Part shown: in pieces, positions 1-64,000 of the stretch
How positions within the stretch are numbered: position 1 is the first letter of the stretch
Layout of the letters: each line of letters begins with the position of its first letter
The notes under the pieces: generated by a model
The model's input: the letters and a program-made list of their open reading frames with translations, nothing else
The model's database searches: none
What the model was told of the DNA's origin: nothing
NCBI GenBank assembly: GCA_015370545.1
Contig: GCA_015370545.1_3932.1
Strand: one strand, 5' to 3'
DNA: 64,000 nt
Source: a phage
Position numbers and translations under genes: made by a program

Positions 1-24
1 CAAGACGTTAAACACGGAGACACA

Positions 25-264
25 GTGATGTACTGTGATGACCGAAGAGGAAGAAGTGCAATCTTGTTTGGAAAAGTTGTATGTAAAATACGCGGTAATT
101 ATGTTGTTTCAGATATGGATGTCAACGTCGCACAAAAGCTCAAAACAATCATGGATAGCAAGATTTCATCATGGCTCTTAAATTGTATGCACGCATCGTC
201 AATCACAAAGGTAAGTGATAAGTTTTACGATATGTGGCAGAATGAGCAAATTTTCAAGATTTAA
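25..264 (+). CDS. hypothetical protein
   Basis: 79-aa ORF ending just upstream of an intrinsic terminator; no recognisable motif. Confidence 0.3.
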   Translation: MMYCDDRRGRSAILFGKVVCKIRGNYVVSDMDVNVAQKLKTIMDSKISSWLLNCMHASSITKVSDKFYDMWQNEQIFKI

Positions 265-268
265 ACTA

Positions 269-293
269 GGGAGCCTCTTCGGAGGCTCTTTTC
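269..293 (+). terminator. intrinsic terminator
   Basis: GAGCCTC-TTCG-GAGGCTC hairpin followed by TTTT. Confidence 0.7.
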
Positions 294-310
294 ATCTGTA
301 GGATTTAAAA

Positions 311-2545
311 ATGATTAAGACAATTAAAAAATCAAACGGTACAGTAGTAAGCTTTGACCCAGAAAGACTGAATAAATGGGCATCATGGGCAGATAAGCGT
401 GGAATTATCTGGTCAGAAGTCACTATGGAAGCTATGAAACGTGTCTATGAAGGTTGCACCACAAAAGAGATGCACCAAGCCATGATTGATGTTTGTGTTG
501 ATAAACAAACTCAAGAGTACTCAGACATGGCTGGACGGCTACTTCTGGGGATTATCTACAAAGAAGCCTTTGGAGGCTTTACTAAGGTTCCTACACTGAT
601 TACCTTCGTTAAAAATATGGAGAGAGCAGGACTTTGGGAGAAGATGGATTATTCACAGGAAGAGCTTGAATACCTGCAAGGTTACATCGTGCACTCAAAA
701 GATATCTCTTACGGTTATGCAGTCTTGAAACAGTTCAGAGACAAGTATGGCATCCGTGATATTAAAACGGGAAGACTTTTTGAGTCACCACAATTTATGT
801 TCATGGGTATGGCTATGAAAGCCTTTGAGAAGCAACCAAAGCACCGTAGACTGCAAGATGTTATCAAGCTGTACACTTACCTATCTGACCTAAAGATTAA
901 CGCTCCTACGCCCTATTTAAACGGTTTAAGAGCAACTAAATCGGGCTATGCGTCATGCTGTTTGATTAAGGCAAATGATACTGCTGAATCACTTGGTATT
1001 GCTGCAAAGGTTGCTTATGATATGACTACAAAGCAAGCTGGTATTGGTATGCTGATGGAGACTCGCACTATTGGTGATGGTATCCGTCAAAATACGATTG
1101 AGCACATGGGTAAGCTACCTTATTACAAGCTTGTACGTTCATCTGTAGAGGCAAATAAACAGAAGAGTCGTGGTGGTTCAGCTAATAACTTCTACACTGC
1201 TCTAGACCCGCAGATTGAAGATTTACTGCGTTTGAAGCACCCTACAACGGTTCCTTCTAAACGTATTAATGAGATGGACTACTCATTCGGTACAAACGAT
1301 TATTTCTGGCAGTGTGTTCAGTATGATACAGATTGGTTGCTATTCTCTTACAAAGATGCACCAAAACTCTATGACATGTTCTACACAGCATCTGCTGATG
1401 AGTTTGCTATGGCAGTTGGTCACGCAGTACATTCAGGAGTTAAGCACAGACGAGTCAAGGCTCGTGAAATTGCTAAGCTGTTTATTCAACAGCGTTATGC
1501 TACAGGTCGTGTGTATCCATTCTTCACTAACAATGCAAACACACATACACCATTTAAAGAACCATTGAAGATGTCAAATCTTTGTATGGAAATTGTATTG
1601 CCAGTGTATGGTTTTGAGAAAGAGACAGACCTTTACAGAGACGATGCTGTGAAAGAGGATGGTGAGGTTGCTCTTTGCTTCCTAGCTAGTTTGGTTGCAG
1701 GGAGAATTTCAGAAGATGAATACGCTGACGTTGCTTATTATGCTCTTGCAATGGTTGACTCCGTTATTGACCTTATGGATTATCCGTATCCGTCGATGCG
1801 TAACCATGTTCAGAAGCGTCGTTCTGTTGGGATTGGCCTTACAAATGTGGCTCACTACCTTGCGAAGAACTACGTGAACTACTCTTCACGAGCAGGTAAA
1901 ACGAAGCTTCATGAGCTTGCTGAAATGCACTCTTACTACTTACACGAAGCTTCTTTAAGACTTGCTAAAGAACGTGGTGTGCCTGAGTATATGCAGTTCA
2001 CTAAGTATCCTGAAGGATGGGTTCCTCCAAAGACAGCTAACAGGAAGATTGATGAGAAGCATGATGCAAAGCTAAGATATGATTGGGATGACTTAGCACA
2101 ACGTATCAAAGAGAACGGTGGAATCCGTAACTCTGTATTAGAGGCTTACATGCCTAATGAGAGTTCTTCTCTGGCGACTAATACAACTAACGGCTTGTAC
2201 CCAATTCGTGACTTTATTTTAACTAAAAAGTCTGCAACTGGTAACGTACTGTTTATTGTTCCAGATTATGAAGAGTTGAAGTATGTATATGAAATTGCTT
2301 GGGATATTGATACCTTTGACCTGATTGATTGTTATGCAATTGTTCAAAAGTTCACTGGTCAAGCTATCTCTTCAGACTTCTATGTTGACTATGCAAAGTC
2401 TAAGAAGGTATCATTGGCTCAAGCTCTGAAGTATATGATTTATGCCAACTCGGTAGGTATGAAAACCATGTACTACCTTAACAGTCGCATCGGTGTAGGT
2501 AAGTCTGCACTGCAAGATGCTTATTGCGAGGGCTGTGGTGTTTAG
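311..2545 (+). CDS. nrdA: ribonucleotide reductase class I large subunit
   Basis: 744 aa; N-terminal ATP-cone-like region, SNLCMEIVLP active-site motif, C-terminal CEGCG redox tail; followed by nrdB. Confidence 0.9.
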   Translation: MIKTIKKSNGTVVSFDPERLNKWASWADKRGIIWSEVTMEAMKRVYEGCTTKEMHQAMIDVCVDKQTQEYSDMAGRLLLGIIYKEAFGGFTKVPTLITFVKNMERAGLWEKMDYSQEELEYLQGYIVHSKDISYGYAVLKQFRDKYGIRDIKTGRLFESPQFMFMGMAMKAFEKQPKHRRLQDVIKLYTYLSDLKINAPTPYLNGLRATKSGYASCCLIKANDTAESLGIAAKVAYDMTTKQAGIGMLMETRTIGDGIRQNTIEHMGKLPYYKLVRSSVEANKQKSRGGSANNFYTALDPQIEDLLRLKHPTTVPSKRINEMDYSFGTNDYFWQCVQYDTDWLLFSYKDAPKLYDMFYTASADEFAMAVGHAVHSGVKHRRVKAREIAKLFIQQRYATGRVYPFFTNNANTHTPFKEPLKMSNLCMEIVLPVYGFEKETDLYRDDAVKEDGEVALCFLASLVAGRISEDEYADVAYYALAMVDSVIDLMDYPYPSMRNHVQKRRSVGIGLTNVAHYLAKNYVNYSSRAGKTKLHELAEMHSYYLHEASLRLAKERGVPEYMQFTKYPEGWVPPKTANRKIDEKHDAKLRYDWDDLAQRIKENGGIRNSVLEAYMPNESSSLATNTTNGLYPIRDFILTKKSATGNVLFIVPDYEELKYVYEIAWDIDTFDLIDCYAIVQKFTGQAISSDFYVDYAKSKKVSLAQALKYMIYANSVGMKTMYYLNSRIGVGKSALQDAYCEGCGV

Positions 2546-2600
2546 TTTTAATAACTATGAGGGTCGTAAAAGACCCTCTAAAATTAACTTTGGAGAGACT

Positions 2601-2858
2601 ATGAAAGACTTAATAGCAAATCACGAGTGGCCTATATACTTGCTCCACAAACCTCGAAAAACGCTGTACTATGTGAGTAGCACAGATATGATGATAAAAC
2701 AAAATGATGACTCATGGGTCGCTGGTGTCTCTTACATCTCTACAGCAGATGGTAAAATCTATGCAAGACCTTATGACATGTTTAATAAAGAAAATTGGGA
2801 AGTTTTAGACAGAAAACAAGCCTTAGAGATGATAAAGAAAGGAGAAATCACATTATGA
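2601..2858 (+). CDS. hypothetical protein
   Basis: ATG at 2601 after hairpin 2559-2578, SD-like GGAGAG; stop overlaps nrdB start (ATGA); the longer 2517 ORF start overlaps nrdA. Confidence 0.4.
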   Translation: MKDLIANHEWPIYLLHKPRKTLYYVSSTDMMIKQNDDSWVAGVSYISTADGKIYARPYDMFNKENWEVLDRKQALEMIKKGEITL

Positions 2859-3928
2859 TTAACCAACACCCAATCTTTTTAGGTGGTGAGAGAAAGACAT
2901 TTGACTCACTTAACAAGCACTACCCAAAAATCTTTGAGCTATATAAACAACAAAAAGCGCAAGACTGGTCAGAAGATGAGTTCCCTTTTGAACAATCACG
3001 TCTTGATTTTGAAAGTGTGCCAGCATCAATGTCAGGTGTAATGCTTGAGATTCTTAAGTGGCAGTGGGAAGCAGATACCCAAGTTGCTAAAAGTTTAGCG
3101 TTTGCTTTTGCACCATTCATCTCTGATGACATTTATGCAACTGCAATTATGAAGCAGTCTGAGATTGAAAACCTACACGCCCTGACTTACTCGGAGATTG
3201 TAAGGCAATGTATTAAAAATCCTGAAACAATCTTAGATGAGATTAACCAGAACATTGCTGTACAAGACCGATTAAAAACTGTGAATCGTGTTCTTGAAGA
3301 ATTGCTGGATGAAGGTATAAACTATCGACTGAGTTATGTCCGTGACTCACTTCTGGACAAAGACCCTTTACACTTCCATAAAGTGATTCTGAAAGGTCTA
3401 TTTGCAGTGACTGCACTGGAAGGTATATCTTTTATGGCATCCTTTGCATGTACTTTTGCACTTGATGCTCAAGATAAATTTCAGGGTATTGCTCAAGCTG
3501 TGCAGAAGATTATGCTTGATGAAATCCTTCACACTAAAATTGATATTGAAGTTTTAAAAGAAACTTTAAGAGATGACGAGTGGCAGAAAGCTTTTCAACA
3601 AATTCTTCCAGAGATTAAAGTAATCTTAGATGAAGTAGTTGAAAGTGAAGAGAAATGGTCGTATTATATCTTCTCTGAAGGACGTGCTGTAGTTGGGTTA
3701 AATACAAAACTTCTTCATGAGTGGGTTTACTATAATGCTGCCCCACTGTATGATATGTTTGGCATTCCCAGAGATTTTGTAGCTCCTAAAGAACCACCTT
3801 TGAAGTACATGATTAAGAAGATGGAAATTGATAAAGAGCAGAATGCTAATCAGGAGCAACAGAACGGTGCGTACCTATTGAATACTGTTGTAGATGATTT
3901 GAATAGTGGATTTTTAGAGGTTCCTTAA
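2855..3928 (+). CDS. nrdB: ribonucleotide reductase class I small subunit
   Basis: ferritin-like diiron protein; start taken at ATG 2855 preceded by AAGGAG. Confidence 0.85.
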   Translation: MINQHPIFLGGERKTFDSLNKHYPKIFELYKQQKAQDWSEDEFPFEQSRLDFESVPASMSGVMLEILKWQWEADTQVAKSLAFAFAPFISDDIYATAIMKQSEIENLHALTYSEIVRQCIKNPETILDEINQNIAVQDRLKTVNRVLEELLDEGINYRLSYVRDSLLDKDPLHFHKVILKGLFAVTALEGISFMASFACTFALDAQDKFQGIAQAVQKIMLDEILHTKIDIEVLKETLRDDEWQKAFQQILPEIKVILDEVVESEEKWSYYIFSEGRAVVGLNTKLLHEWVYYNAAPLYDMFGIPRDFVAPKEPPLKYMIKKMEIDKEQNANQEQQNGAYLLNTVVDDLNSGFLEVP

Positions 3929-4170
3929 TGACTTATGTAATTTACTCCAAAACTGGATGCCCTCAGTGTGAGACCGCAAAGAATTTTGCAAAAGCTCGTG
4001 GTATTGACCATGTTGTGAGAATGTTAGGGTATGACTATGAGCTATCAGACCTGATGGATATTGCACAGATGCCAGTTCGTCAGATGCCATTCATCATGAA
4101 AACTGATGGACAAAACCTAAAACCTGTTGGAACGCTACAGAATTTTATGGCAGAGGTGAATAATGCTTAA
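3928..4170 (+). CDS. glutaredoxin-like redoxin (NrdH/NrdC-like)
   Basis: 80 aa with CPQC active-site motif near N-terminus; start overlaps nrdB stop. Confidence 0.7.
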   Translation: MTYVIYSKTGCPQCETAKNFAKARGIDHVVRMLGYDYELSDLMDIAQMPVRQMPFIMKTDGQNLKPVGTLQNFMAEVNNA

Positions 4171-4369
4171 ACGCCTTTGGGAAGGTTTGGTTGTTGATGC
4201 ACCAGCCATTGTGATTGGTATGCTTGTTGTTAACCTATTTACTGATTTTGAACAAGGTTCATTGTTTGGGGCCATGCTATTATGGGTTATCTTTGAAATA
4301 TTAGAGATACAGCTAGGCATCACTGAAAAACTAAGAAAACTCGTTTCAAAGTTTTCTAAAAAGATTTAA
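4163..4369 (+). CDS. small hydrophobic membrane protein
   Basis: 68 aa, two hydrophobic segments; overlaps upstream stop. Confidence 0.4.
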   Translation: MLKRLWEGLVVDAPAIVIGMLVVNLFTDFEQGSLFGAMLLWVIFEILEIQLGITEKLRKLVSKFSKKI

Positions 4370-4376
4370 AATGAAA

Positions 4377-4398
4377 GGGTCTCTTCGGAGACCTTTTT
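4377..4398 (+). terminator. intrinsic terminator
   Basis: GGTCTC-TTCG-GAGACC hairpin followed by TTTTT. Confidence 0.7.
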
Positions 4399-4417
4399 AG
4401 CATGTAAAGGGGCAATA

Positions 4418-6562
4418 ATGAACAAAGTACAGATTATTAAAAAGAATGGCTCACTTGAAGAACCTGATATCAAAAAAGTTTTAGCAGCAGTAACTAAGTC
4501 AGCTAACAGGGTTGGGTATAAAGAACTTCCACCAGATGTTACCCAAGCTCTTGAGTCAGCATTCATGAGGATTCTGGTGAAGTCCACTAAGCAGAATAAT
4601 TTGCTCATCTCGGTAAATGACATTCACAGTATTGTTGAGGGTGCTTTGGCAGAAGTCAATCACGAGATTTACGAGTCTTACTCAACATATAGAAATTACC
4701 GTAAAGAGGTTGCTCAAAATTGGGATGAGCTTTACCAAAAGACTAGAGACACACTCTTCTTAGGTGACCGTGAAAATGCCAACTTTGACAGCAGTTTAAT
4801 TTCTACAAAAGGTTCAATTATTCGTGGTTATCTGACTAAAGAAATCTTTAAACAATACCATTTAACACCAGAGGAACTTGAAGCCATTGAAAAAGGGTTT
4901 ATCTACATCCATGACTTAAGAGACTTAATTTTTGGTGGTATTAACTGCTGCTTGTTTGACATTGGTAAAGTACTGAAAGGTGGCTTTGAAATGTCTGGCA
5001 TCGAATACTGTGAACCGAAGTCTGTACTGTCAGCCTTACAGGTTATTGGTGACGTAGTACTTTCAGCAACTGCACAGCAATTTGGTGGTTTTACTTTAGC
5101 AGAGATTGATAAGGTACTTGTACCGTATGCTAAGAAGTCTCTACGCTATCATGCTGAGAAAGCATCATCTTATGGTATTCCTAAAGAGCATTACCACAAT
5201 TATGTAATGGAGCAGTTACAAATTGAACTGACTCAGGGTTTTCAGTCACTTGAGATGAAACTAAATACCGTACCTTGTAGCCGTGGTGATTTTGCATTCA
5301 CAACTTTAACATTTGGTTTACTTGACTCAGATATGTCTAATGAGGATAATCGACTCCAATACATGATTGCAAGTACTCTCCTAGATGTTCGTATGAATGG
5401 ACAAGGCAAGAGCAAAAAACCTGTTGTATTCCCTAAACTGGTTTATATTTATGACCAGAAGAGACATGATGAAAATATCTGTCAAGGCCACCTGTACAGT
5501 AAAGCTATCGAGTGTTGCTCTAAAGCGATGTATCCAGATTTCTTAAGTGTGTCTGGTCATGGTGCTGTAGCAGAGGCTTTTGAGCGTTCTGGTAAGGTAA
5601 TTTCACCGATGGGTTGCAGAGCCTTTTTATCTCCATATCTTAATGAGGGTGGAGAAGAGTTCTACGTTGGTCGTGCTAACATTGGTGCTGTATCTTTGAA
5701 CTTACCAATGATTTACCAGTATTCTAAAGAGAATGGTTTAGATTTCTGGAAAGAGCTTGATAAGTACCTAGAGATGATTCGTAGTTTCCATAAGAAACGC
5801 TACGAAATGATTGCTAATATGCCAGCAAGTTCTAACCCTCTTGCATTCACACAAGGTGGTCTGTACAAAGGAACTAAGAAACCTACTGACAAGGTTGGTT
5901 GGGATATTGTGAAGTCCTTCACAGCTTCTTTTGGTGTTACTGCGCTTGATGAGTTGTCTGTTCTTGCTGAAGGTAAACGACTTCATGAAGTTGGAAGCTA
6001 TAGTTTTGCATATGATGTTCTGGCATACATCAACATGAAAACCGAAGAGTTTAAAAATGAAGATGGCTTCTTATATGCCGTCTATGGTACTCCAGCAGAA
6101 TCACTATGTGGGACTCAGCTAAAACAGTTCAGAGATATGTTTGGCGTTATCAAAGGTGTTTCTGACAAGGAATACTTTACAAACAGTTTCCATATGAATG
6201 TTGCAGCAGACATCTCACCATTTGAGAAGCAGGACTTAGAAGAACCATTCTTCCATATCTGTAGAGGCGGTAGAATCCAGTATGTAAGAGTAGCTAACCC
6301 AGAAAACTTATCAGCACTTAAAAGTTGTATTACAAGAGGGATGTTGAAAGGTTTCTATCAGGGACTTAACTTTGACTTAGCAATCTGTGAGCATTGTGGT
6401 AACAGACCAAAGGCTGATGTTGAAGAATGTGAGGTTTGCCATTCACATGATATCTCTGTGATTAACAGGGTGTGTGGGTATCTTGGATGGACTAAGATTA
6501 AAGGTGAATCCCGAATGAACGATGCAAAAATCGCTGAGATTCGTGACAGAGTTTCTATGTAA
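4418..6562 (+). CDS. nrdD: anaerobic ribonucleotide reductase class III
   Basis: 714 aa; C-terminal CxxC...CxxC zinc ribbon and glycyl-radical motif RVCGYLG. Confidence 0.9.
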   Translation: MNKVQIIKKNGSLEEPDIKKVLAAVTKSANRVGYKELPPDVTQALESAFMRILVKSTKQNNLLISVNDIHSIVEGALAEVNHEIYESYSTYRNYRKEVAQNWDELYQKTRDTLFLGDRENANFDSSLISTKGSIIRGYLTKEIFKQYHLTPEELEAIEKGFIYIHDLRDLIFGGINCCLFDIGKVLKGGFEMSGIEYCEPKSVLSALQVIGDVVLSATAQQFGGFTLAEIDKVLVPYAKKSLRYHAEKASSYGIPKEHYHNYVMEQLQIELTQGFQSLEMKLNTVPCSRGDFAFTTLTFGLLDSDMSNEDNRLQYMIASTLLDVRMNGQGKSKKPVVFPKLVYIYDQKRHDENICQGHLYSKAIECCSKAMYPDFLSVSGHGAVAEAFERSGKVISPMGCRAFLSPYLNEGGEEFYVGRANIGAVSLNLPMIYQYSKENGLDFWKELDKYLEMIRSFHKKRYEMIANMPASSNPLAFTQGGLYKGTKKPTDKVGWDIVKSFTASFGVTALDELSVLAEGKRLHEVGSYSFAYDVLAYINMKTEEFKNEDGFLYAVYGTPAESLCGTQLKQFRDMFGVIKGVSDKEYFTNSFHMNVAADISPFEKQDLEEPFFHICRGGRIQYVRVANPENLSALKSCITRGMLKGFYQGLNFDLAICEHCGNRPKADVEECEVCHSHDISVINRVCGYLGWTKIKGESRMNDAKIAEIRDRVSM

Positions 6563-6716
6563 AACTTGACATGGTGGTGTGAGTCTTGATAGGCTTACAT
6601 CACCTTTTTTATTGGATGTTAGATATGGCAGAGAGTATTATTGGGTTGTTCATAGGTTCTGTCTTACTAGGGTTCTTTTTAGGACTCTCTTATTGTGAAT
6701 TAAGAGGCAAGTTAAA

Positions 6717-6917
6717 ATGTTTAAAATATCAAAAGCGTTGATATACATTCTCCACATTCTAATCTTCTTCTTTGGGGTTAGTGTTATGGTATGGGGTTTT
6801 TCAGACCCACAATGGAGTTTCGCATATCAGGGTCAGATGGATTTATGGTCATGCTTCAAACCATTTTTAGGGTTAGTCATAGCATTCAGTGCATTGCCAA
6901 CTAAGGTGAAATTATGA
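6717..6917 (+). CDS. small membrane protein
   Basis: 66 aa, two hydrophobic helices. Confidence 0.35.
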   Translation: MFKISKALIYILHILIFFFGVSVMVWGFSDPQWSFAYQGQMDLWSCFKPFLGLVIAFSALPTKVKL

Positions 6918-7309
6918 TTAAGTTGAACAAAAAACAGTTAGAGTGGATTAAAGATTATGCCTCAGAGTGTGGCTCTTGCGAAAAGAATCACGTAAGATAT
7001 TCAACATTCCATACGACCTTCACATTGTACATCAGCGACAACGTTCTAAGTGATTCCGTAGAAGATGGTGTAGCGTTACCTAATGAATTGCTTGACAAAT
7101 TAGCTGTAGTCTCTGGAACTTGGTCTGAAGAAGACGGTCATGAATTATCTAACGATGTTGTCTTCTACACTCTTGAAAATATTATGAATCCAGAGTACAT
7201 TATGCTAATGACTTGTGCACAAGATTGTGTGCCATTACAAAACTTCATTAAAGAACACTGCGAAGAATTTATTACTAAACAGGTTCCTTGTCAGGTGGTG
7301 TTTGAATGA
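6914..7309 (+). CDS. hypothetical protein
   Basis: 131-aa ORF, start overlaps upstream stop. Confidence 0.4.
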   Translation: MIKLNKKQLEWIKDYASECGSCEKNHVRYSTFHTTFTLYISDNVLSDSVEDGVALPNELLDKLAVVSGTWSEEDGHELSNDVVFYTLENIMNPEYIMLMTCAQDCVPLQNFIKEHCEEFITKQVPCQVVFE

Positions 7310-7605
7310 GTAAAACAATTCGAAGAAAAGGTTTAAAGAACGTTCATGGACTCTATGAGTGGAGAAATGAGGTACGTAACAGAGAAAATGCTTCAGATGT
7401 CTACTTCCATTCTGATATGATGTCCAGAAAAGGTGGCTCTTACGACTTCACAAGCCAGCCTTGTAGAGAGATTAAGAAGGCCACTAAACGTCTTACAAGA
7501 ACACAAATAAGGCAGCTTTCTAAGACATCCTTCTTAGATGAAGATTTTGATATTGATAGCAAGTCTCCAAAGAAAGCCGCTAAGAACACTTATATGTATT
7601 GGTGA
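7306..7605 (+). CDS. hypothetical protein
   Basis: 99-aa ORF, start overlaps upstream stop. Confidence 0.4.
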   Translation: MSKTIRRKGLKNVHGLYEWRNEVRNRENASDVYFHSDMMSRKGGSYDFTSQPCREIKKATKRLTRTQIRQLSKTSFLDEDFDIDSKSPKKAAKNTYMYW

Positions 7606-7614
7606 GGTAACTAG

Positions 7615-8100
7615 ATGAATTACATGGAGATTCGACCATTTGACACAGCTAATGGTGAAGGGGTTCGTGTAAGCCTCTTCGTAGCTGGTTGTAAGCATCA
7701 CTGTGAAGGTTGCTTTAATAAGGAATCTTGGAAGTTTAATGCTGGTAAAGAGTTCACTTATGCAAACCTTTATGGCATCATTAAGTTAATGAATGATAAT
7801 GCCATCAGTGGGCTGTCAATACTTGGTGGAGAACCTCTGGATGATAGAAACATTCAAGAGGTTACCAACATATGCAAACGTATTAAAACCGTTTACCCAG
7901 AAAAATCTATCTGGCTCTGGACAGGTTTTCAGTTACACGAAAAAATTCACCTAGATGTGATGAAATATATTGACGTGGTGATTGATGGTAAGTATGATTC
8001 ATCTAAACCAACAGTTAAACCATATCGTGGTTCTGATAACCAAAACCTCTGGAGAAAAGAGTATGGGTGGCAAGGTGATTGTCAGTGGCGAGCCGAGTAA
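7615..8100 (+). CDS. nrdG: anaerobic RNR activating enzyme (radical SAM)
   Basis: 161 aa; CKHHCEGC radical-SAM cysteine cluster near N-terminus; follows nrdD. Confidence 0.85.
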   Translation: MNYMEIRPFDTANGEGVRVSLFVAGCKHHCEGCFNKESWKFNAGKEFTYANLYGIIKLMNDNAISGLSILGGEPLDDRNIQEVTNICKRIKTVYPEKSIWLWTGFQLHEKIHLDVMKYIDVVIDGKYDSSKPTVKPYRGSDNQNLWRKEYGWQGDCQWRAE

Positions 8101-8224
8101 GTCTCGTCGTAAAGTAGGTTATCGGTAAAGGCCACTTTACAATGTTCTACAGAACAAACTTAACCGTTTTGGTGTCACTGAAGAGCAACTTAAAACCTTT
8201 TGTGAAAAGATTGAGAGATATGAA

Positions 8225-8482
8225 ATGGGACTTTGGAATAGTTTTAAATTAAAAGTAAAAGCAGCACTAGCTTCATTAGGTATGCTCACTGGTGTTGATG
8301 TGACTCATCTTATGCAGAATTTTAAGATGGATGAGAGGCTGGCTAATGAGATTATGGAAAGTATCTATGTAGGCCGTGGCAAAGGTGGTAAGAAACAAGC
8401 CCACCGCCAATCCGGTGCAGCAGCTATTAAACGAGCAGCTAAGAAAGCTCGTAACCGTAAACGTAACAAGAAGGTTAAATAA
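8225..8482 (+). CDS. hypothetical protein (basic C-terminus)
   Basis: 85-aa ORF with Lys/Arg-rich tail. Confidence 0.4.
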   Translation: MGLWNSFKLKVKAALASLGMLTGVDVTHLMQNFKMDERLANEIMESIYVGRGKGGKKQAHRQSGAAAIKRAAKKARNRKRNKKVK

Positions 8483-8484
8483 CC

Positions 8485-8805
8485 ATGAGCAAAGTTTATA
8501 ACACTCGTAAATTACAGATTTTCGTACTGTGCCAGTTTATGGCTAAAGAATACAACTTCTACTATTGTGGTACAGGTTTTATTAGTGATGATGATGGCTC
8601 ATACCTCCCATTCAAAGAGGCTGTAAAACTCTTCAATGAAGAGAAAAGCTCTAAGAAAGATATTGAAAAGGTTAAGCTAACCTACAGCAAGAGAGATAAG
8701 AAGATTATCTGCCTAGATAACTTTGTGAAAGTTACTGGAGAAGCAAAAGAGTTTATGGATGAGAGTGAGATTTCATTCACAAGCATCTTGAAAGTAGCTC
8801 AGTAA
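8485..8805 (+). CDS. hypothetical protein
   Basis: 106-aa ORF immediately after previous stop. Confidence 0.4.
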   Translation: MSKVYNTRKLQIFVLCQFMAKEYNFYYCGTGFISDDDGSYLPFKEAVKLFNEEKSSKKDIEKVKLTYSKRDKKIICLDNFVKVTGEAKEFMDESEISFTSILKVAQ

Positions 8806-8856
8806 ACAGATACTATAAGGGGACTGTAAAGGTTCCCTTTTTATTTTGGAGATAAC

Positions 8857-9372
8857 ATGTATCTGTCAAATCTGAAACGTTCGGCTGCAATGTCAGTTCT
8901 AAGACTCAGCTTTGAGGAACGTCAAGAGTTCATTGACTCCCACCAATACGACCCTTCTAACTCAAATCACATGATTCTCTGGAATCGTGAGAGCACTCGT
9001 GAAAGAGCACTATTCCGCTATTACCCACACTACACTATAGATAATTTGTATGAATGTTTTGTTGTGAAGAACACCATTACAGTTCTCAATAAACTTTGCA
9101 GATACACAGATAGTCAATCCTTCACATTAGGTCACCACAAGCCTGTTACAAAAGGTGGTGAACATCACTGTGCAAACTGGTTTATTCAGACTAAAGCTGA
9201 TAATCAAAAGCAAGGAGATAGCCTTCTAAGCACTCCCAAGATGACCTATGAAGAGCAAGAGAAATATATCAAAAATAATATGCCAGATGTGCTTGACAAC
9301 AACTATACAGATTTGGCAATATCTCTCCTGTTGAAGTTCGAGACAGTTTATAGGGCAACTTACAATGGCTAA
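8857..9372 (+). CDS. putative HNH endonuclease
   Basis: HHKPVTKGGEHHCANW...NQKQ resembles the HNH H-H/GG/N pattern. Confidence 0.55.
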   Translation: MYLSNLKRSAAMSVLRLSFEERQEFIDSHQYDPSNSNHMILWNRESTRERALFRYYPHYTIDNLYECFVVKNTITVLNKLCRYTDSQSFTLGHHKPVTKGGEHHCANWFIQTKADNQKQGDSLLSTPKMTYEEQEKYIKNNMPDVLDNNYTDLAISLLLKFETVYRATYNG

Positions 9373-9643
9373 AGAAAAGTGGGAGATTTTACCACTAGTC
9401 AGTGAGGGTGGTAATGGTTGTGAAATGTACATGATACGTGGTCATGTCCCAGAACCAATTGCACTTGAGATGGTAAACAATTTTACAGATGGCTCTTACA
9501 AAGACTTGGGAGAACCAACTGTCAAGCAACAATGGGTTAAACCTGTACCAGACAGCACAGGTAACTGTAGTGTACTTTATCACGTTGTAGACCCTGCAAA
9601 ATGCAAATCTGCAATGGCAGTAACAAACGTAACTTTTGATTGA
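9365..9643 (+). CDS. hypothetical protein
   Basis: 92-aa ORF overlapping upstream stop. Confidence 0.35.
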   Translation: MAKEKWEILPLVSEGGNGCEMYMIRGHVPEPIALEMVNNFTDGSYKDLGEPTVKQQWVKPVPDSTGNCSVLYHVVDPAKCKSAMAVTNVTFD

Positions 9644-9658
9644 GAGAGAGAGAAAACT

Positions 9659-10123
9659 ATGATTTTTTGCAATTCCCAGAAGCATGTAATAGAGATTCTA
9701 TATAAGGAGTTTGGTACAGAGAACACCTTTGACTCAAATGAAGCAATTGATGTACTAAGAGAAAAAAGCCTCTTTATAAGAGGTCAATCAATTAACAATG
9801 CTCGTGGCTACCTAACAGTGCTAAGGCAATCCGGTGTACTGATAACTGTAGGCCAAATAAAAAGTAAGGGGAGACTAAGCATCAACCAGATTAACCGAGC
9901 TTTTATGGAGAAACACCCACAACTATCACGAATGTTAGATGATGGACATGGGGAGGTAAAGAGCCTTCAAAAAACAACCTCGACCGATGTTAATTCAGTT
10001 GACATACAACCAGATGTTAGGTATTTTATTGAGGATGTGATGTTTAAAACAATGGATGAAGCAGTTGAACACTGTAAAAAACATCTGATTAAAGTTAAAC
10101 GTGCAAAGATTGTTTGGGAATAA
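9659..10123 (+). CDS. hypothetical protein, tandem paralog 1
   Basis: 154 aa; shares ILYKEFGT..FDSNEAI and C-terminal YFI..MF.T..AVE.CKK..IK.KR.KI.WE with 10157-10609. Confidence 0.5.
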   Translation: MIFCNSQKHVIEILYKEFGTENTFDSNEAIDVLREKSLFIRGQSINNARGYLTVLRQSGVLITVGQIKSKGRLSINQINRAFMEKHPQLSRMLDDGHGEVKSLQKTTSTDVNSVDIQPDVRYFIEDVMFKTMDEAVEHCKKHLIKVKRAKIVWE

Positions 10124-10156
10124 TACTTCAAAAACTTCTATTGAGAGAAAAAGAAC

Positions 10157-10609
10157 ATGTTAAGTTCATTTTACATAGCACTGACTGAGATTCTATATAA
10201 AGAATTTGGTACAGATACCATCTTTGACTCTAATGAGGCTATAAAAGCTCTCAGAAGTGGAAGTGACTGCCTAAGTAAAAGCCCTATAGCAAACATTCGG
10301 TATTACTTGACCACAATGCGTAAAATGGGGCTACTGATGGCTGTAAGTCAGGGAACAAAAGACTGTGCTTCTCTATACCTAAACCAACTAAATAAAATGA
10401 TGATAGAGAGCGACCCACAACTATCAAGACTACTTGATAGTGTTGACAAAACTAATAGGAATACAAGAACATCAAAACCAAAAGGTGAGTTCCTCCCTGA
10501 TGCAAAATACTTTATTGATGAACTAATGTTTGATACCATAGAAGATGCAGTTGAGTATTGCAAAAAGAATATTATTAAGTTGAAAAGAAAGAAAATTATT
10601 TGGGAATAA
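10157..10609 (+). CDS. hypothetical protein, tandem paralog 2
   Basis: 150 aa; paralog of 9659-10123. Confidence 0.5.
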   Translation: MLSSFYIALTEILYKEFGTDTIFDSNEAIKALRSGSDCLSKSPIANIRYYLTTMRKMGLLMAVSQGTKDCASLYLNQLNKMMIESDPQLSRLLDSVDKTNRNTRTSKPKGEFLPDAKYFIDELMFDTIEDAVEYCKKNIIKLKRKKIIWE

Positions 10610-10635
10610 AACTACCATTATCGAGAGAGAAAACT

Positions 10636-11517
10636 ATGAAAACATCTATCCGTGTTACAGTTCATTCACCAACTAAAGGAACTCATGAAGAAGAGTTTAA
10701 CATCATCCAATTTCCTTCTGGTGAGATTGGTGGACACTTTTCGCCAGAGTTTGTTGATTTCACTGCTTATGCAGCATCATCCATCAACAATGTGATTATG
10801 ATTGTAAAAGGTTATGATAAGGATACATTGTTTGCTGTGGCACTTGCTAAAGAAGCAATTGATGATTTAATTCCTCATGGTTATGCTTTAAAGACTGTCA
10901 TCTTTTACTACTTACCAAATGCACGTTATGACCGTCACATGTTTAAAGGCGACGCAGCAGCTTTAAAGGTTTTTGCTAAACAGGTAAATGCAATGGGATT
11001 TGGTGCAGTCTGTGCAGTTGACCCTCACAGCTATGTACCAGATAACCTGTTTAACTGCTTCCAGAGTATTCCTCAAAAGGAAATTGCAGTCCACTATGCA
11101 AATGACCCACTGATTGATTACTTAGTAGCCCCAGATGCAGGTGCTGCTAAGAAGATTGCAGAGACTGCTAAAGAGGTGGATAAACCATATATCACAATGT
11201 CTAAAGTACGCAACCTTAAGACTGGTGAAATTACTGGTATGCGAATCCTTGATGATGTTGATTTGACAGATAAAACCGTCATGATTCTGGATGATATCTG
11301 TGATGGTGGTCGAACCTTCATAGAAGCAGCTAAACATCTTCGTGAAGCAGGTGCAAAACGTGTGGAACTCTATGTAACACACGGTATCTTCTCTAAAGAT
11401 GTTGAAAACCTTCTTGACAATGGCATTGACCACATCTACACTACAAACTCTTTAGGGGAAGCTAAAGACCGTGGCTTAACACATTATGGTCAAGTTACTG
11501 TAGCAAACCTTGATTGA
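10636..11517 (+). CDS. Prs-family pyrophosphokinase (PRPP synthetase-like; possibly ADP-ribose diphosphokinase Adps)
   Basis: ILDDICDGGRTFIEAAKHLREAGAKRV matches the Prs PRPP-binding loop; start at ATG 10636. Confidence 0.75.
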   Translation: MKTSIRVTVHSPTKGTHEEEFNIIQFPSGEIGGHFSPEFVDFTAYAASSINNVIMIVKGYDKDTLFAVALAKEAIDDLIPHGYALKTVIFYYLPNARYDRHMFKGDAAALKVFAKQVNAMGFGAVCAVDPHSYVPDNLFNCFQSIPQKEIAVHYANDPLIDYLVAPDAGAAKKIAETAKEVDKPYITMSKVRNLKTGEITGMRILDDVDLTDKTVMILDDICDGGRTFIEAAKHLREAGAKRVELYVTHGIFSKDVENLLDNGIDHIYTTNSLGEAKDRGLTHYGQVTVANLD

Positions 11518-11525
11518 AACTTTAT

Positions 11526-11548
11526 AGGGGCTTAAAAGCCCCATTTTG
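11526..11548 (+). terminator. intrinsic terminator or attenuator
   Basis: GGGGCT-TAAA-AGCCCC hairpin followed by ATTTTG. Confidence 0.55.
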
Positions 11549-11562
11549 AGAGAGATTAAAAG

Positions 11563-13344
11563 ATGACTAAATCACTTTATGCAGTACCAGCAGGTTTAAA
11601 CGCAGATGCTTACAAATCTGGTCATGTTTACCAGTACCCTAGTGCAACAGAGTACTTGATGTTCAACCTGACACCACGTAGTGACAAATGGTTTAACAGC
11701 CCCTTAGCAATTGATGGTGTAGTAGCTTTTGGTATTCAACGTTTCGTTAAAGATTACTTGATAGACCACTGGAACGCCACTTTCTTTGAACGTGATAAAA
11801 AAGAAGCCATTGATGAAATCTTAGAAGTCATGAATGGTGTTCTGGGTAAAGATGCTATCGGTCGAGAGCATTGGGAAGCACTTCACGACTTAGGTTATCT
11901 ACCAGTTGAAGTATACGCTGTAGAAGAAGGTACAGTTGTTCCTATGCGTGTACCAATGATTGTCTTCCAGAACACTGTTTCAGGTTTCCATTGGGTAGCG
12001 GGATATCTGGAAGATGCTTTCTCTGCTGAGATTTGGAAGGCTTGTACCATTGCAACTATTGCATTGCATTATAAACGCATCTGTAAGAAGTGGGCTGACC
12101 TTACTTGCGACAATGACTTACATTTACCTTATCAGTGCCATGACTTTGCTATGCGTGGTATGTCCGGCTTTACTGATGACGCATTTAACGCTGTAGGCCA
12201 CTTAACCAGCTTTAAAGGGACTGATAGCTTCCCTGCTGTATATACAGCTAAACGCATCTACGGACAGTCTTACCAAGTCTCTGATATTGGTGGTTCTGTA
12301 CCAGCCACTGAACACTCTGTAATGTGTGCAAACATTGCTTGGGAAGGTGGTAATGAGTTGGTTGAAGAAGAAAGACGCTTTAAAGGTGAGTTACAAACCT
12401 TCCGTCGTTTCTTAACAGAAACTTACCCAACGGGTATTGCAAGTGTTGTTTCAGATACTTATAACTTCTGGAGAACTGTGTCAGAAATCTTACCAGCACT
12501 CCGTAAAGAAATTATGGAACGTGATGGCAAACTGGTAATTCGTCCTGACTCTGGAGACCCTGTACACATTGTCACAGGTTATAAAACAATCCACTTAGAG
12601 TGTGCTAAAAAGGCTTATTACGAGCACCTAAGTAAGCTGGAAGCCAGTGACGCAATGCTGAATGCTGTTCTGAACATGAAGCTTGAAAACATCAGCTATG
12701 GTATTGCTGGATGGCTACTGTCAGAAGGCTACGAAATGGTTGTTGACAGAGAAGACTTTGAAGTTGCTGATACAGTGCTGTTGAAGAACGCTTATATGGT
12801 TGGCTCTGCAAACGTTGTAACACGCCCTGTAGCAGAGATTGATGGAGCTATTAAGACCTTGTATAACATCTTTGGAGGAACTATCAACTCTAAAGGTTTT
12901 AAGGTACTGGATGAGCACATTGGACTTATCTATGGTGACTCTATCACGTTGGAACGTGCAAACGAAATCCTGAAGCGTCTGTATGAAATGGGGTTTGCAA
13001 GCTCTAACGTGGTGTTTGGTGTAGGCTCTTACACTTACCAGTACATGACTCGTGACACCTTTGCATTTGCTGTCAAAGCAACTCTTGCAAGCATTGGTGG
13101 CAAAGAGATTATGCTTGCAAAAGACCCTAAAACAGATAGTGGTGTTAAGAAATCTGCCTTTGGTGGTGTAGCACCTATGTGGGATGGTGAGAATTTGAAA
13201 GCTGTAGATGGCTACGGATTCCAGAGCTTTGCAGATGCACTTGACCACCCAGCTTGTGCTTTACGTTTAGTCTTTAGCAACTCTGAGCAGTTCGGTTACA
13301 CATCTCTTGGTGATATTCGAAATAATATTGACAAGCAGCTTTAA
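11563..13344 (+). CDS. nicotinamide phosphoribosyltransferase family protein (NAMPT/NadV-like; possibly Namat)
   Basis: 593 aa; N-terminus MTKSLYAVPAGLNADAYKSGHVYQYP recalled as NAMPT-family-like; adjacent to Prs-like gene. Confidence 0.75.
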   Translation: MTKSLYAVPAGLNADAYKSGHVYQYPSATEYLMFNLTPRSDKWFNSPLAIDGVVAFGIQRFVKDYLIDHWNATFFERDKKEAIDEILEVMNGVLGKDAIGREHWEALHDLGYLPVEVYAVEEGTVVPMRVPMIVFQNTVSGFHWVAGYLEDAFSAEIWKACTIATIALHYKRICKKWADLTCDNDLHLPYQCHDFAMRGMSGFTDDAFNAVGHLTSFKGTDSFPAVYTAKRIYGQSYQVSDIGGSVPATEHSVMCANIAWEGGNELVEEERRFKGELQTFRRFLTETYPTGIASVVSDTYNFWRTVSEILPALRKEIMERDGKLVIRPDSGDPVHIVTGYKTIHLECAKKAYYEHLSKLEASDAMLNAVLNMKLENISYGIAGWLLSEGYEMVVDREDFEVADTVLLKNAYMVGSANVVTRPVAEIDGAIKTLYNIFGGTINSKGFKVLDEHIGLIYGDSITLERANEILKRLYEMGFASSNVVFGVGSYTYQYMTRDTFAFAVKATLASIGGKEIMLAKDPKTDSGVKKSAFGGVAPMWDGENLKAVDGYGFQSFADALDHPACALRLVFSNSEQFGYTSLGDIRNNIDKQL

Positions 13345-13358
13345 AAGTATATGATAAG

Positions 13359-13382
13359 AGGCTCCTACGGGAGCCTTTTTAA
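13359..13382 (+). terminator. intrinsic terminator
   Basis: AGGCTCC-TACG-GGAGCCT hairpin followed by TTTT. Confidence 0.7.
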
Positions 13383-13397
13383 TTTCTGGAGAAGATT

Positions 13398-13733
13398 ATG
13401 AAAATCAAAGAGATGAACATCAACATTGTCTTAGAAGAACGTTGGGAGAATATTAAGAAACCTGAAGATGGTAAAAAGCTCCTTAACAAAATTTTAGTAG
13501 CAGCTAAAGAAGAACTGAATGGCAAGATTGCAGCAGCAGTCACAATAAAAGTTTGTGTAAAAGGTCTTCCAGACAACCACCAATTTGCGCTTGACGAGTT
13601 TAAAAAAAGCTTCTACAATCCAAACAAACAGATGCTTGAAAGTAACTTTGCAGTATCTACAAGTATCGTCCATGACAGAAGCTTTATCCTTTACAAAAAT
13701 ATGAGAGGTGAGTCATGCAAGCATATTGGATAG
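13398..13733 (+). CDS. hypothetical protein
   Basis: 111-aa ORF. Confidence 0.4.
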   Translation: MKIKEMNINIVLEERWENIKKPEDGKKLLNKILVAAKEELNGKIAAAVTIKVCVKGLPDNHQFALDEFKKSFYNPNKQMLESNFAVSTSIVHDRSFILYKNMRGESCKHIG

Positions 13734-13891
13734 AAATTTTACTGTCACTTGGTAGCGTAGCAGTGTTTGTTTACCTTCTTTGCAAGTACTTTGCAGAACA
13801 CAAGAAGTGTGACTACTGTAACGGAGAAGGGTATACAAGAGCAGGTTGTTGCCCTATGTGTGGCGGTTCTGGTAAGATGTTTAATAAGTAA
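13715..13891 (+). CDS. small membrane-anchored zinc-finger protein
   Basis: 58-aa ORF not in the supplied track; SD GAGGTG; N-terminal hydrophobic helix then CDYCNGEG...CPMCGGSG (two CxxCxGxG motifs). Confidence 0.45.
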   Translation: MQAYWIEILLSLGSVAVFVYLLCKYFAEHKKCDYCNGEGYTRAGCCPMCGGSGKMFNK

Positions 13892-13919
13892 TTTAACAGT
13901 AAACTAAGAGGAAAGTATT

Positions 13920-16286
13920 ATGCGCATGGTAAATGACCACGCAGAAGTGATTAAGAGTTCGACTTCTTTAGAGACGTCTCAAGCACAGATTACAATGACA
14001 CCTGAGATGTTCAGCCTTTTGAGTTCTGGTGTATATACATTTAAAGAAAGGGCAGTGATTCGTGAACTGTCATGTAACGCAGTAGATGCTCAGAAAGAAG
14101 CTGGAAAAGAGAAAATCCCATTCCATGTGCATTTACCTACTCGTTTTGAGCCTTACTTCGAAGTTCGTGATTTTGGAACTGGATTGACTCATGATAAAGT
14201 TATGAGTTTGTACCTAAACTACGGGGCTTCTACGAAGAATGACTCTAATGACTACATTGGTGCAATGGGTATCGGCTCAAAGTCACCATTTGCAATTGCT
14301 CAGTCATTCACAGTATCTAGCTATGTTGACGGTGTTGTTAATAAGTACTCTGTTTATCTTGAGAATGGTATCCCTCAAGTAACTAAGCTGACAACTAACC
14401 CAACAAAAGAACCTAATGGTTTAGCTGTACGTGTGGCAGTTGCTGACCACCGTATCTCAAAGTTCTTTGAAGAAGCTGGGAATGTGTACTCATACTTCAC
14501 TGTAAAACCAGAAAGTAATATTGAGTACGACGATGTATTAGCAGATATGAACGTCATTGCCCGTGAAGAAGGTGTTTATGATGCCATGATTCATAAGCAA
14601 AGCTGGCGTTCTGGCGCTAACAGAACAGAGTTTAATGTGGTGATGGGTAACATTGCCTACCCTGTTAACATGGAAGCATTACTTGGAGATGATTTCTTCA
14701 AAGTATTGCCAGAATTTTTCCGTAGGAGCGTAGACCTTGTAAACATCTACATGCCTATTGGTTCAGTTGCTATTGCAGCTTCTCGTGAAGCATTGCAGAT
14801 GAATGACACGACAAAAAATGTTATCATCGAGGCTACTAAAAAGATAACTGAAGCAATTACAAAGGATGTTATCAAGAAAGTTAATAGTCAACCTACACTC
14901 ATGGATGCTGCACAGGCTTATGCTGAGTTACGCTTGAACTCACGAGAGATGTTTAATGCTGTGTGTCCAAAGCTAGAGTGGGGAGGCGTTAAGCTTGATT
15001 CTCTGGAAGAAGAATTACTAAACATTCGTCGTGGAATTATCTACGCAGAAGACGGCTCAGTTATTTATGAACGTGATGGTAAAGGTAATATTAAGGTTGA
15101 TAGGAACGGAAACAACATCCCTAAAGTAGATTATCTTTATAATCCAGTTGCTTATGTTAAGTTCAACTCTTTAGAAAGTAAGATTCGTGCAACAGCACTT
15201 TCCTACACTCAAGAGGCAAGTATGTTCAATATCTTTGGCGTAATGCGCAAAAGCCAAATTGAACAGTTTTTGTTTGTTATCAATGACCGTCGCAATAAAA
15301 ATGGTACTGAGAAGACTGTAGGACGCAACCAAATCTTGCGTGGTGCATGTCGAGACTATGCCAGTGAGTCAAGTCTGTTTCACAGATATAATGGTATTGT
15401 CTTTGTATTCCCTAATGAGGAAGAGCTAGATGATTTAATCAATCTGCACAAACTTGATAAAAGCTTGTTAAAGATTGTGAAGATGTCTGATAAGGAACAC
15501 CATTACCAGCGTAAAGAAGCTGTAAGAGGTGTTGTAAAACTCTGGAAAGCTGTTCCAGCAGAAGGTGTAGCTTCCTATAAAGAGGTTTCAGAAGACTTAG
15601 ATACGATTGAAGAGCCTCAACTTTATATTAAGGCAGTAGGTGACACAGTTGATGGCGAATGTTTTTGCTCATCTCCAGAAGATGTAGCTAAGTCAGTTGC
15701 CAATGTCATTGAAAAGACAGTCTATGTTTTCCGAAAAGCAAATTGGAAAAAGATACCAGAAGACTGGATTGAAGTAGATGAGAAGCTCTTGAACGACAGC
15801 TTAACTGATGTTCACTGGATTAATCATAACAGGTATATGACACGTATCTATATGAATGGTGTCCTAGACCTTACAAGCAGTTGGATTATTGCCAGAAACT
15901 TTACGTTCAATAACAGGAAGATTTCTCGCGGTTATTGCTATTCACGAGACACAAACAAAACTATCTTCTTAGAAGGTAATGAAGATGCTGTTGAGGCAAT
16001 GTTTGGTAAAATCCAATACGTTGCTGCACCGTTTGCATACACTTACACTATTAGTCGGTTGCAAACTTTGAAAGAGTGCCTTGACAACGATACAAAGCTG
16101 TACAAGAAAATTAAGAAAGCTGGTGACCGTATGGTCATTAAGGTGACAAACTATCTTTCAAAAAGAAAACAAGAAAACTTCTTGCTTTCTCATTTAGATT
16201 GGAATAAAGTGTCACCCATCGAAGTGAGTAAGTTCTTAGGCTTTGATGTGAAGTGTGTTCCAGAAGGGACTACAATTTACGATTAA
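13920..16286 (+). CDS. rIIA: rIIA-like protein (GHKL ATPase domain)
   Basis: 788 aa; N-terminal VIRELSCNAVDA and FEVRDFGTGLT resemble the Bergerat ATP-binding fold; followed by an rIIB-sized gene. Confidence 0.6.
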   Translation: MRMVNDHAEVIKSSTSLETSQAQITMTPEMFSLLSSGVYTFKERAVIRELSCNAVDAQKEAGKEKIPFHVHLPTRFEPYFEVRDFGTGLTHDKVMSLYLNYGASTKNDSNDYIGAMGIGSKSPFAIAQSFTVSSYVDGVVNKYSVYLENGIPQVTKLTTNPTKEPNGLAVRVAVADHRISKFFEEAGNVYSYFTVKPESNIEYDDVLADMNVIAREEGVYDAMIHKQSWRSGANRTEFNVVMGNIAYPVNMEALLGDDFFKVLPEFFRRSVDLVNIYMPIGSVAIAASREALQMNDTTKNVIIEATKKITEAITKDVIKKVNSQPTLMDAAQAYAELRLNSREMFNAVCPKLEWGGVKLDSLEEELLNIRRGIIYAEDGSVIYERDGKGNIKVDRNGNNIPKVDYLYNPVAYVKFNSLESKIRATALSYTQEASMFNIFGVMRKSQIEQFLFVINDRRNKNGTEKTVGRNQILRGACRDYASESSLFHRYNGIVFVFPNEEELDDLINLHKLDKSLLKIVKMSDKEHHYQRKEAVRGVVKLWKAVPAEGVASYKEVSEDLDTIEEPQLYIKAVGDTVDGECFCSSPEDVAKSVANVIEKTVYVFRKANWKKIPEDWIEVDEKLLNDSLTDVHWINHNRYMTRIYMNGVLDLTSSWIIARNFTFNNRKISRGYCYSRDTNKTIFLEGNEDAVEAMFGKIQYVAAPFAYTYTISRLQTLKECLDNDTKLYKKIKKAGDRMVIKVTNYLSKRKQENFLLSHLDWNKVSPIEVSKFLGFDVKCVPEGTTIYD

Positions 16287-16298
16287 AGTGTTTGACAA

Positions 16299-16316
16299 GG
16301 GGCTTCAAAGCCCCTT
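16299..16316 (+). terminator. possible terminator hairpin
   Basis: GGGGCT-TCAA-AGCCCC hairpin; weak T tract. Confidence 0.35.
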
Positions 16317-16365
16317 AGAATAGCCTCACAAATTGATTGATTAACTAGCAAGAGAGAGTAATAAG

Positions 16366-17475
16366 ATGACTACTAAAACTAAAGCACAGATTGACGCAGA
16401 AATTTACAAACTGGTAAAAGAAGGTAAGCTGACCAAAACAGCTATTGCACAGAAATTTAACACTTCAACCCGTTCAGTTGGTCGTGCTGTAGAGCGTCAT
16501 GAAGCAACCCTAAAAGGGAATAAAAAGGCAACTTCTACACCAGCTACGAAGACTTTGAAACAAGTTGCTAAGACTTTTAAAAAGAAAGCTGGCAAACAAG
16601 TTGAAAAGGTCGTTAAAGACACTGTACAGAAAGCTCCAGTAAATAAACTGCACGAAGCTATGCAGAAAGATGACAAGATTGAGTACATGATTACTGGTGA
16701 TTCTGTAATTATGACTTATGGTTCAGAATCTGAAATTGTTGAGTCTACTCATCCGAACTATCAAGAGATTGTAGTTCATGTTGTGAAAGGTGAGTTCAAG
16801 AAAGCATTTGAACTGATGAACATTCGTAAGTCTATCGAAAACTTCACTCAGGGTGCTATCACAATCAAAGGCGACAAGCTATTCTACGGTGCTGTTGAGA
16901 TGCGTTCTACTCTGGTTGACCGTATTCTTCACATGATGAAAACTGGTGATAAAGGTTTTGAACGACTTGTAATGTTCTTCGAAAAACTGATGGAAAACCC
17001 ATCTAAAGATTCTGTAGAACAACTTTGGGGATTTGTATCTCACCTTGATGTTGAAATTGATGAAGAAGGTTACATCATTGGTTGGAAGAAAGTCTCTACT
17101 CGTGAAGGAAAGCTGGTTGACTCTCACACCTACAAAGTGCCTAATGATTTGGGTAACATTGTAGAAATGCCACGTTGGATGGTTGATAATAACCGTAACG
17201 TAACTTGCTCTCAAGGTCTTCATGTTGGCGCTTGGGATTATGTTCGTTGCTTCTCAGGTGATACCATCCTGAAGGTTCGTGTCCATCCACGAGATGTTGT
17301 ATCCGTACCAACTGATTACAACGATATGAAGATGCGTTCCTCTCGTTATGAAGTTGCAGCAATCGTTGATAATCAACGTAAAGTGCTGGAAGCATGGGAC
17401 GGTAAGACTGAAGCTTTGCATGTCATCGTTGGCACTGCTGGTGAACTCATCTCTCAACGTAAACGTGAAATCTAA
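16366..17475 (+). CDS. rIIB: rIIB-like protein
   Basis: 369 aa directly downstream of the rIIA-like gene; call is by position and size only. Confidence 0.5.
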   Translation: MTTKTKAQIDAEIYKLVKEGKLTKTAIAQKFNTSTRSVGRAVERHEATLKGNKKATSTPATKTLKQVAKTFKKKAGKQVEKVVKDTVQKAPVNKLHEAMQKDDKIEYMITGDSVIMTYGSESEIVESTHPNYQEIVVHVVKGEFKKAFELMNIRKSIENFTQGAITIKGDKLFYGAVEMRSTLVDRILHMMKTGDKGFERLVMFFEKLMENPSKDSVEQLWGFVSHLDVEIDEEGYIIGWKKVSTREGKLVDSHTYKVPNDLGNIVEMPRWMVDNNRNVTCSQGLHVGAWDYVRCFSGDTILKVRVHPRDVVSVPTDYNDMKMRSSRYEVAAIVDNQRKVLEAWDGKTEALHVIVGTAGELISQRKREI

Positions 17476-17490
17476 TAAGTAATTTCTTAA

Positions 17491-17516
17491 AAGGCTGCTT
17501 CGGCGGCCTTTTTTAT
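17491..17516 (+). terminator. intrinsic terminator
   Basis: AAGGCTGC-TTCG-GCGGCCTT hairpin followed by TTTTTATTT. Confidence 0.7.
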
Positions 17517-17575
17517 TTGTATTTTGTGCAGAGTGCTGTATAATTGTTGTCACGATAAACTAAACAGGAGAACCA

Positions 17576-18124
17576 ATGAAGAAATTGATTCTAGGTTTGT
17601 GCTTAATGTTTACAGCACACTTATCTTATGCAGTTGACTGCCCAGAGCTATCAATTAGCCAAAAAGTGAACATGTTAAAAGCTTACCAGTATGGTGAGAA
17701 TAACATGGGTAAAGGTTGGGGTATCACTCTAGCAGCTATAGCCTTACAAGAGTCAGAGTTAGGTCTGAAGGTAGAAAATAAAAAGACCCATGACTATGGT
17801 ATCTTCCAGAATCACTTGAAGACTGTTGTAAAGCGTAACAAAATTAGTCCTAATGTTGCTAAAAAGAAACTCTTAAAAGATTTTGACTATGCCGCAAAAG
17901 AAACACATAAAGAGCTTGAGTTTTGGACGAAGGTACATGGTCAGCCAAAGTCAAAGAAGACTTTACAAAAAGTTTTAGCATCATATAATGCTGGGTATTC
18001 GTACAAAATCCCTAAAGCTAAGAAATACTCTCAAGATGTCTATAACAATATGAAAGTTATCGCTCAATGTGAATTTGCAACAAACATTTCTAAGGTAAAT
18101 CATGAAAAAATTAAGAAAGTCTGA
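17576..18124 (+). CDS. secreted protein with lytic-transglycosylase-like motif
   Basis: N-terminal signal peptide MKKLILGLCLMFTAHLSYA; ALQESELGL...DYGIFQ resembles the SLT catalytic region. Confidence 0.45.
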   Translation: MKKLILGLCLMFTAHLSYAVDCPELSISQKVNMLKAYQYGENNMGKGWGITLAAIALQESELGLKVENKKTHDYGIFQNHLKTVVKRNKISPNVAKKKLLKDFDYAAKETHKELEFWTKVHGQPKSKKTLQKVLASYNAGYSYKIPKAKKYSQDVYNNMKVIAQCEFATNISKVNHEKIKKV

Positions 18125-18797
18125 TGAAGTCCTGTGCCACGCTTATGACTTGCATCCTCATGAGTTAGGTCTTGATTCCTGTGTATGGACTCCAGAACAG
18201 TGCAGGGATTTTGAAGACACTGCAAGAGAAGTTGTATGTTCACTGGAAGAGTTCCACACATCAGAACCAATTGTGAACGTTGTGGACAAAGAGACTGGAC
18301 AAACTATAGGTGTAAGGCGTGATAGTTTAGTCATAGTCAATAAAGACCTTGTAGAAAAAGGTAACCTCATCTTAGCAGATATTGATGGTGTTCTTACAAA
18401 TTTTAATCACGAAGATTGCTCAACGGAATTGACTGATGGGTCATTCTCACAGTACACTAATCTTCTTGACTCTGTAAGAGCAAAACCAACATATGTTTTT
18501 AGTATTATTGATGCAATTGCTAGTCATGCTGCCATTGGACTCTTGACAGCGAGAGGTGAATCTCAGAGAATACCTACTGAGATGTTTTTAAGGCATAACA
18601 TAGAGCATGATTACATGCTTTTTATGCGTGGTTTTGGAACTAACTCTATAAGTGCAGAAAGTTTAAAAGTGAGGATGATTCAGTCTTGCATTCTTCCTTA
18701 TTTTAATATAGTATGCTTTATAGAAGATACAGAGAAGAATGTTCAGAAGGTTAACAGAATCCTTCCACACATTAAAACCATGTTAGTTAAACATTGA
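18102..18797 (+). CDS. HAD-superfamily hydrolase-like protein
   Basis: LADIDGVLTN (HAD motif I-like), GLLTARGE and IEDTEKN; true start uncertain. Confidence 0.4.
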   Translation: MKKLRKSDEVLCHAYDLHPHELGLDSCVWTPEQCRDFEDTAREVVCSLEEFHTSEPIVNVVDKETGQTIGVRRDSLVIVNKDLVEKGNLILADIDGVLTNFNHEDCSTELTDGSFSQYTNLLDSVRAKPTYVFSIIDAIASHAAIGLLTARGESQRIPTEMFLRHNIEHDYMLFMRGFGTNSISAESLKVRMIQSCILPYFNIVCFIEDTEKNVQKVNRILPHIKTMLVKH

Positions 18798-18808
18798 GAG
18801 AAAAACTT

Positions 18809-19273
18809 ATGAACAATATCATTACGGTAGCACTGGACGATACGGCAAACAAATCTGAAGTAGTTCGTAAAATGATTCAAGGTAACTTTGAAGGTAAAAT
18901 TTTCCGTGCTGTTAATGTAAAAGCTGATGGTAGTATTCGTGAATATCGTGCATTGTTGAATGTTAAAAAGCACGTAAAAGGTGCTGGTTCAACGACTGCA
19001 CACAAAGAAAACCTGATGACTATCTATGATATGGGTAAGGCTTCAGAGTTAGGTGCTGAAGGTATCGTTAAAGAAGGTGCTCCGTATCGCTCTTTCAATC
19101 TGGAAACTACTCTTATGCTTTCCTTTACAAGTGGTTCTAAAACAATCACTTATCTCTTTACTGATGCTGCAACGGTATCTGCTATTAAGGATAGCACTGT
19201 CAAAGCTGGCGTAGTTGCTGCTGCAAAAGCTTCTTCGATGGCTGCAAATATCCTTGCTAAAGTCCTCGGTTAA
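18809..19273 (+). CDS. hypothetical protein
   Basis: start set at ATG 18809 after TTGAGAGAAAAACTT leader. Confidence 0.4.
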   Translation: MNNIITVALDDTANKSEVVRKMIQGNFEGKIFRAVNVKADGSIREYRALLNVKKHVKGAGSTTAHKENLMTIYDMGKASELGAEGIVKEGAPYRSFNLETTLMLSFTSGSKTITYLFTDAATVSAIKDSTVKAGVVAAAKASSMAANILAKVLG

Positions 19274-19284
19274 GGTTAAGATAC

Positions 19285-19306
19285 AGGCTCCTTCGGGAGC
19301 CTTTTT
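19285..19306 (+). terminator. intrinsic terminator
   Basis: AGGCTCC-TTCG-GGAGCCT hairpin followed by TTTTT. Confidence 0.7.
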
Positions 19307-19325
19307 CATTTCAGGAGATTGTTAA

Positions 19326-19673
19326 ATGACATTTAAAGAGTTCTGTCAAGCTACTTTCATAATTGTTTTCTTAGTTGGGGCAGGTGTCTGGGGAGGATAC
19401 TCTTACAGAGACTACCAAGTTGCTGAAGCTGAGTTAAGCAATGAGAAACTAATAAGTGTTGCTAAAGATGCTTATCAGGAAGGTTTAGCCACACTCAGCA
19501 CCAATTACAAAAATGATTTGAAAGATGTGCTTGCTAAGAATAAGCATACAAAAGAGGTACTAACATATGAAAAAACTAAGCCAGAGTTTTATAATGTTTG
19601 TGTTACTGATAATTATGTCAGGGTGTTCAACGAACAAAGTGAACAGTACATTCAAAAACTCCCAAGTAAGTGA
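19326..19673 (+). CDS. i-spanin (Rz-like)
   Basis: 115 aa; N-terminal transmembrane helix then charged periplasmic domain; contains an overlapping lipoprotein gene in another frame. Confidence 0.65.
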   Translation: MTFKEFCQATFIIVFLVGAGVWGGYSYRDYQVAEAELSNEKLISVAKDAYQEGLATLSTNYKNDLKDVLAKNKHTKEVLTYEKTKPEFYNVCVTDNYVRVFNEQSEQYIQKLPSK

Positions 19674-19836
19674 GAGTGACAAGTACACTCAAGAAGAGTC
19701 AAGATTCACTGTCAAAGGTAATACTGGTAGTGATGTGGCAGCAGCCCTTGAGTTTTATCGTGATGGTTTTTACCAGTGCACAATCAAAGCTAATAACCTT
19801 ATTGATATGATTTTATTAGGAAACAAACAGCAATGA
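19567..19836 (+). CDS. o-spanin (Rz1-like lipoprotein)
   Basis: starts inside the Rz-like gene in a different frame; signal peptide with lipobox IIMSGC. Confidence 0.65.
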   Translation: MKKLSQSFIMFVLLIIMSGCSTNKVNSTFKNSQVSESDKYTQEESRFTVKGNTGSDVAAALEFYRDGFYQCTIKANNLIDMILLGNKQQ

Positions 19837-20102
19837 CAGAGAATGAAGACACTTTCTATGTAGAAGGGTACTTACTGCTACCACGACCAAAAGAAACTTA
19901 TATGCGGGTTGATTTCTCACCAACCATTATGGATAATGTGATGTGTCATATCTTTATGCAAGGTGTCACAGCACAGCTTAAGCACGTTGGTAAAGAGTGC
20001 AAAATAAAGGTTGACACTCATCCAGAAATCAAAGAGAATCACTACACATGGTTCTTACCAGATTCTAAAGAAATCTTAGCAGTTCTTAAAACGAGGAAAT
20101 GA
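19833..20102 (+). CDS. hypothetical protein
   Basis: 89-aa ORF; ATGA overlap with upstream stop. Confidence 0.4.
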   Translation: MTENEDTFYVEGYLLLPRPKETYMRVDFSPTIMDNVMCHIFMQGVTAQLKHVGKECKIKVDTHPEIKENHYTWFLPDSKEILAVLKTRK

Positions 20103-20413
20103 TTATGCAATTCCAGCCAACCAATCGTGGATTTTCTTATGCAGAATTTAAAGATGCTAAAGGGGAAATTTGTACTTTACAAGAGAGTTCATCATATGAA
20201 CCATGTATTTGGTTAGGTGCTAAAGAGGTCTCTGTTCAGTACCTAGATGGTGGCTGGAAAACACTTGATATCCCAGCATTAGTAGGCAAAGATTTTGTAG
20301 GTAACCAAAGAATGAAACTCAACCAAGAACAGGTGAAAGAGTTATTGCCATACCTTCAGTACTTTGCTGAAAATGGTGAATTACCAACAGAGGAACTTAC
20401 AAATGCAGATTAA
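20099..20413 (+). CDS. hypothetical protein
   Basis: 104-aa ORF; ATGA overlap. Confidence 0.4.
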   Translation: MIMQFQPTNRGFSYAEFKDAKGEICTLQESSSYEPCIWLGAKEVSVQYLDGGWKTLDIPALVGKDFVGNQRMKLNQEQVKELLPYLQYFAENGELPTEELTNAD

Positions 20414-20729
20414 TGGAAGAGACTTTGTAGCCGTTTACTACGAGAAAGATAAAGAAGTTGGCGTAGCACAAGTATCTTATGGTAATGGTAAGTGGTTGTA
20501 TGGGACAATCGCAGTAGTCGGAACAAGAAGTGATACAAAAACTTTTAAAGATTGTGTTGACCTCCTTGAAGAATCCATTCAGAATCATTGGTGTCTGATA
20601 TGGATGACTGACAACGAAGTGATAGAACGCTTCAAAAAGATTGATATCAACATTGATAGTATTGAGCATGTTGATTTATATGAGCTAACTGAGAAGGTAA
20701 ACTATGAGAGTAATTCTAGCCAGAGATAA
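20403..20729 (+). CDS. hypothetical protein
   Basis: start set at ATG 20403 (MQINGRDF) overlapping upstream stop. Confidence 0.4.
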   Translation: MQINGRDFVAVYYEKDKEVGVAQVSYGNGKWLYGTIAVVGTRSDTKTFKDCVDLLEESIQNHWCLIWMTDNEVIERFKKIDINIDSIEHVDLYELTEKVNYESNSSQR

Positions 20730-20931
20730 AAAGACACGGAAACTCATCCGGTCAGCAGTATTCATTGGAAGAAATGAAGTCATCCCGTTTACAGCAAACG
20801 ATGTGATAGCCTACAGGAAAAACTTAGTGTTTAGTGATTGCTTGCGTGGCTTCATCTCCCAACCGTTGGAAGACTTTAAAAGCCGTTGTGGTAAAGGTAT
20901 CATCATTCAAGAGGCAATTATCAATGGCTGA
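20704..20931 (+). CDS. hypothetical protein
   Basis: 75-aa ORF. Confidence 0.35.
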   Translation: MRVILARDKKTRKLIRSAVFIGRNEVIPFTANDVIAYRKNLVFSDCLRGFISQPLEDFKSRCGKGIIIQEAIING

Positions 20932-21124
20932 CTTCTGCAAAGACTGTTCTATCGAAATGTTCGGACGTGATACAGGTGACTTAAAAGGTCTTATCACTGA
21001 AGATGACTTTAAAGCTGGTTATGCAATGCCAGTAATCTGTGAAGGTTGTGGGTGCATCTGGGTAGACCACGAAGGACAACGTGTAAAACCTTCAGAAGAC
21101 AAAGAATCTTGGGAGAGATGTTAA
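20924..21124 (+). CDS. small Cys-rich zinc-ribbon protein
   Basis: 66 aa; CKDC...CEGCGC cysteine pairs; start overlaps upstream stop. Confidence 0.4.
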   Translation: MADFCKDCSIEMFGRDTGDLKGLITEDDFKAGYAMPVICEGCGCIWVDHEGQRVKPSEDKESWERC

Positions 21125-21910
21125 ATGGGTATTGTAAAAATAATTAATGGTGATATCTTTGCCGCATTTGATAAAGGTAAGTTTGACATCATCGGTCACG
21201 GTTGCAACTGTATGAATTTAATGAGTGCAGGTATCGCTGACAAGATTTCTAAACTTTACCCAAAAGCATATGAGACCGATACAGAAGTTTATCTGTATGC
21301 AGGTGGTATAGGACACAAACCCTGTGAAAATTTACTAGGTAATTTCTCTGTAGCACGTTTAAAACAAGGTCGTATAGCTAATCTTTACACTCAGCTTAAG
21401 ACTGGTAAAGATGCCCGATACAGTGCTTTAGAGTCATCTTTGAAACAGCTTAACAGATACTGTGAAGTTAATCAGTTGAAGAAAGTTGGGTTACCTATGA
21501 TTGGTGCAGGTATCGGTGGACTTGACCCTCAAGCCGTTACCGTTATCATTAATCAGGTGATGAAGAGTGTAGATGTGTATCTGTATGTCTACGAAGGAGA
21601 GATGTACCACAAGTTACGCTCAGGTTGGAATAACTACTGCGAACCAGAATACTTTGCAGGTGTAGTAACGTTCACAGACAATGCAGTTACCCTCTTCAGA
21701 CGAAGAAAAGGTAAGATACATCAAAGTAACCCTCCGGTTGAAAAGATGTCTCTAAGTAACGCTCTAGTTACCCACCTGTCGAAGAGCAATCACAGAATTG
21801 CAGTAACATTTGGCAGTGATGCAGACACATATATCTATGCAAGGACTGATGAAGATATCGAGGAGATTTTCTCATCACAAGAAGTTACCTTCTTAGACGC
21901 AAAGAACTAA
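21125..21910 (+). CDS. macro-domain protein (Poa1p-like)
   Basis: 261 aa; N-terminal IIGHGCNCMNLMSAGIA matches the H-x-CNC...G-x-GIA signature recalled from yeast Poa1p. Confidence 0.6.
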   Translation: MGIVKIINGDIFAAFDKGKFDIIGHGCNCMNLMSAGIADKISKLYPKAYETDTEVYLYAGGIGHKPCENLLGNFSVARLKQGRIANLYTQLKTGKDARYSALESSLKQLNRYCEVNQLKKVGLPMIGAGIGGLDPQAVTVIINQVMKSVDVYLYVYEGEMYHKLRSGWNNYCEPEYFAGVVTFTDNAVTLFRRRKGKIHQSNPPVEKMSLSNALVTHLSKSNHRIAVTFGSDADTYIYARTDEDIEEIFSSQEVTFLDAKN

Positions 21911-21940
21911 TAAACTCTGTAGAATATTCACAATAGATTA

Positions 21941-21986
21941 AGCCTTCCTTATCTGGTAAATTTTTCAGGTAAGGAAGGCTTTTTTA
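21941..21986 (+). terminator. intrinsic terminator
   Basis: 10-bp stem GCCTTCCTTA / TAAGGAAGGC followed by TTTTTT. Confidence 0.65.
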
Positions 21987-22170
21987 TTTCAAGATTGTGC
22001 AGGTAGAGTTCTGTAGAGAAATCTGTAGAGAAAATTTTGAACTCCAAAGAGAAAATTCATTTTCAAACTGTGCAGGTAATCTCCAAAGAGCTTTTTCATT
22101 TTCAAAACGTGCAGACCCCGCTCAGGTCGGGCAAGAAAAATCATTTTAGAATTGTGCAGGTAGGTGGATG
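21984..22170. repeat. four tandem direct repeats, core CATTTTCAAA-N-GTGCAGGTA
   Basis: copies at about 21984, 22056, 22095 and 22140; CTCCAAAGAG also repeated twice. Confidence 0.6.
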
Positions 22171-22338
22171 CAGGTGGGGATGTCGCCATTTCTCACAAGG
22201 CTAACACATCTGGAAATAAAAGTCAACAGAAAAATTTGTAGCGGATTGAAAAATAATTCTTGATTGTAGTTCTGTTTTGTGGTAGTCGCGTGCGCCCGTT
22301 TCATTACAATTTTTGCAAAAATATTTTTAAAATTCCTA

Positions 22339-22430
22339 TTGACTCTTTGAGTATGGTTATCTAATATTTGCATCAACGGGGAGGGAATGACCTTCCCCAC
22401 TAAGTAAAGTCCTAAACTGGAGATTCTAAA
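22339..22430 (+). promoter_or_regulatory. type A cassette: promoter + 5' stem-loop + conserved SD
   Basis: TTGACT-17-TAATAT, then hairpin GGGGAGGG-AATGA-CCTTCCCC, then CCTAAACTGGAGATTCTAAA-ATG. Confidence 0.6.
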
Positions 22431-22811
22431 ATGGCATACCGTGCACCTAAATTCATCAACAAAGACAACTTCCGCAACGCACTGGAGAAGTCACTTGATG
22501 AAAAATTTAACGGCAAATTGATTGTTGTTCACGCATTCAATTTTAAGTATGATATTAACGGGAATAAAATCAACCATTACACGGCAACCATGTTAGATGG
22601 TACGCTATCAAGTGAAAAAGCCGTACTGAATGCACTTGCAGGACGTGGTAAAAACCTGATAAGCTGCAATAAGAGACGTTATCAAGGTGGCGCATATGGT
22701 TATGATGATGCTGTTTACCATCTTGAAAATATGGGCTATTCAGTGGAGAAAGCTGGAGCGTCTCAAATAATTGGTAGTGATGGTTATGTGACAATCTTCA
22801 AAATTAAATAA
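22431..22811 (+). CDS. hypothetical small protein (cassette gene 1)
   Basis: 126-aa ORF behind type A element. Confidence 0.5.
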   Translation: MAYRAPKFINKDNFRNALEKSLDEKFNGKLIVVHAFNFKYDINGNKINHYTATMLDGTLSSEKAVLNALAGRGKNLISCNKRRYQGGAYGYDDAVYHLENMGYSVEKAGASQIIGSDGYVTIFKIK

Positions 22812-22815
22812 AAGT

Positions 22816-22897
22816 ACTTTACAAGGGGCTTATAGTTCGATAAAGTAAGCCCCAGATAAAGAGCTTTATCACTCAATCCTAAATTGGAGATTCAAAA
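22816..22897 (+). promoter_or_regulatory. type B cassette: TTTACA + GC hairpin + conserved SD
   Basis: AGTACTTTACA, hairpin GGGGCTTA...TAAGCCCC, AGATAAAGAGCTTTA...CCTAAATTGGAGATTCAAAA-ATG. Confidence 0.55.
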
Positions 22898-23155
22898 ATG
22901 GCTATTATCAAAAACGTTGTAGTTCCTGCAAAAACTCGTGATGACGCTCGCATCATGGCGAAAAAGTTAGGCGGGAAAGTGGTTGACAACGGAAAACAAT
23001 CTGCTGTAAGATGGAGCGTGAAGGCTGATAAGCAACTAACCTTAAAACGCAGTTCAAACAATCTTTTTAAAGGTGTAAAATCACTCGGTAAAGTGAACGT
23101 GTTTACCAAAAAAGGCTATAAAATGCACTTATCATTAACTGGCAATTTAATCTGA
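22898..23155 (+). CDS. hypothetical small protein (cassette gene 2)
   Basis: 85-aa ORF behind type B element. Confidence 0.5.
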   Translation: MAIIKNVVVPAKTRDDARIMAKKLGGKVVDNGKQSAVRWSVKADKQLTLKRSSNNLFKGVKSLGKVNVFTKKGYKMHLSLTGNLI

Positions 23156-23163
23156 TAAAGTAC

Positions 23164-23245
23164 TTTACAGGGGGCTTAAAAGCTGATATCTTAAGCCCCA
23201 GATAAAGAGCTTTACCACTCAATCCTTAAACTAGGAGATTCAAAA
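23164..23245 (+). promoter_or_regulatory. type B cassette
   Basis: same architecture as 22816-22897. Confidence 0.55.
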
Positions 23246-23758
23246 ATGAAAACTGTAGAAGCTACCTTTGAAGTTGTAAAAGAAAAATTTTCCATCATTT
23301 ACGAAGCTGTTAATTGCTTTGAAGCAAGCCATAACCTTGATAATTGGGAGTTTACAGATGACCATCAAGGCGGCGTGACTATTAAAAACCCCAACTGTCA
23401 GCGTAATGATTTTAAATATGCAATCCCTTTACATTACAGCCTTAAACAGCTTTCAAGTGACTATGCAAAACAAGGCCGGGAAAATCCATCAAAAGAGGCT
23501 TACATAAGCTTACAGAAAGAACTAGAAAGAGATTTAGAGGCTTCAGAATACAACCTTGCCGCGAAAGTTGTCGATGCAAATGGTCAAACAATTTTAGATA
23601 GTTTTTATATTGGTTACGCTTTCGATTGGTGCTATAGTGACGGCGATGATTTAGAGGATAGACTAAAAGAAGAGGTGAGCAATTCAGACGCAGAATCTGA
23701 AGTATTAGAACGCTTGGAAGCATTAAAAGATTCAGTGATGAATATCTTTAAGAACTAA
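23246..23758 (+). CDS. hypothetical protein (cassette gene 3)
   Basis: 170-aa ORF behind type B element. Confidence 0.5.
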   Translation: MKTVEATFEVVKEKFSIIYEAVNCFEASHNLDNWEFTDDHQGGVTIKNPNCQRNDFKYAIPLHYSLKQLSSDYAKQGRENPSKEAYISLQKELERDLEASEYNLAAKVVDANGQTILDSFYIGYAFDWCYSDGDDLEDRLKEEVSNSDAESEVLERLEALKDSVMNIFKN

Positions 23759-23767
23759 ATAGATTTC

Positions 23768-23845
23768 TTTACACGGGGCTATCAAGCTGATAAGATAGCC
23801 CCAGATAAAGAGATTTATCAACTATCCTAAACTGGAGATTCAAAA
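23768..23845 (+). promoter_or_regulatory. type B cassette
   Basis: TTTACA, hairpin GGGGCTAT...ATAGCCCC, conserved SD. Confidence 0.55.
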
Positions 23846-24142
23846 ATGAAATTATCAAATAAAGTCCGTGAAAATCTAAGCAAGTTACTCAACAAAATTG
23901 ATTTTATCGAGACATCAAGGAATAGTCATGATGTTATGGAATGGTTACACGGAAAAATCAAAGGCCGTCGTGTAGTGATTTGCTTATGGAATAGTTGCAG
24001 GGAATATAAAAAACCTGTATTACAAGTCAATATCTATGATGATACTTTTAAAAGCCCTGTAAAGTCTAAAAGTGATTTATTAGAATCCTATGAGATAACT
24101 GTAAATGGCAAAGTATCAAGTAAAGAGGAAACACCATGTTAA
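23846..24142 (+). CDS. hypothetical small protein (cassette gene 4)
   Basis: 98-aa ORF behind type B element. Confidence 0.5.
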   Translation: MKLSNKVRENLSKLLNKIDFIETSRNSHDVMEWLHGKIKGRRVVICLWNSCREYKKPVLQVNIYDDTFKSPVKSKSDLLESYEITVNGKVSSKEETPC

Positions 24143-24468
24143 TGACTGGTATCACTGCAATCATTGCCATTTTCGCGCTATATAAGGCATATAAAGCCTA
24201 TAATCTAGCAAATAAGGCAATCACACAGCAGGTTAGCAATAGCCTTGTAGAAAGCTTTCTAGGGCGTCTCAGTGATGAGCAAATAAAGCGGTTAGAAATG
24301 AGCTTCAGATTCAAAGCGAAAACCTATCAGATAAGTGACATCTTCAAGGATGATTTCCAGTTAGTCGATGATTATAATTCTCTGATAAATGCTTTAAATA
24401 TCAGTGACTTAAAAGACTACTACGCTGTAATTGTTCAAGAGTTGAGCAAACGAAAACAAAACTGTTGA
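24136..24468 (+). CDS. hypothetical small protein with N-terminal hydrophobic helix (cassette gene 5)
   Basis: 110 aa; start overlaps upstream stop, no own cassette element. Confidence 0.45.
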   Translation: MLMTGITAIIAIFALYKAYKAYNLANKAITQQVSNSLVESFLGRLSDEQIKRLEMSFRFKAKTYQISDIFKDDFQLVDDYNSLINALNISDLKDYYAVIVQELSKRKQNC

Positions 24469-24557
24469 CACTGATTTTTAGATAGATTAAATTACACATC
24501 AACGGGGAGGGAACAACCTTCCCACTAAATAAAGTCCTTAAACTAGGAGATTCTAAA
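24465..24557 (+). promoter_or_regulatory. type A cassette
   Basis: TTGACA-17-TAAATT, hairpin GGGGAGGG-AACAA-CCTTCCC, conserved SD. Confidence 0.6.
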
Positions 24558-24830
24558 ATGTATACTACTAACAATGGCCTCACTTTGAACGTCACACTAC
24601 GTCACTATGTAGATGGTGTCATGCACTTTGAAGATTTACAAGCTGAACAACATATCTTAGATTGGCAAGTCGCAGGACTCCAAAAAACTGCTACGGGATA
24701 CGGTAAAAAGATTCCAACTAGTTGGAAAGTTCACTATGAAGGACGTTTGCGCAGAATTTATCAAGATGTGCAAAGCAATAGCGCATCGAGTTACATTATA
24801 GTAAAAGGTGAAAAACTGCATTTAGTATAA
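24558..24830 (+). CDS. hypothetical small protein (cassette gene 6)
   Basis: 90-aa ORF behind type A element. Confidence 0.5.
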   Translation: MYTTNNGLTLNVTLRHYVDGVMHFEDLQAEQHILDWQVAGLQKTATGYGKKIPTSWKVHYEGRLRRIYQDVQSNSASSYIIVKGEKLHLV

Positions 24831-24835
24831 AGTAC

Positions 24836-24915
24836 TTTACATGGGGTTTAAAAGTTGGTATCTTAAGCCCCAGATAAAGAGCTTTACCCCTAAATCCTAA
24901 ATTGGAGATTCAAAA
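24836..24915 (+). promoter_or_regulatory. type B cassette
   Basis: TTTACA, hairpin GGGGTTTA...TAAGCCCC, conserved SD. Confidence 0.55.
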
Positions 24916-25320
24916 ATGGCTATTAATAATCGTGAGTTATCAATCTTAAAAGCACGTTTAACCGTTAATCGAATCAATGTTATCACGTCATCAGCACCAG
25001 ACGAGACATTACACAACATTATCGGGAAGATTCAAGGTGTTATCTTAGACGTTGAGAATGTAAAAAACTCATTAGCAGACGTTGCAGCAGGTGTTACACT
25101 AGACGGCGCACAATATGAAATGATTGACATGTTAGGCAAATCAAAGGTTATGAATAAAGAGTTAGACTTAAAAATGTTTCGATTTGCCGTGAAAGTATGG
25201 CTATCTGTCGAGTATGATGCTAATTTTGCAATTGCTGATTTCTTTGCCACTTGGTTGCAACGTAACTTAACAAATCATGATTTTCGTGATATCTGTGATG
25301 CAATTTACGCAGAACTTTAA
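24916..25320 (+). CDS. hypothetical protein (cassette gene 7)
   Basis: 134-aa ORF behind type B element. Confidence 0.5.
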   Translation: MAINNRELSILKARLTVNRINVITSSAPDETLHNIIGKIQGVILDVENVKNSLADVAAGVTLDGAQYEMIDMLGKSKVMNKELDLKMFRFAVKVWLSVEYDANFAIADFFATWLQRNLTNHDFRDICDAIYAEL

Positions 25321-25328
25321 AAATTTTA

Positions 25329-25420
25329 TTGACACTGATTTTTAGATAGACTAAATTACACATCAACGGGGAGGGAACAACCTTCCCACTAAATAAAGTC
25401 CTTAAACTAGGAGATTCAAA
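25329..25420 (+). promoter_or_regulatory. type A cassette
   Basis: near-identical to 24465-24557. Confidence 0.6.
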
Positions 25421-25963
25421 ATGAAATGCTTTCACGGTACTACTCAAGAAAACTTTATCAACCTGATTAATAACGGTGATAAACCATCAGGTGTATGGAA
25501 TTGTTCGGATATGGACGGCAATTTTTACGTGTACCCAGAAAATAAACTCTATGGTGATGATGAGGAAGAGATAGCATCGGAAGGTATCCAGCAAGCTCTA
25601 GGAAATGCCACTATCACGGCAGCTTTTCAGATGAAAACTCAAAATATTGTTATCTTAGAACTTGACATTCCAGAGGATGAGCTAAATGATGATTATTCTT
25701 GTGATAACATGTCAAATATAGCAAGCTTTACAGAGTACTTTGATGTAAATTGGATTAAAAAGGTCTATACAACAGAGTTCAACGCTATGTATTCACCTTT
25801 TTGTCTCCCTTCACTGGATAACCCAAATTTGAATTATCTTGATGAAACATTGGAGCTACTTGCTAAAAGTATCCAACAATCCGACAGTATTCAGGTTTTT
25901 TGTGACATCATGGATACACTGACAGAAAACATTGTAGAGAGTGATTTAAAGGTCTTTTTCTAA
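25421..25963 (+). CDS. hypothetical acidic protein (cassette gene 8)
   Basis: 180-aa ORF behind type A element. Confidence 0.5.
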   Translation: MKCFHGTTQENFINLINNGDKPSGVWNCSDMDGNFYVYPENKLYGDDEEEIASEGIQQALGNATITAAFQMKTQNIVILELDIPEDELNDDYSCDNMSNIASFTEYFDVNWIKKVYTTEFNAMYSPFCLPSLDNPNLNYLDETLELLAKSIQQSDSIQVFCDIMDTLTENIVESDLKVFF

Positions 25964-26029
25964 AAACCTATACATTCACCTTATAAACACTGATTAACCC
26001 CTTACAGGGGCTTTTAGAGGGCTTAAATC

Positions 26030-26263
26030 ATGCTTACAACCATTTATCTCATCCTTTCTATCTGTAACGGTCATTCATGTGACTTTAAAGGGCTTGAAGA
26101 GTTTACAGGAAGTAAAGAAAATGCTATTCAGGTTTGCCAGATAGCAAGACAAGACTATCCCGCCAGTGACGACATTCAATGCTACTTTAAGACAGAAGAT
26201 GAAGACGGCATCTATTTTGACAGCGTTGACGGTCAATATGAAATTATCATTGAAAAAGACTAG
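26030..26263 (+). CDS. hypothetical small protein (cassette gene 9)
   Basis: 77-aa ORF; own SD after short hairpin CCCCTT-ACA-GGGGC. Confidence 0.45.
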   Translation: MLTTIYLILSICNGHSCDFKGLEEFTGSKENAIQVCQIARQDYPASDDIQCYFKTEDEDGIYFDSVDGQYEIIIEKD

Positions 26264-26354
26264 ACAAGCCTGATAAAAGTCTGTAAATTGTCAATCAACG
26301 GGGAGGGAATGACCTTCCCCACTAAATAAAGTCCTTAAACTAGGAGATTCAAAA
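26261..26354 (+). promoter_or_regulatory. type A cassette
   Basis: TAGACA-17-TAAATT, hairpin GGGGAGGG-AATGA-CCTTCCCC, conserved SD. Confidence 0.55.
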
Positions 26355-26696
26355 ATGGCTTATGTAACCGTAATTACCGATAAAGCTGGCTCATCTTGGT
26401 CAACTCAGGTTAGTGATAAGATGTCGCCTATGCAGTGCCTAAAATACTTTGAGCAGTGGAACAAAGGCGAGGATGTAAGCCCCTTTCAAGTGATGCAAAT
26501 CATCCATACAGATAACGAAGGGAATAAAACGACCTTGAACAGTGAATACTACGCAAGCCGTTTTGAAACGAGAAGTAAAACAATGAAGCTTTTACGTGAA
26601 TCCGGCTATTCTCATATTGCCGCGCTAATCTGGGATGACCTGCTAAAAAGCCAGCGTATCAGCTATGTAAAACCTGAAAAAATATTCATCAGTTAA
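26355..26696 (+). CDS. hypothetical protein (cassette gene 10)
   Basis: 113-aa ORF behind type A element. Confidence 0.5.
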   Translation: MAYVTVITDKAGSSWSTQVSDKMSPMQCLKYFEQWNKGEDVSPFQVMQIIHTDNEGNKTTLNSEYYASRFETRSKTMKLLRESGYSHIAALIWDDLLKSQRISYVKPEKIFIS

Positions 26697-26825
26697 TCAA
26701 TAACTTACAAAAAACTTTTAAAAAAGTGTTGACAATACCCCTTGACATTGGTAACTTTGTTCGAGGGGGTTTATCTAAAAGGGATTCACTTAATAGATTC
26801 TTTATAGATAAACTTAAAAAATTGC

Positions 26826-26917
26826 TTGCAAAGGCAAATCAAAACAAGTAAATTACTAATCAACGGGAAGGGATTAACCTTCCCACTAAGTAAAGTCCTT
26901 AAACTAGGAGATTCAAA
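26826..26917 (+). promoter_or_regulatory. type A cassette
   Basis: TTGCAA-17-TAAATT, hairpin GGGAAGGG-ATTAA-CCTTCCC (compensatory change), conserved SD. Confidence 0.55.
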
Positions 26918-27448
26918 ATGAACAAGTTTCAAGCTATCAACTATATTCGCTCATCCAACGTTATGACTAAGCCCGTTAAAGATACCTTCGAATTTCGTTG
27001 CAACGGTGTACACTTTGCAACTATCACTAAATCAGAAAACGGGGCTTATTATATACATCGTCGTAATGCCTCTACTGTTGTAGTCTCTCACTTTATGCAA
27101 GCTGTAGCAGAACTGTTACCGCTATTCTTAGGTATTTACTTAGATGAGTGCAAAAACGTTCGCAACCACGTTAAAGACCTTTTAAATGGTTATAAAATGG
27201 CTTATGAACGTTCTATCAAGAATCTTAACAAGTTCTATAAAGCCCCTGAAAATACTGTTTCAATGGCTTACAGTGTAAGCGGTGAGTTGGTTAGCCTCTT
27301 TGAAGTGGAAGAAATCGCGTTGCATGACTTACGCCCTAGCGGTTACTCTAAGACACTAGAGGAAGGTTTAACGTTCAATATCAAGAACTTAGAAAAAACT
27401 TTAAAAGATATTGAAAAAGATATTGACGAGACAATCAAAAATCTGTAA
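26918..27448 (+). CDS. hypothetical protein (cassette gene 11)
   Basis: 176-aa ORF behind type A element. Confidence 0.5.
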   Translation: MNKFQAINYIRSSNVMTKPVKDTFEFRCNGVHFATITKSENGAYYIHRRNASTVVVSHFMQAVAELLPLFLGIYLDECKNVRNHVKDLLNGYKMAYERSIKNLNKFYKAPENTVSMAYSVSGELVSLFEVEEIALHDLRPSGYSKTLEEGLTFNIKNLEKTLKDIEKDIDETIKNL

Positions 27449-27510
27449 ATTGTCAATCAACGGGGGATAACCTCCCCCACTAAACAAAATCCTAAACTGG
27501 AGTTATCAAG
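27423..27510 (+). promoter_or_regulatory. type A cassette
   Basis: TTGACG-17-TAAATT overlapping the upstream gene's 3' end; hairpin GGGGGA-TAACC-TCCCCC (compensatory variant). Confidence 0.55.
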
Positions 27511-27774
27511 ATGGAAAACGTAGAATTAACCACACTTTTACAAATTGCAACCGACAAAGAAGATGTAGCATTATTCCACCGTATCGAAAGCGATTTGTTC
27601 AATGGTGAAATCATTAAAGAATCTTACGAAGTTGTCGGATTCAAAGATGGTAAAGCATTTGGCTTTTTTGACCTCGACAAAAGCAAAGCGGTTACAATGT
27701 ACGATGTTCTATCTTGTGAAATTCTGACAAAATACAACGAAAAAAGGCTTGCAACCTACGCCAATATGCAGTAA
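27511..27774 (+). CDS. hypothetical small protein (cassette gene 12)
   Basis: 87-aa ORF behind type A element. Confidence 0.5.
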   Translation: MENVELTTLLQIATDKEDVALFHRIESDLFNGEIIKESYEVVGFKDGKAFGFFDLDKSKAVTMYDVLSCEILTKYNEKRLATYANMQ

Positions 27775-27841
27775 ATTACTAATCAACGGGGAGGGAATGA
27801 CCTTCCCACTAAACAAAGTCCTAAACTGGAGAATCTAAATT
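27749..27841 (+). promoter_or_regulatory. type A cassette
   Basis: TTGCAA-17-TAAATT, hairpin GGGGAGGG-AATGA-CCTTCCC, conserved SD. Confidence 0.55.
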
Positions 27842-28090
27842 ATGTCAACTATCCGCGTAACTGTTAATGCTTATGGCTGCCACAAACTTGATGCAAAATT
27901 CGATATCGGTGGAACAGATAACACCTTTGACCTTATCAAAATGCTGATTCAGCAGGTGATACCAGATTATAACCCTACTGATGACTTCTGGAAAGATGCC
28001 GTAAAAGAAGCCATAAACGAGGAATCTCACTACCATTATTGGGGTGACTTGATTGTCTCTCTATACTACAGCAAACAAGGCTACAACTAA
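27842..28090 (+). CDS. hypothetical small protein (cassette gene 13)
   Basis: 82-aa ORF behind type A element. Confidence 0.5.
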   Translation: MSTIRVTVNAYGCHKLDAKFDIGGTDNTFDLIKMLIQQVIPDYNPTDDFWKDAVKEAINEESHYHYWGDLIVSLYYSKQGYN

Positions 28091-28128
28091 TCGACGCAAC
28101 GGGGCTAAATAGCCCCAGATACCTTTAC

Positions 28129-28152
28129 AGCCCCTTAAATGGGGCTTTTTTA
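28129..28152 (+). terminator. intrinsic terminator closing the cassette array
   Basis: AGCCCC-TTAAAT-GGGGCT hairpin followed by TTTTTT. Confidence 0.7.
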
Positions 28153-29756
28153 CGTCTATCGAATCCTTATACAATCCCTTTCCCTTTCCTTTCTAGAATC
28201 TTATCAGACCTTAAAAAGCAATAACTCTATAGTCTACTCTATAACCTCTTATCAAATCAACTTAAATATAAGCCAATAACCCCAGAAAGGGGATGGCCCA
28301 TTAAAACGCTCTATAAAGCTCTATAACAGCCTTATCAACCTAACTTAAGCAATCATATTAACCCACTCTAAAAAGCCCTTTATAGAGCTTCCCAGAGCCT
28401 TAAAAGAATCTTATAAGGGTGAAAGCTTATAGGCTGGCTAGTATCTTGTGAATAACTAAACAATCCCCTTGATAGTCACTAAAAAGCATGTTATAGGGGC
28501 TATAAAGTTACTTCAAAGTAACGTAAAAAAGGCTATAAAGTTACGTAAATGCTAGCCCCCTTAACATTTTCTTAACAATTTCTTAACAATCCCTACATAG
28601 TTATGCTTGTTAGAGACTTGTTAGCCCCTTGTTAAATCTCTGTTACAACCATGTAAAAGCCTTGTAAGAACCTTTGACATAGCCTTAAAAGCCCTGTAAA
28701 GCCCTATAAAGAGCTATCCATACAGTTGGGCTGTAGTTACTAGGGAGAGACTTAAAAGGGGCTATACAGAGCTATAGAGGGCTTTTAAGAGGTATGTTTA
28801 AAGAATCACTAAGAATCAAAGGGAACGATAAGAAAAGAGATAGTGACCATGTTAATAGCTTGTTAAAAAGATTAAACACTTGTTAGAAACTTGTTAATTA
28901 TCCCTACAAAATAACTCTTTAAAATTAACTTGTTAGCTCTTGTTAGTCATCTGTTAAGACTCTGTAAAGACTATTCAGCACTTGTTAGAAAACTGTTAAG
29001 TTCTTGTTAGTTCTGTTAAGAAACTGTTAAGACCTTTGGAGAGTTGTTAAGAGCTTGAGAGAGTTGTTAAGAGATTGTTAAGGATATTTTAAAATTCTGC
29101 AAAGTACTTGTAAGGGAGCTGTTAAGGGCTACCAAGCAGATATACATCTTCTACAGATATTTTTCAGTTCCTTCAAAGACCCTAAAAAATGACTTGATAG
29201 CCCTATTTTATAAAAATTTTAAAATTCTGAATAATTACCTAGACAGTCTTTTAAAAATACAGGTAGAAACAGGCTTATAAGATACCTTGTTAGTACCGTG
29301 TTAGACCTTGTGAGATAAGGTCTGTGAAGATATTCCTGTTAAGTTTGTTAAAACAGTCTATATAGAGGCTTAGTAGTACCTAGTGAACATCTATAGAGGG
29401 TATCATAGCTAACCTAGAGATTAAGAGGTGTATAGGGGCTTCTAAGAGGGTATAGAGAGATGGTTAAGGTGATTGTATAGGTTGTTAAGAAGGATTGTTA
29501 GAAGAGTGTTTAGAGGGCTATTTAGAAGGGTTATACAGAGGGCTATTAAGACCACTAGATAGTTACTAAGATACTATATAGTACTATATAACTATATAGA
29601 GAGTAAGATTAAGAAGGTTGTTAAGAAGGATAGATATCTTATTCACATATGATGGTGACCCAGAGGTTGGGACAACCGATAAAATTTTATAAAAATATAA
29701 ATTTCGTAAATTTTACTCAATAAAAAGCCCCCAATTAAGGAGGCTCTTAAGATATT
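28153..29756. repeat. ORF-free region dense in short direct repeats (iteron-like)
   Basis: no ORF of 60 aa or more in 1.6 kb; roughly 25-30 copies by eye of CTTGTTAG / CTGTTAAG / GTTGTTAAGA, plus GCTATAAAG, CCTTAAAAG and TTTTAAAATTCTG repeats. Confidence 0.7.
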
Positions 29757-30305
29757 TTAAATCAGTGTTTCCAGAACTGTTTTTAGTGATGACTTGGTTG
29801 TCTGATAAAAATGAGTAAAGCCGTTGTTGTTATCAAATACCTGCATCATGATATCATCTCCCTTGATTGGGTACACTCGGATATCATAGTGAAAACCATT
29901 AAAGACACAAGAGCCATTACAGAATGCACTAAAGTCATCCACTGAGATATACTCTTCATGTCCTGTGATTTTTATACAGATACCTTTACTCGGTCTCTTA
30001 GGATTAATATCTTCCATCACAGACATATTCTGTCCGCCAAGAGATACCATAGTGACCACTTTACGGTTCTTCTGTCTAAAGTACATTTTAACTTTCTGCA
30101 AAGTGTCTTCATAGAACGGATAAGACTTCTCTACAAAGATTCCTTCAAGTGGCTCTTTACCATTTTCAACTTCTCTGTTATGCCGTACTGCAAAGATAAT
30201 TTGTTCGAACCAGTCAAGATTTTCTTCGGAGAGTGCTTCTCGAATATCCTTCCAGTCAAGGACTAGATAGTTACCTTCAACTTCTTTTAAGTTATCTTTT
30301 TCCAT
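29757..30305 (-). CDS. hypothetical protein
   Basis: start set at internal Met (MEKDNL) to avoid a 62-nt overlap; alternative start at 30380. Confidence 0.4.
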   Translation of the reverse strand: MEKDNLKEVEGNYLVLDWKDIREALSEENLDWFEQIIFAVRHNREVENGKEPLEGIFVEKSYPFYEDTLQKVKMYFRQKNRKVVTMVSLGGQNMSVMEDINPKRPSKGICIKITGHEEYISVDDFSAFCNGSCVFNGFHYDIRVYPIKGDDIMMQVFDNNNGFTHFYQTTKSSLKTVLETLI

Positions 30306-30318
30306 GTTTATCACACCA

Positions 30319-30783
30319 TTATCGTAAAACTTGATATTCTGGTACTGCGAATTTATTACTGTTGTTCTTGATGAGGTCATCTTCTGAAACTAAAAATGTA
30401 ATCCCACATAAGTGTCTGTAACGACTATCATACTCGAATATCTTAAACAGATATTTACCATCATGATAAACCTGTTGCACTTCACCTTCTGCAACAATCT
30501 CGCCTGTAATAAAATTTTTTAGTTTATACACATTACCAACTTTAGGTACTGTTTTCATCTCAGGCTCTTTTAGTGCTACATCTATTTTTGCATCACTGAG
30601 TAGATGAGAACTCTCAAAAGCTACGTGTTTCATATAAGCTTCTGAACATTCCCAGATAAAACAATGTACAAGAACCTTAGCAGCATGTCTTGAACAGTTC
30701 AACTTATCACAAATTTCTGTGTACATCTCATCTTTAGTTGAGTTGTCAAGCATTGCTTTTCGAACTGTTTCTTTAATTTTCAT
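30319..30783 (-). CDS. hypothetical protein
   Basis: 154-aa ORF. Confidence 0.4.
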   Translation of the reverse strand: MKIKETVRKAMLDNSTKDEMYTEICDKLNCSRHAAKVLVHCFIWECSEAYMKHVAFESSHLLSDAKIDVALKEPEMKTVPKVGNVYKLKNFITGEIVAEGEVQQVYHDGKYLFKIFEYDSRYRHLCGITFLVSEDDLIKNNSNKFAVPEYQVLR

Positions 30784-31195
30784 AAGCTCTCCGAATAACC
30801 CTATTAAGCATCTCTAAAGTCAGCTTTCCAGATTCTAAATGCGGCATAACAAGCTTTAAAGCTTTTTCAACATCATGCACAATATCAATTATACCTTCTT
30901 CATAGGCTTCTACGAGGATATCTTTTACACCAATATAGCCTTCATTGATAAGGATTTGCATATCAAAATCTTCTGATTGCTTGTTTAACTTACCTCTCCA
31001 ATACCCATCAGCATTAAAAGATATCACTTCACACTCTTTAAAATCCATATCATCTGCATGGAATGGAGTAATTATTGTGCATTGGATTGGGTACTCTACA
31101 CCAGTGGTGTCAACATCAAAGACCTTCACAGAAGTAAGTGGTTTCTTTGTTTTAGAGCAGTAAACTGTCAATCTTTTACCAATAAGCTCTTTCAT
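30773..31195 (-). CDS. hypothetical protein
   Basis: 140-aa ORF. Confidence 0.4.
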   Translation of the reverse strand: MKELIGKRLTVYCSKTKKPLTSVKVFDVDTTGVEYPIQCTIITPFHADDMDFKECEVISFNADGYWRGKLNKQSEDFDMQILINEGYIGVKDILVEAYEEGIIDIVHDVEKALKLVMPHLESGKLTLEMLNRVIRRAYEN

Positions 31196-31248
31196 TTCGC
31201 TACCTTCTAAGTTTCTACAAAGGGGCTATCAAGTAACCCCTCAAGTTA

Positions 31249-31473
31249 TTACTCAGACTTTTCAGTCTTCTTGTCGGATTTCTTACTAGTCTTCTTCTCA
31301 GCTTTCTGCTCAGGCTCCTTCTCAGAAGTTGCCTTAATAACCATATCAAGAAGCTCTGATAAGTCACTCTTCAGCAAAGTAACAGGCTGCTCATTGTAGA
31401 AGTTTTTGTCAAGATAAACTTTGAACTCTTCTATAGAAGGAAATCCAAAAATTGGTACAGGTGTCTTAATCAT
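31249..31473 (-). CDS. hypothetical protein with Lys-rich C-terminus
   Basis: 74-aa ORF. Confidence 0.35.
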   Translation of the reverse strand: MIKTPVPIFGFPSIEEFKVYLDKNFYNEQPVTLLKSDLSELLDMVIKATSEKEPEQKAEKKTSKKSDKKTEKSE

Positions 31474-31549
31474 TACTTAGTTTCTCCATAGGCATCTTTC
31501 AAGATTGCCTTGTTAATCATTTCAGCGATTGCAAAACGAACACATACAG

Positions 31550-32083
31550 CTATAATTGTAGGTTGCATTCTTTACTTACCTCTTCAAGTTTAACCTCAGA
31601 ATCCTTAAGTCGCTTCTTATGAACTCTGAATCTTAGTAGTGAGATGATGATACCAACTAAAGGAGCAGCATACAAGTACCAAACATCATATACCTTTGCA
31701 GTAATCTGTGTAATTGTTAAATCTTGAGCTATGTAGCTGATTGCTGATACGGCTAGTAATGTTGCTAAGAAGAAAACCAGTATCATAGCAATATTCAGAC
31801 AACCTCTGGCATGGTATTCATTCTTAATGCACTTATTCTTCTCTTCAACAACTCTGTTGTAGTCATTTGTAAAGTCTCTGTAGAAAGCTTTCAAGTATTC
31901 TTGACTGTAGCCTTCAAAGCAACCTGTACCGTACCAATAATCACCACCGAAATGTGCTATGATACCAGTATCTCCGTTTGGTTTTGTTACTCTTAGGGAG
32001 ACATGATGACCAGTCTTCTGGTAATCTATCTTGTATCTTTCTTCGTAAATCATTTTCCAATCCCTCTCAATCGTTTGTTCCAC
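31550..32083 (-). CDS. membrane protein
   Basis: 177 aa; two hydrophobic helices in the C-terminal half. Confidence 0.4.
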   Translation of the reverse strand: MEQTIERDWKMIYEERYKIDYQKTGHHVSLRVTKPNGDTGIIAHFGGDYWYGTGCFEGYSQEYLKAFYRDFTNDYNRVVEEKNKCIKNEYHARGCLNIAMILVFFLATLLAVSAISYIAQDLTITQITAKVYDVWYLYAAPLVGIIISLLRFRVHKKRLKDSEVKLEEVSKECNLQL

Positions 32084-32268
32084 TCAAGGTCAACAAGTCT
32101 TTGTAGTACTTTGCCTCTAGGTGTTACACCTTTTAAATCTGCATCGTAACAATGGTAAAAGTCACCTTCAGCGTGTTTACCATAGCATTTTCTGATATTC
32201 TGGCTTCTGCGATACTGTTCTAACAAGGACAGTTTGTAGTAATCTTCAACTGTAGTTAGTCTTTTCAT
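32050..32268 (-). CDS. hypothetical protein
   Basis: 72-aa ORF. Confidence 0.3.
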   Translation of the reverse strand: MKRLTTVEDYYKLSLLEQYRRSQNIRKCYGKHAEGDFYHCYDADLKGVTPRGKVLQRLVDLEWNKRLRGIGK

Positions 32269-32351
32269 TCTTTCACCGTAGTGTTTGTCTAGAAACTAAA
32301 AAGGGAACTACCTCTCGATAGCTCCCATCATAATCAATGTTGTATACTCGG

Positions 32352-32933
32352 TCAAGAGTATTTTTTAGGCAGTAATGCACTGCGCTTGTTGCTCTCTTCA
32401 CTCAATAGTGCGATAAATTCATCACCTTTGCCTTTCCACGGGCTAAATGTAGGGATGTGTTCTCTGATAGCCTCAATCACTGTCTTCAGTGCGTTATTCT
32501 TTAACCACCAATCAGATACTGCCGATGCTACAACATAGTAAGCACCATCATCTGTGAAGATTGGCTCAGAGATACATGGTGAAATCATGGTAGTGATGAT
32601 TGAGCCATTATTCATGTAATATGTTCTTTTTTCAACCTTATCAAGAAGCTTATGAAGGTCTGCAAAGAGACTCACCACCTCTTTATGGTCAATATCTTTT
32701 TCAAGATTTGCTCTGTACTTTAATAGTGCAGCATCAACCTCTTTATCATTGAATTTGAAGTACTGGACTTCTTCATTCACACATACACTGATATTGTTGG
32801 TGTTTATCGTCAATTTGCACAGTTTGACTGGAGAATTGATGTTGGTTTGAAAAAGTGCTACACAGCCTTCTACATTTCCGAAATGTTTTACTAATGTAAC
32901 TTCTGGTTGGATATGCTCATGTTCTTCTGACAT
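32352..32933 (-). CDS. hypothetical protein
   Basis: 193-aa ORF. Confidence 0.4.
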   Translation of the reverse strand: MSEEHEHIQPEVTLVKHFGNVEGCVALFQTNINSPVKLCKLTINTNNISVCVNEEVQYFKFNDKEVDAALLKYRANLEKDIDHKEVVSLFADLHKLLDKVEKRTYYMNNGSIITTMISPCISEPIFTDDGAYYVVASAVSDWWLKNNALKTVIEAIREHIPTFSPWKGKGDEFIALLSEESNKRSALLPKKYS

Positions 32934-33277
32934 TACAGTTTCCTCATTAAATACTTTTTAAGTTGTGTGTTAGGTTTCTCAAAAACTTCTATAGAAGATA
33001 TCTTAACAGACTCACCACGCATACCAGTATGTTTGAATATGTAGTACTCTAGCATCCCTATGTACTTTGCTGGTAAGTCATGCTTGACATATACCGTCAC
33101 AGAATCTTCAAACTCAACAACCTTTGTACCATCTTTGTAGTTAAACTCTTTAGGATGGTTGTAGTTGTCTATGTCATACATTAAAAAGAGTCTTTTACGT
33201 TGTAAGTCAAGCTTATTTGTTAAAGACTCTTTGATATCTGAGAAGTTTTTGTATACTGTGACATGGAGCTTACTCAT
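32933..33277 (-). CDS. hypothetical protein
   Basis: 114-aa ORF. Confidence 0.4.
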   Translation of the reverse strand: MSKLHVTVYKNFSDIKESLTNKLDLQRKRLFLMYDIDNYNHPKEFNYKDGTKVVEFEDSVTVYVKHDLPAKYIGMLEYYIFKHTGMRGESVKISSIEVFEKPNTQLKKYLMRKL

Positions 33278-33563
33278 CGTTAAACTCTCTGACGAAGAAA
33301 TAGTTGACTTTGTTATTACCTACCATAAGGTCAAAGCAGGTATTTTCAAAAGGCTTGTTGTAGGCATCATATGAAGTATATGTATCAGCTACTTGTTTAG
33401 TGTTGAGCTTTTTACTTGATGGATTTAAGAGGCCACCATACAGCTTCTTGATAGCCTCTTCTACAACAGACCAGATAATTTCGTCAGTAATTTCTTCGTA
33501 CAGGTCAAGTTCACGCTCTAGTGAGAAGTCACAAATAGGGAAAACAACCTGTACTTTACTCAT
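33270..33563 (-). CDS. hypothetical protein
   Basis: 97-aa ORF. Confidence 0.4.
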   Translation of the reverse strand: MSKVQVVFPICDFSLERELDLYEEITDEIIWSVVEEAIKKLYGGLLNPSSKKLNTKQVADTYTSYDAYNKPFENTCFDLMVGNNKVNYFFVREFNDE

Positions 33564-33961
33564 TAACGGATAACCTGTGAGACTTGAATTGCTTCGGTTA
33601 CTGACAAGTCACCTACTTTCTCTTCTTTGATAAAGGTGAAGGTAAGTTCAACAGGTTCTTGCTTTTCTTGCTCAACTGGAATGCCATTAAGCTCATCACG
33701 GATTGATTGAGTTGTCCAGTCTTCTCCACCATCTGGATAATGGATGGCGTAAAGAGGGAACTCCATATCATACCAGCCAAATACAGGGCAGCCATCTGCA
33801 TCATCTCGCATCCTACGTAGTGTGCTACCTGAGCCTGTAAAACGAAGGCAGATATTACCATTACACTCAAAGATTACTGCATCAGCAAGACCAGCGTCTT
33901 CACGGCCATCATGCCCAAACGTGTCAACTTTTACTTGAATATCTCTAACATCTTTATTCAT
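33563..33961 (-). CDS. hypothetical protein
   Basis: 132-aa ORF. Confidence 0.4.
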   Translation of the reverse strand: MNKDVRDIQVKVDTFGHDGREDAGLADAVIFECNGNICLRFTGSGSTLRRMRDDADGCPVFGWYDMEFPLYAIHYPDGGEDWTTQSIRDELNGIPVEQEKQEPVELTFTFIKEEKVGDLSVTEAIQVSQVIR

Positions 33962-34352
33962 AAAAACCTCTCTCTGCTTGTTCGATTTTTGCTCTTAAAG
34001 TTTCGCAATGCTGTAAATGGTAGTTAGCTTCTTGTTCATGTGTTGCTAACTGCCTTTCAAGAACAGTTTTATAGTAACCTGCAAGTTGCTCTTTTGTCAA
34101 TGGGTGCTCTGAAATAATATCAAGTCCACTTTCACCAAGAGGATTGAATTGTCCATACTCATTGACATTGTAAGTCTCAAACTTGAACATACCATTGTTC
34201 ACAGACTCAATAGGTGACAGTTCAACAAGCTCTACAGTAAACCGTGTATACACCTTGTCGCCTCTTGAAACTACATTGTTTCCAATGATGCGTACAAGCG
34301 AACCATTACGAGTGTATTTAAAAGTCCCAAAATCACTAGCCCAAAGCTTCAT
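33954..34352 (-). CDS. hypothetical protein
   Basis: 132-aa ORF. Confidence 0.4.
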   Translation of the reverse strand: MKLWASDFGTFKYTRNGSLVRIIGNNVVSRGDKVYTRFTVELVELSPIESVNNGMFKFETYNVNEYGQFNPLGESGLDIISEHPLTKEQLAGYYKTVLERQLATHEQEANYHLQHCETLRAKIEQAERGFYE

Positions 34353-34370
34353 AGTTTTCTCCTTAGAAAA

Positions 34371-34394
34371 TAAAAAAGGCTCCCGAAGGAGCCT
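34371..34394 (-). terminator. intrinsic terminator (minus strand)
   Basis: reverse complement reads GGCTCC-TTCG-GGAGCC followed by TTTTTT. Confidence 0.65.
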
Positions 34395-34403
34395 ATGAAG
34401 ATA

Positions 34404-34868
34404 TTACTTTGGATATACACTGTCAAGATAAATGTCAGCTTCCATTCTACGTCTGTTTTTCAGACCGTTTGAAGTGACCTTCTTACCTTTGACTGTAACC
34501 TTGTTCCACCACTGCATAGCTTCTGCACAACCTACCTTATTACCAGCATTGTGGCGCTTGATAAATGTGGAATCCTGCATAGCTGTGATACCGATGTTGT
34601 ATGTTTCACTTACAAGTGCATCGAACTCATTCTGAGTAGTTGGAACCTTGATAGCTTTGTTCACTGCTGCAACAAACTTCTCAACATCCGCGAGAAGATA
34701 CTGTTCAGCTTGTTCAGCGGTGATTTTCATTCCCATCTTAACAGGTTTTCCGTCAATACGGATTGTACCATACCCGATTGTTGGGATTCCGGCAGAGTCT
34801 TCGTAAGCCTCTAACTCCAGACCTTCGAAGAACTTAATAGCTTCTAAACCTTTTCTTGAGAGTTGCAT
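34404..34868 (-). CDS. endolysin, T4-lysozyme-like (GH24)
   Basis: 154 aa; FEGLELEAYEDSAGIPTIGYGT carries the Glu/Asp/Thr triad spacing recalled for T4 lysozyme. Confidence 0.8.
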   Translation of the reverse strand: MQLSRKGLEAIKFFEGLELEAYEDSAGIPTIGYGTIRIDGKPVKMGMKITAEQAEQYLLADVEKFVAAVNKAIKVPTTQNEFDALVSETYNIGITAMQDSTFIKRHNAGNKVGCAEAMQWWNKVTVKGKKVTSNGLKNRRRMEADIYLDSVYPK

Positions 34869-35752
34869 TATGCCTCCCCTGCTGGGTTAACTGTAACTGT
34901 TGCCGCATTAGATGTTACAGAGCCACCTGCACCAGTAACTACACAAGTGTAGCTTCCTGCATCAGAAGCAGTTGCACCTTCTTTGGTGTAAGTTGCAGCA
35001 GTTGCGTCTGGGATGACTTCCTCACCTTTCTTCCACTGATAACCTGTTGCACCAGTTGCAGTCACTGCTAAATTGATGTTTCCACCTTCATTAATGGTCT
35101 GATTAGAAGGTTGCTGTGTAATCACAGGCAGCGCGTTCACAGTAACTGTTGCTGCATCTGAGGTGACACTTGTTCCACCATCTCCAGATACAACACAAGT
35201 GTATGAACCAGCGTCAGAAGGTGCTACGGATTGTTTTGTGTAAGTTGCAGAAGTGGCACTAGAGATGTCCTCACCATCTTTCTTCCACTGATAACCAGTG
35301 GCATTAGATGCAACAACACTCAGAGTAAGAGTTCCACCTTCATTGACTGTTTGGTTTGTTGGTTGCTGAGTGATTGATGGTGGTGTGATGGCATCTTTCA
35401 ACTTAGCATTCAACATTGAGAACGGCTTAACTCTTGCCAACCATTCACAGTAAATTGTGTCAACATCTTTACCGTTGATGATTGCATACTGTAAATCCAT
35501 GAAGAAATCAGCAGTTCTCATCTGTGCACCAACACTGTAAAGGAGTTCATCACTAAAAGGAACTTTGTAGTCTGGTTTGTAGTCAAACTTCTTAACTTCT
35601 GCGATATCAGCTTCAGGCCAATATGAGCTATAGGTGAGTGGTAAAATAGCTTCTTGATATGTTCTAAAATCATATCTCTTACCAGCCTTTACATTTGCGA
35701 TGAAGCCCTTCACAAATTCTTTGAAGTCTGGGTAAGTCTTTGCTTTAATCAT
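34868..35752 (-). CDS. protein with two C-terminal Ig-like domains
   Basis: 294 aa; N-terminal ~130 aa paralogous to 35749-36120; C-terminus has two repeats ITQQP.NQT.NEGG...YQWKK...AGSYTCVV. Confidence 0.55.
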   Translation of the reverse strand: MIKAKTYPDFKEFVKGFIANVKAGKRYDFRTYQEAILPLTYSSYWPEADIAEVKKFDYKPDYKVPFSDELLYSVGAQMRTADFFMDLQYAIINGKDVDTIYCEWLARVKPFSMLNAKLKDAITPPSITQQPTNQTVNEGGTLTLSVVASNATGYQWKKDGEDISSATSATYTKQSVAPSDAGSYTCVVSGDGGTSVTSDAATVTVNALPVITQQPSNQTINEGGNINLAVTATGATGYQWKKGEEVIPDATAATYTKEGATASDAGSYTCVVTGAGGSVTSNAATVTVNPAGEA

Positions 35753-36120
35753 TTCTTTTTAGCCTCTAAACGTGCGTTTAATCTAAAATAGCCTTTATGT
35801 TGTGGAGACACATCACCAACAACGATACCTTCAACTTTATAACCTTTACCGATTACATACTGGATATCCATAAGAAATGTACCAAGTCCTACAATGTGGA
35901 ACATTGGATATAATAACTTATCTGAATCTGGGAGATTAATATCTGGGTTGTAGGTAGGTTGTTTACTAGTAGGTGTAATATCTTCTTCAGGCCATTTACT
36001 TAGTCTCCATGTCAAAGGTGTTGGGATAACATCATTAAGATTGTACCTCCCACCATTCTCCACGGAGCGGATATAGGATTGTAGGAAGCAATAAAAGTCT
36101 TTTGCACTCTTAGCCTTCAT
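35749..36120 (-). CDS. hypothetical protein, paralog of 34868-35752 N-terminal domain
   Basis: 123 aa; shared MKAK..F...Y....GKRY, F.MD.QY.I, LNA.L motifs. Confidence 0.5.
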   Translation of the reverse strand: MKAKSAKDFYCFLQSYIRSVENGGRYNLNDVIPTPLTWRLSKWPEEDITPTSKQPTYNPDINLPDSDKLLYPMFHIVGLGTFLMDIQYVIGKGYKVEGIVVGDVSPQHKGYFRLNARLEAKKK

Positions 36121-36167
36121 TAAATATCCTTATAAATAGATAAAGGGGCGTTAGCCCCTGTTTACAC

Positions 36168-36758
36168 TTAAGCTTTGGTCTTAAGTAGGTTCTTAAGCTT
36201 TTTGAGATTCATGCTCTCATCAAACTTAAAACCAAATCCATTGACATAATCAATGAACTCGGATTTCTTACTAAGTGATAGTGCGTAACTCATATCGAAG
36301 TTATTACTTGTTTCTGCGTCTGGACTAGAGTTCACATCAAATGAAATTTCTGTAGGTTCTTGTTTGCTGCTTCTCATATTATCAATCAATAGACAGGTAT
36401 AGTTTGCCGGATAGAAGTTAACACTCCCATCAACATACCCATACTTATTATTGTGAATGAGGCTGGAAAATACCTTAAGAAATGTTTCTGCGTCGTGGCA
36501 TACAAGTTTGAATTGACTGCATTCACCAAGAGCCACTAAAGAGTAAGGGCTTTCACTATCAATGTCATAATTCGGATTTGATGTTGTAACCGTCACACGC
36601 ATCAGGTTATTGGCGATAGTCTTCTGCTTAAAAGAATTTGGAACATAGTGAAGACCTCTGTCACACTGATTAACTAACTCTTTCAATAGGTCGTTTGCAT
36701 ATGGTGAATTAATTGATACAGAGCCATCACTATTGTAATTAAAACTTACTGTTAACAT
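36168..36758 (-). CDS. hypothetical protein
   Basis: 196-aa ORF. Confidence 0.4.
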   Translation of the reverse strand: MLTVSFNYNSDGSVSINSPYANDLLKELVNQCDRGLHYVPNSFKQKTIANNLMRVTVTTSNPNYDIDSESPYSLVALGECSQFKLVCHDAETFLKVFSSLIHNNKYGYVDGSVNFYPANYTCLLIDNMRSSKQEPTEISFDVNSSPDAETSNNFDMSYALSLSKKSEFIDYVNGFGFKFDESMNLKKLKNLLKTKA

Positions 36759-36985
36759 TTTTCAGTTCTCCTGCGATTTATAATTTTGCTGCAATAGAGA
36801 AACGAAGTAAACTCACTGGAAGAAACCATTAAGTGTTGTTCACTAGATTGAGCCATTGCCCTGAAATACATTCCAGTCAAAGCATCATAGTGACTATTCT
36901 TTCCAATTGAGGTTATATAGCCATGACTCTTTGCAGTTTGATATAAATCTATAATATCTGCGATTTCTAATTGGGAACTACACAT
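36752..36985 (-). CDS. hypothetical protein
   Basis: 77-aa ORF. Confidence 0.3.
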   Translation of the reverse strand: MCSSQLEIADIIDLYQTAKSHGYITSIGKNSHYDALTGMYFRAMAQSSEQHLMVSSSEFTSFLYCSKIINRRRTEKC

Positions 36986-37377
36986 AGATAATCCTCTTGT
37001 CTTCTGTAATTTTGAAAGAACAGGTACAGACCAATTTCAGAGGATGAATAGTAGAGTAACTCTACCCTTTTTGATTCCTTACAGTGATTGGTATTTTTAC
37101 CTTTCTTCGGGTTATTTGATTTTCTCATTAAGTCTCCTTTGTAGAACAAGGCAGACCTACAGCTTTAAGTAAGATGGTACAGTAATCCATACAACAAGTC
37201 AAGAACTATTGCAAGTTAAAAAAGTTGTTGACAAAGTACTTGACAAGGTGTAGGCTTATAAATACTTAGAAGATAACTTAAAAGGTTCCTCTAAAAAGGC
37301 TATTTAAACAGATATCTTTCTGGATATCTATCTTTTATCTTAAAAGCCTTTTAAGAGGTCTTATAAGAGGCATACCA

Positions 37378-44875: not shown

Positions 44876-44910
44876 AGGGGAAACATGGTTAACTATTTGG
44901 AGAAAACATA

Positions 44911-45111
44911 ATGAGCGAGACCGTTTATAAAGAACTTTATGAAGCTAATAAGAAGCTAGAATTTATGCAGAATACTATCATGGCAATTGCAGACAGATTA
45001 TCTGTAGCAACAGGTATTGATATTAAAGAAGCATCTATGGATGCACTTCTTGATGCTGTTGATGCAAAGTTCGAAGTTAAGAAAGAAGAGACTGCTACAG
45101 ACTCTGAATAA
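44911..45111 (+). CDS. hypothetical small protein upstream of terminase
   Basis: 66 aa; SD GGAGAAAAC. Confidence 0.45.
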   Translation: MSETVYKELYEANKKLEFMQNTIMAIADRLSVATGIDIKEASMDALLDAVDAKFEVKKEETATDSE

Positions 45112-45132
45112 TTCTATTTGCGGAGGCGCTTA

Positions 45133-46734
45133 ATGGACTTAAATGCTGTTAAGCAGAAGCGAGTGGAAGATGTTAGGAAAGTCCTAGCTGGAGAGTTGGG
45201 GCTTTCTGATGAAGTAAAAGAAATTATCAAATCATTCAGTAAAGACCCCTCTAAATTCCTTCCAACTCAAATTCTGACTTTATTAAGATACACACCAGAC
45301 CAAGTTAGACTTATCTTCAAATTGATGACTGATAAGAACTATGTAGCCCCTCAGCCGGGTTCTCAAGAGGTCTTTTTAAATACTAATGCTGACTTGGTTC
45401 TCTATGGTGGTGCTGCGGGTGCTGGTAAGACTGCTGCATTGTTAATGGACTCTTTAAGGTTTATTGATGACCCTAATTATAATGCTGTATATTTCCGTCG
45501 AAATACAACACAGCTACAAGGTGGTTTGTGGCCTGCTGCAAAGAAACTATTTGGTAAGTTTGGTGGGGTTCCTCACGAGCAGAAGATGACTATCACATTC
45601 CCTTCTGGGGCAACTATCAAGTTTACCTATCTAGAGCTTGAAAAGCACGCTGAAGGTCATCAGGGTATTGAGTATTCAGCTATTTACTTTGACGAAGGTA
45701 CTCACTTCTCTGCTTCACAGATTTCATACCTACAGACTCGTCTACGTTCTGGGGCTGAAGGTGATTCATACATGAAGATTTCTATGAACCCAGACAGAGA
45801 CCACTTTATTTACGATTGGGTAGAACCATTCTTAGATGAAGAAGGTTACCCAGACCCTGAAAAGTGTGGTCGTATTCGTTGGTATGTAATGAATGATGGT
45901 GTTATGGTTTCTGATTGGGAGAGAGACAAGATTCTTGAAATGTTTCCTCTTGAGATTCCTCAAACATATACATTCATCTCTGGTACGATTGATGATAACC
46001 CAATTCTTGACTTCTTAGAACCTAAATATCGTGGTAAGTTGGAAAACAACACCCCTGTAAACGTTGCAAGACTTCGTTTCGGTAACTGGAAGGCTCGTGC
46101 AGAAGGTTCAAACTATTGGCAAAGACAATGGTGTGAAATTGTTGATTCACTCCCAGAAGATGTATTCGATGTCAGAGCATGGGACTTAGCAGCAACTTTA
46201 CCATCTGAGATTAACCCTAACCCAGACTGGACAGCAGGTGTTAAGATGGGTAAATCTAAAAAAGACGGTTGCTATTATATCATTGATGTAGTAAGATTTA
46301 GAGATAGACCCTCTGGAGTCGAAACACAAATTAATTTGACTGCTGAAAGTGACGGTAAGCGAACTGGTATTTTTATCCCTCAAGACCCAGGCGCTGCTGG
46401 TAAATCCTACGCAACATCCCTCATCAGGAAACTTGCCGAGAAAGGTTATCGAGCAAGAGCTAAACCAACAAATAAAGACAAAGTTACCCGATTTGCGGGG
46501 TTTTCTGCTGCTTCTGAAGCTGGACTTGTAAAAGTCTTGAGAGGTAGTTGGAACGAAGCTTACTTTCAAGAACTTGAAGGCTTTTGTGGTGATGGTAAAA
46601 CTAAAGATGACCAAGTGGATGCTACCAGTGATGCTTTCAACAGTCTTAACGAAGTTAAATTATTCAAGCCACCATCAATGGGTGCTCACACAGACTTAGT
46701 GAGAGGAAACCCATATGAGGGGCTTAGACGTTGA
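45133..46734 (+). CDS. terminase large subunit
   Basis: Walker A-like LYGGAAGAGKTAAL; Walker B-like FDEGTHF; start set at ATG 45133 after GGAGG. Confidence 0.8.
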   Translation: MDLNAVKQKRVEDVRKVLAGELGLSDEVKEIIKSFSKDPSKFLPTQILTLLRYTPDQVRLIFKLMTDKNYVAPQPGSQEVFLNTNADLVLYGGAAGAGKTAALLMDSLRFIDDPNYNAVYFRRNTTQLQGGLWPAAKKLFGKFGGVPHEQKMTITFPSGATIKFTYLELEKHAEGHQGIEYSAIYFDEGTHFSASQISYLQTRLRSGAEGDSYMKISMNPDRDHFIYDWVEPFLDEEGYPDPEKCGRIRWYVMNDGVMVSDWERDKILEMFPLEIPQTYTFISGTIDDNPILDFLEPKYRGKLENNTPVNVARLRFGNWKARAEGSNYWQRQWCEIVDSLPEDVFDVRAWDLAATLPSEINPNPDWTAGVKMGKSKKDGCYYIIDVVRFRDRPSGVETQINLTAESDGKRTGIFIPQDPGAAGKSYATSLIRKLAEKGYRARAKPTNKDKVTRFAGFSAASEAGLVKVLRGSWNEAYFQELEGFCGDGKTKDDQVDATSDAFNSLNEVKLFKPPSMGAHTDLVRGNPYEGLRR

Positions 46735-46750
46735 TAGCTAGGTGAGAAGA

Positions 46751-48217
46751 ATGGCAGATATTACAGAAACACAAGAAAGCTTACCACCATTTAGAATGGG
46801 TGAAGTAGGTTCTTTGGGTCTGAAGGTTAAGAATGGAAGAATCTATGAAGAACCTCGTCAGGCACTAAGGTTCCCTGAAAGTATTAAAACTTTCCAATTA
46901 ATGATGCGTGACCCTGCTGTAGCAGCATCTGTAAATATTATTAAGATGTTTGTCAGAAAAGTCAACTGGAGATTCGTACCTCCAAAGGGAAAAGAGCAAG
47001 ACCCTAAAATGCTTGAAAGAGCAGACTTCTTTAATTCTTTAATGGATGACATGGAGCATGATTGGGCAGATTTTATTAACTCTGTAATGTCATTCTGCAC
47101 TTATGGGTTCTGTGTTAACGAAAAGGTTTATAAGAAACGTCAGGGTAAAAAAGGAAAGTACCAGTCAAAATTTGATGATGGTCTAATTGGGTGGGCTAAA
47201 TTACCAATCAGAAACCAGTCAACGCTTGATAAGTGGTATTTTGACGAAGACTTTAGAAAAGTTACTGGTGTTAGACAGAATCTGAGAAATGTTTCACATA
47301 TTGCTGGAGCAATCAATCTCGGAGAAAGACCACTAACAAGAAAACTTCCACGAGCTAAATTCATGCTGTTTAAGTATGACGATGAATATGGAAATCCAGA
47401 AGGTCGTTCACCATTACTTAATGCTTATGTACCGTGGAAATATAAAGTGCAGATTGAAGAGTATGAAGCTGTTGGTGTTTCAAGAGACTTAGTAGGTATG
47501 CCAAAGATTGGTTTACCACCAGACTATCTGGATGAAAATGCAGAACCTGAAAAGAAAGCTTTCGTACAATACTGCAAAACTGTTGTTAATGATATGATTG
47601 CTAACGATAGAGCAGGTTTAATCTGGCCTAGATATATCGACCCAGATACTAAAGAGGATATCTTTGAGTTCTCATTAGTTTCTAGACAGGGTGCTAAAGC
47701 ATACGATACAGGTTCTATTATTGATAGATATTCCAAGCAGATTATGATGGCATTCATGTCAGATGTTCTTGCTATGGGTCAGTCAAAATATGGTTCATTC
47801 TCTCTTGCAGATTCTAAGACAAGCCTATTAGCAATGTCAGTAGATATTCTGCTGAAGCAAATTAAGAACGTAATTAACCGTGATTTAGTTGCACAGACTT
47901 ATGCTCTTAATATGTGGGATGATGAAGAACACGTACAAATCACATATGATGATATCGAAACTCCAGACCTTGAAGCAATTGGTTCTTATATTCAGAAGAC
48001 TGTTGCAGTAGGTGCTTTGGAAGTTGACAAAGAGCTATCTAACAAACTTAGAGAGCATATTGGTCTTCCTCCTGCTGATGAGTCTCAGCCAGTATCTGAA
48101 AAGCTTTCTCCAAATAGCCAAAGCCGTTCAGGAGATGGTTATAAGACCGCTGGAGAAGGTACTGCAAAGACACCTTCAGCGAAAGACCCAAGCACAGCAA
48201 ATAAGGCAAATAAATAA
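46751..48217 (+). CDS. portal protein (putative)
   Basis: 489 aa immediately after the terminase gene; call is by size and position. Confidence 0.6.
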   Translation: MADITETQESLPPFRMGEVGSLGLKVKNGRIYEEPRQALRFPESIKTFQLMMRDPAVAASVNIIKMFVRKVNWRFVPPKGKEQDPKMLERADFFNSLMDDMEHDWADFINSVMSFCTYGFCVNEKVYKKRQGKKGKYQSKFDDGLIGWAKLPIRNQSTLDKWYFDEDFRKVTGVRQNLRNVSHIAGAINLGERPLTRKLPRAKFMLFKYDDEYGNPEGRSPLLNAYVPWKYKVQIEEYEAVGVSRDLVGMPKIGLPPDYLDENAEPEKKAFVQYCKTVVNDMIANDRAGLIWPRYIDPDTKEDIFEFSLVSRQGAKAYDTGSIIDRYSKQIMMAFMSDVLAMGQSKYGSFSLADSKTSLLAMSVDILLKQIKNVINRDLVAQTYALNMWDDEEHVQITYDDIETPDLEAIGSYIQKTVAVGALEVDKELSNKLREHIGLPPADESQPVSEKLSPNSQSRSGDGYKTAGEGTAKTPSAKDPSTANKANK

Positions 48218-48717
48218 TGGCTGAAGTTATCTCTATTTCAAATGCTACACGAGTGCATTCGTATAGGGGTGTCCTTATCATTACTGATAAGTTATCTGTA
48301 GAGGCTGGCTCAAGGGTCAGCCTTTCAGGTTATGTTAGTGATGGTGGAGTCTCTGACGTTTTCACTATTTGCAGGTTACTTGATGCACCAATGAGTGGTA
48401 AACCGTTTATTTCAGGAAATTGTAGTGAAATTGTTAAAATTCCATTTGACAGTTCATGCCTTTTGTGTGTAAAGTTATATAACTGCGAGAATAAACGTAT
48501 CAATGTTAATAGCATTGAAGCCGCTTTCATTACCCTCGACACTGCATTTCAATCCCCAATGACAGTTAACAAAGAAACAAACAGACTTGAATACATTTTT
48601 TCACAAAATGATTACAAAGTACTTGTCAAAGGTAAAGTATATGATATGATTGTAAATGTGGTAGATGAATCTGGTAACCATTCAACAGTCCTTAAACAAA
48701 AAGTAAGGTTTAATTAA
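48217..48717 (+). CDS. hypothetical head-module protein
   Basis: 166-aa ORF. Confidence 0.4.
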   Translation: MAEVISISNATRVHSYRGVLIITDKLSVEAGSRVSLSGYVSDGGVSDVFTICRLLDAPMSGKPFISGNCSEIVKIPFDSSCLLCVKLYNCENKRINVNSIEAAFITLDTAFQSPMTVNKETNRLEYIFSQNDYKVLVKGKVYDMIVNVVDESGNHSTVLKQKVRFN

Positions 48718-49049
48718 TGGGAACATTAACTATTGATGGTAAGAATAAAATCCTCGCCACGCTAACCCCAACGACTATTATTTTACACAATGTAGACCCA
48801 ACGGCAGACCCTACAGCAAATAAGGTTACTCAGCCAGTGGCTATTTATTTTTCTGAACCGGATAATGGCTTAATTGCCTCAGAAGATACAGTTAATATTA
48901 CTGTTCCAGCTTCTGCAACGGTCTCACACTATAGCTTGTGGGATGCTAACGATAAATGCGTGGCAACTGGTGCTCTTAGCAAACCTCAATTCTTTGCTGA
49001 AGAAGGTATCTATGTTATCTCTTCAGTCTCTGTAGATTTAAACAAATAG
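48717..49049 (+). CDS. hypothetical head-module protein
   Basis: 110-aa ORF. Confidence 0.4.
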   Translation: MGTLTIDGKNKILATLTPTTIILHNVDPTADPTANKVTQPVAIYFSEPDNGLIASEDTVNITVPASATVSHYSLWDANDKCVATGALSKPQFFAEEGIYVISSVSVDLNK

Positions 49050-49060
49050 GGTGAGTAAAA

Positions 49061-50407
49061 ATGAGTTCGAATATCTTCAGACTTGCTGATAGATTATTCA
49101 ACCAACCTTTACTAGCCACTGAATCACTAGCTCACTCAGCAGCAACTTATGTGAATAACAGATTGCTGGGTGATGTCCAAGCAGCAGTAAACTTTGATAA
49201 ACCTAAAGGTGAAGCAAGAAGTCTTTTAAAAGTAAAAGATGATATTGCTATTATCCCTATTATGGGTGGCTTAACCCATCGTATGACATTCATTGATGCA
49301 ATGTGTACAGGCGGTTTAAGCTCTTATGAAGGTTTACGCAGAGGCTTTGACGAAGCTTTAGCAGATGAGTCAATTAAGACTATTGTTCTGCACATTGATT
49401 CTGGTGGTGGTGAAGCTTCAGGTTGCTTTGAATTAGCACGTCACATTATGGCTTCAAGAGGCCAAAAGAAAATTATTGCTTATGTAGATGAGTTCGCTTG
49501 TTCCGCTGCATATGCTCTTGCATCTTCTGCTGAAGAAATTATTGCATCACCAGATGCAGATGTTGGTTCTATCGGTGTAATCATGGTTCATCAGGAATTA
49601 ACTAAGGCATTTGAAAAGAATGGCGTAACAATTAACGTCATCAAAGCTGGTGAGTTTAAAGGTATGGGTTCACCATTCCAAGCACTTTCAGAAGAAAGCA
49701 AAGAAAGACTTCAAAAGAGAATTAATGATACCTACGCAACCTTTACAGGTTTTGTAGCCGAATCTCGTAATCTCTCTGAAGAAGCTGTAAAGAATACTGA
49801 GGCGAATGTTTATTCTGCTCAGGAAGCTCTTGAACTTGGTTTAATTAACTCAATCATGTCTCAAGATGATTTCTTAAATTACTTACAAGGTTCTGAAGAG
49901 GCTCCTGTAAGTTTAAACGTTAACAATTCAGGTGAAGAAATGACTGAACAAGAAAAGCAAGAACTAGAAGCTTTGCGTCTTCAGGTTGCTCAAATGAAAG
50001 CTAAAGAACAGGAAGCTGCTTTGTCAGATTTGACTAATAAGATTTCTGCTTCTGCTGAAGCTTTTGGATTTGATGCAAAAGAAGCTGCAACGACTATTTT
50101 AGGTGCTGGTCTTGACAACCCTCTGAGTGTTCTGTTTATGAATGCTATGGAAGGTGCTAACCAGAAACTTAATGAAACTATCGCGTCCCATGCTTCTGCA
50201 ATGGAAGAAAAAGAATCAGAAATTACCAAGCTGAAAGAAACTGCTGGTGCTGTTCTTGAACATTCCAACGCTATGGAAGAAGTGGGTAATGACGGCGAAG
50301 CTGATTTAGTTGAAGAAGAAAAAGAACCAGCTAAGAATGCTTCCGAAGACACCGCTGAACAACGCAAACTGGCTCTCCAGAATGCTCTAAAATCTCTTAT
50401 CAAATAA
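49061..50407 (+). CDS. prohead protease (S49/ClpP-like) fused to scaffold-like domain
   Basis: IVLHIDSGGGEASG...FACSAAYALAS resembles S49 peptidases; C-terminal half is coiled-coil-like and acidic. Confidence 0.65.
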   Translation: MSSNIFRLADRLFNQPLLATESLAHSAATYVNNRLLGDVQAAVNFDKPKGEARSLLKVKDDIAIIPIMGGLTHRMTFIDAMCTGGLSSYEGLRRGFDEALADESIKTIVLHIDSGGGEASGCFELARHIMASRGQKKIIAYVDEFACSAAYALASSAEEIIASPDADVGSIGVIMVHQELTKAFEKNGVTINVIKAGEFKGMGSPFQALSEESKERLQKRINDTYATFTGFVAESRNLSEEAVKNTEANVYSAQEALELGLINSIMSQDDFLNYLQGSEEAPVSLNVNNSGEEMTEQEKQELEALRLQVAQMKAKEQEAALSDLTNKISASAEAFGFDAKEAATTILGAGLDNPLSVLFMNAMEGANQKLNETIASHASAMEEKESEITKLKETAGAVLEHSNAMEEVGNDGEADLVEEEKEPAKNASEDTAEQRKLALQNALKSLIK

Positions 50408-50418
50408 GGAACACAATA

Positions 50419-50796
50419 ATGGCATATCAAGGTTTTACTAAGTTAGGTAAAAGAGAACCTCTGAATGATATCATTCTTTGGGAACAGGTTACCCCAACAG
50501 GCCACTCTCGTAAAGAGTACACCCCACAGGCATCTACAGAATATCGTGTAGGTGAAGTTCTGAAAGCAGATGGTACTAAAGTTGCAGCAGGGGAAGAAGC
50601 TCAGGCTGATTCTGTATGTATCGTTAACTTTTATGCAGACCTGCAACTGTCTTACCACGGTCAGTTGAAAGTTGTTGGTATTTACCGTGACGCAGAACTG
50701 AAAGACATGCTGACTCTTGAGTCTGGTGTTAATGCCGAGAGCGTCAAGACAGCTCTGGCTGCTAAAGGTATTGATTTCGTACCAACTGGCCTGTAA
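50419..50796 (+). CDS. hypothetical protein (possible head decoration)
   Basis: 125-aa ORF between protease and capsid genes. Confidence 0.35.
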   Translation: MAYQGFTKLGKREPLNDIILWEQVTPTGHSRKEYTPQASTEYRVGEVLKADGTKVAAGEEAQADSVCIVNFYADLQLSYHGQLKVVGIYRDAELKDMLTLESGVNAESVKTALAAKGIDFVPTGL

Positions 50797-50829
50797 TAAC
50801 AATAATAAGACATTCTGGAGAATTTTACA

Positions 50830-51936
50830 ATGTTGACTAATTCTGAAAAAAGCAGATTTTTCCTTGCTGACCTGACTGGTGAAGTCCAGTCTATCCCAAA
50901 TACTTATGGGTATATTTCCAACTTAGGTCTGTTCCGTTCAGCACCAATCACCCAAACTACTTTCCTTATGGACTTGACTGATTGGGATGTTAGCTTGCTT
51001 GATGCGGTAGACCGTGATAGCCGTAAAGCAGAGACTAGCGCACCTGAGCGTGTTCGTCAAATCAGCTTCCCAATGATGTACTTCAAAGAAGTTGAAAGCA
51101 TTACTCCTGATGAAATTCAGGGTGTACGTCAGCCAGGCACTGCAAACGAACTGACTACTGAAGCTGTAGTACGTGCTAAGAAGCTGATGAAGATTCGTAC
51201 CAAGTTCGATATTACTCGTGAGTTCCTATTTATGCAAGCTCTGAAGGGTAAAGTTGTTGATGCTCGTGGTACTCTGTATGCTGACCTGTACAAGCAGTTC
51301 GATGTTGAGAAGAAGACTGTTTACTTCGACCTTGACAACCCTAATGCGGATATCGACGCTTCTATTGAAGAACTGCGTATGCACATGGAAGACGAAGCTA
51401 AGACTGGCACTGTAATCAACGGTGAAGAAATTCACGTAGTTGTTGACCGTGTGTTCTTCAGCAAGCTGACTAAACACCCTAAGATTCGTGATGCCTATCT
51501 TGCACAGCAGACCCCACTGGCTTGGCAACAGATTACTGGTTCTCTAAGAACTGGTGGTACTGACGGCGTTCAGGCTCACATGAACACTTTCTACTACGGT
51601 GGTGTTAAGTTTGTCCAGTACAACGGTAAGTTCAAAGACAAGCGTGGTAAGGTTCATACTCTGGTGAGCATTGATGGTGCTGGTGCAGAGGTTGGTGTAG
51701 GACACGCTTTCCCTAACGTTTCTATGCTGGGTGAAGCAAACAACATCTTCGAAGTGGCTTATGGCCCATGCCCTAAGATGGGTTACGCAAATACACTTGG
51801 TCAGGAACTGTATGTATTCGAATACGAAAAAGACCGTGATGAAGGTATTGACTTCGAAGCTCACTCTTACATGCTGCCATACTGTACTCGTCCTCAGTTG
51901 CTGGTAGACGTTCGTTCTGACGCTAAAGACGAATAA
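50830..51936 (+). CDS. major capsid protein (putative)
   Basis: 368 aa directly after the protease/scaffold gene; assigned by gene order. Confidence 0.6.
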   Translation: MLTNSEKSRFFLADLTGEVQSIPNTYGYISNLGLFRSAPITQTTFLMDLTDWDVSLLDAVDRDSRKAETSAPERVRQISFPMMYFKEVESITPDEIQGVRQPGTANELTTEAVVRAKKLMKIRTKFDITREFLFMQALKGKVVDARGTLYADLYKQFDVEKKTVYFDLDNPNADIDASIEELRMHMEDEAKTGTVINGEEIHVVVDRVFFSKLTKHPKIRDAYLAQQTPLAWQQITGSLRTGGTDGVQAHMNTFYYGGVKFVQYNGKFKDKRGKVHTLVSIDGAGAEVGVGHAFPNVSMLGEANNIFEVAYGPCPKMGYANTLGQELYVFEYEKDRDEGIDFEAHSYMLPYCTRPQLLVDVRSDAKDE

Positions 51937-51957
51937 TATTCTTAAGGAGGGTTATGA

Positions 51958-52407
51958 ATGTGTTATACAGGCGACCCAGCCAATAACCCTCTTGATAGAG
52001 TAAGAATCCTCTGCACAGACACCAATAATGATGAAATTCTTATTGAACAGTCTGTGCTAGAGTGGTTCTATCTAGAATCTGGAAAGGATGAAAAGAAAGC
52101 AGCCATCAAAGCTCTTAAATATTTACTCTTTCAAGTAGCCAAGATGGGAGATGAGAAGGTTGGTGGTGTTTATTTACGTAACTCTTCCAGATTCAAATCT
52201 CTGAAAGCTGTTTATGATGACCTTGTTAAAAGCTCTGTTTCAGGACTACCCTATGCAGGTGGTATTAACCAGTGCGATATTGATATGCGTCGTCAGAATC
52301 CTTGCTCTGTCAAGAAATACACAGAATATGGTGATGCTGCCAGATACGAAGGCAGAGATTACTGCAACCGTGTTAATGGCGTATTTATTATCGAGCGAGA
52401 TGAATAA
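51958..52407 (+). CDS. head-tail connector / head completion protein (putative)
   Basis: 149-aa ORF in neck position. Confidence 0.35.
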   Translation: MCYTGDPANNPLDRVRILCTDTNNDEILIEQSVLEWFYLESGKDEKKAAIKALKYLLFQVAKMGDEKVGGVYLRNSSRFKSLKAVYDDLVKSSVSGLPYAGGINQCDIDMRRQNPCSVKKYTEYGDAARYEGRDYCNRVNGVFIIERDE

Positions 52408-52889
52408 TGGTTAAAAGGGTTATTCACCCCGCTAGAGCAAAATTAGTCGGGGCTATGAAGAACTTGCAAACGGCTAATGCTCAAGTTGGGTATTTTCAAG
52501 AACAAGGTCAACATAGCTCTGGTTTTTCTTATCCTGCTTTAATGTATTTGCAAGAAGTTATTGGGGTTCCCTCAGCTTCTGGTAAAGTATATCGTAGGTT
52601 GTTTGAAATCACTATGATGCTAAACAGACAGACCTTGTTAGAGCAGACTAAGAAGAATCTATATAAGCAACTTAGCAGTCTCAACACAGACCCTTCAAAT
52701 ACCCTAGAAGCATTTGCAAAGAATGCTCAAAAGGCAATTAAAAGAGGTTTTGGTAATTCTGCTATCCTCCCTCCTAACGCACCTTCCACAGTCAAGAAAA
52801 AAGGCTTTAATGCACCTCTTGTTGAGACAGGTGACTTAAGGGATAACCTTGCTTATAAAATTTCTACTAAGAAGGGTATTAAGAAATGA
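52407..52889 (+). CDS. neck / head-tail joining protein (putative)
   Basis: 160-aa ORF. Confidence 0.35.
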   Translation: MVKRVIHPARAKLVGAMKNLQTANAQVGYFQEQGQHSSGFSYPALMYLQEVIGVPSASGKVYRRLFEITMMLNRQTLLEQTKKNLYKQLSSLNTDPSNTLEAFAKNAQKAIKRGFGNSAILPPNAPSTVKKKGFNAPLVETGDLRDNLAYKISTKKGIKK

Positions 52890-53287
52890 GACTCTTAAAC
52901 AGACACAGCTTTGTAGTAAAGCGTAAAGTCTCTGAAGACGGTTATTACAATGATGATGGTGATTGGGTAGCTTCACAAGATATTGTAGAGGTTAACTGCA
53001 AAGGTAATATCCAGCCATATATCAAAGGTTCTGTAAAGAACGGTACACAGATTGCTTTACCGGAAGGTATCAGGCTTACCGATACAAGAATCCTGTATAC
53101 TACATATAAACTTAGAACTTCAGATGATGTAGAGTGGAATGAGTCTGACATTGTTATGATTGATGGTCATGAGTATGAAGTATTTATGACTATGGATTGG
53201 TCACAGCAATTAGCCCATACGTCCCATTATGAATATATCATTATTAGAAGGGATAAAATGAATGCAGTTAGAAACAGCAGAACTTGA
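52886..53287 (+). CDS. neck / tail completion protein (putative)
   Basis: 133-aa ORF. Confidence 0.35.
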   Translation: MRLLNRHSFVVKRKVSEDGYYNDDGDWVASQDIVEVNCKGNIQPYIKGSVKNGTQIALPEGIRLTDTRILYTTYKLRTSDDVEWNESDIVMIDGHEYEVFMTMDWSQQLAHTSHYEYIIIRRDKMNAVRNSRT

Positions 53288-53861
53288 AAAAGGTCTAGTT
53301 AGAACCTTAGTGGATGTTATTGGTCACAGACTAGCTCGTGATAAAAATAATAGACCAAATGTAATTAGAGCTTACCCTTCTGATAACTCAAATGACAAAG
53401 GTTTAAAACCTGACCAGCCATTTATTACCGTATATTGTCAAGATGCTGCAACACCTTATGGTTGGGTTCTTGATAAGTTTGTTGAGGATGATGTAGTTTG
53501 CTACAGAATTGCTTTTCAGATTCCAGTATTAATTACGGTAAATGGTAAAGGTGCTCACAGTATTATGCTTGAGCTTAAACAACGATTAGAGATGAGTTCA
53601 GTCAGAGATTTAATTCTTGAAGAGACAGGAGCTACAGTTTTAGACACTGGAGCTATCCCGAATGACTATACCTATCTCAATACAGATTTCGAAAATTCTG
53701 CGCCTCTTGTTGTAACTCTTGTAAAAAATTCAGTCCTGAAAGATGAACGTGGGGGAATTATTGAACGTGTCATTGTTGATGGTGAATTAGTTTACGAAGA
53801 AGGACAAGAGCCACCAGAATATACTATCCATCTAGATGTAGACTCCAAAGGGGTAAAATAA
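53262..53861 (+). CDS. tail completion protein (putative)
   Basis: 199-aa ORF. Confidence 0.35.
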   Translation: MQLETAELEKGLVRTLVDVIGHRLARDKNNRPNVIRAYPSDNSNDKGLKPDQPFITVYCQDAATPYGWVLDKFVEDDVVCYRIAFQIPVLITVNGKGAHSIMLELKQRLEMSSVRDLILEETGATVLDTGAIPNDYTYLNTDFENSAPLVVTLVKNSVLKDERGGIIERVIVDGELVYEEGQEPPEYTIHLDVDSKGVK

Positions 53862-55214
53862 ATGTGGAATCCAATTGTTAATGTAGATATTACATTGAAC
53901 ACCGCAGGAACTACAAGAGAAGGTTTTGGGCTACCACTATTTTTAGCTTCAACAGATAACTTTGAAGAAAGAGTCCGTGGTTACACTTCCTTAACTGAAG
54001 TTGCTGAAGATTTCGATGAAAACTCTGCTGCATATAAGGCTGCTAAACAACTTTGGAGTCAGACTCCTAAAGTAACTCAGCTTTATATTGGTAGACGTGC
54101 TATGCAGTACACTGTATCAATTCCTGATGAGGTTACTGAGAGCACCGACTATTCTTTAACTGTAGCTGTGAGCGGTGGAGTTTCTCAGCCATTCCAGTAC
54201 ACTTCACAGTCAGAAGATACTGCTGAGAAGGTGCTACAGCAGCTTAAAACTCAGATTGAAGCAGAGCCTTCTGTAAAAGACCTTGTTACCGTCAATGTAA
54301 CTGGTGCTGGTGGTTCAGCAACAATGGTAATCACCAAAGCGGGTGACAATGACTTCGTGAAGGTTACCACTACAGCACAAACAGTGTCAATTGCAAGTAC
54401 AACTGCTGACACAGCATCGACTGCTCTGGCAGCTATTGAGGCTTATTCAACTGACTGGTATTTCATTGCAGCAGAAGACAGAACTCAACAGTTTGTCTTA
54501 GCAATGGCTTCTGAGATTCAAGCTCGTAAGAAGATTTTCTTTACAGCTAACTCTGATGTAACAGCCCTACAAGGTACAGAATTATCCAGTGCAAATGATG
54601 TTCCAGCACAACTTGCTAAGAATAAGTACACTCGTACAGTTTGCTTGTGGCATCACACAGCAGCAGAAGATTATCCAGAAATGGCATACATTGCTTATGG
54701 TGCTCCTTATGATGCAGGTTCAATTGCTTGGGGTAACGCACAGTTAACTGGTGTAGCTGCTTCTCTACAGCCATCTAATCAGAGACCTCTGACAAGTATT
54801 CAGAAGTCAGCTTTAGATGCACGTCACTGTAACTTTATTGACCTTGATGGTGGTGTTCCAGTGGTTCGTAGAGGGATTACTTCTGGTGGGGAATGGATTG
54901 ATATCATCCGTGGTGTTGACTGGTTAGAATCAGACCTGAAAACTTCTCTGAGAGACTTGCTAATTAACCAGAAGGGTGGTAAGATTACTTATGATGATAC
55001 TGGTATTACCCGTATTCGTCAAGTCATTGAAACCTCTCTGCAAAGAGCAGTCAACAGAAACTTCCTGTCATCTTACACAGTTAATGTTCCTAAAGCCTCT
55101 CAAGTTGCTTTGGCAGACAAGAAAGCTCGTATCCTGAAAGACGTTACCTTCTCAGGTATCTTAGCAGGGGCTATCTTGGATGTTGACTTGAAAGGTACAG
55201 TGGCTTACGAATAA
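53862..55214 (+). CDS. tail sheath protein (putative)
   Basis: 450 aa, immediately upstream of a tube-sized ORF, chaperones and tape measure. Confidence 0.5.
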   Translation: MWNPIVNVDITLNTAGTTREGFGLPLFLASTDNFEERVRGYTSLTEVAEDFDENSAAYKAAKQLWSQTPKVTQLYIGRRAMQYTVSIPDEVTESTDYSLTVAVSGGVSQPFQYTSQSEDTAEKVLQQLKTQIEAEPSVKDLVTVNVTGAGGSATMVITKAGDNDFVKVTTTAQTVSIASTTADTASTALAAIEAYSTDWYFIAAEDRTQQFVLAMASEIQARKKIFFTANSDVTALQGTELSSANDVPAQLAKNKYTRTVCLWHHTAAEDYPEMAYIAYGAPYDAGSIAWGNAQLTGVAASLQPSNQRPLTSIQKSALDARHCNFIDLDGGVPVVRRGITSGGEWIDIIRGVDWLESDLKTSLRDLLINQKGGKITYDDTGITRIRQVIETSLQRAVNRNFLSSYTVNVPKASQVALADKKARILKDVTFSGILAGAILDVDLKGTVAYE

Positions 55215-55229
55215 TAGAGGTAAATTGGA

Positions 55230-55676
55230 ATGGCTATGTATCAGCAATATTCCCCTAAAGACGTTGTGTGTAGCTGGAATGGTATTGCTATTGAAGGCTT
55301 TGCCCCAGACTCATTCTTACGTCTACAGAGAACATCACCACTTGTGACACCAGTTGTAGGTGCAGGTGGTCAAGTTGCTCTGACAAGAAATGCAGACAAG
55401 ACAGGTACTATTGAGATTGAGCTAATGCAGACTTCTCTCTCTAACCAGATGCTTTCTGCAATTCAAGCTAAACAAGACAACATGGAACTTGAAGAAGATA
55501 TCTCTTCTAACTTCGTAATCTACGACCCATCAGGCTCTGTTCTGGCAACTGGTATTAATGCTTGGTTGCAGGAATTACCACAGATTGAACTTGGTCGTGA
55601 CCAGAACTCTAAGACTTGGATTTTTGGTTGTGAGAAGCTAGACTACACTTCTACAATTCCAGCGTCAAGTGTTTAA
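55230..55676 (+). CDS. tail tube protein (putative)
   Basis: 148 aa after sheath candidate; followed by terminator. Confidence 0.5.
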   Translation: MAMYQQYSPKDVVCSWNGIAIEGFAPDSFLRLQRTSPLVTPVVGAGGQVALTRNADKTGTIEIELMQTSLSNQMLSAIQAKQDNMELEEDISSNFVIYDPSGSVLATGINAWLQELPQIELGRDQNSKTWIFGCEKLDYTSTIPASSV

Positions 55677-55688
55677 TAAATCCTATAA

Positions 55689-55722
55689 GGGGGAGACTTT
55701 AAAAGGTCTTCCCCTTTTTTTG
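55689..55722 (+). terminator. intrinsic terminator
   Basis: GGGGAGAC...GTCTTCCCC hairpin followed by TTTTTTT. Confidence 0.6.
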
Positions 55723-55750
55723 TTTCTTTTAAAAATATTAAGGAATCACA

Positions 55751-56149
55751 ATGAAAACAGAATCTAGAGTAATTAATGGTAAGAAAGTAAATATCGTTCT
55801 GCTTGGGGCAAGAGATGGTATTAAGATGTCTATGAAGTTGGGTAAAATTGTTGTTCCAACCTTTGCACAGATGCTGTCAAGTCTGACTGATAAAGACAAG
55901 AAAGAAGCTCCAATGGTTCCATTTAAAGAACTTGTTGAAGCTTGTTTTGACAGAATTGAAGAAATTAACCTTGAAGAAATGGCTACCTTACTATTTCAAG
56001 GGGCGACTGTTGATGACTTCCCACTAAATATTGATACCTATTTCCAAGCAAACTACGGTGAATTTATTGACTACTTAGCATTTGCGCTGGAGGCAAACTT
56101 CGGAAGTTTTTTCGAAGCAAGCATTTTCAAAAGCCTAACTTCTCAGTAA
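55751..56149 (+). CDS. tail assembly chaperone (putative)
   Basis: 132-aa acidic protein upstream of tape measure. Confidence 0.45.
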   Translation: MKTESRVINGKKVNIVLLGARDGIKMSMKLGKIVVPTFAQMLSSLTDKDKKEAPMVPFKELVEACFDRIEEINLEEMATLLFQGATVDDFPLNIDTYFQANYGEFIDYLAFALEANFGSFFEASIFKSLTSQ

Positions 56150-56151
56150 AC

Positions 56152-56390
56152 ATGGGTAACACTCTACAGACACCACTAACTGATGCTGCTGTAGAGGCAA
56201 CCTATGAAGAAGCAGACGAGATGAAATTTGTGCTTGCTATTTATGGTATGGAAGGGTGTAAAGAAACACTTGACCAACTCTTTGCTATGACATTCTCTGA
56301 TTTATTATCATTGAGACAATTTCTTGAGATTCAGAGGTCGTATAAAGAGGAAATTGCTTACAACGAACTTAGAAGAGCAGGAAAAATGTA

Positions 56391-56391
<1 letters not shown>
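56152..56391 (+). CDS. tail assembly chaperone, second ORF (putative)
   Basis: 79-aa ORF between chaperone and tape measure. Confidence 0.4.
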
Positions 56392-61775
<5,384 letters not shown>

Positions 61776-61776
<1 letters not shown>

Positions 61777-63245
61777 TGGCAGGATTAACTACAACAGGAT
61801 TACAAACTCTAAGATATCAGGAAATTTTTGATAATATCAAATCAAGACTTCTTAGAGATATTTCACCAAACCTTGACGTTTCTGAAGATAGCCAATTAGG
61901 TCTCTTCCTAGCTTCAATTGCAAGGTCTTTAGCAGATACACATGAGATTCTATCAGAAATCTATGACGGCGGGACAATTGACAAGGCTGAAGGGTTTAAC
62001 CTTGATGATATTACAGCTTTGAATGCTGTATACAGATATGTTGCTCAGGCAACAAGAGGTCAAGTAGAGTTTACTGGAACTACTGGTGCTACCATTCCTT
62101 CAACAACAAGATTAAGAAGTACTGCCGGAAACATCTTTTATCCAGTTAATAACATTACCCTTACTCCATCATATTGTGTTGAAGCTACACTTGAAGTTAA
62201 CTCTTTACGAACTGATGCAGATTATGTTATTATTATTGATAACGTCATTTTCTCATATAAACCAACCTCATTAGACACAATCACTACGCTGCTAACAAAA
62301 TTAGCAGAAGCTATTAATGGTGGTATTGTAGCAAAAGCAGAAGTCATTAATGATGGAGCCGCATTAAGAGTCTATAAAGACGAAGGTGATATCATTGCAA
62401 GAACAAACCCTATGGTTGTCACTGCAACAACGTTTCTGACCTTTACAAAGATTACAACTATTTCAGATGTAGTAGCTGAAGAGGTTGGTGCTACCCCTGC
62501 TTTGGCTGGTACGCTTATTGAGATTGAGACAACTGTTGATGGTCTTGACAGTATTTATAACAGGTATGACTTAACAACTGGTAGAAACGAAGAAACTGAC
62601 ACAGAACTTAGACAGAGATATTTAGAATCCTTAGCAGTTACTGGTGTAGGGACTTTGGATGCAATTGTGGCTGCTGTTAAAAGAGTTCAAGGTGTCTCAG
62701 ATGCTTCAGGTGTTGAAAATGATACTGAAGAGACAAACTCAGAAGGTCTTCCACCAAAGTCTTTTAAGATTGTTGTAGTTGGTGGTCAAAATGATAATGT
62801 TGCTCAAGCAATCTGGGATACAAAACCTGCTGGTATCAGGGCTTATGGCTCAATTTTTGGTACAGCCTATGATTTAGGTGGTCTGGCACATAATATCTAT
62901 TTTAGCAGACCAACACCAAAATACGCATTTGTTAAGGTGTCTTACTCATTATATGACGAAGAAAGTTTGACAATCCCTGAAGAAGATATCAGAGATAGTA
63001 TTGTGCAAGGTATTAACGCCTACGGAAGAACTCTTAAGGTTGGTAATGATGTTATCCCTAACAGAATTTATGGGTACATCTATGACGTAATCAAAGGTAT
63101 TGAGATTAATGAGGTGAAAGTAGCATTATCAAACAGCCAATCAGTTCCACCTAGTGACGGACAATATACTACAGCAAGAATTACTGTTGAAGGTGACCAA
63201 TATACTGTTTGGGAAAGTAGCCAGTATACCATCACTAAGGAGTAA
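61776..63245 (+). CDS. baseplate J-like protein (putative)
   Basis: 489 aa following the gp25-like gene. Confidence 0.45.
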
Positions 63246-63247
63246 TA

Positions 63248-64000
63248 ATGTTTGAAAAGATTGATAGTGTTTATTATAAAACACTTGATGAAAGGACTGT
63301 AACACAGTTTAAAGATAAATTTATCTATACAAGTATCTTGAAAGCAATCACTGATGAGCTACAAACACTAGAGGATGTTTGCTGGCAGATGCACACAGAG
63401 AGAAATATCAGGACGTCAGTAGGTCAACAACTTGATAATATTGGCTCACTGATTAAAGTTCCTAGACCTTTAGGTGCTGATGATGAAACATACAGAGCTA
63501 TGCTTTATATCCAAATCTTCCTAAGACGTTCTGATACTACTCCAACATTCTTGCAAAAAGCAATTATGACATTGTATGGTGCAACTTTCTCTCAGATTTT
63601 TGAGCATATCACTCCTAAGACTGGTGGTATCGTTATCCGTATTAATACTAGAAAAAGCGTTCTTGATGCTGCATATACACTGTCAAAGATTTCTGCAACA
63701 ACCACTGGTTCCGCTGTTATCTTAAGAGATGTTACTTTAAATGGGACCGCTTGGACACCTGTAGAGGTTGCTGATTCATCACTTGCTATTGTTGATGATA
63801 AAGAGAACTGGTTTGTAACTGATGCTAACAGAGGTCTGGTAACAAATAACACTGGTGGCTCTCTGGAGTCCAACTTAGTAGGTAGCCTTGCAGATGCTGG
63901 TGTTATTGATGGTTACTTTAAGGTTGACAGAACAGCAAACCCACAGAGCGATGATTATATGACTGTAGATAGGTCTAATAAGAGTGGTTATTTCATCGTT
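63248..64000 (+). CDS. tail/baseplate protein, partial (runs off window end)
   Basis: open frame from ATG 63248 to window end; not in supplied track because no stop in window. Confidence 0.4.

Follow-up and report, generated by a model that had tools for sequence, protein, structure and literature searches.

The best-described relatives of the gene pair studied here are capsid decoration proteins of Felix O1-type phages. In Bas63 (Escherichia phage JohannRWettstein) and in the Shigella phage Sf14 (Mooglevirus), cryo-EM has placed the capsid-binding domain (CapBD) of the proteins called Hex-Dec and gp20, respectively, in the centers of hexamers (PMC12609058, PMC11821841). Sf14 gp20 (chain S of 9C2D and 9C3A) was also found in virions by MS, sits on pentamer-proximal hexamers only, and has the Hex-Dec-type pair Arg79 and Arg107 matched with Asp221 of the major capsid protein (PMC11821841). 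In Felix O1, gp36 was recovered from purified virions by MS (14 peptides, 44% coverage) according to the 2010 report (PMC3185647); the reported mass of 31.6 kDa agrees with the 31,458 Da that we computed. The position of the Hex-Dec gene outside the structural module was remarked on in the literature of 2010 and 2025, and its variable number of Ig domains in that of 2025.

Two better-known decoration proteins invite comparison. Like Hex-Dec, T4 Hoc is a non-essential monomer at hexamer centers, in which a small capsid-binding domain is joined to a string of Ig-like domains forming an acidic fiber, and its number of Ig domains varies among relatives. However, the CapBD of Hoc is C-terminal, so that its domain order is opposite to that of Hex-Dec, and Hoc is an analog of Hex-Dec, not a family member. 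We know of no CapBD-only paralog of Hoc. The CapBD of Hex-Dec is topologically distinct from that of Hoc, with minimal sequence similarity (PMC12609058). T5 pb10 (5LXK, 8ZVI) has one Ig domain only, against two in the protein described below, and its capsid-binding domain has no detectable homology to that of Hex-Dec.

The window, by which we mean the whole stretch of 64,000 nucleotides that was analyzed, comes from a Felixounavirus, a Felix O1-like myophage, and the locus is carried by 253 records of Felix O1-like phages. A preliminary description, made from the letters alone, had read two open reading frames on the minus strand, beside the endolysin and away from the structural module. Both are present at the coordinates stated, with 123 and 294 aa (Table 1), and their neighborhood is as it was described: the next gene encodes a Phage_lysozyme protein, and the major capsid protein gene lies 15 kb from the Hex-Dec gene on the opposite strand. 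Bas63 has the same gene order (short copy, Hex-Dec, lysin), more than 10 kb from its structural module (PMC12609058), and Felix O1 the same layout, with gp36 (two Ig domains) and gp37 being 93% and 87% identical to the window proteins. The endolysin ATG shares one base with the Hex-Dec stop codon (TAATG) and is preceded by GGGGAGG.

Terminator-like hairpins stand on both sides of the three genes. The upstream one is also kept in Bas63, mio and Tf and carries a terminator annotation in Michonne, which has another at the position of the post-endolysin hairpin. At the same position, Felix O1 has a hairpin of closely similar sequence upstream of gene 37, entered as rho-independent in the terminator table of its report (PMC3185647). 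As a promoter candidate for the gene trio, the AT-rich motif CTATTTATAAGG that follows the upstream hairpin was rejected, being not enriched in the window (12 matches vs 7.9 expected), and a sigma-70 scan gave chance level (9 matches vs 9.5 expected). The upstream 196-aa protein has no NCBIfam or PADLOC match. A link of the locus to DRT7 was considered and rejected, the DRT7 escape mutants of Bas63 mapping to Bas63-035.

Table 1. Features of the locus and of its predicted capsid partner, in window coordinates.
Feature	Coordinates	Strand	Basis
Short paralog, 123 aa, CapBD fold only, without Ig	35749..36120	-	phrog_4463
Long copy, Hex-Dec ortholog, Hoc-like hexamer-center capsid decoration protein, 294 aa	34868..35752	-	phrog_3995
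CapBD of Hex-Dec, residues 1-120, with Arg79 and Arg107	35393..35752	-	aligned to modeled residues 1-120/122 of 9c2d_S and 9ncf_S
Ig-like domain 1, residues 124-207	35132..35383	-	Pfam Ig_3/I-set, pLDDT ~90
Ig-like domain 2, residues 208-294, Ig2/Ig4 chimera	34871..35131	-	identity to Bas63 Ig2, Ig4
Inferred recombination junction between repeat units	35036..35060	-	diagnostic nucleotide sites
ATGA overlap, short-copy stop / Hex-Dec start	35749..35752	-	sequence read
Endolysin, Phage_lysozyme, 154 aa	34404..34868	-	Pfam PF00959 E 4.5e-41; phrog_7
GC-rich hairpin and T-run, terminator-like, between upstream 196-aa gene and short copy	36144..36159	-	
Terminator-like hairpin and T-run, directly after endolysin	34377..34394	-	
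Major capsid protein, 368 aa, predicted docking partner of Hex-Dec	50830..51936	+	Pfam Phage_cap_E E 3e-78

The long copy is Hex-Dec, the already-described capsid decoration protein of Felix O1-type phages. It is ~95% identical to Bas63 Hex-Dec (PDB 9NCF chain S) over residues 1-290, matches 9ncf_S (E 4e-246) and 9c2d_S (E 3e-185) in a phmmer search of the PDB, aligns to phrog_3995 over its full length (E 1e-169) and is homologous to Sf14 gp20 (9C2D chain S) and Felix O1 gp36; nothing was found that contradicts this assignment. It shares with Bas63 Hex-Dec the CapBD, the first Ig domain and the terminal Ig domain (PMC12609058), the Bas63 protein having four Ig domains (460 aa) compared with two (294 aa) in the window. 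Sf14 gp20 has the same CapBD with Arg79 and Arg107 (PMC11821841) and three Ig domains, and its Ig region is much more diverged from that of the window protein (dN 0.31 vs 0.08 for the CapBD). The Hoc-like PHROGs (2973, 4069, 3945) align to residues 121-292 of the long copy only, i.e. to the Ig region, and the T5 pb10 structures 5lxk_A and 8zvi_a match only its Ig residues ~215-291 (E ~1e-11).

A comparison of 11 Hex-Dec sequences shows no variation at Arg79 or Arg107, and in the window's major capsid protein residue 221 is Asp. Given orthologs that are 93-95% identical, the long copy would be a monomeric, Hoc-like decoration protein of a T=9 head, whose N-terminal CapBD of ~120 residues would plug the centers of the pentamer-proximal (edge) hexamers by docking Arg79 and Arg107 against Asp221. 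Its two acidic Ig domains would reach outward as a short flexible fiber and, by analogy with T4 Hoc, probably let the particle adhere weakly to glycans, to surfaces or to other particles. This part of our findings is already known, since the structure of Hex-Dec, its off-module position and its variable number of Ig domains have all been published; for the same reason, a surface protein beside the lysin is a puzzle that is already documented.

The two tandem ~85-aa repeats that had been reported in the long copy are indeed of I-set type: Pfam finds Ig_3 (E 2e-23), Ig_2 (1e-19) and I-set (2e-16) in two stretches each. The proposed Ig fold is confirmed by structure prediction, the AlphaFold2 model reaching pLDDT ~90 over residues 123-290, with tandem I-set Ig modules (e.g. 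Robo, titin, Sidekick, E ~1e-14) as the best PDB matches of its Ig part in Foldseek. The extension, whose variability the preliminary description had proposed to check, does vary in relatives, with Hex-Dec lengths of 210, 294, 377 and 461 aa.

Comparison of the repeats shows how this variation arises. Residues 124-207 and 208-294 have 57 of 85 residues in common (67%, a figure that holds for the DNA as well as for the protein), and both carry GYQWKK and DAGSYTCVV. The first domain is 91-92% identical to Bas63 Ig1, while the second is composite, its N-terminal half being 94% identical to Bas63 Ig2 and its C-terminal half 91% identical to Bas63 Ig4. A single breakpoint accounts for 77/81 diagnostic nucleotide sites in the comparison with SME50 and for 69/77 in that with Bas63, with crossover intervals at 35054-35060 and 35036-35042, respectively, and the crossover lies within a conserved stretch encoding ATGATGYQWKK. 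The second Ig domain of the window is thus a recombinant of Ig2 (N-terminal) and the terminal Ig4 (C-terminal) of four-domain relatives, and the number of Ig domains therefore changes through homologous recombination, in frame, of one repeat unit with another.

The short gene is a CapBD on its own. Paralogy with the long copy, as claimed in the preliminary description, stands (44/121 identities, 36%, E 2e-16 by BLASTP), and phrog_4463 and phrog_3995 cross-match reciprocally (E ~1e-15), but the shared length is ~120 aa, not the 130 originally given: residues 1-119 of the short copy align to 2-119 of the long one. In the PDB, phmmer retrieves only the CapBD of 9ncf_S (E 1.7e-12) and 9c2d_S (E 2e-11), and 9c2d_S and 9ncf_S are also the top two Foldseek matches (TM 0.50) of an AlphaFold2 model of the short protein, whose confidence is low (pLDDT 57). 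There is no Ig domain, the protein ending at residue 123 with no Pfam match, and all 51 clusters of the family fall between 88 and 124 aa. Orthologs occur in three genera and include Felix O1 gp37, Sf14 gp21 and bas63_0125. No remark that gp36 and gp37 are paralogs was found in the passages of PMC3185647 that were searched, and the literature that we consulted does not discuss the short copy as a Hex-Dec paralog.

Remote relatives bear on which copy came first. They were reached by an exhaustive profile search, word-indexed searches having given close relatives only. The contigs that carry the remote relatives P0097 and P0099 keep one arrangement: DUF2828/DUF5681 <> 62 aa, ~185 aa and, after these, a single CapBD gene. 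It is the last gene on the contigs with P0097, whereas on those with P0099 it is followed by a Phage_lysozyme gene. Four of five outgroup proteins are 29-37% identical to the long copy vs 25-26% to the short copy, and the fifth, P0099, is 26% vs 25% identical; this last CapBD protein is single-copy and has no Ig domain at all. A further candidate from the profile search, P0098, was rejected as a repeat artifact, and the gene upstream of the remote relative P0094 is not a CapBD paralog. As the outgroups are single-copy, the short copy is the derived one, a later tandem duplicate retaining only the CapBD fold. As single-CapBD relatives show the same placement, the site beside the endolysin is ancestral in this phage group; this is why the Hex-Dec gene adjoins the endolysin, and no part in lysis should be read from its position.

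Since duplication, the short copy has been conserved but altered where Hex-Dec docks. Its dN/dS is 0.09-0.135 and it is under purifying selection; in dN, it outpaces the CapBD 2- to 4-fold. At 36 positions the short-copy and Hex-Dec families are fixed differently. The EWLARVKPF block of Hex-Dec reads DVSPQHKGY in short copies, which thereby lack the K-P-[FY] motif (HKGY in place of VKPF). Arg79 is replaced by Gly78 in 18 of the 19 aligned short copies, with a gap in the other one, and the position of Arg107 usually holds Gln, with His or Arg in a few of these 19. The pI of short copies ranges from 5.1 to 9.1, and net charge gives no consistent separation from the long copy across genera.

The gene also keeps its link to Hex-Dec. 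The 4-nt ATGA overlap is annotated in EF202P1, SME50, Phi87, VpaE1, Sf14, Michonne and Bas63, and stop/start coupling is conserved in three genera and in one diverged metagenomic relative; the short copy thus appears to be translationally coupled to Hex-Dec and would be translated just before it. It is most likely dispensable: it is missing from ~16-20 of the 253 relatives, and in mio and Tf, both viable and the two lacking phages that were inspected, only a degraded remnant of it is left. In both, the CapBD of Hex-Dec shows no compensating change, a weak argument against the two proteins being obligatory partners.

Expression and virion data come from Felix O1. According to Table 3 of PMC3185647, a semi-quantitative RT-PCR series, ORFs 36 and 37 reach their expression maximum at 60 min and the flanking ORFs 35 and 38 at 25 min. 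A literature search for a Felix O1 transcriptome returned nothing relevant, and this report supplies the sole expression data found. The short copy would thus be transcribed late, together with Hex-Dec. The 17 virion proteins of Felix O1 do not include gp37, although it would give 7 suitable tryptic peptides (83% coverage), and smaller proteins were detected in the same proteome. Peptides to be expected of the short protein include WPEEDITPTIEQR and FLMDIQYVIGK. The short copy is not mentioned as structural for Sf14 or Bas63 (PMC11821841, PMC12609058), and in VpaE1 it is annotated as hypothetical and is not among the structural proteins listed. Its absence from virions is read from one stringent MS set (coverage of at least 25%) and from the silence of three other studies. 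The short copy does not seem to enter the virus particle; it may still be a low-copy or loosely bound component. The preliminary description implied that the Ig protein is exposed on the virion surface, which MS and cryo-EM of orthologs bear out for the long copy; the short one went undetected in the Felix O1 virion proteome, and the pair is therefore not two surface proteins.

Altogether, we consider this account very probable, with the long copy as Hex-Dec and the short copy as, most likely, a duplicated, non-structural late accessory factor. For the short protein, this reading follows from its conservation, the replacement of its docking residues and its absence from virions; it is most likely dispensable as well. 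It may act transiently on the same partners, either the hexamer center before capsid maturation or Hex-Dec itself, and could affect when or where Hex-Dec is loaded. Tentatively, no earlier case may have been described of what the short gene would represent, a decoration protein's anchor domain that duplication turned to a new use as a morphogenesis factor, made late and kept out of the virion, of which a transient plug of procapsid hexamer centers or a Hex-Dec loading or timing factor would be examples.

The short protein could instead have a function unrelated to the capsid, such as host-protein interaction or counter-defense, and stay beside Hex-Dec only through its origin by tandem duplication. 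The 36 differently fixed positions and the raised dN suit such a role, as do its absence from the Felix O1 virion proteome and its dispensability in a lineage from several hosts, as accessory genes often are. We consider it unlikely: the short copy has no match in PADLOC, NCBIfam or Pfam, the sole defense trigger reported for Bas63 in the literature consulted is Bas63-035, which lies elsewhere, and late expression with morphogenesis genes and conserved coupling to Hex-Dec fit a morphogenesis-linked role better.

Less likely than the accessory role, and quite improbable in our estimate, is a hidden Ig-less decoration, in which the short protein occupies the 20 facet-center (true three-fold) hexamers without Hex-Dec in the mature virion and was overlooked since a monomer on a symmetry axis blurs under icosahedral averaging. 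It has the fold and is made late with Hex-Dec, the residues that give Hex-Dec its edge-hexamer specificity are exactly those replaced, and Asp221 is positioned differently in the true three-fold hexamers of Sf14 (PMC11821841); the single-copy, Ig-less P0099 protein indicates that an Ig-less CapBD can be the only form. Yet averaging would not erase an axial protein, which should remain as a blob on the axis, Bas63 has no density at the hexamers that lack Hex-Dec (PMC12609058), and the short copy is unlisted among the structural proteins of Sf14 or VpaE1 and, despite its 7 good peptides, among the Felix O1 virion proteins.

More improbable still is competition for the edge hexamers, where a mixture of fibered and fiberless plugs would set the density of Ig fibers. 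Both proteins share the fold and are co-translated from a single message, in which the stop codon of one overlaps the start codon of the other, so that they should be produced in roughly equimolar amounts. However, the edge-hexamer density of Bas63 and Sf14 was resolved enough to build Hex-Dec and gp20, and mixing in a 36%-identical protein should have degraded it; moreover, the short copy lacks the docking arginines and was undetected in Felix O1 virions. A last reading makes both of them tail proteins, as PHROGs and the majority of database records do: the name given to phrog_3995 is 'tail protein', likewise in RefSeq and UniRef, 'HK97 major tail subunit' stands in the original record of Felix O1, and gp36 was taken for a tail protein in 2010 (PMC3185647). 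It has practically no chance of being right. The structures 9NCF and 9C2D, now solved, refute it, with the long-copy ortholog in capsid hexamer centers (PMC12609058, PMC11821841), and the label was propagated from an Ig-domain match, tail-family similarity being limited to the Ig part (residues ~96-207 for phrog_158 and phrog_853).

The main object of this locus, a structurally solved Hoc-like decoration protein, needs no further discovery work; in practice, PHROGs, RefSeq and UniRef should rename this 'tail protein' a 'hexamer decoration protein'. The chimeric repeat junctions, which show that Ig copy number changes by in-frame intragenic recombination, are a small point beyond the literature consulted, and such change matters if Hex-Dec serves as a display scaffold, as Hoc and pb10 do. 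Also beyond that literature is the adjacent 123-aa gene, a conserved, late and apparently non-virion paralog of the anchor domain in which the docking residues have changed. With mio and Tf as natural null phages, it offers a cheap experimental handle on how a monomeric decoration protein picks a subset of hexamers and, if the short protein is indeed a loading or plug factor, it would help explain why Hex-Dec is found on edge hexamers only.

A 3.2-kb query around the gene pair matched 253 phage records, nearly all of them Felixounavirus, Mooglevirus or Suspvirus (best match, 95.8% identity), and the window is a Felix O1-like myophage. The record of 'Staphylococcus phage' SA1, which provides best matches for proteins of the related phage VpaE1, was also among the Felix O1-like matches; its genome seems to be of Felix O1 type and wrongly attributed. 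The preliminary description placed two paralogous genes beside the endolysin and away from the structural module; both reading frames and this layout were recovered as described, with the capsid genes 15 kb off on the opposite strand (see table). Short copy, long copy and lysin form a tightly packed trio, in which the lysin start overlaps the long-copy stop (TAATG, preceded by GGGGAGG), and a terminator-like hairpin lies on either side. Terminators are annotated at both equivalent positions in the record of the related phage Michonne, and the upstream one figures in the Felix O1 terminator table (PMC3185647). This conserved upstream hairpin ends just 24 nt ahead of the short-copy start codon, and no recognisable promoter was found between the two. 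Felixounavirus, Mooglevirus and Suspvirus all keep the order short copy, long copy, lysin, as does an 87-kb metagenomic phage that is more diverged. Further along, a cluster of tRNA genes (22 are reported for Felix O1; PMC3185647) separates the divergent promoter region from the genes for packaging and structure; just upstream of this cluster, the DUF5681 and DUF2828/DUF7788 genes (the latter labelled vWFA or 'RNA-binding protein' in other records) diverge from the module of the long copy.

Features around the gene pair and in the capsid region
Feature	Position	Strand	Remark
Terminator-like hairpin downstream of trio	34394-34377	-	
Endolysin (Phage_lysozyme)	34404-34868	-	Pfam E 4.5e-41
Long copy (Hex-Dec)	34868-35752	-	294 aa
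Inferred breakpoint in Ig unit 2	35036-35060		within ATGATGYQWKK-coding stretch
ATGA overlap, short-copy stop / Hex-Dec start	35749-35752	-	
Short copy	35749-36120	-	123 aa
Terminator-like hairpin upstream of trio	36159-36144	-	
phrog_4034 protein	36168-36758	-	196 aa, unknown function
DUF5681 protein	37378-37749	+	
DUF2828/DUF7788 protein	37831-39246	+	471 aa
tRNA cluster	39412-43762	+	24 genes
S49 protease	49061-50407	+	
Phage_cap_E major capsid protein	50830-51936	+	

The paralogy of the two genes held (BLASTP, 36% identity, E 2e-16), over about 120 residues and not the ~130 first proposed: residues 1-119 of the short protein align to residues 2-119 of the long one, and in PHROG searches either copy also matches the family of its partner (E about 1e-15). 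The two tandem Ig repeats claimed for the long copy were found at residues 124-207 and 208-294, where Pfam gives two matches apiece to Ig_3, Ig_2 and I-set (E 2e-23 to 2e-16); the units are alike at 57 of 85 residues (DNA identity is likewise 67%), and both carry GYQWKK and DAGSYTCVV. Structure prediction bore out the Ig fold, with a pLDDT of about 90 over residues 123-290 of a single-sequence AlphaFold2 model whose best PDB matches were tandem I-set modules of Robo, titin and Sidekick (E about 1e-14). Against PDB sequences, phmmer matched the long copy to chain 9ncf_S of the Bas63 capsid (E 4e-246, ~95% identity over residues 1-290) and to 9c2d_S of the Sf14 capsid (E 3e-185). In Bas63 this protein, named Hex-Dec, sits as a monomer at the centre of the facet-edge hexamers of a T=9 capsid, and its gene lies >10 kb outside the structural module (PMC12609058). 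Equivalent findings were reported for Sf14 gp20, which was detected in virions by MS and whose Arg79 and Arg107 salt-bridge to Asp221 of the capsid protein; that gp20 is kept off the true three-fold hexamers was attributed to displaced Asp221 side chains (PMC11821841). Both arginines are present in the window protein and in 11 of 11 orthologues compared, and the window major capsid protein has Asp221. Because it shows every family feature testable here, the long copy can be assigned to the Hex-Dec/gp20 family. It is an already published protein, and the puzzle raised earlier, a surface Ig protein encoded beside a lysin, is real, though already documented in the literature.

The order of genes in Felix O1 makes gp35 the lysin, gp36 the Ig protein and gp37 the short copy; among virion proteins, the 2010 genome paper had identified gp36 ('tail protein', 31.6 kDa) at 44% coverage (PMC3185647), in agreement with a computed mass of 31,458 Da. 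'Tail protein' is widely used for both genes (phrog_3995, RefSeq and UniRef, the short copy carrying the same name in UniRef), gp36 being named 'HK97 major tail subunit' in the original Felix O1 record, and tail-protein PHROGs align to the Ig region only of the long copy. This label is wrong: it goes back to a match to an Ig domain and is at odds with the capsid position seen by cryo-EM. The Bas63 paper regards Hex-Dec function as probably T4 Hoc-like (PMC12609058), and by this analogy the Ig fibre may have an adhesive role. T4 Hoc and T5 pb10 work alike, but the long copy stands outside both families: Hoc-like PHROGs and pb10 PDB chains match the Ig region only, and the domain order of Hoc is reversed relative to Hex-Dec (PMC12609058).

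The Ig extension also proved variable, with Hex-Dec lengths of 210, 294, 377 or 461 aa in close relatives and 1 to 4 Ig domains reported within the genus (PMC12609058). When Ig units were divided at the conserved YQW motif and compared part by part, the N-terminal part of window unit 2 was 94% identical to Bas63 Ig2 and its C-terminal part 91% identical to Bas63 Ig4; one breakpoint accounts for 77 of 81 diagnostic nucleotide sites against the related phage SME50 and 69 of 77 against Bas63. VpaE1 unit 2 is Ig4-type from its first base onward. Since one unit 2 has an Ig2/Ig4 breakpoint and the other is wholly Ig4-type, two-domain forms arose at least twice, when repeat units recombined in frame in different registers. 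As to the mechanism, the Sf14 paper had not decided between capture of a host gene and loss by way of stop codons (PMC11821841). Some database Hex-Dec entries (P0070, P0075 and P0079, 138-209 aa) are frameshifted or truncated within the first Ig domain and may represent natural variants almost devoid of Ig or errors of assembly; P0076 (121 aa) may be incomplete because of a contig end.

A profile built from short copies and capsid-binding domains (CapBDs, the N-terminal ~120 residues of Hex-Dec) found only 13 clusters among 1.84 billion representative proteins (E up to 1e-3), and the CapBD fold is therefore confined to a narrow phage group. Remote members join the CapBD to differing modules: Big_2 (P0094, P0095), an I-set-type Ig domain (P0096), a Big-like domain (P0097) or, without any Ig domain, a Lys-rich tail (P0099). 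The P0097 and P0099 contigs match the window order, with DUF2828/DUF7788 and DUF5681 genes diverging from a 62-aa gene, a ~185-aa gene and a single CapBD gene; a Phage_lysozyme gene comes next in the P0099 contigs, and in those of P0097 the CapBD gene is the last. As these contigs keep the window's local order, a decoration gene adjoining the lysin is the ancestral arrangement in the group and no pointer to a lysis function. The phrog_4034 gene always stands ahead of the CapBD gene(s), also in remote single-copy relatives, where its ~185-aa counterpart gives a faint Phage_Inh_N Pfam hint; the Felix O1 counterpart, gp38, is of the middle expression class, and genes 36 and 37, beyond the hairpin, belong to the late one (PMC3185647). 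A few kb past the Hex-Dec/lysin module, on its downstream side, a Gad1 (anti-Gabija) Pfam gene was seen in two metagenomic Ounavirinae-like contigs (L011:11510-12369 and L012:8967-9826) of a diverged relative encoding P0092 and P0093.

The short copy (phrog_4463, 'unknown function'; orthologues Felix O1 gp37, Sf14 gp21 and bas63_0125) is homologous to the CapBD only, by BLASTP against the long copy and phmmer against the PDB. Its AlphaFold2 model was poor (pLDDT 57), and Foldseek of this model against 350,542 PDB chains placed 9c2d_S and 9ncf_S on top (probability 0.99 and 0.97, TM 0.50), with no scoring match beyond them. The Sf14 paper does not mention gp21 (PMC11821841); in the available text of the Bas63 paper 'paralog' does not occur, and the matches listed for 'duplicat' all concern cryo-EM particle processing (PMC12609058). 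Since the single-copy outgroups are without a short copy and four of five clearly resemble the long one more (29-37% identity vs 25-26%; P0099, 26% vs 25%), the short copy is the derived duplicate. It is also a maintained gene: its dN/dS across genera (0.09-0.135) is similar to that of the lysin (0.04-0.10), the CapBD being tighter (0.03-0.06). Both families have one and the same invariant residue at 33 positions, as would fit a common core of the fold, and 36 are fixed differently, among them Arg79 -> Gly78 and the block around Arg107 (EWLARVKPF -> DVSPQHKGY); also gone is the [RK]-x-K-P-[FY] motif that long copies have in common with most single-copy proteins. In about 16-20 of the 253 records the sole short-copy match was the Hex-Dec CapBD itself, and in the related phages mio and Tf a remnant persists, its start codon gone and ~230 bp deleted internally, which retains the 3' end bearing the Hex-Dec ribosome-binding site; no compensating change was found in the Hex-Dec CapBD of these two phages. 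The short copy is thus dispensable. It shares the anchor fold of the Hex-Dec family but lacks two defining features, Ig domains and docking residues, and the fitting description is CapBD paralogue, not decoration protein.

In Felix O1, expression of ORFs 36 and 37 is maximal at 60 min, with the portal and tail-fibre genes, and the ORFs on either side, 35 and 38, reach their peak at 25 min (PMC3185647). Altogether, the short copy is a CapBD-only duplicate that is conserved, transcribed late and dispensable, and its docking surface has been remodelled. Felix O1 gp37 is absent from the 17 virion proteins listed in the genome paper, in which 9.7- and 11.7-kDa proteins were detected (PMC3185647), and yet a tryptic digest of gp37 is predicted to give seven suitable peptides, with a coverage of 83%; the accessible literature on Felix O1-like phages does not report its presence in virions. 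We tentatively propose that the short protein could act transiently in head morphogenesis, on pre-maturation capsid hexamer centres or on Hex-Dec, and leave the particle. An unrelated accessory function is somewhat less likely. Bas63 shows no density on hexamers unoccupied by Hex-Dec (PMC12609058); hidden decoration of the facet-centre hexamers is improbable, and competition at the edge hexamers is about equally so. What is new here is modest, namely an undescribed paralogy of Hex-Dec with a small late gene and direct evidence of repeat recombination.
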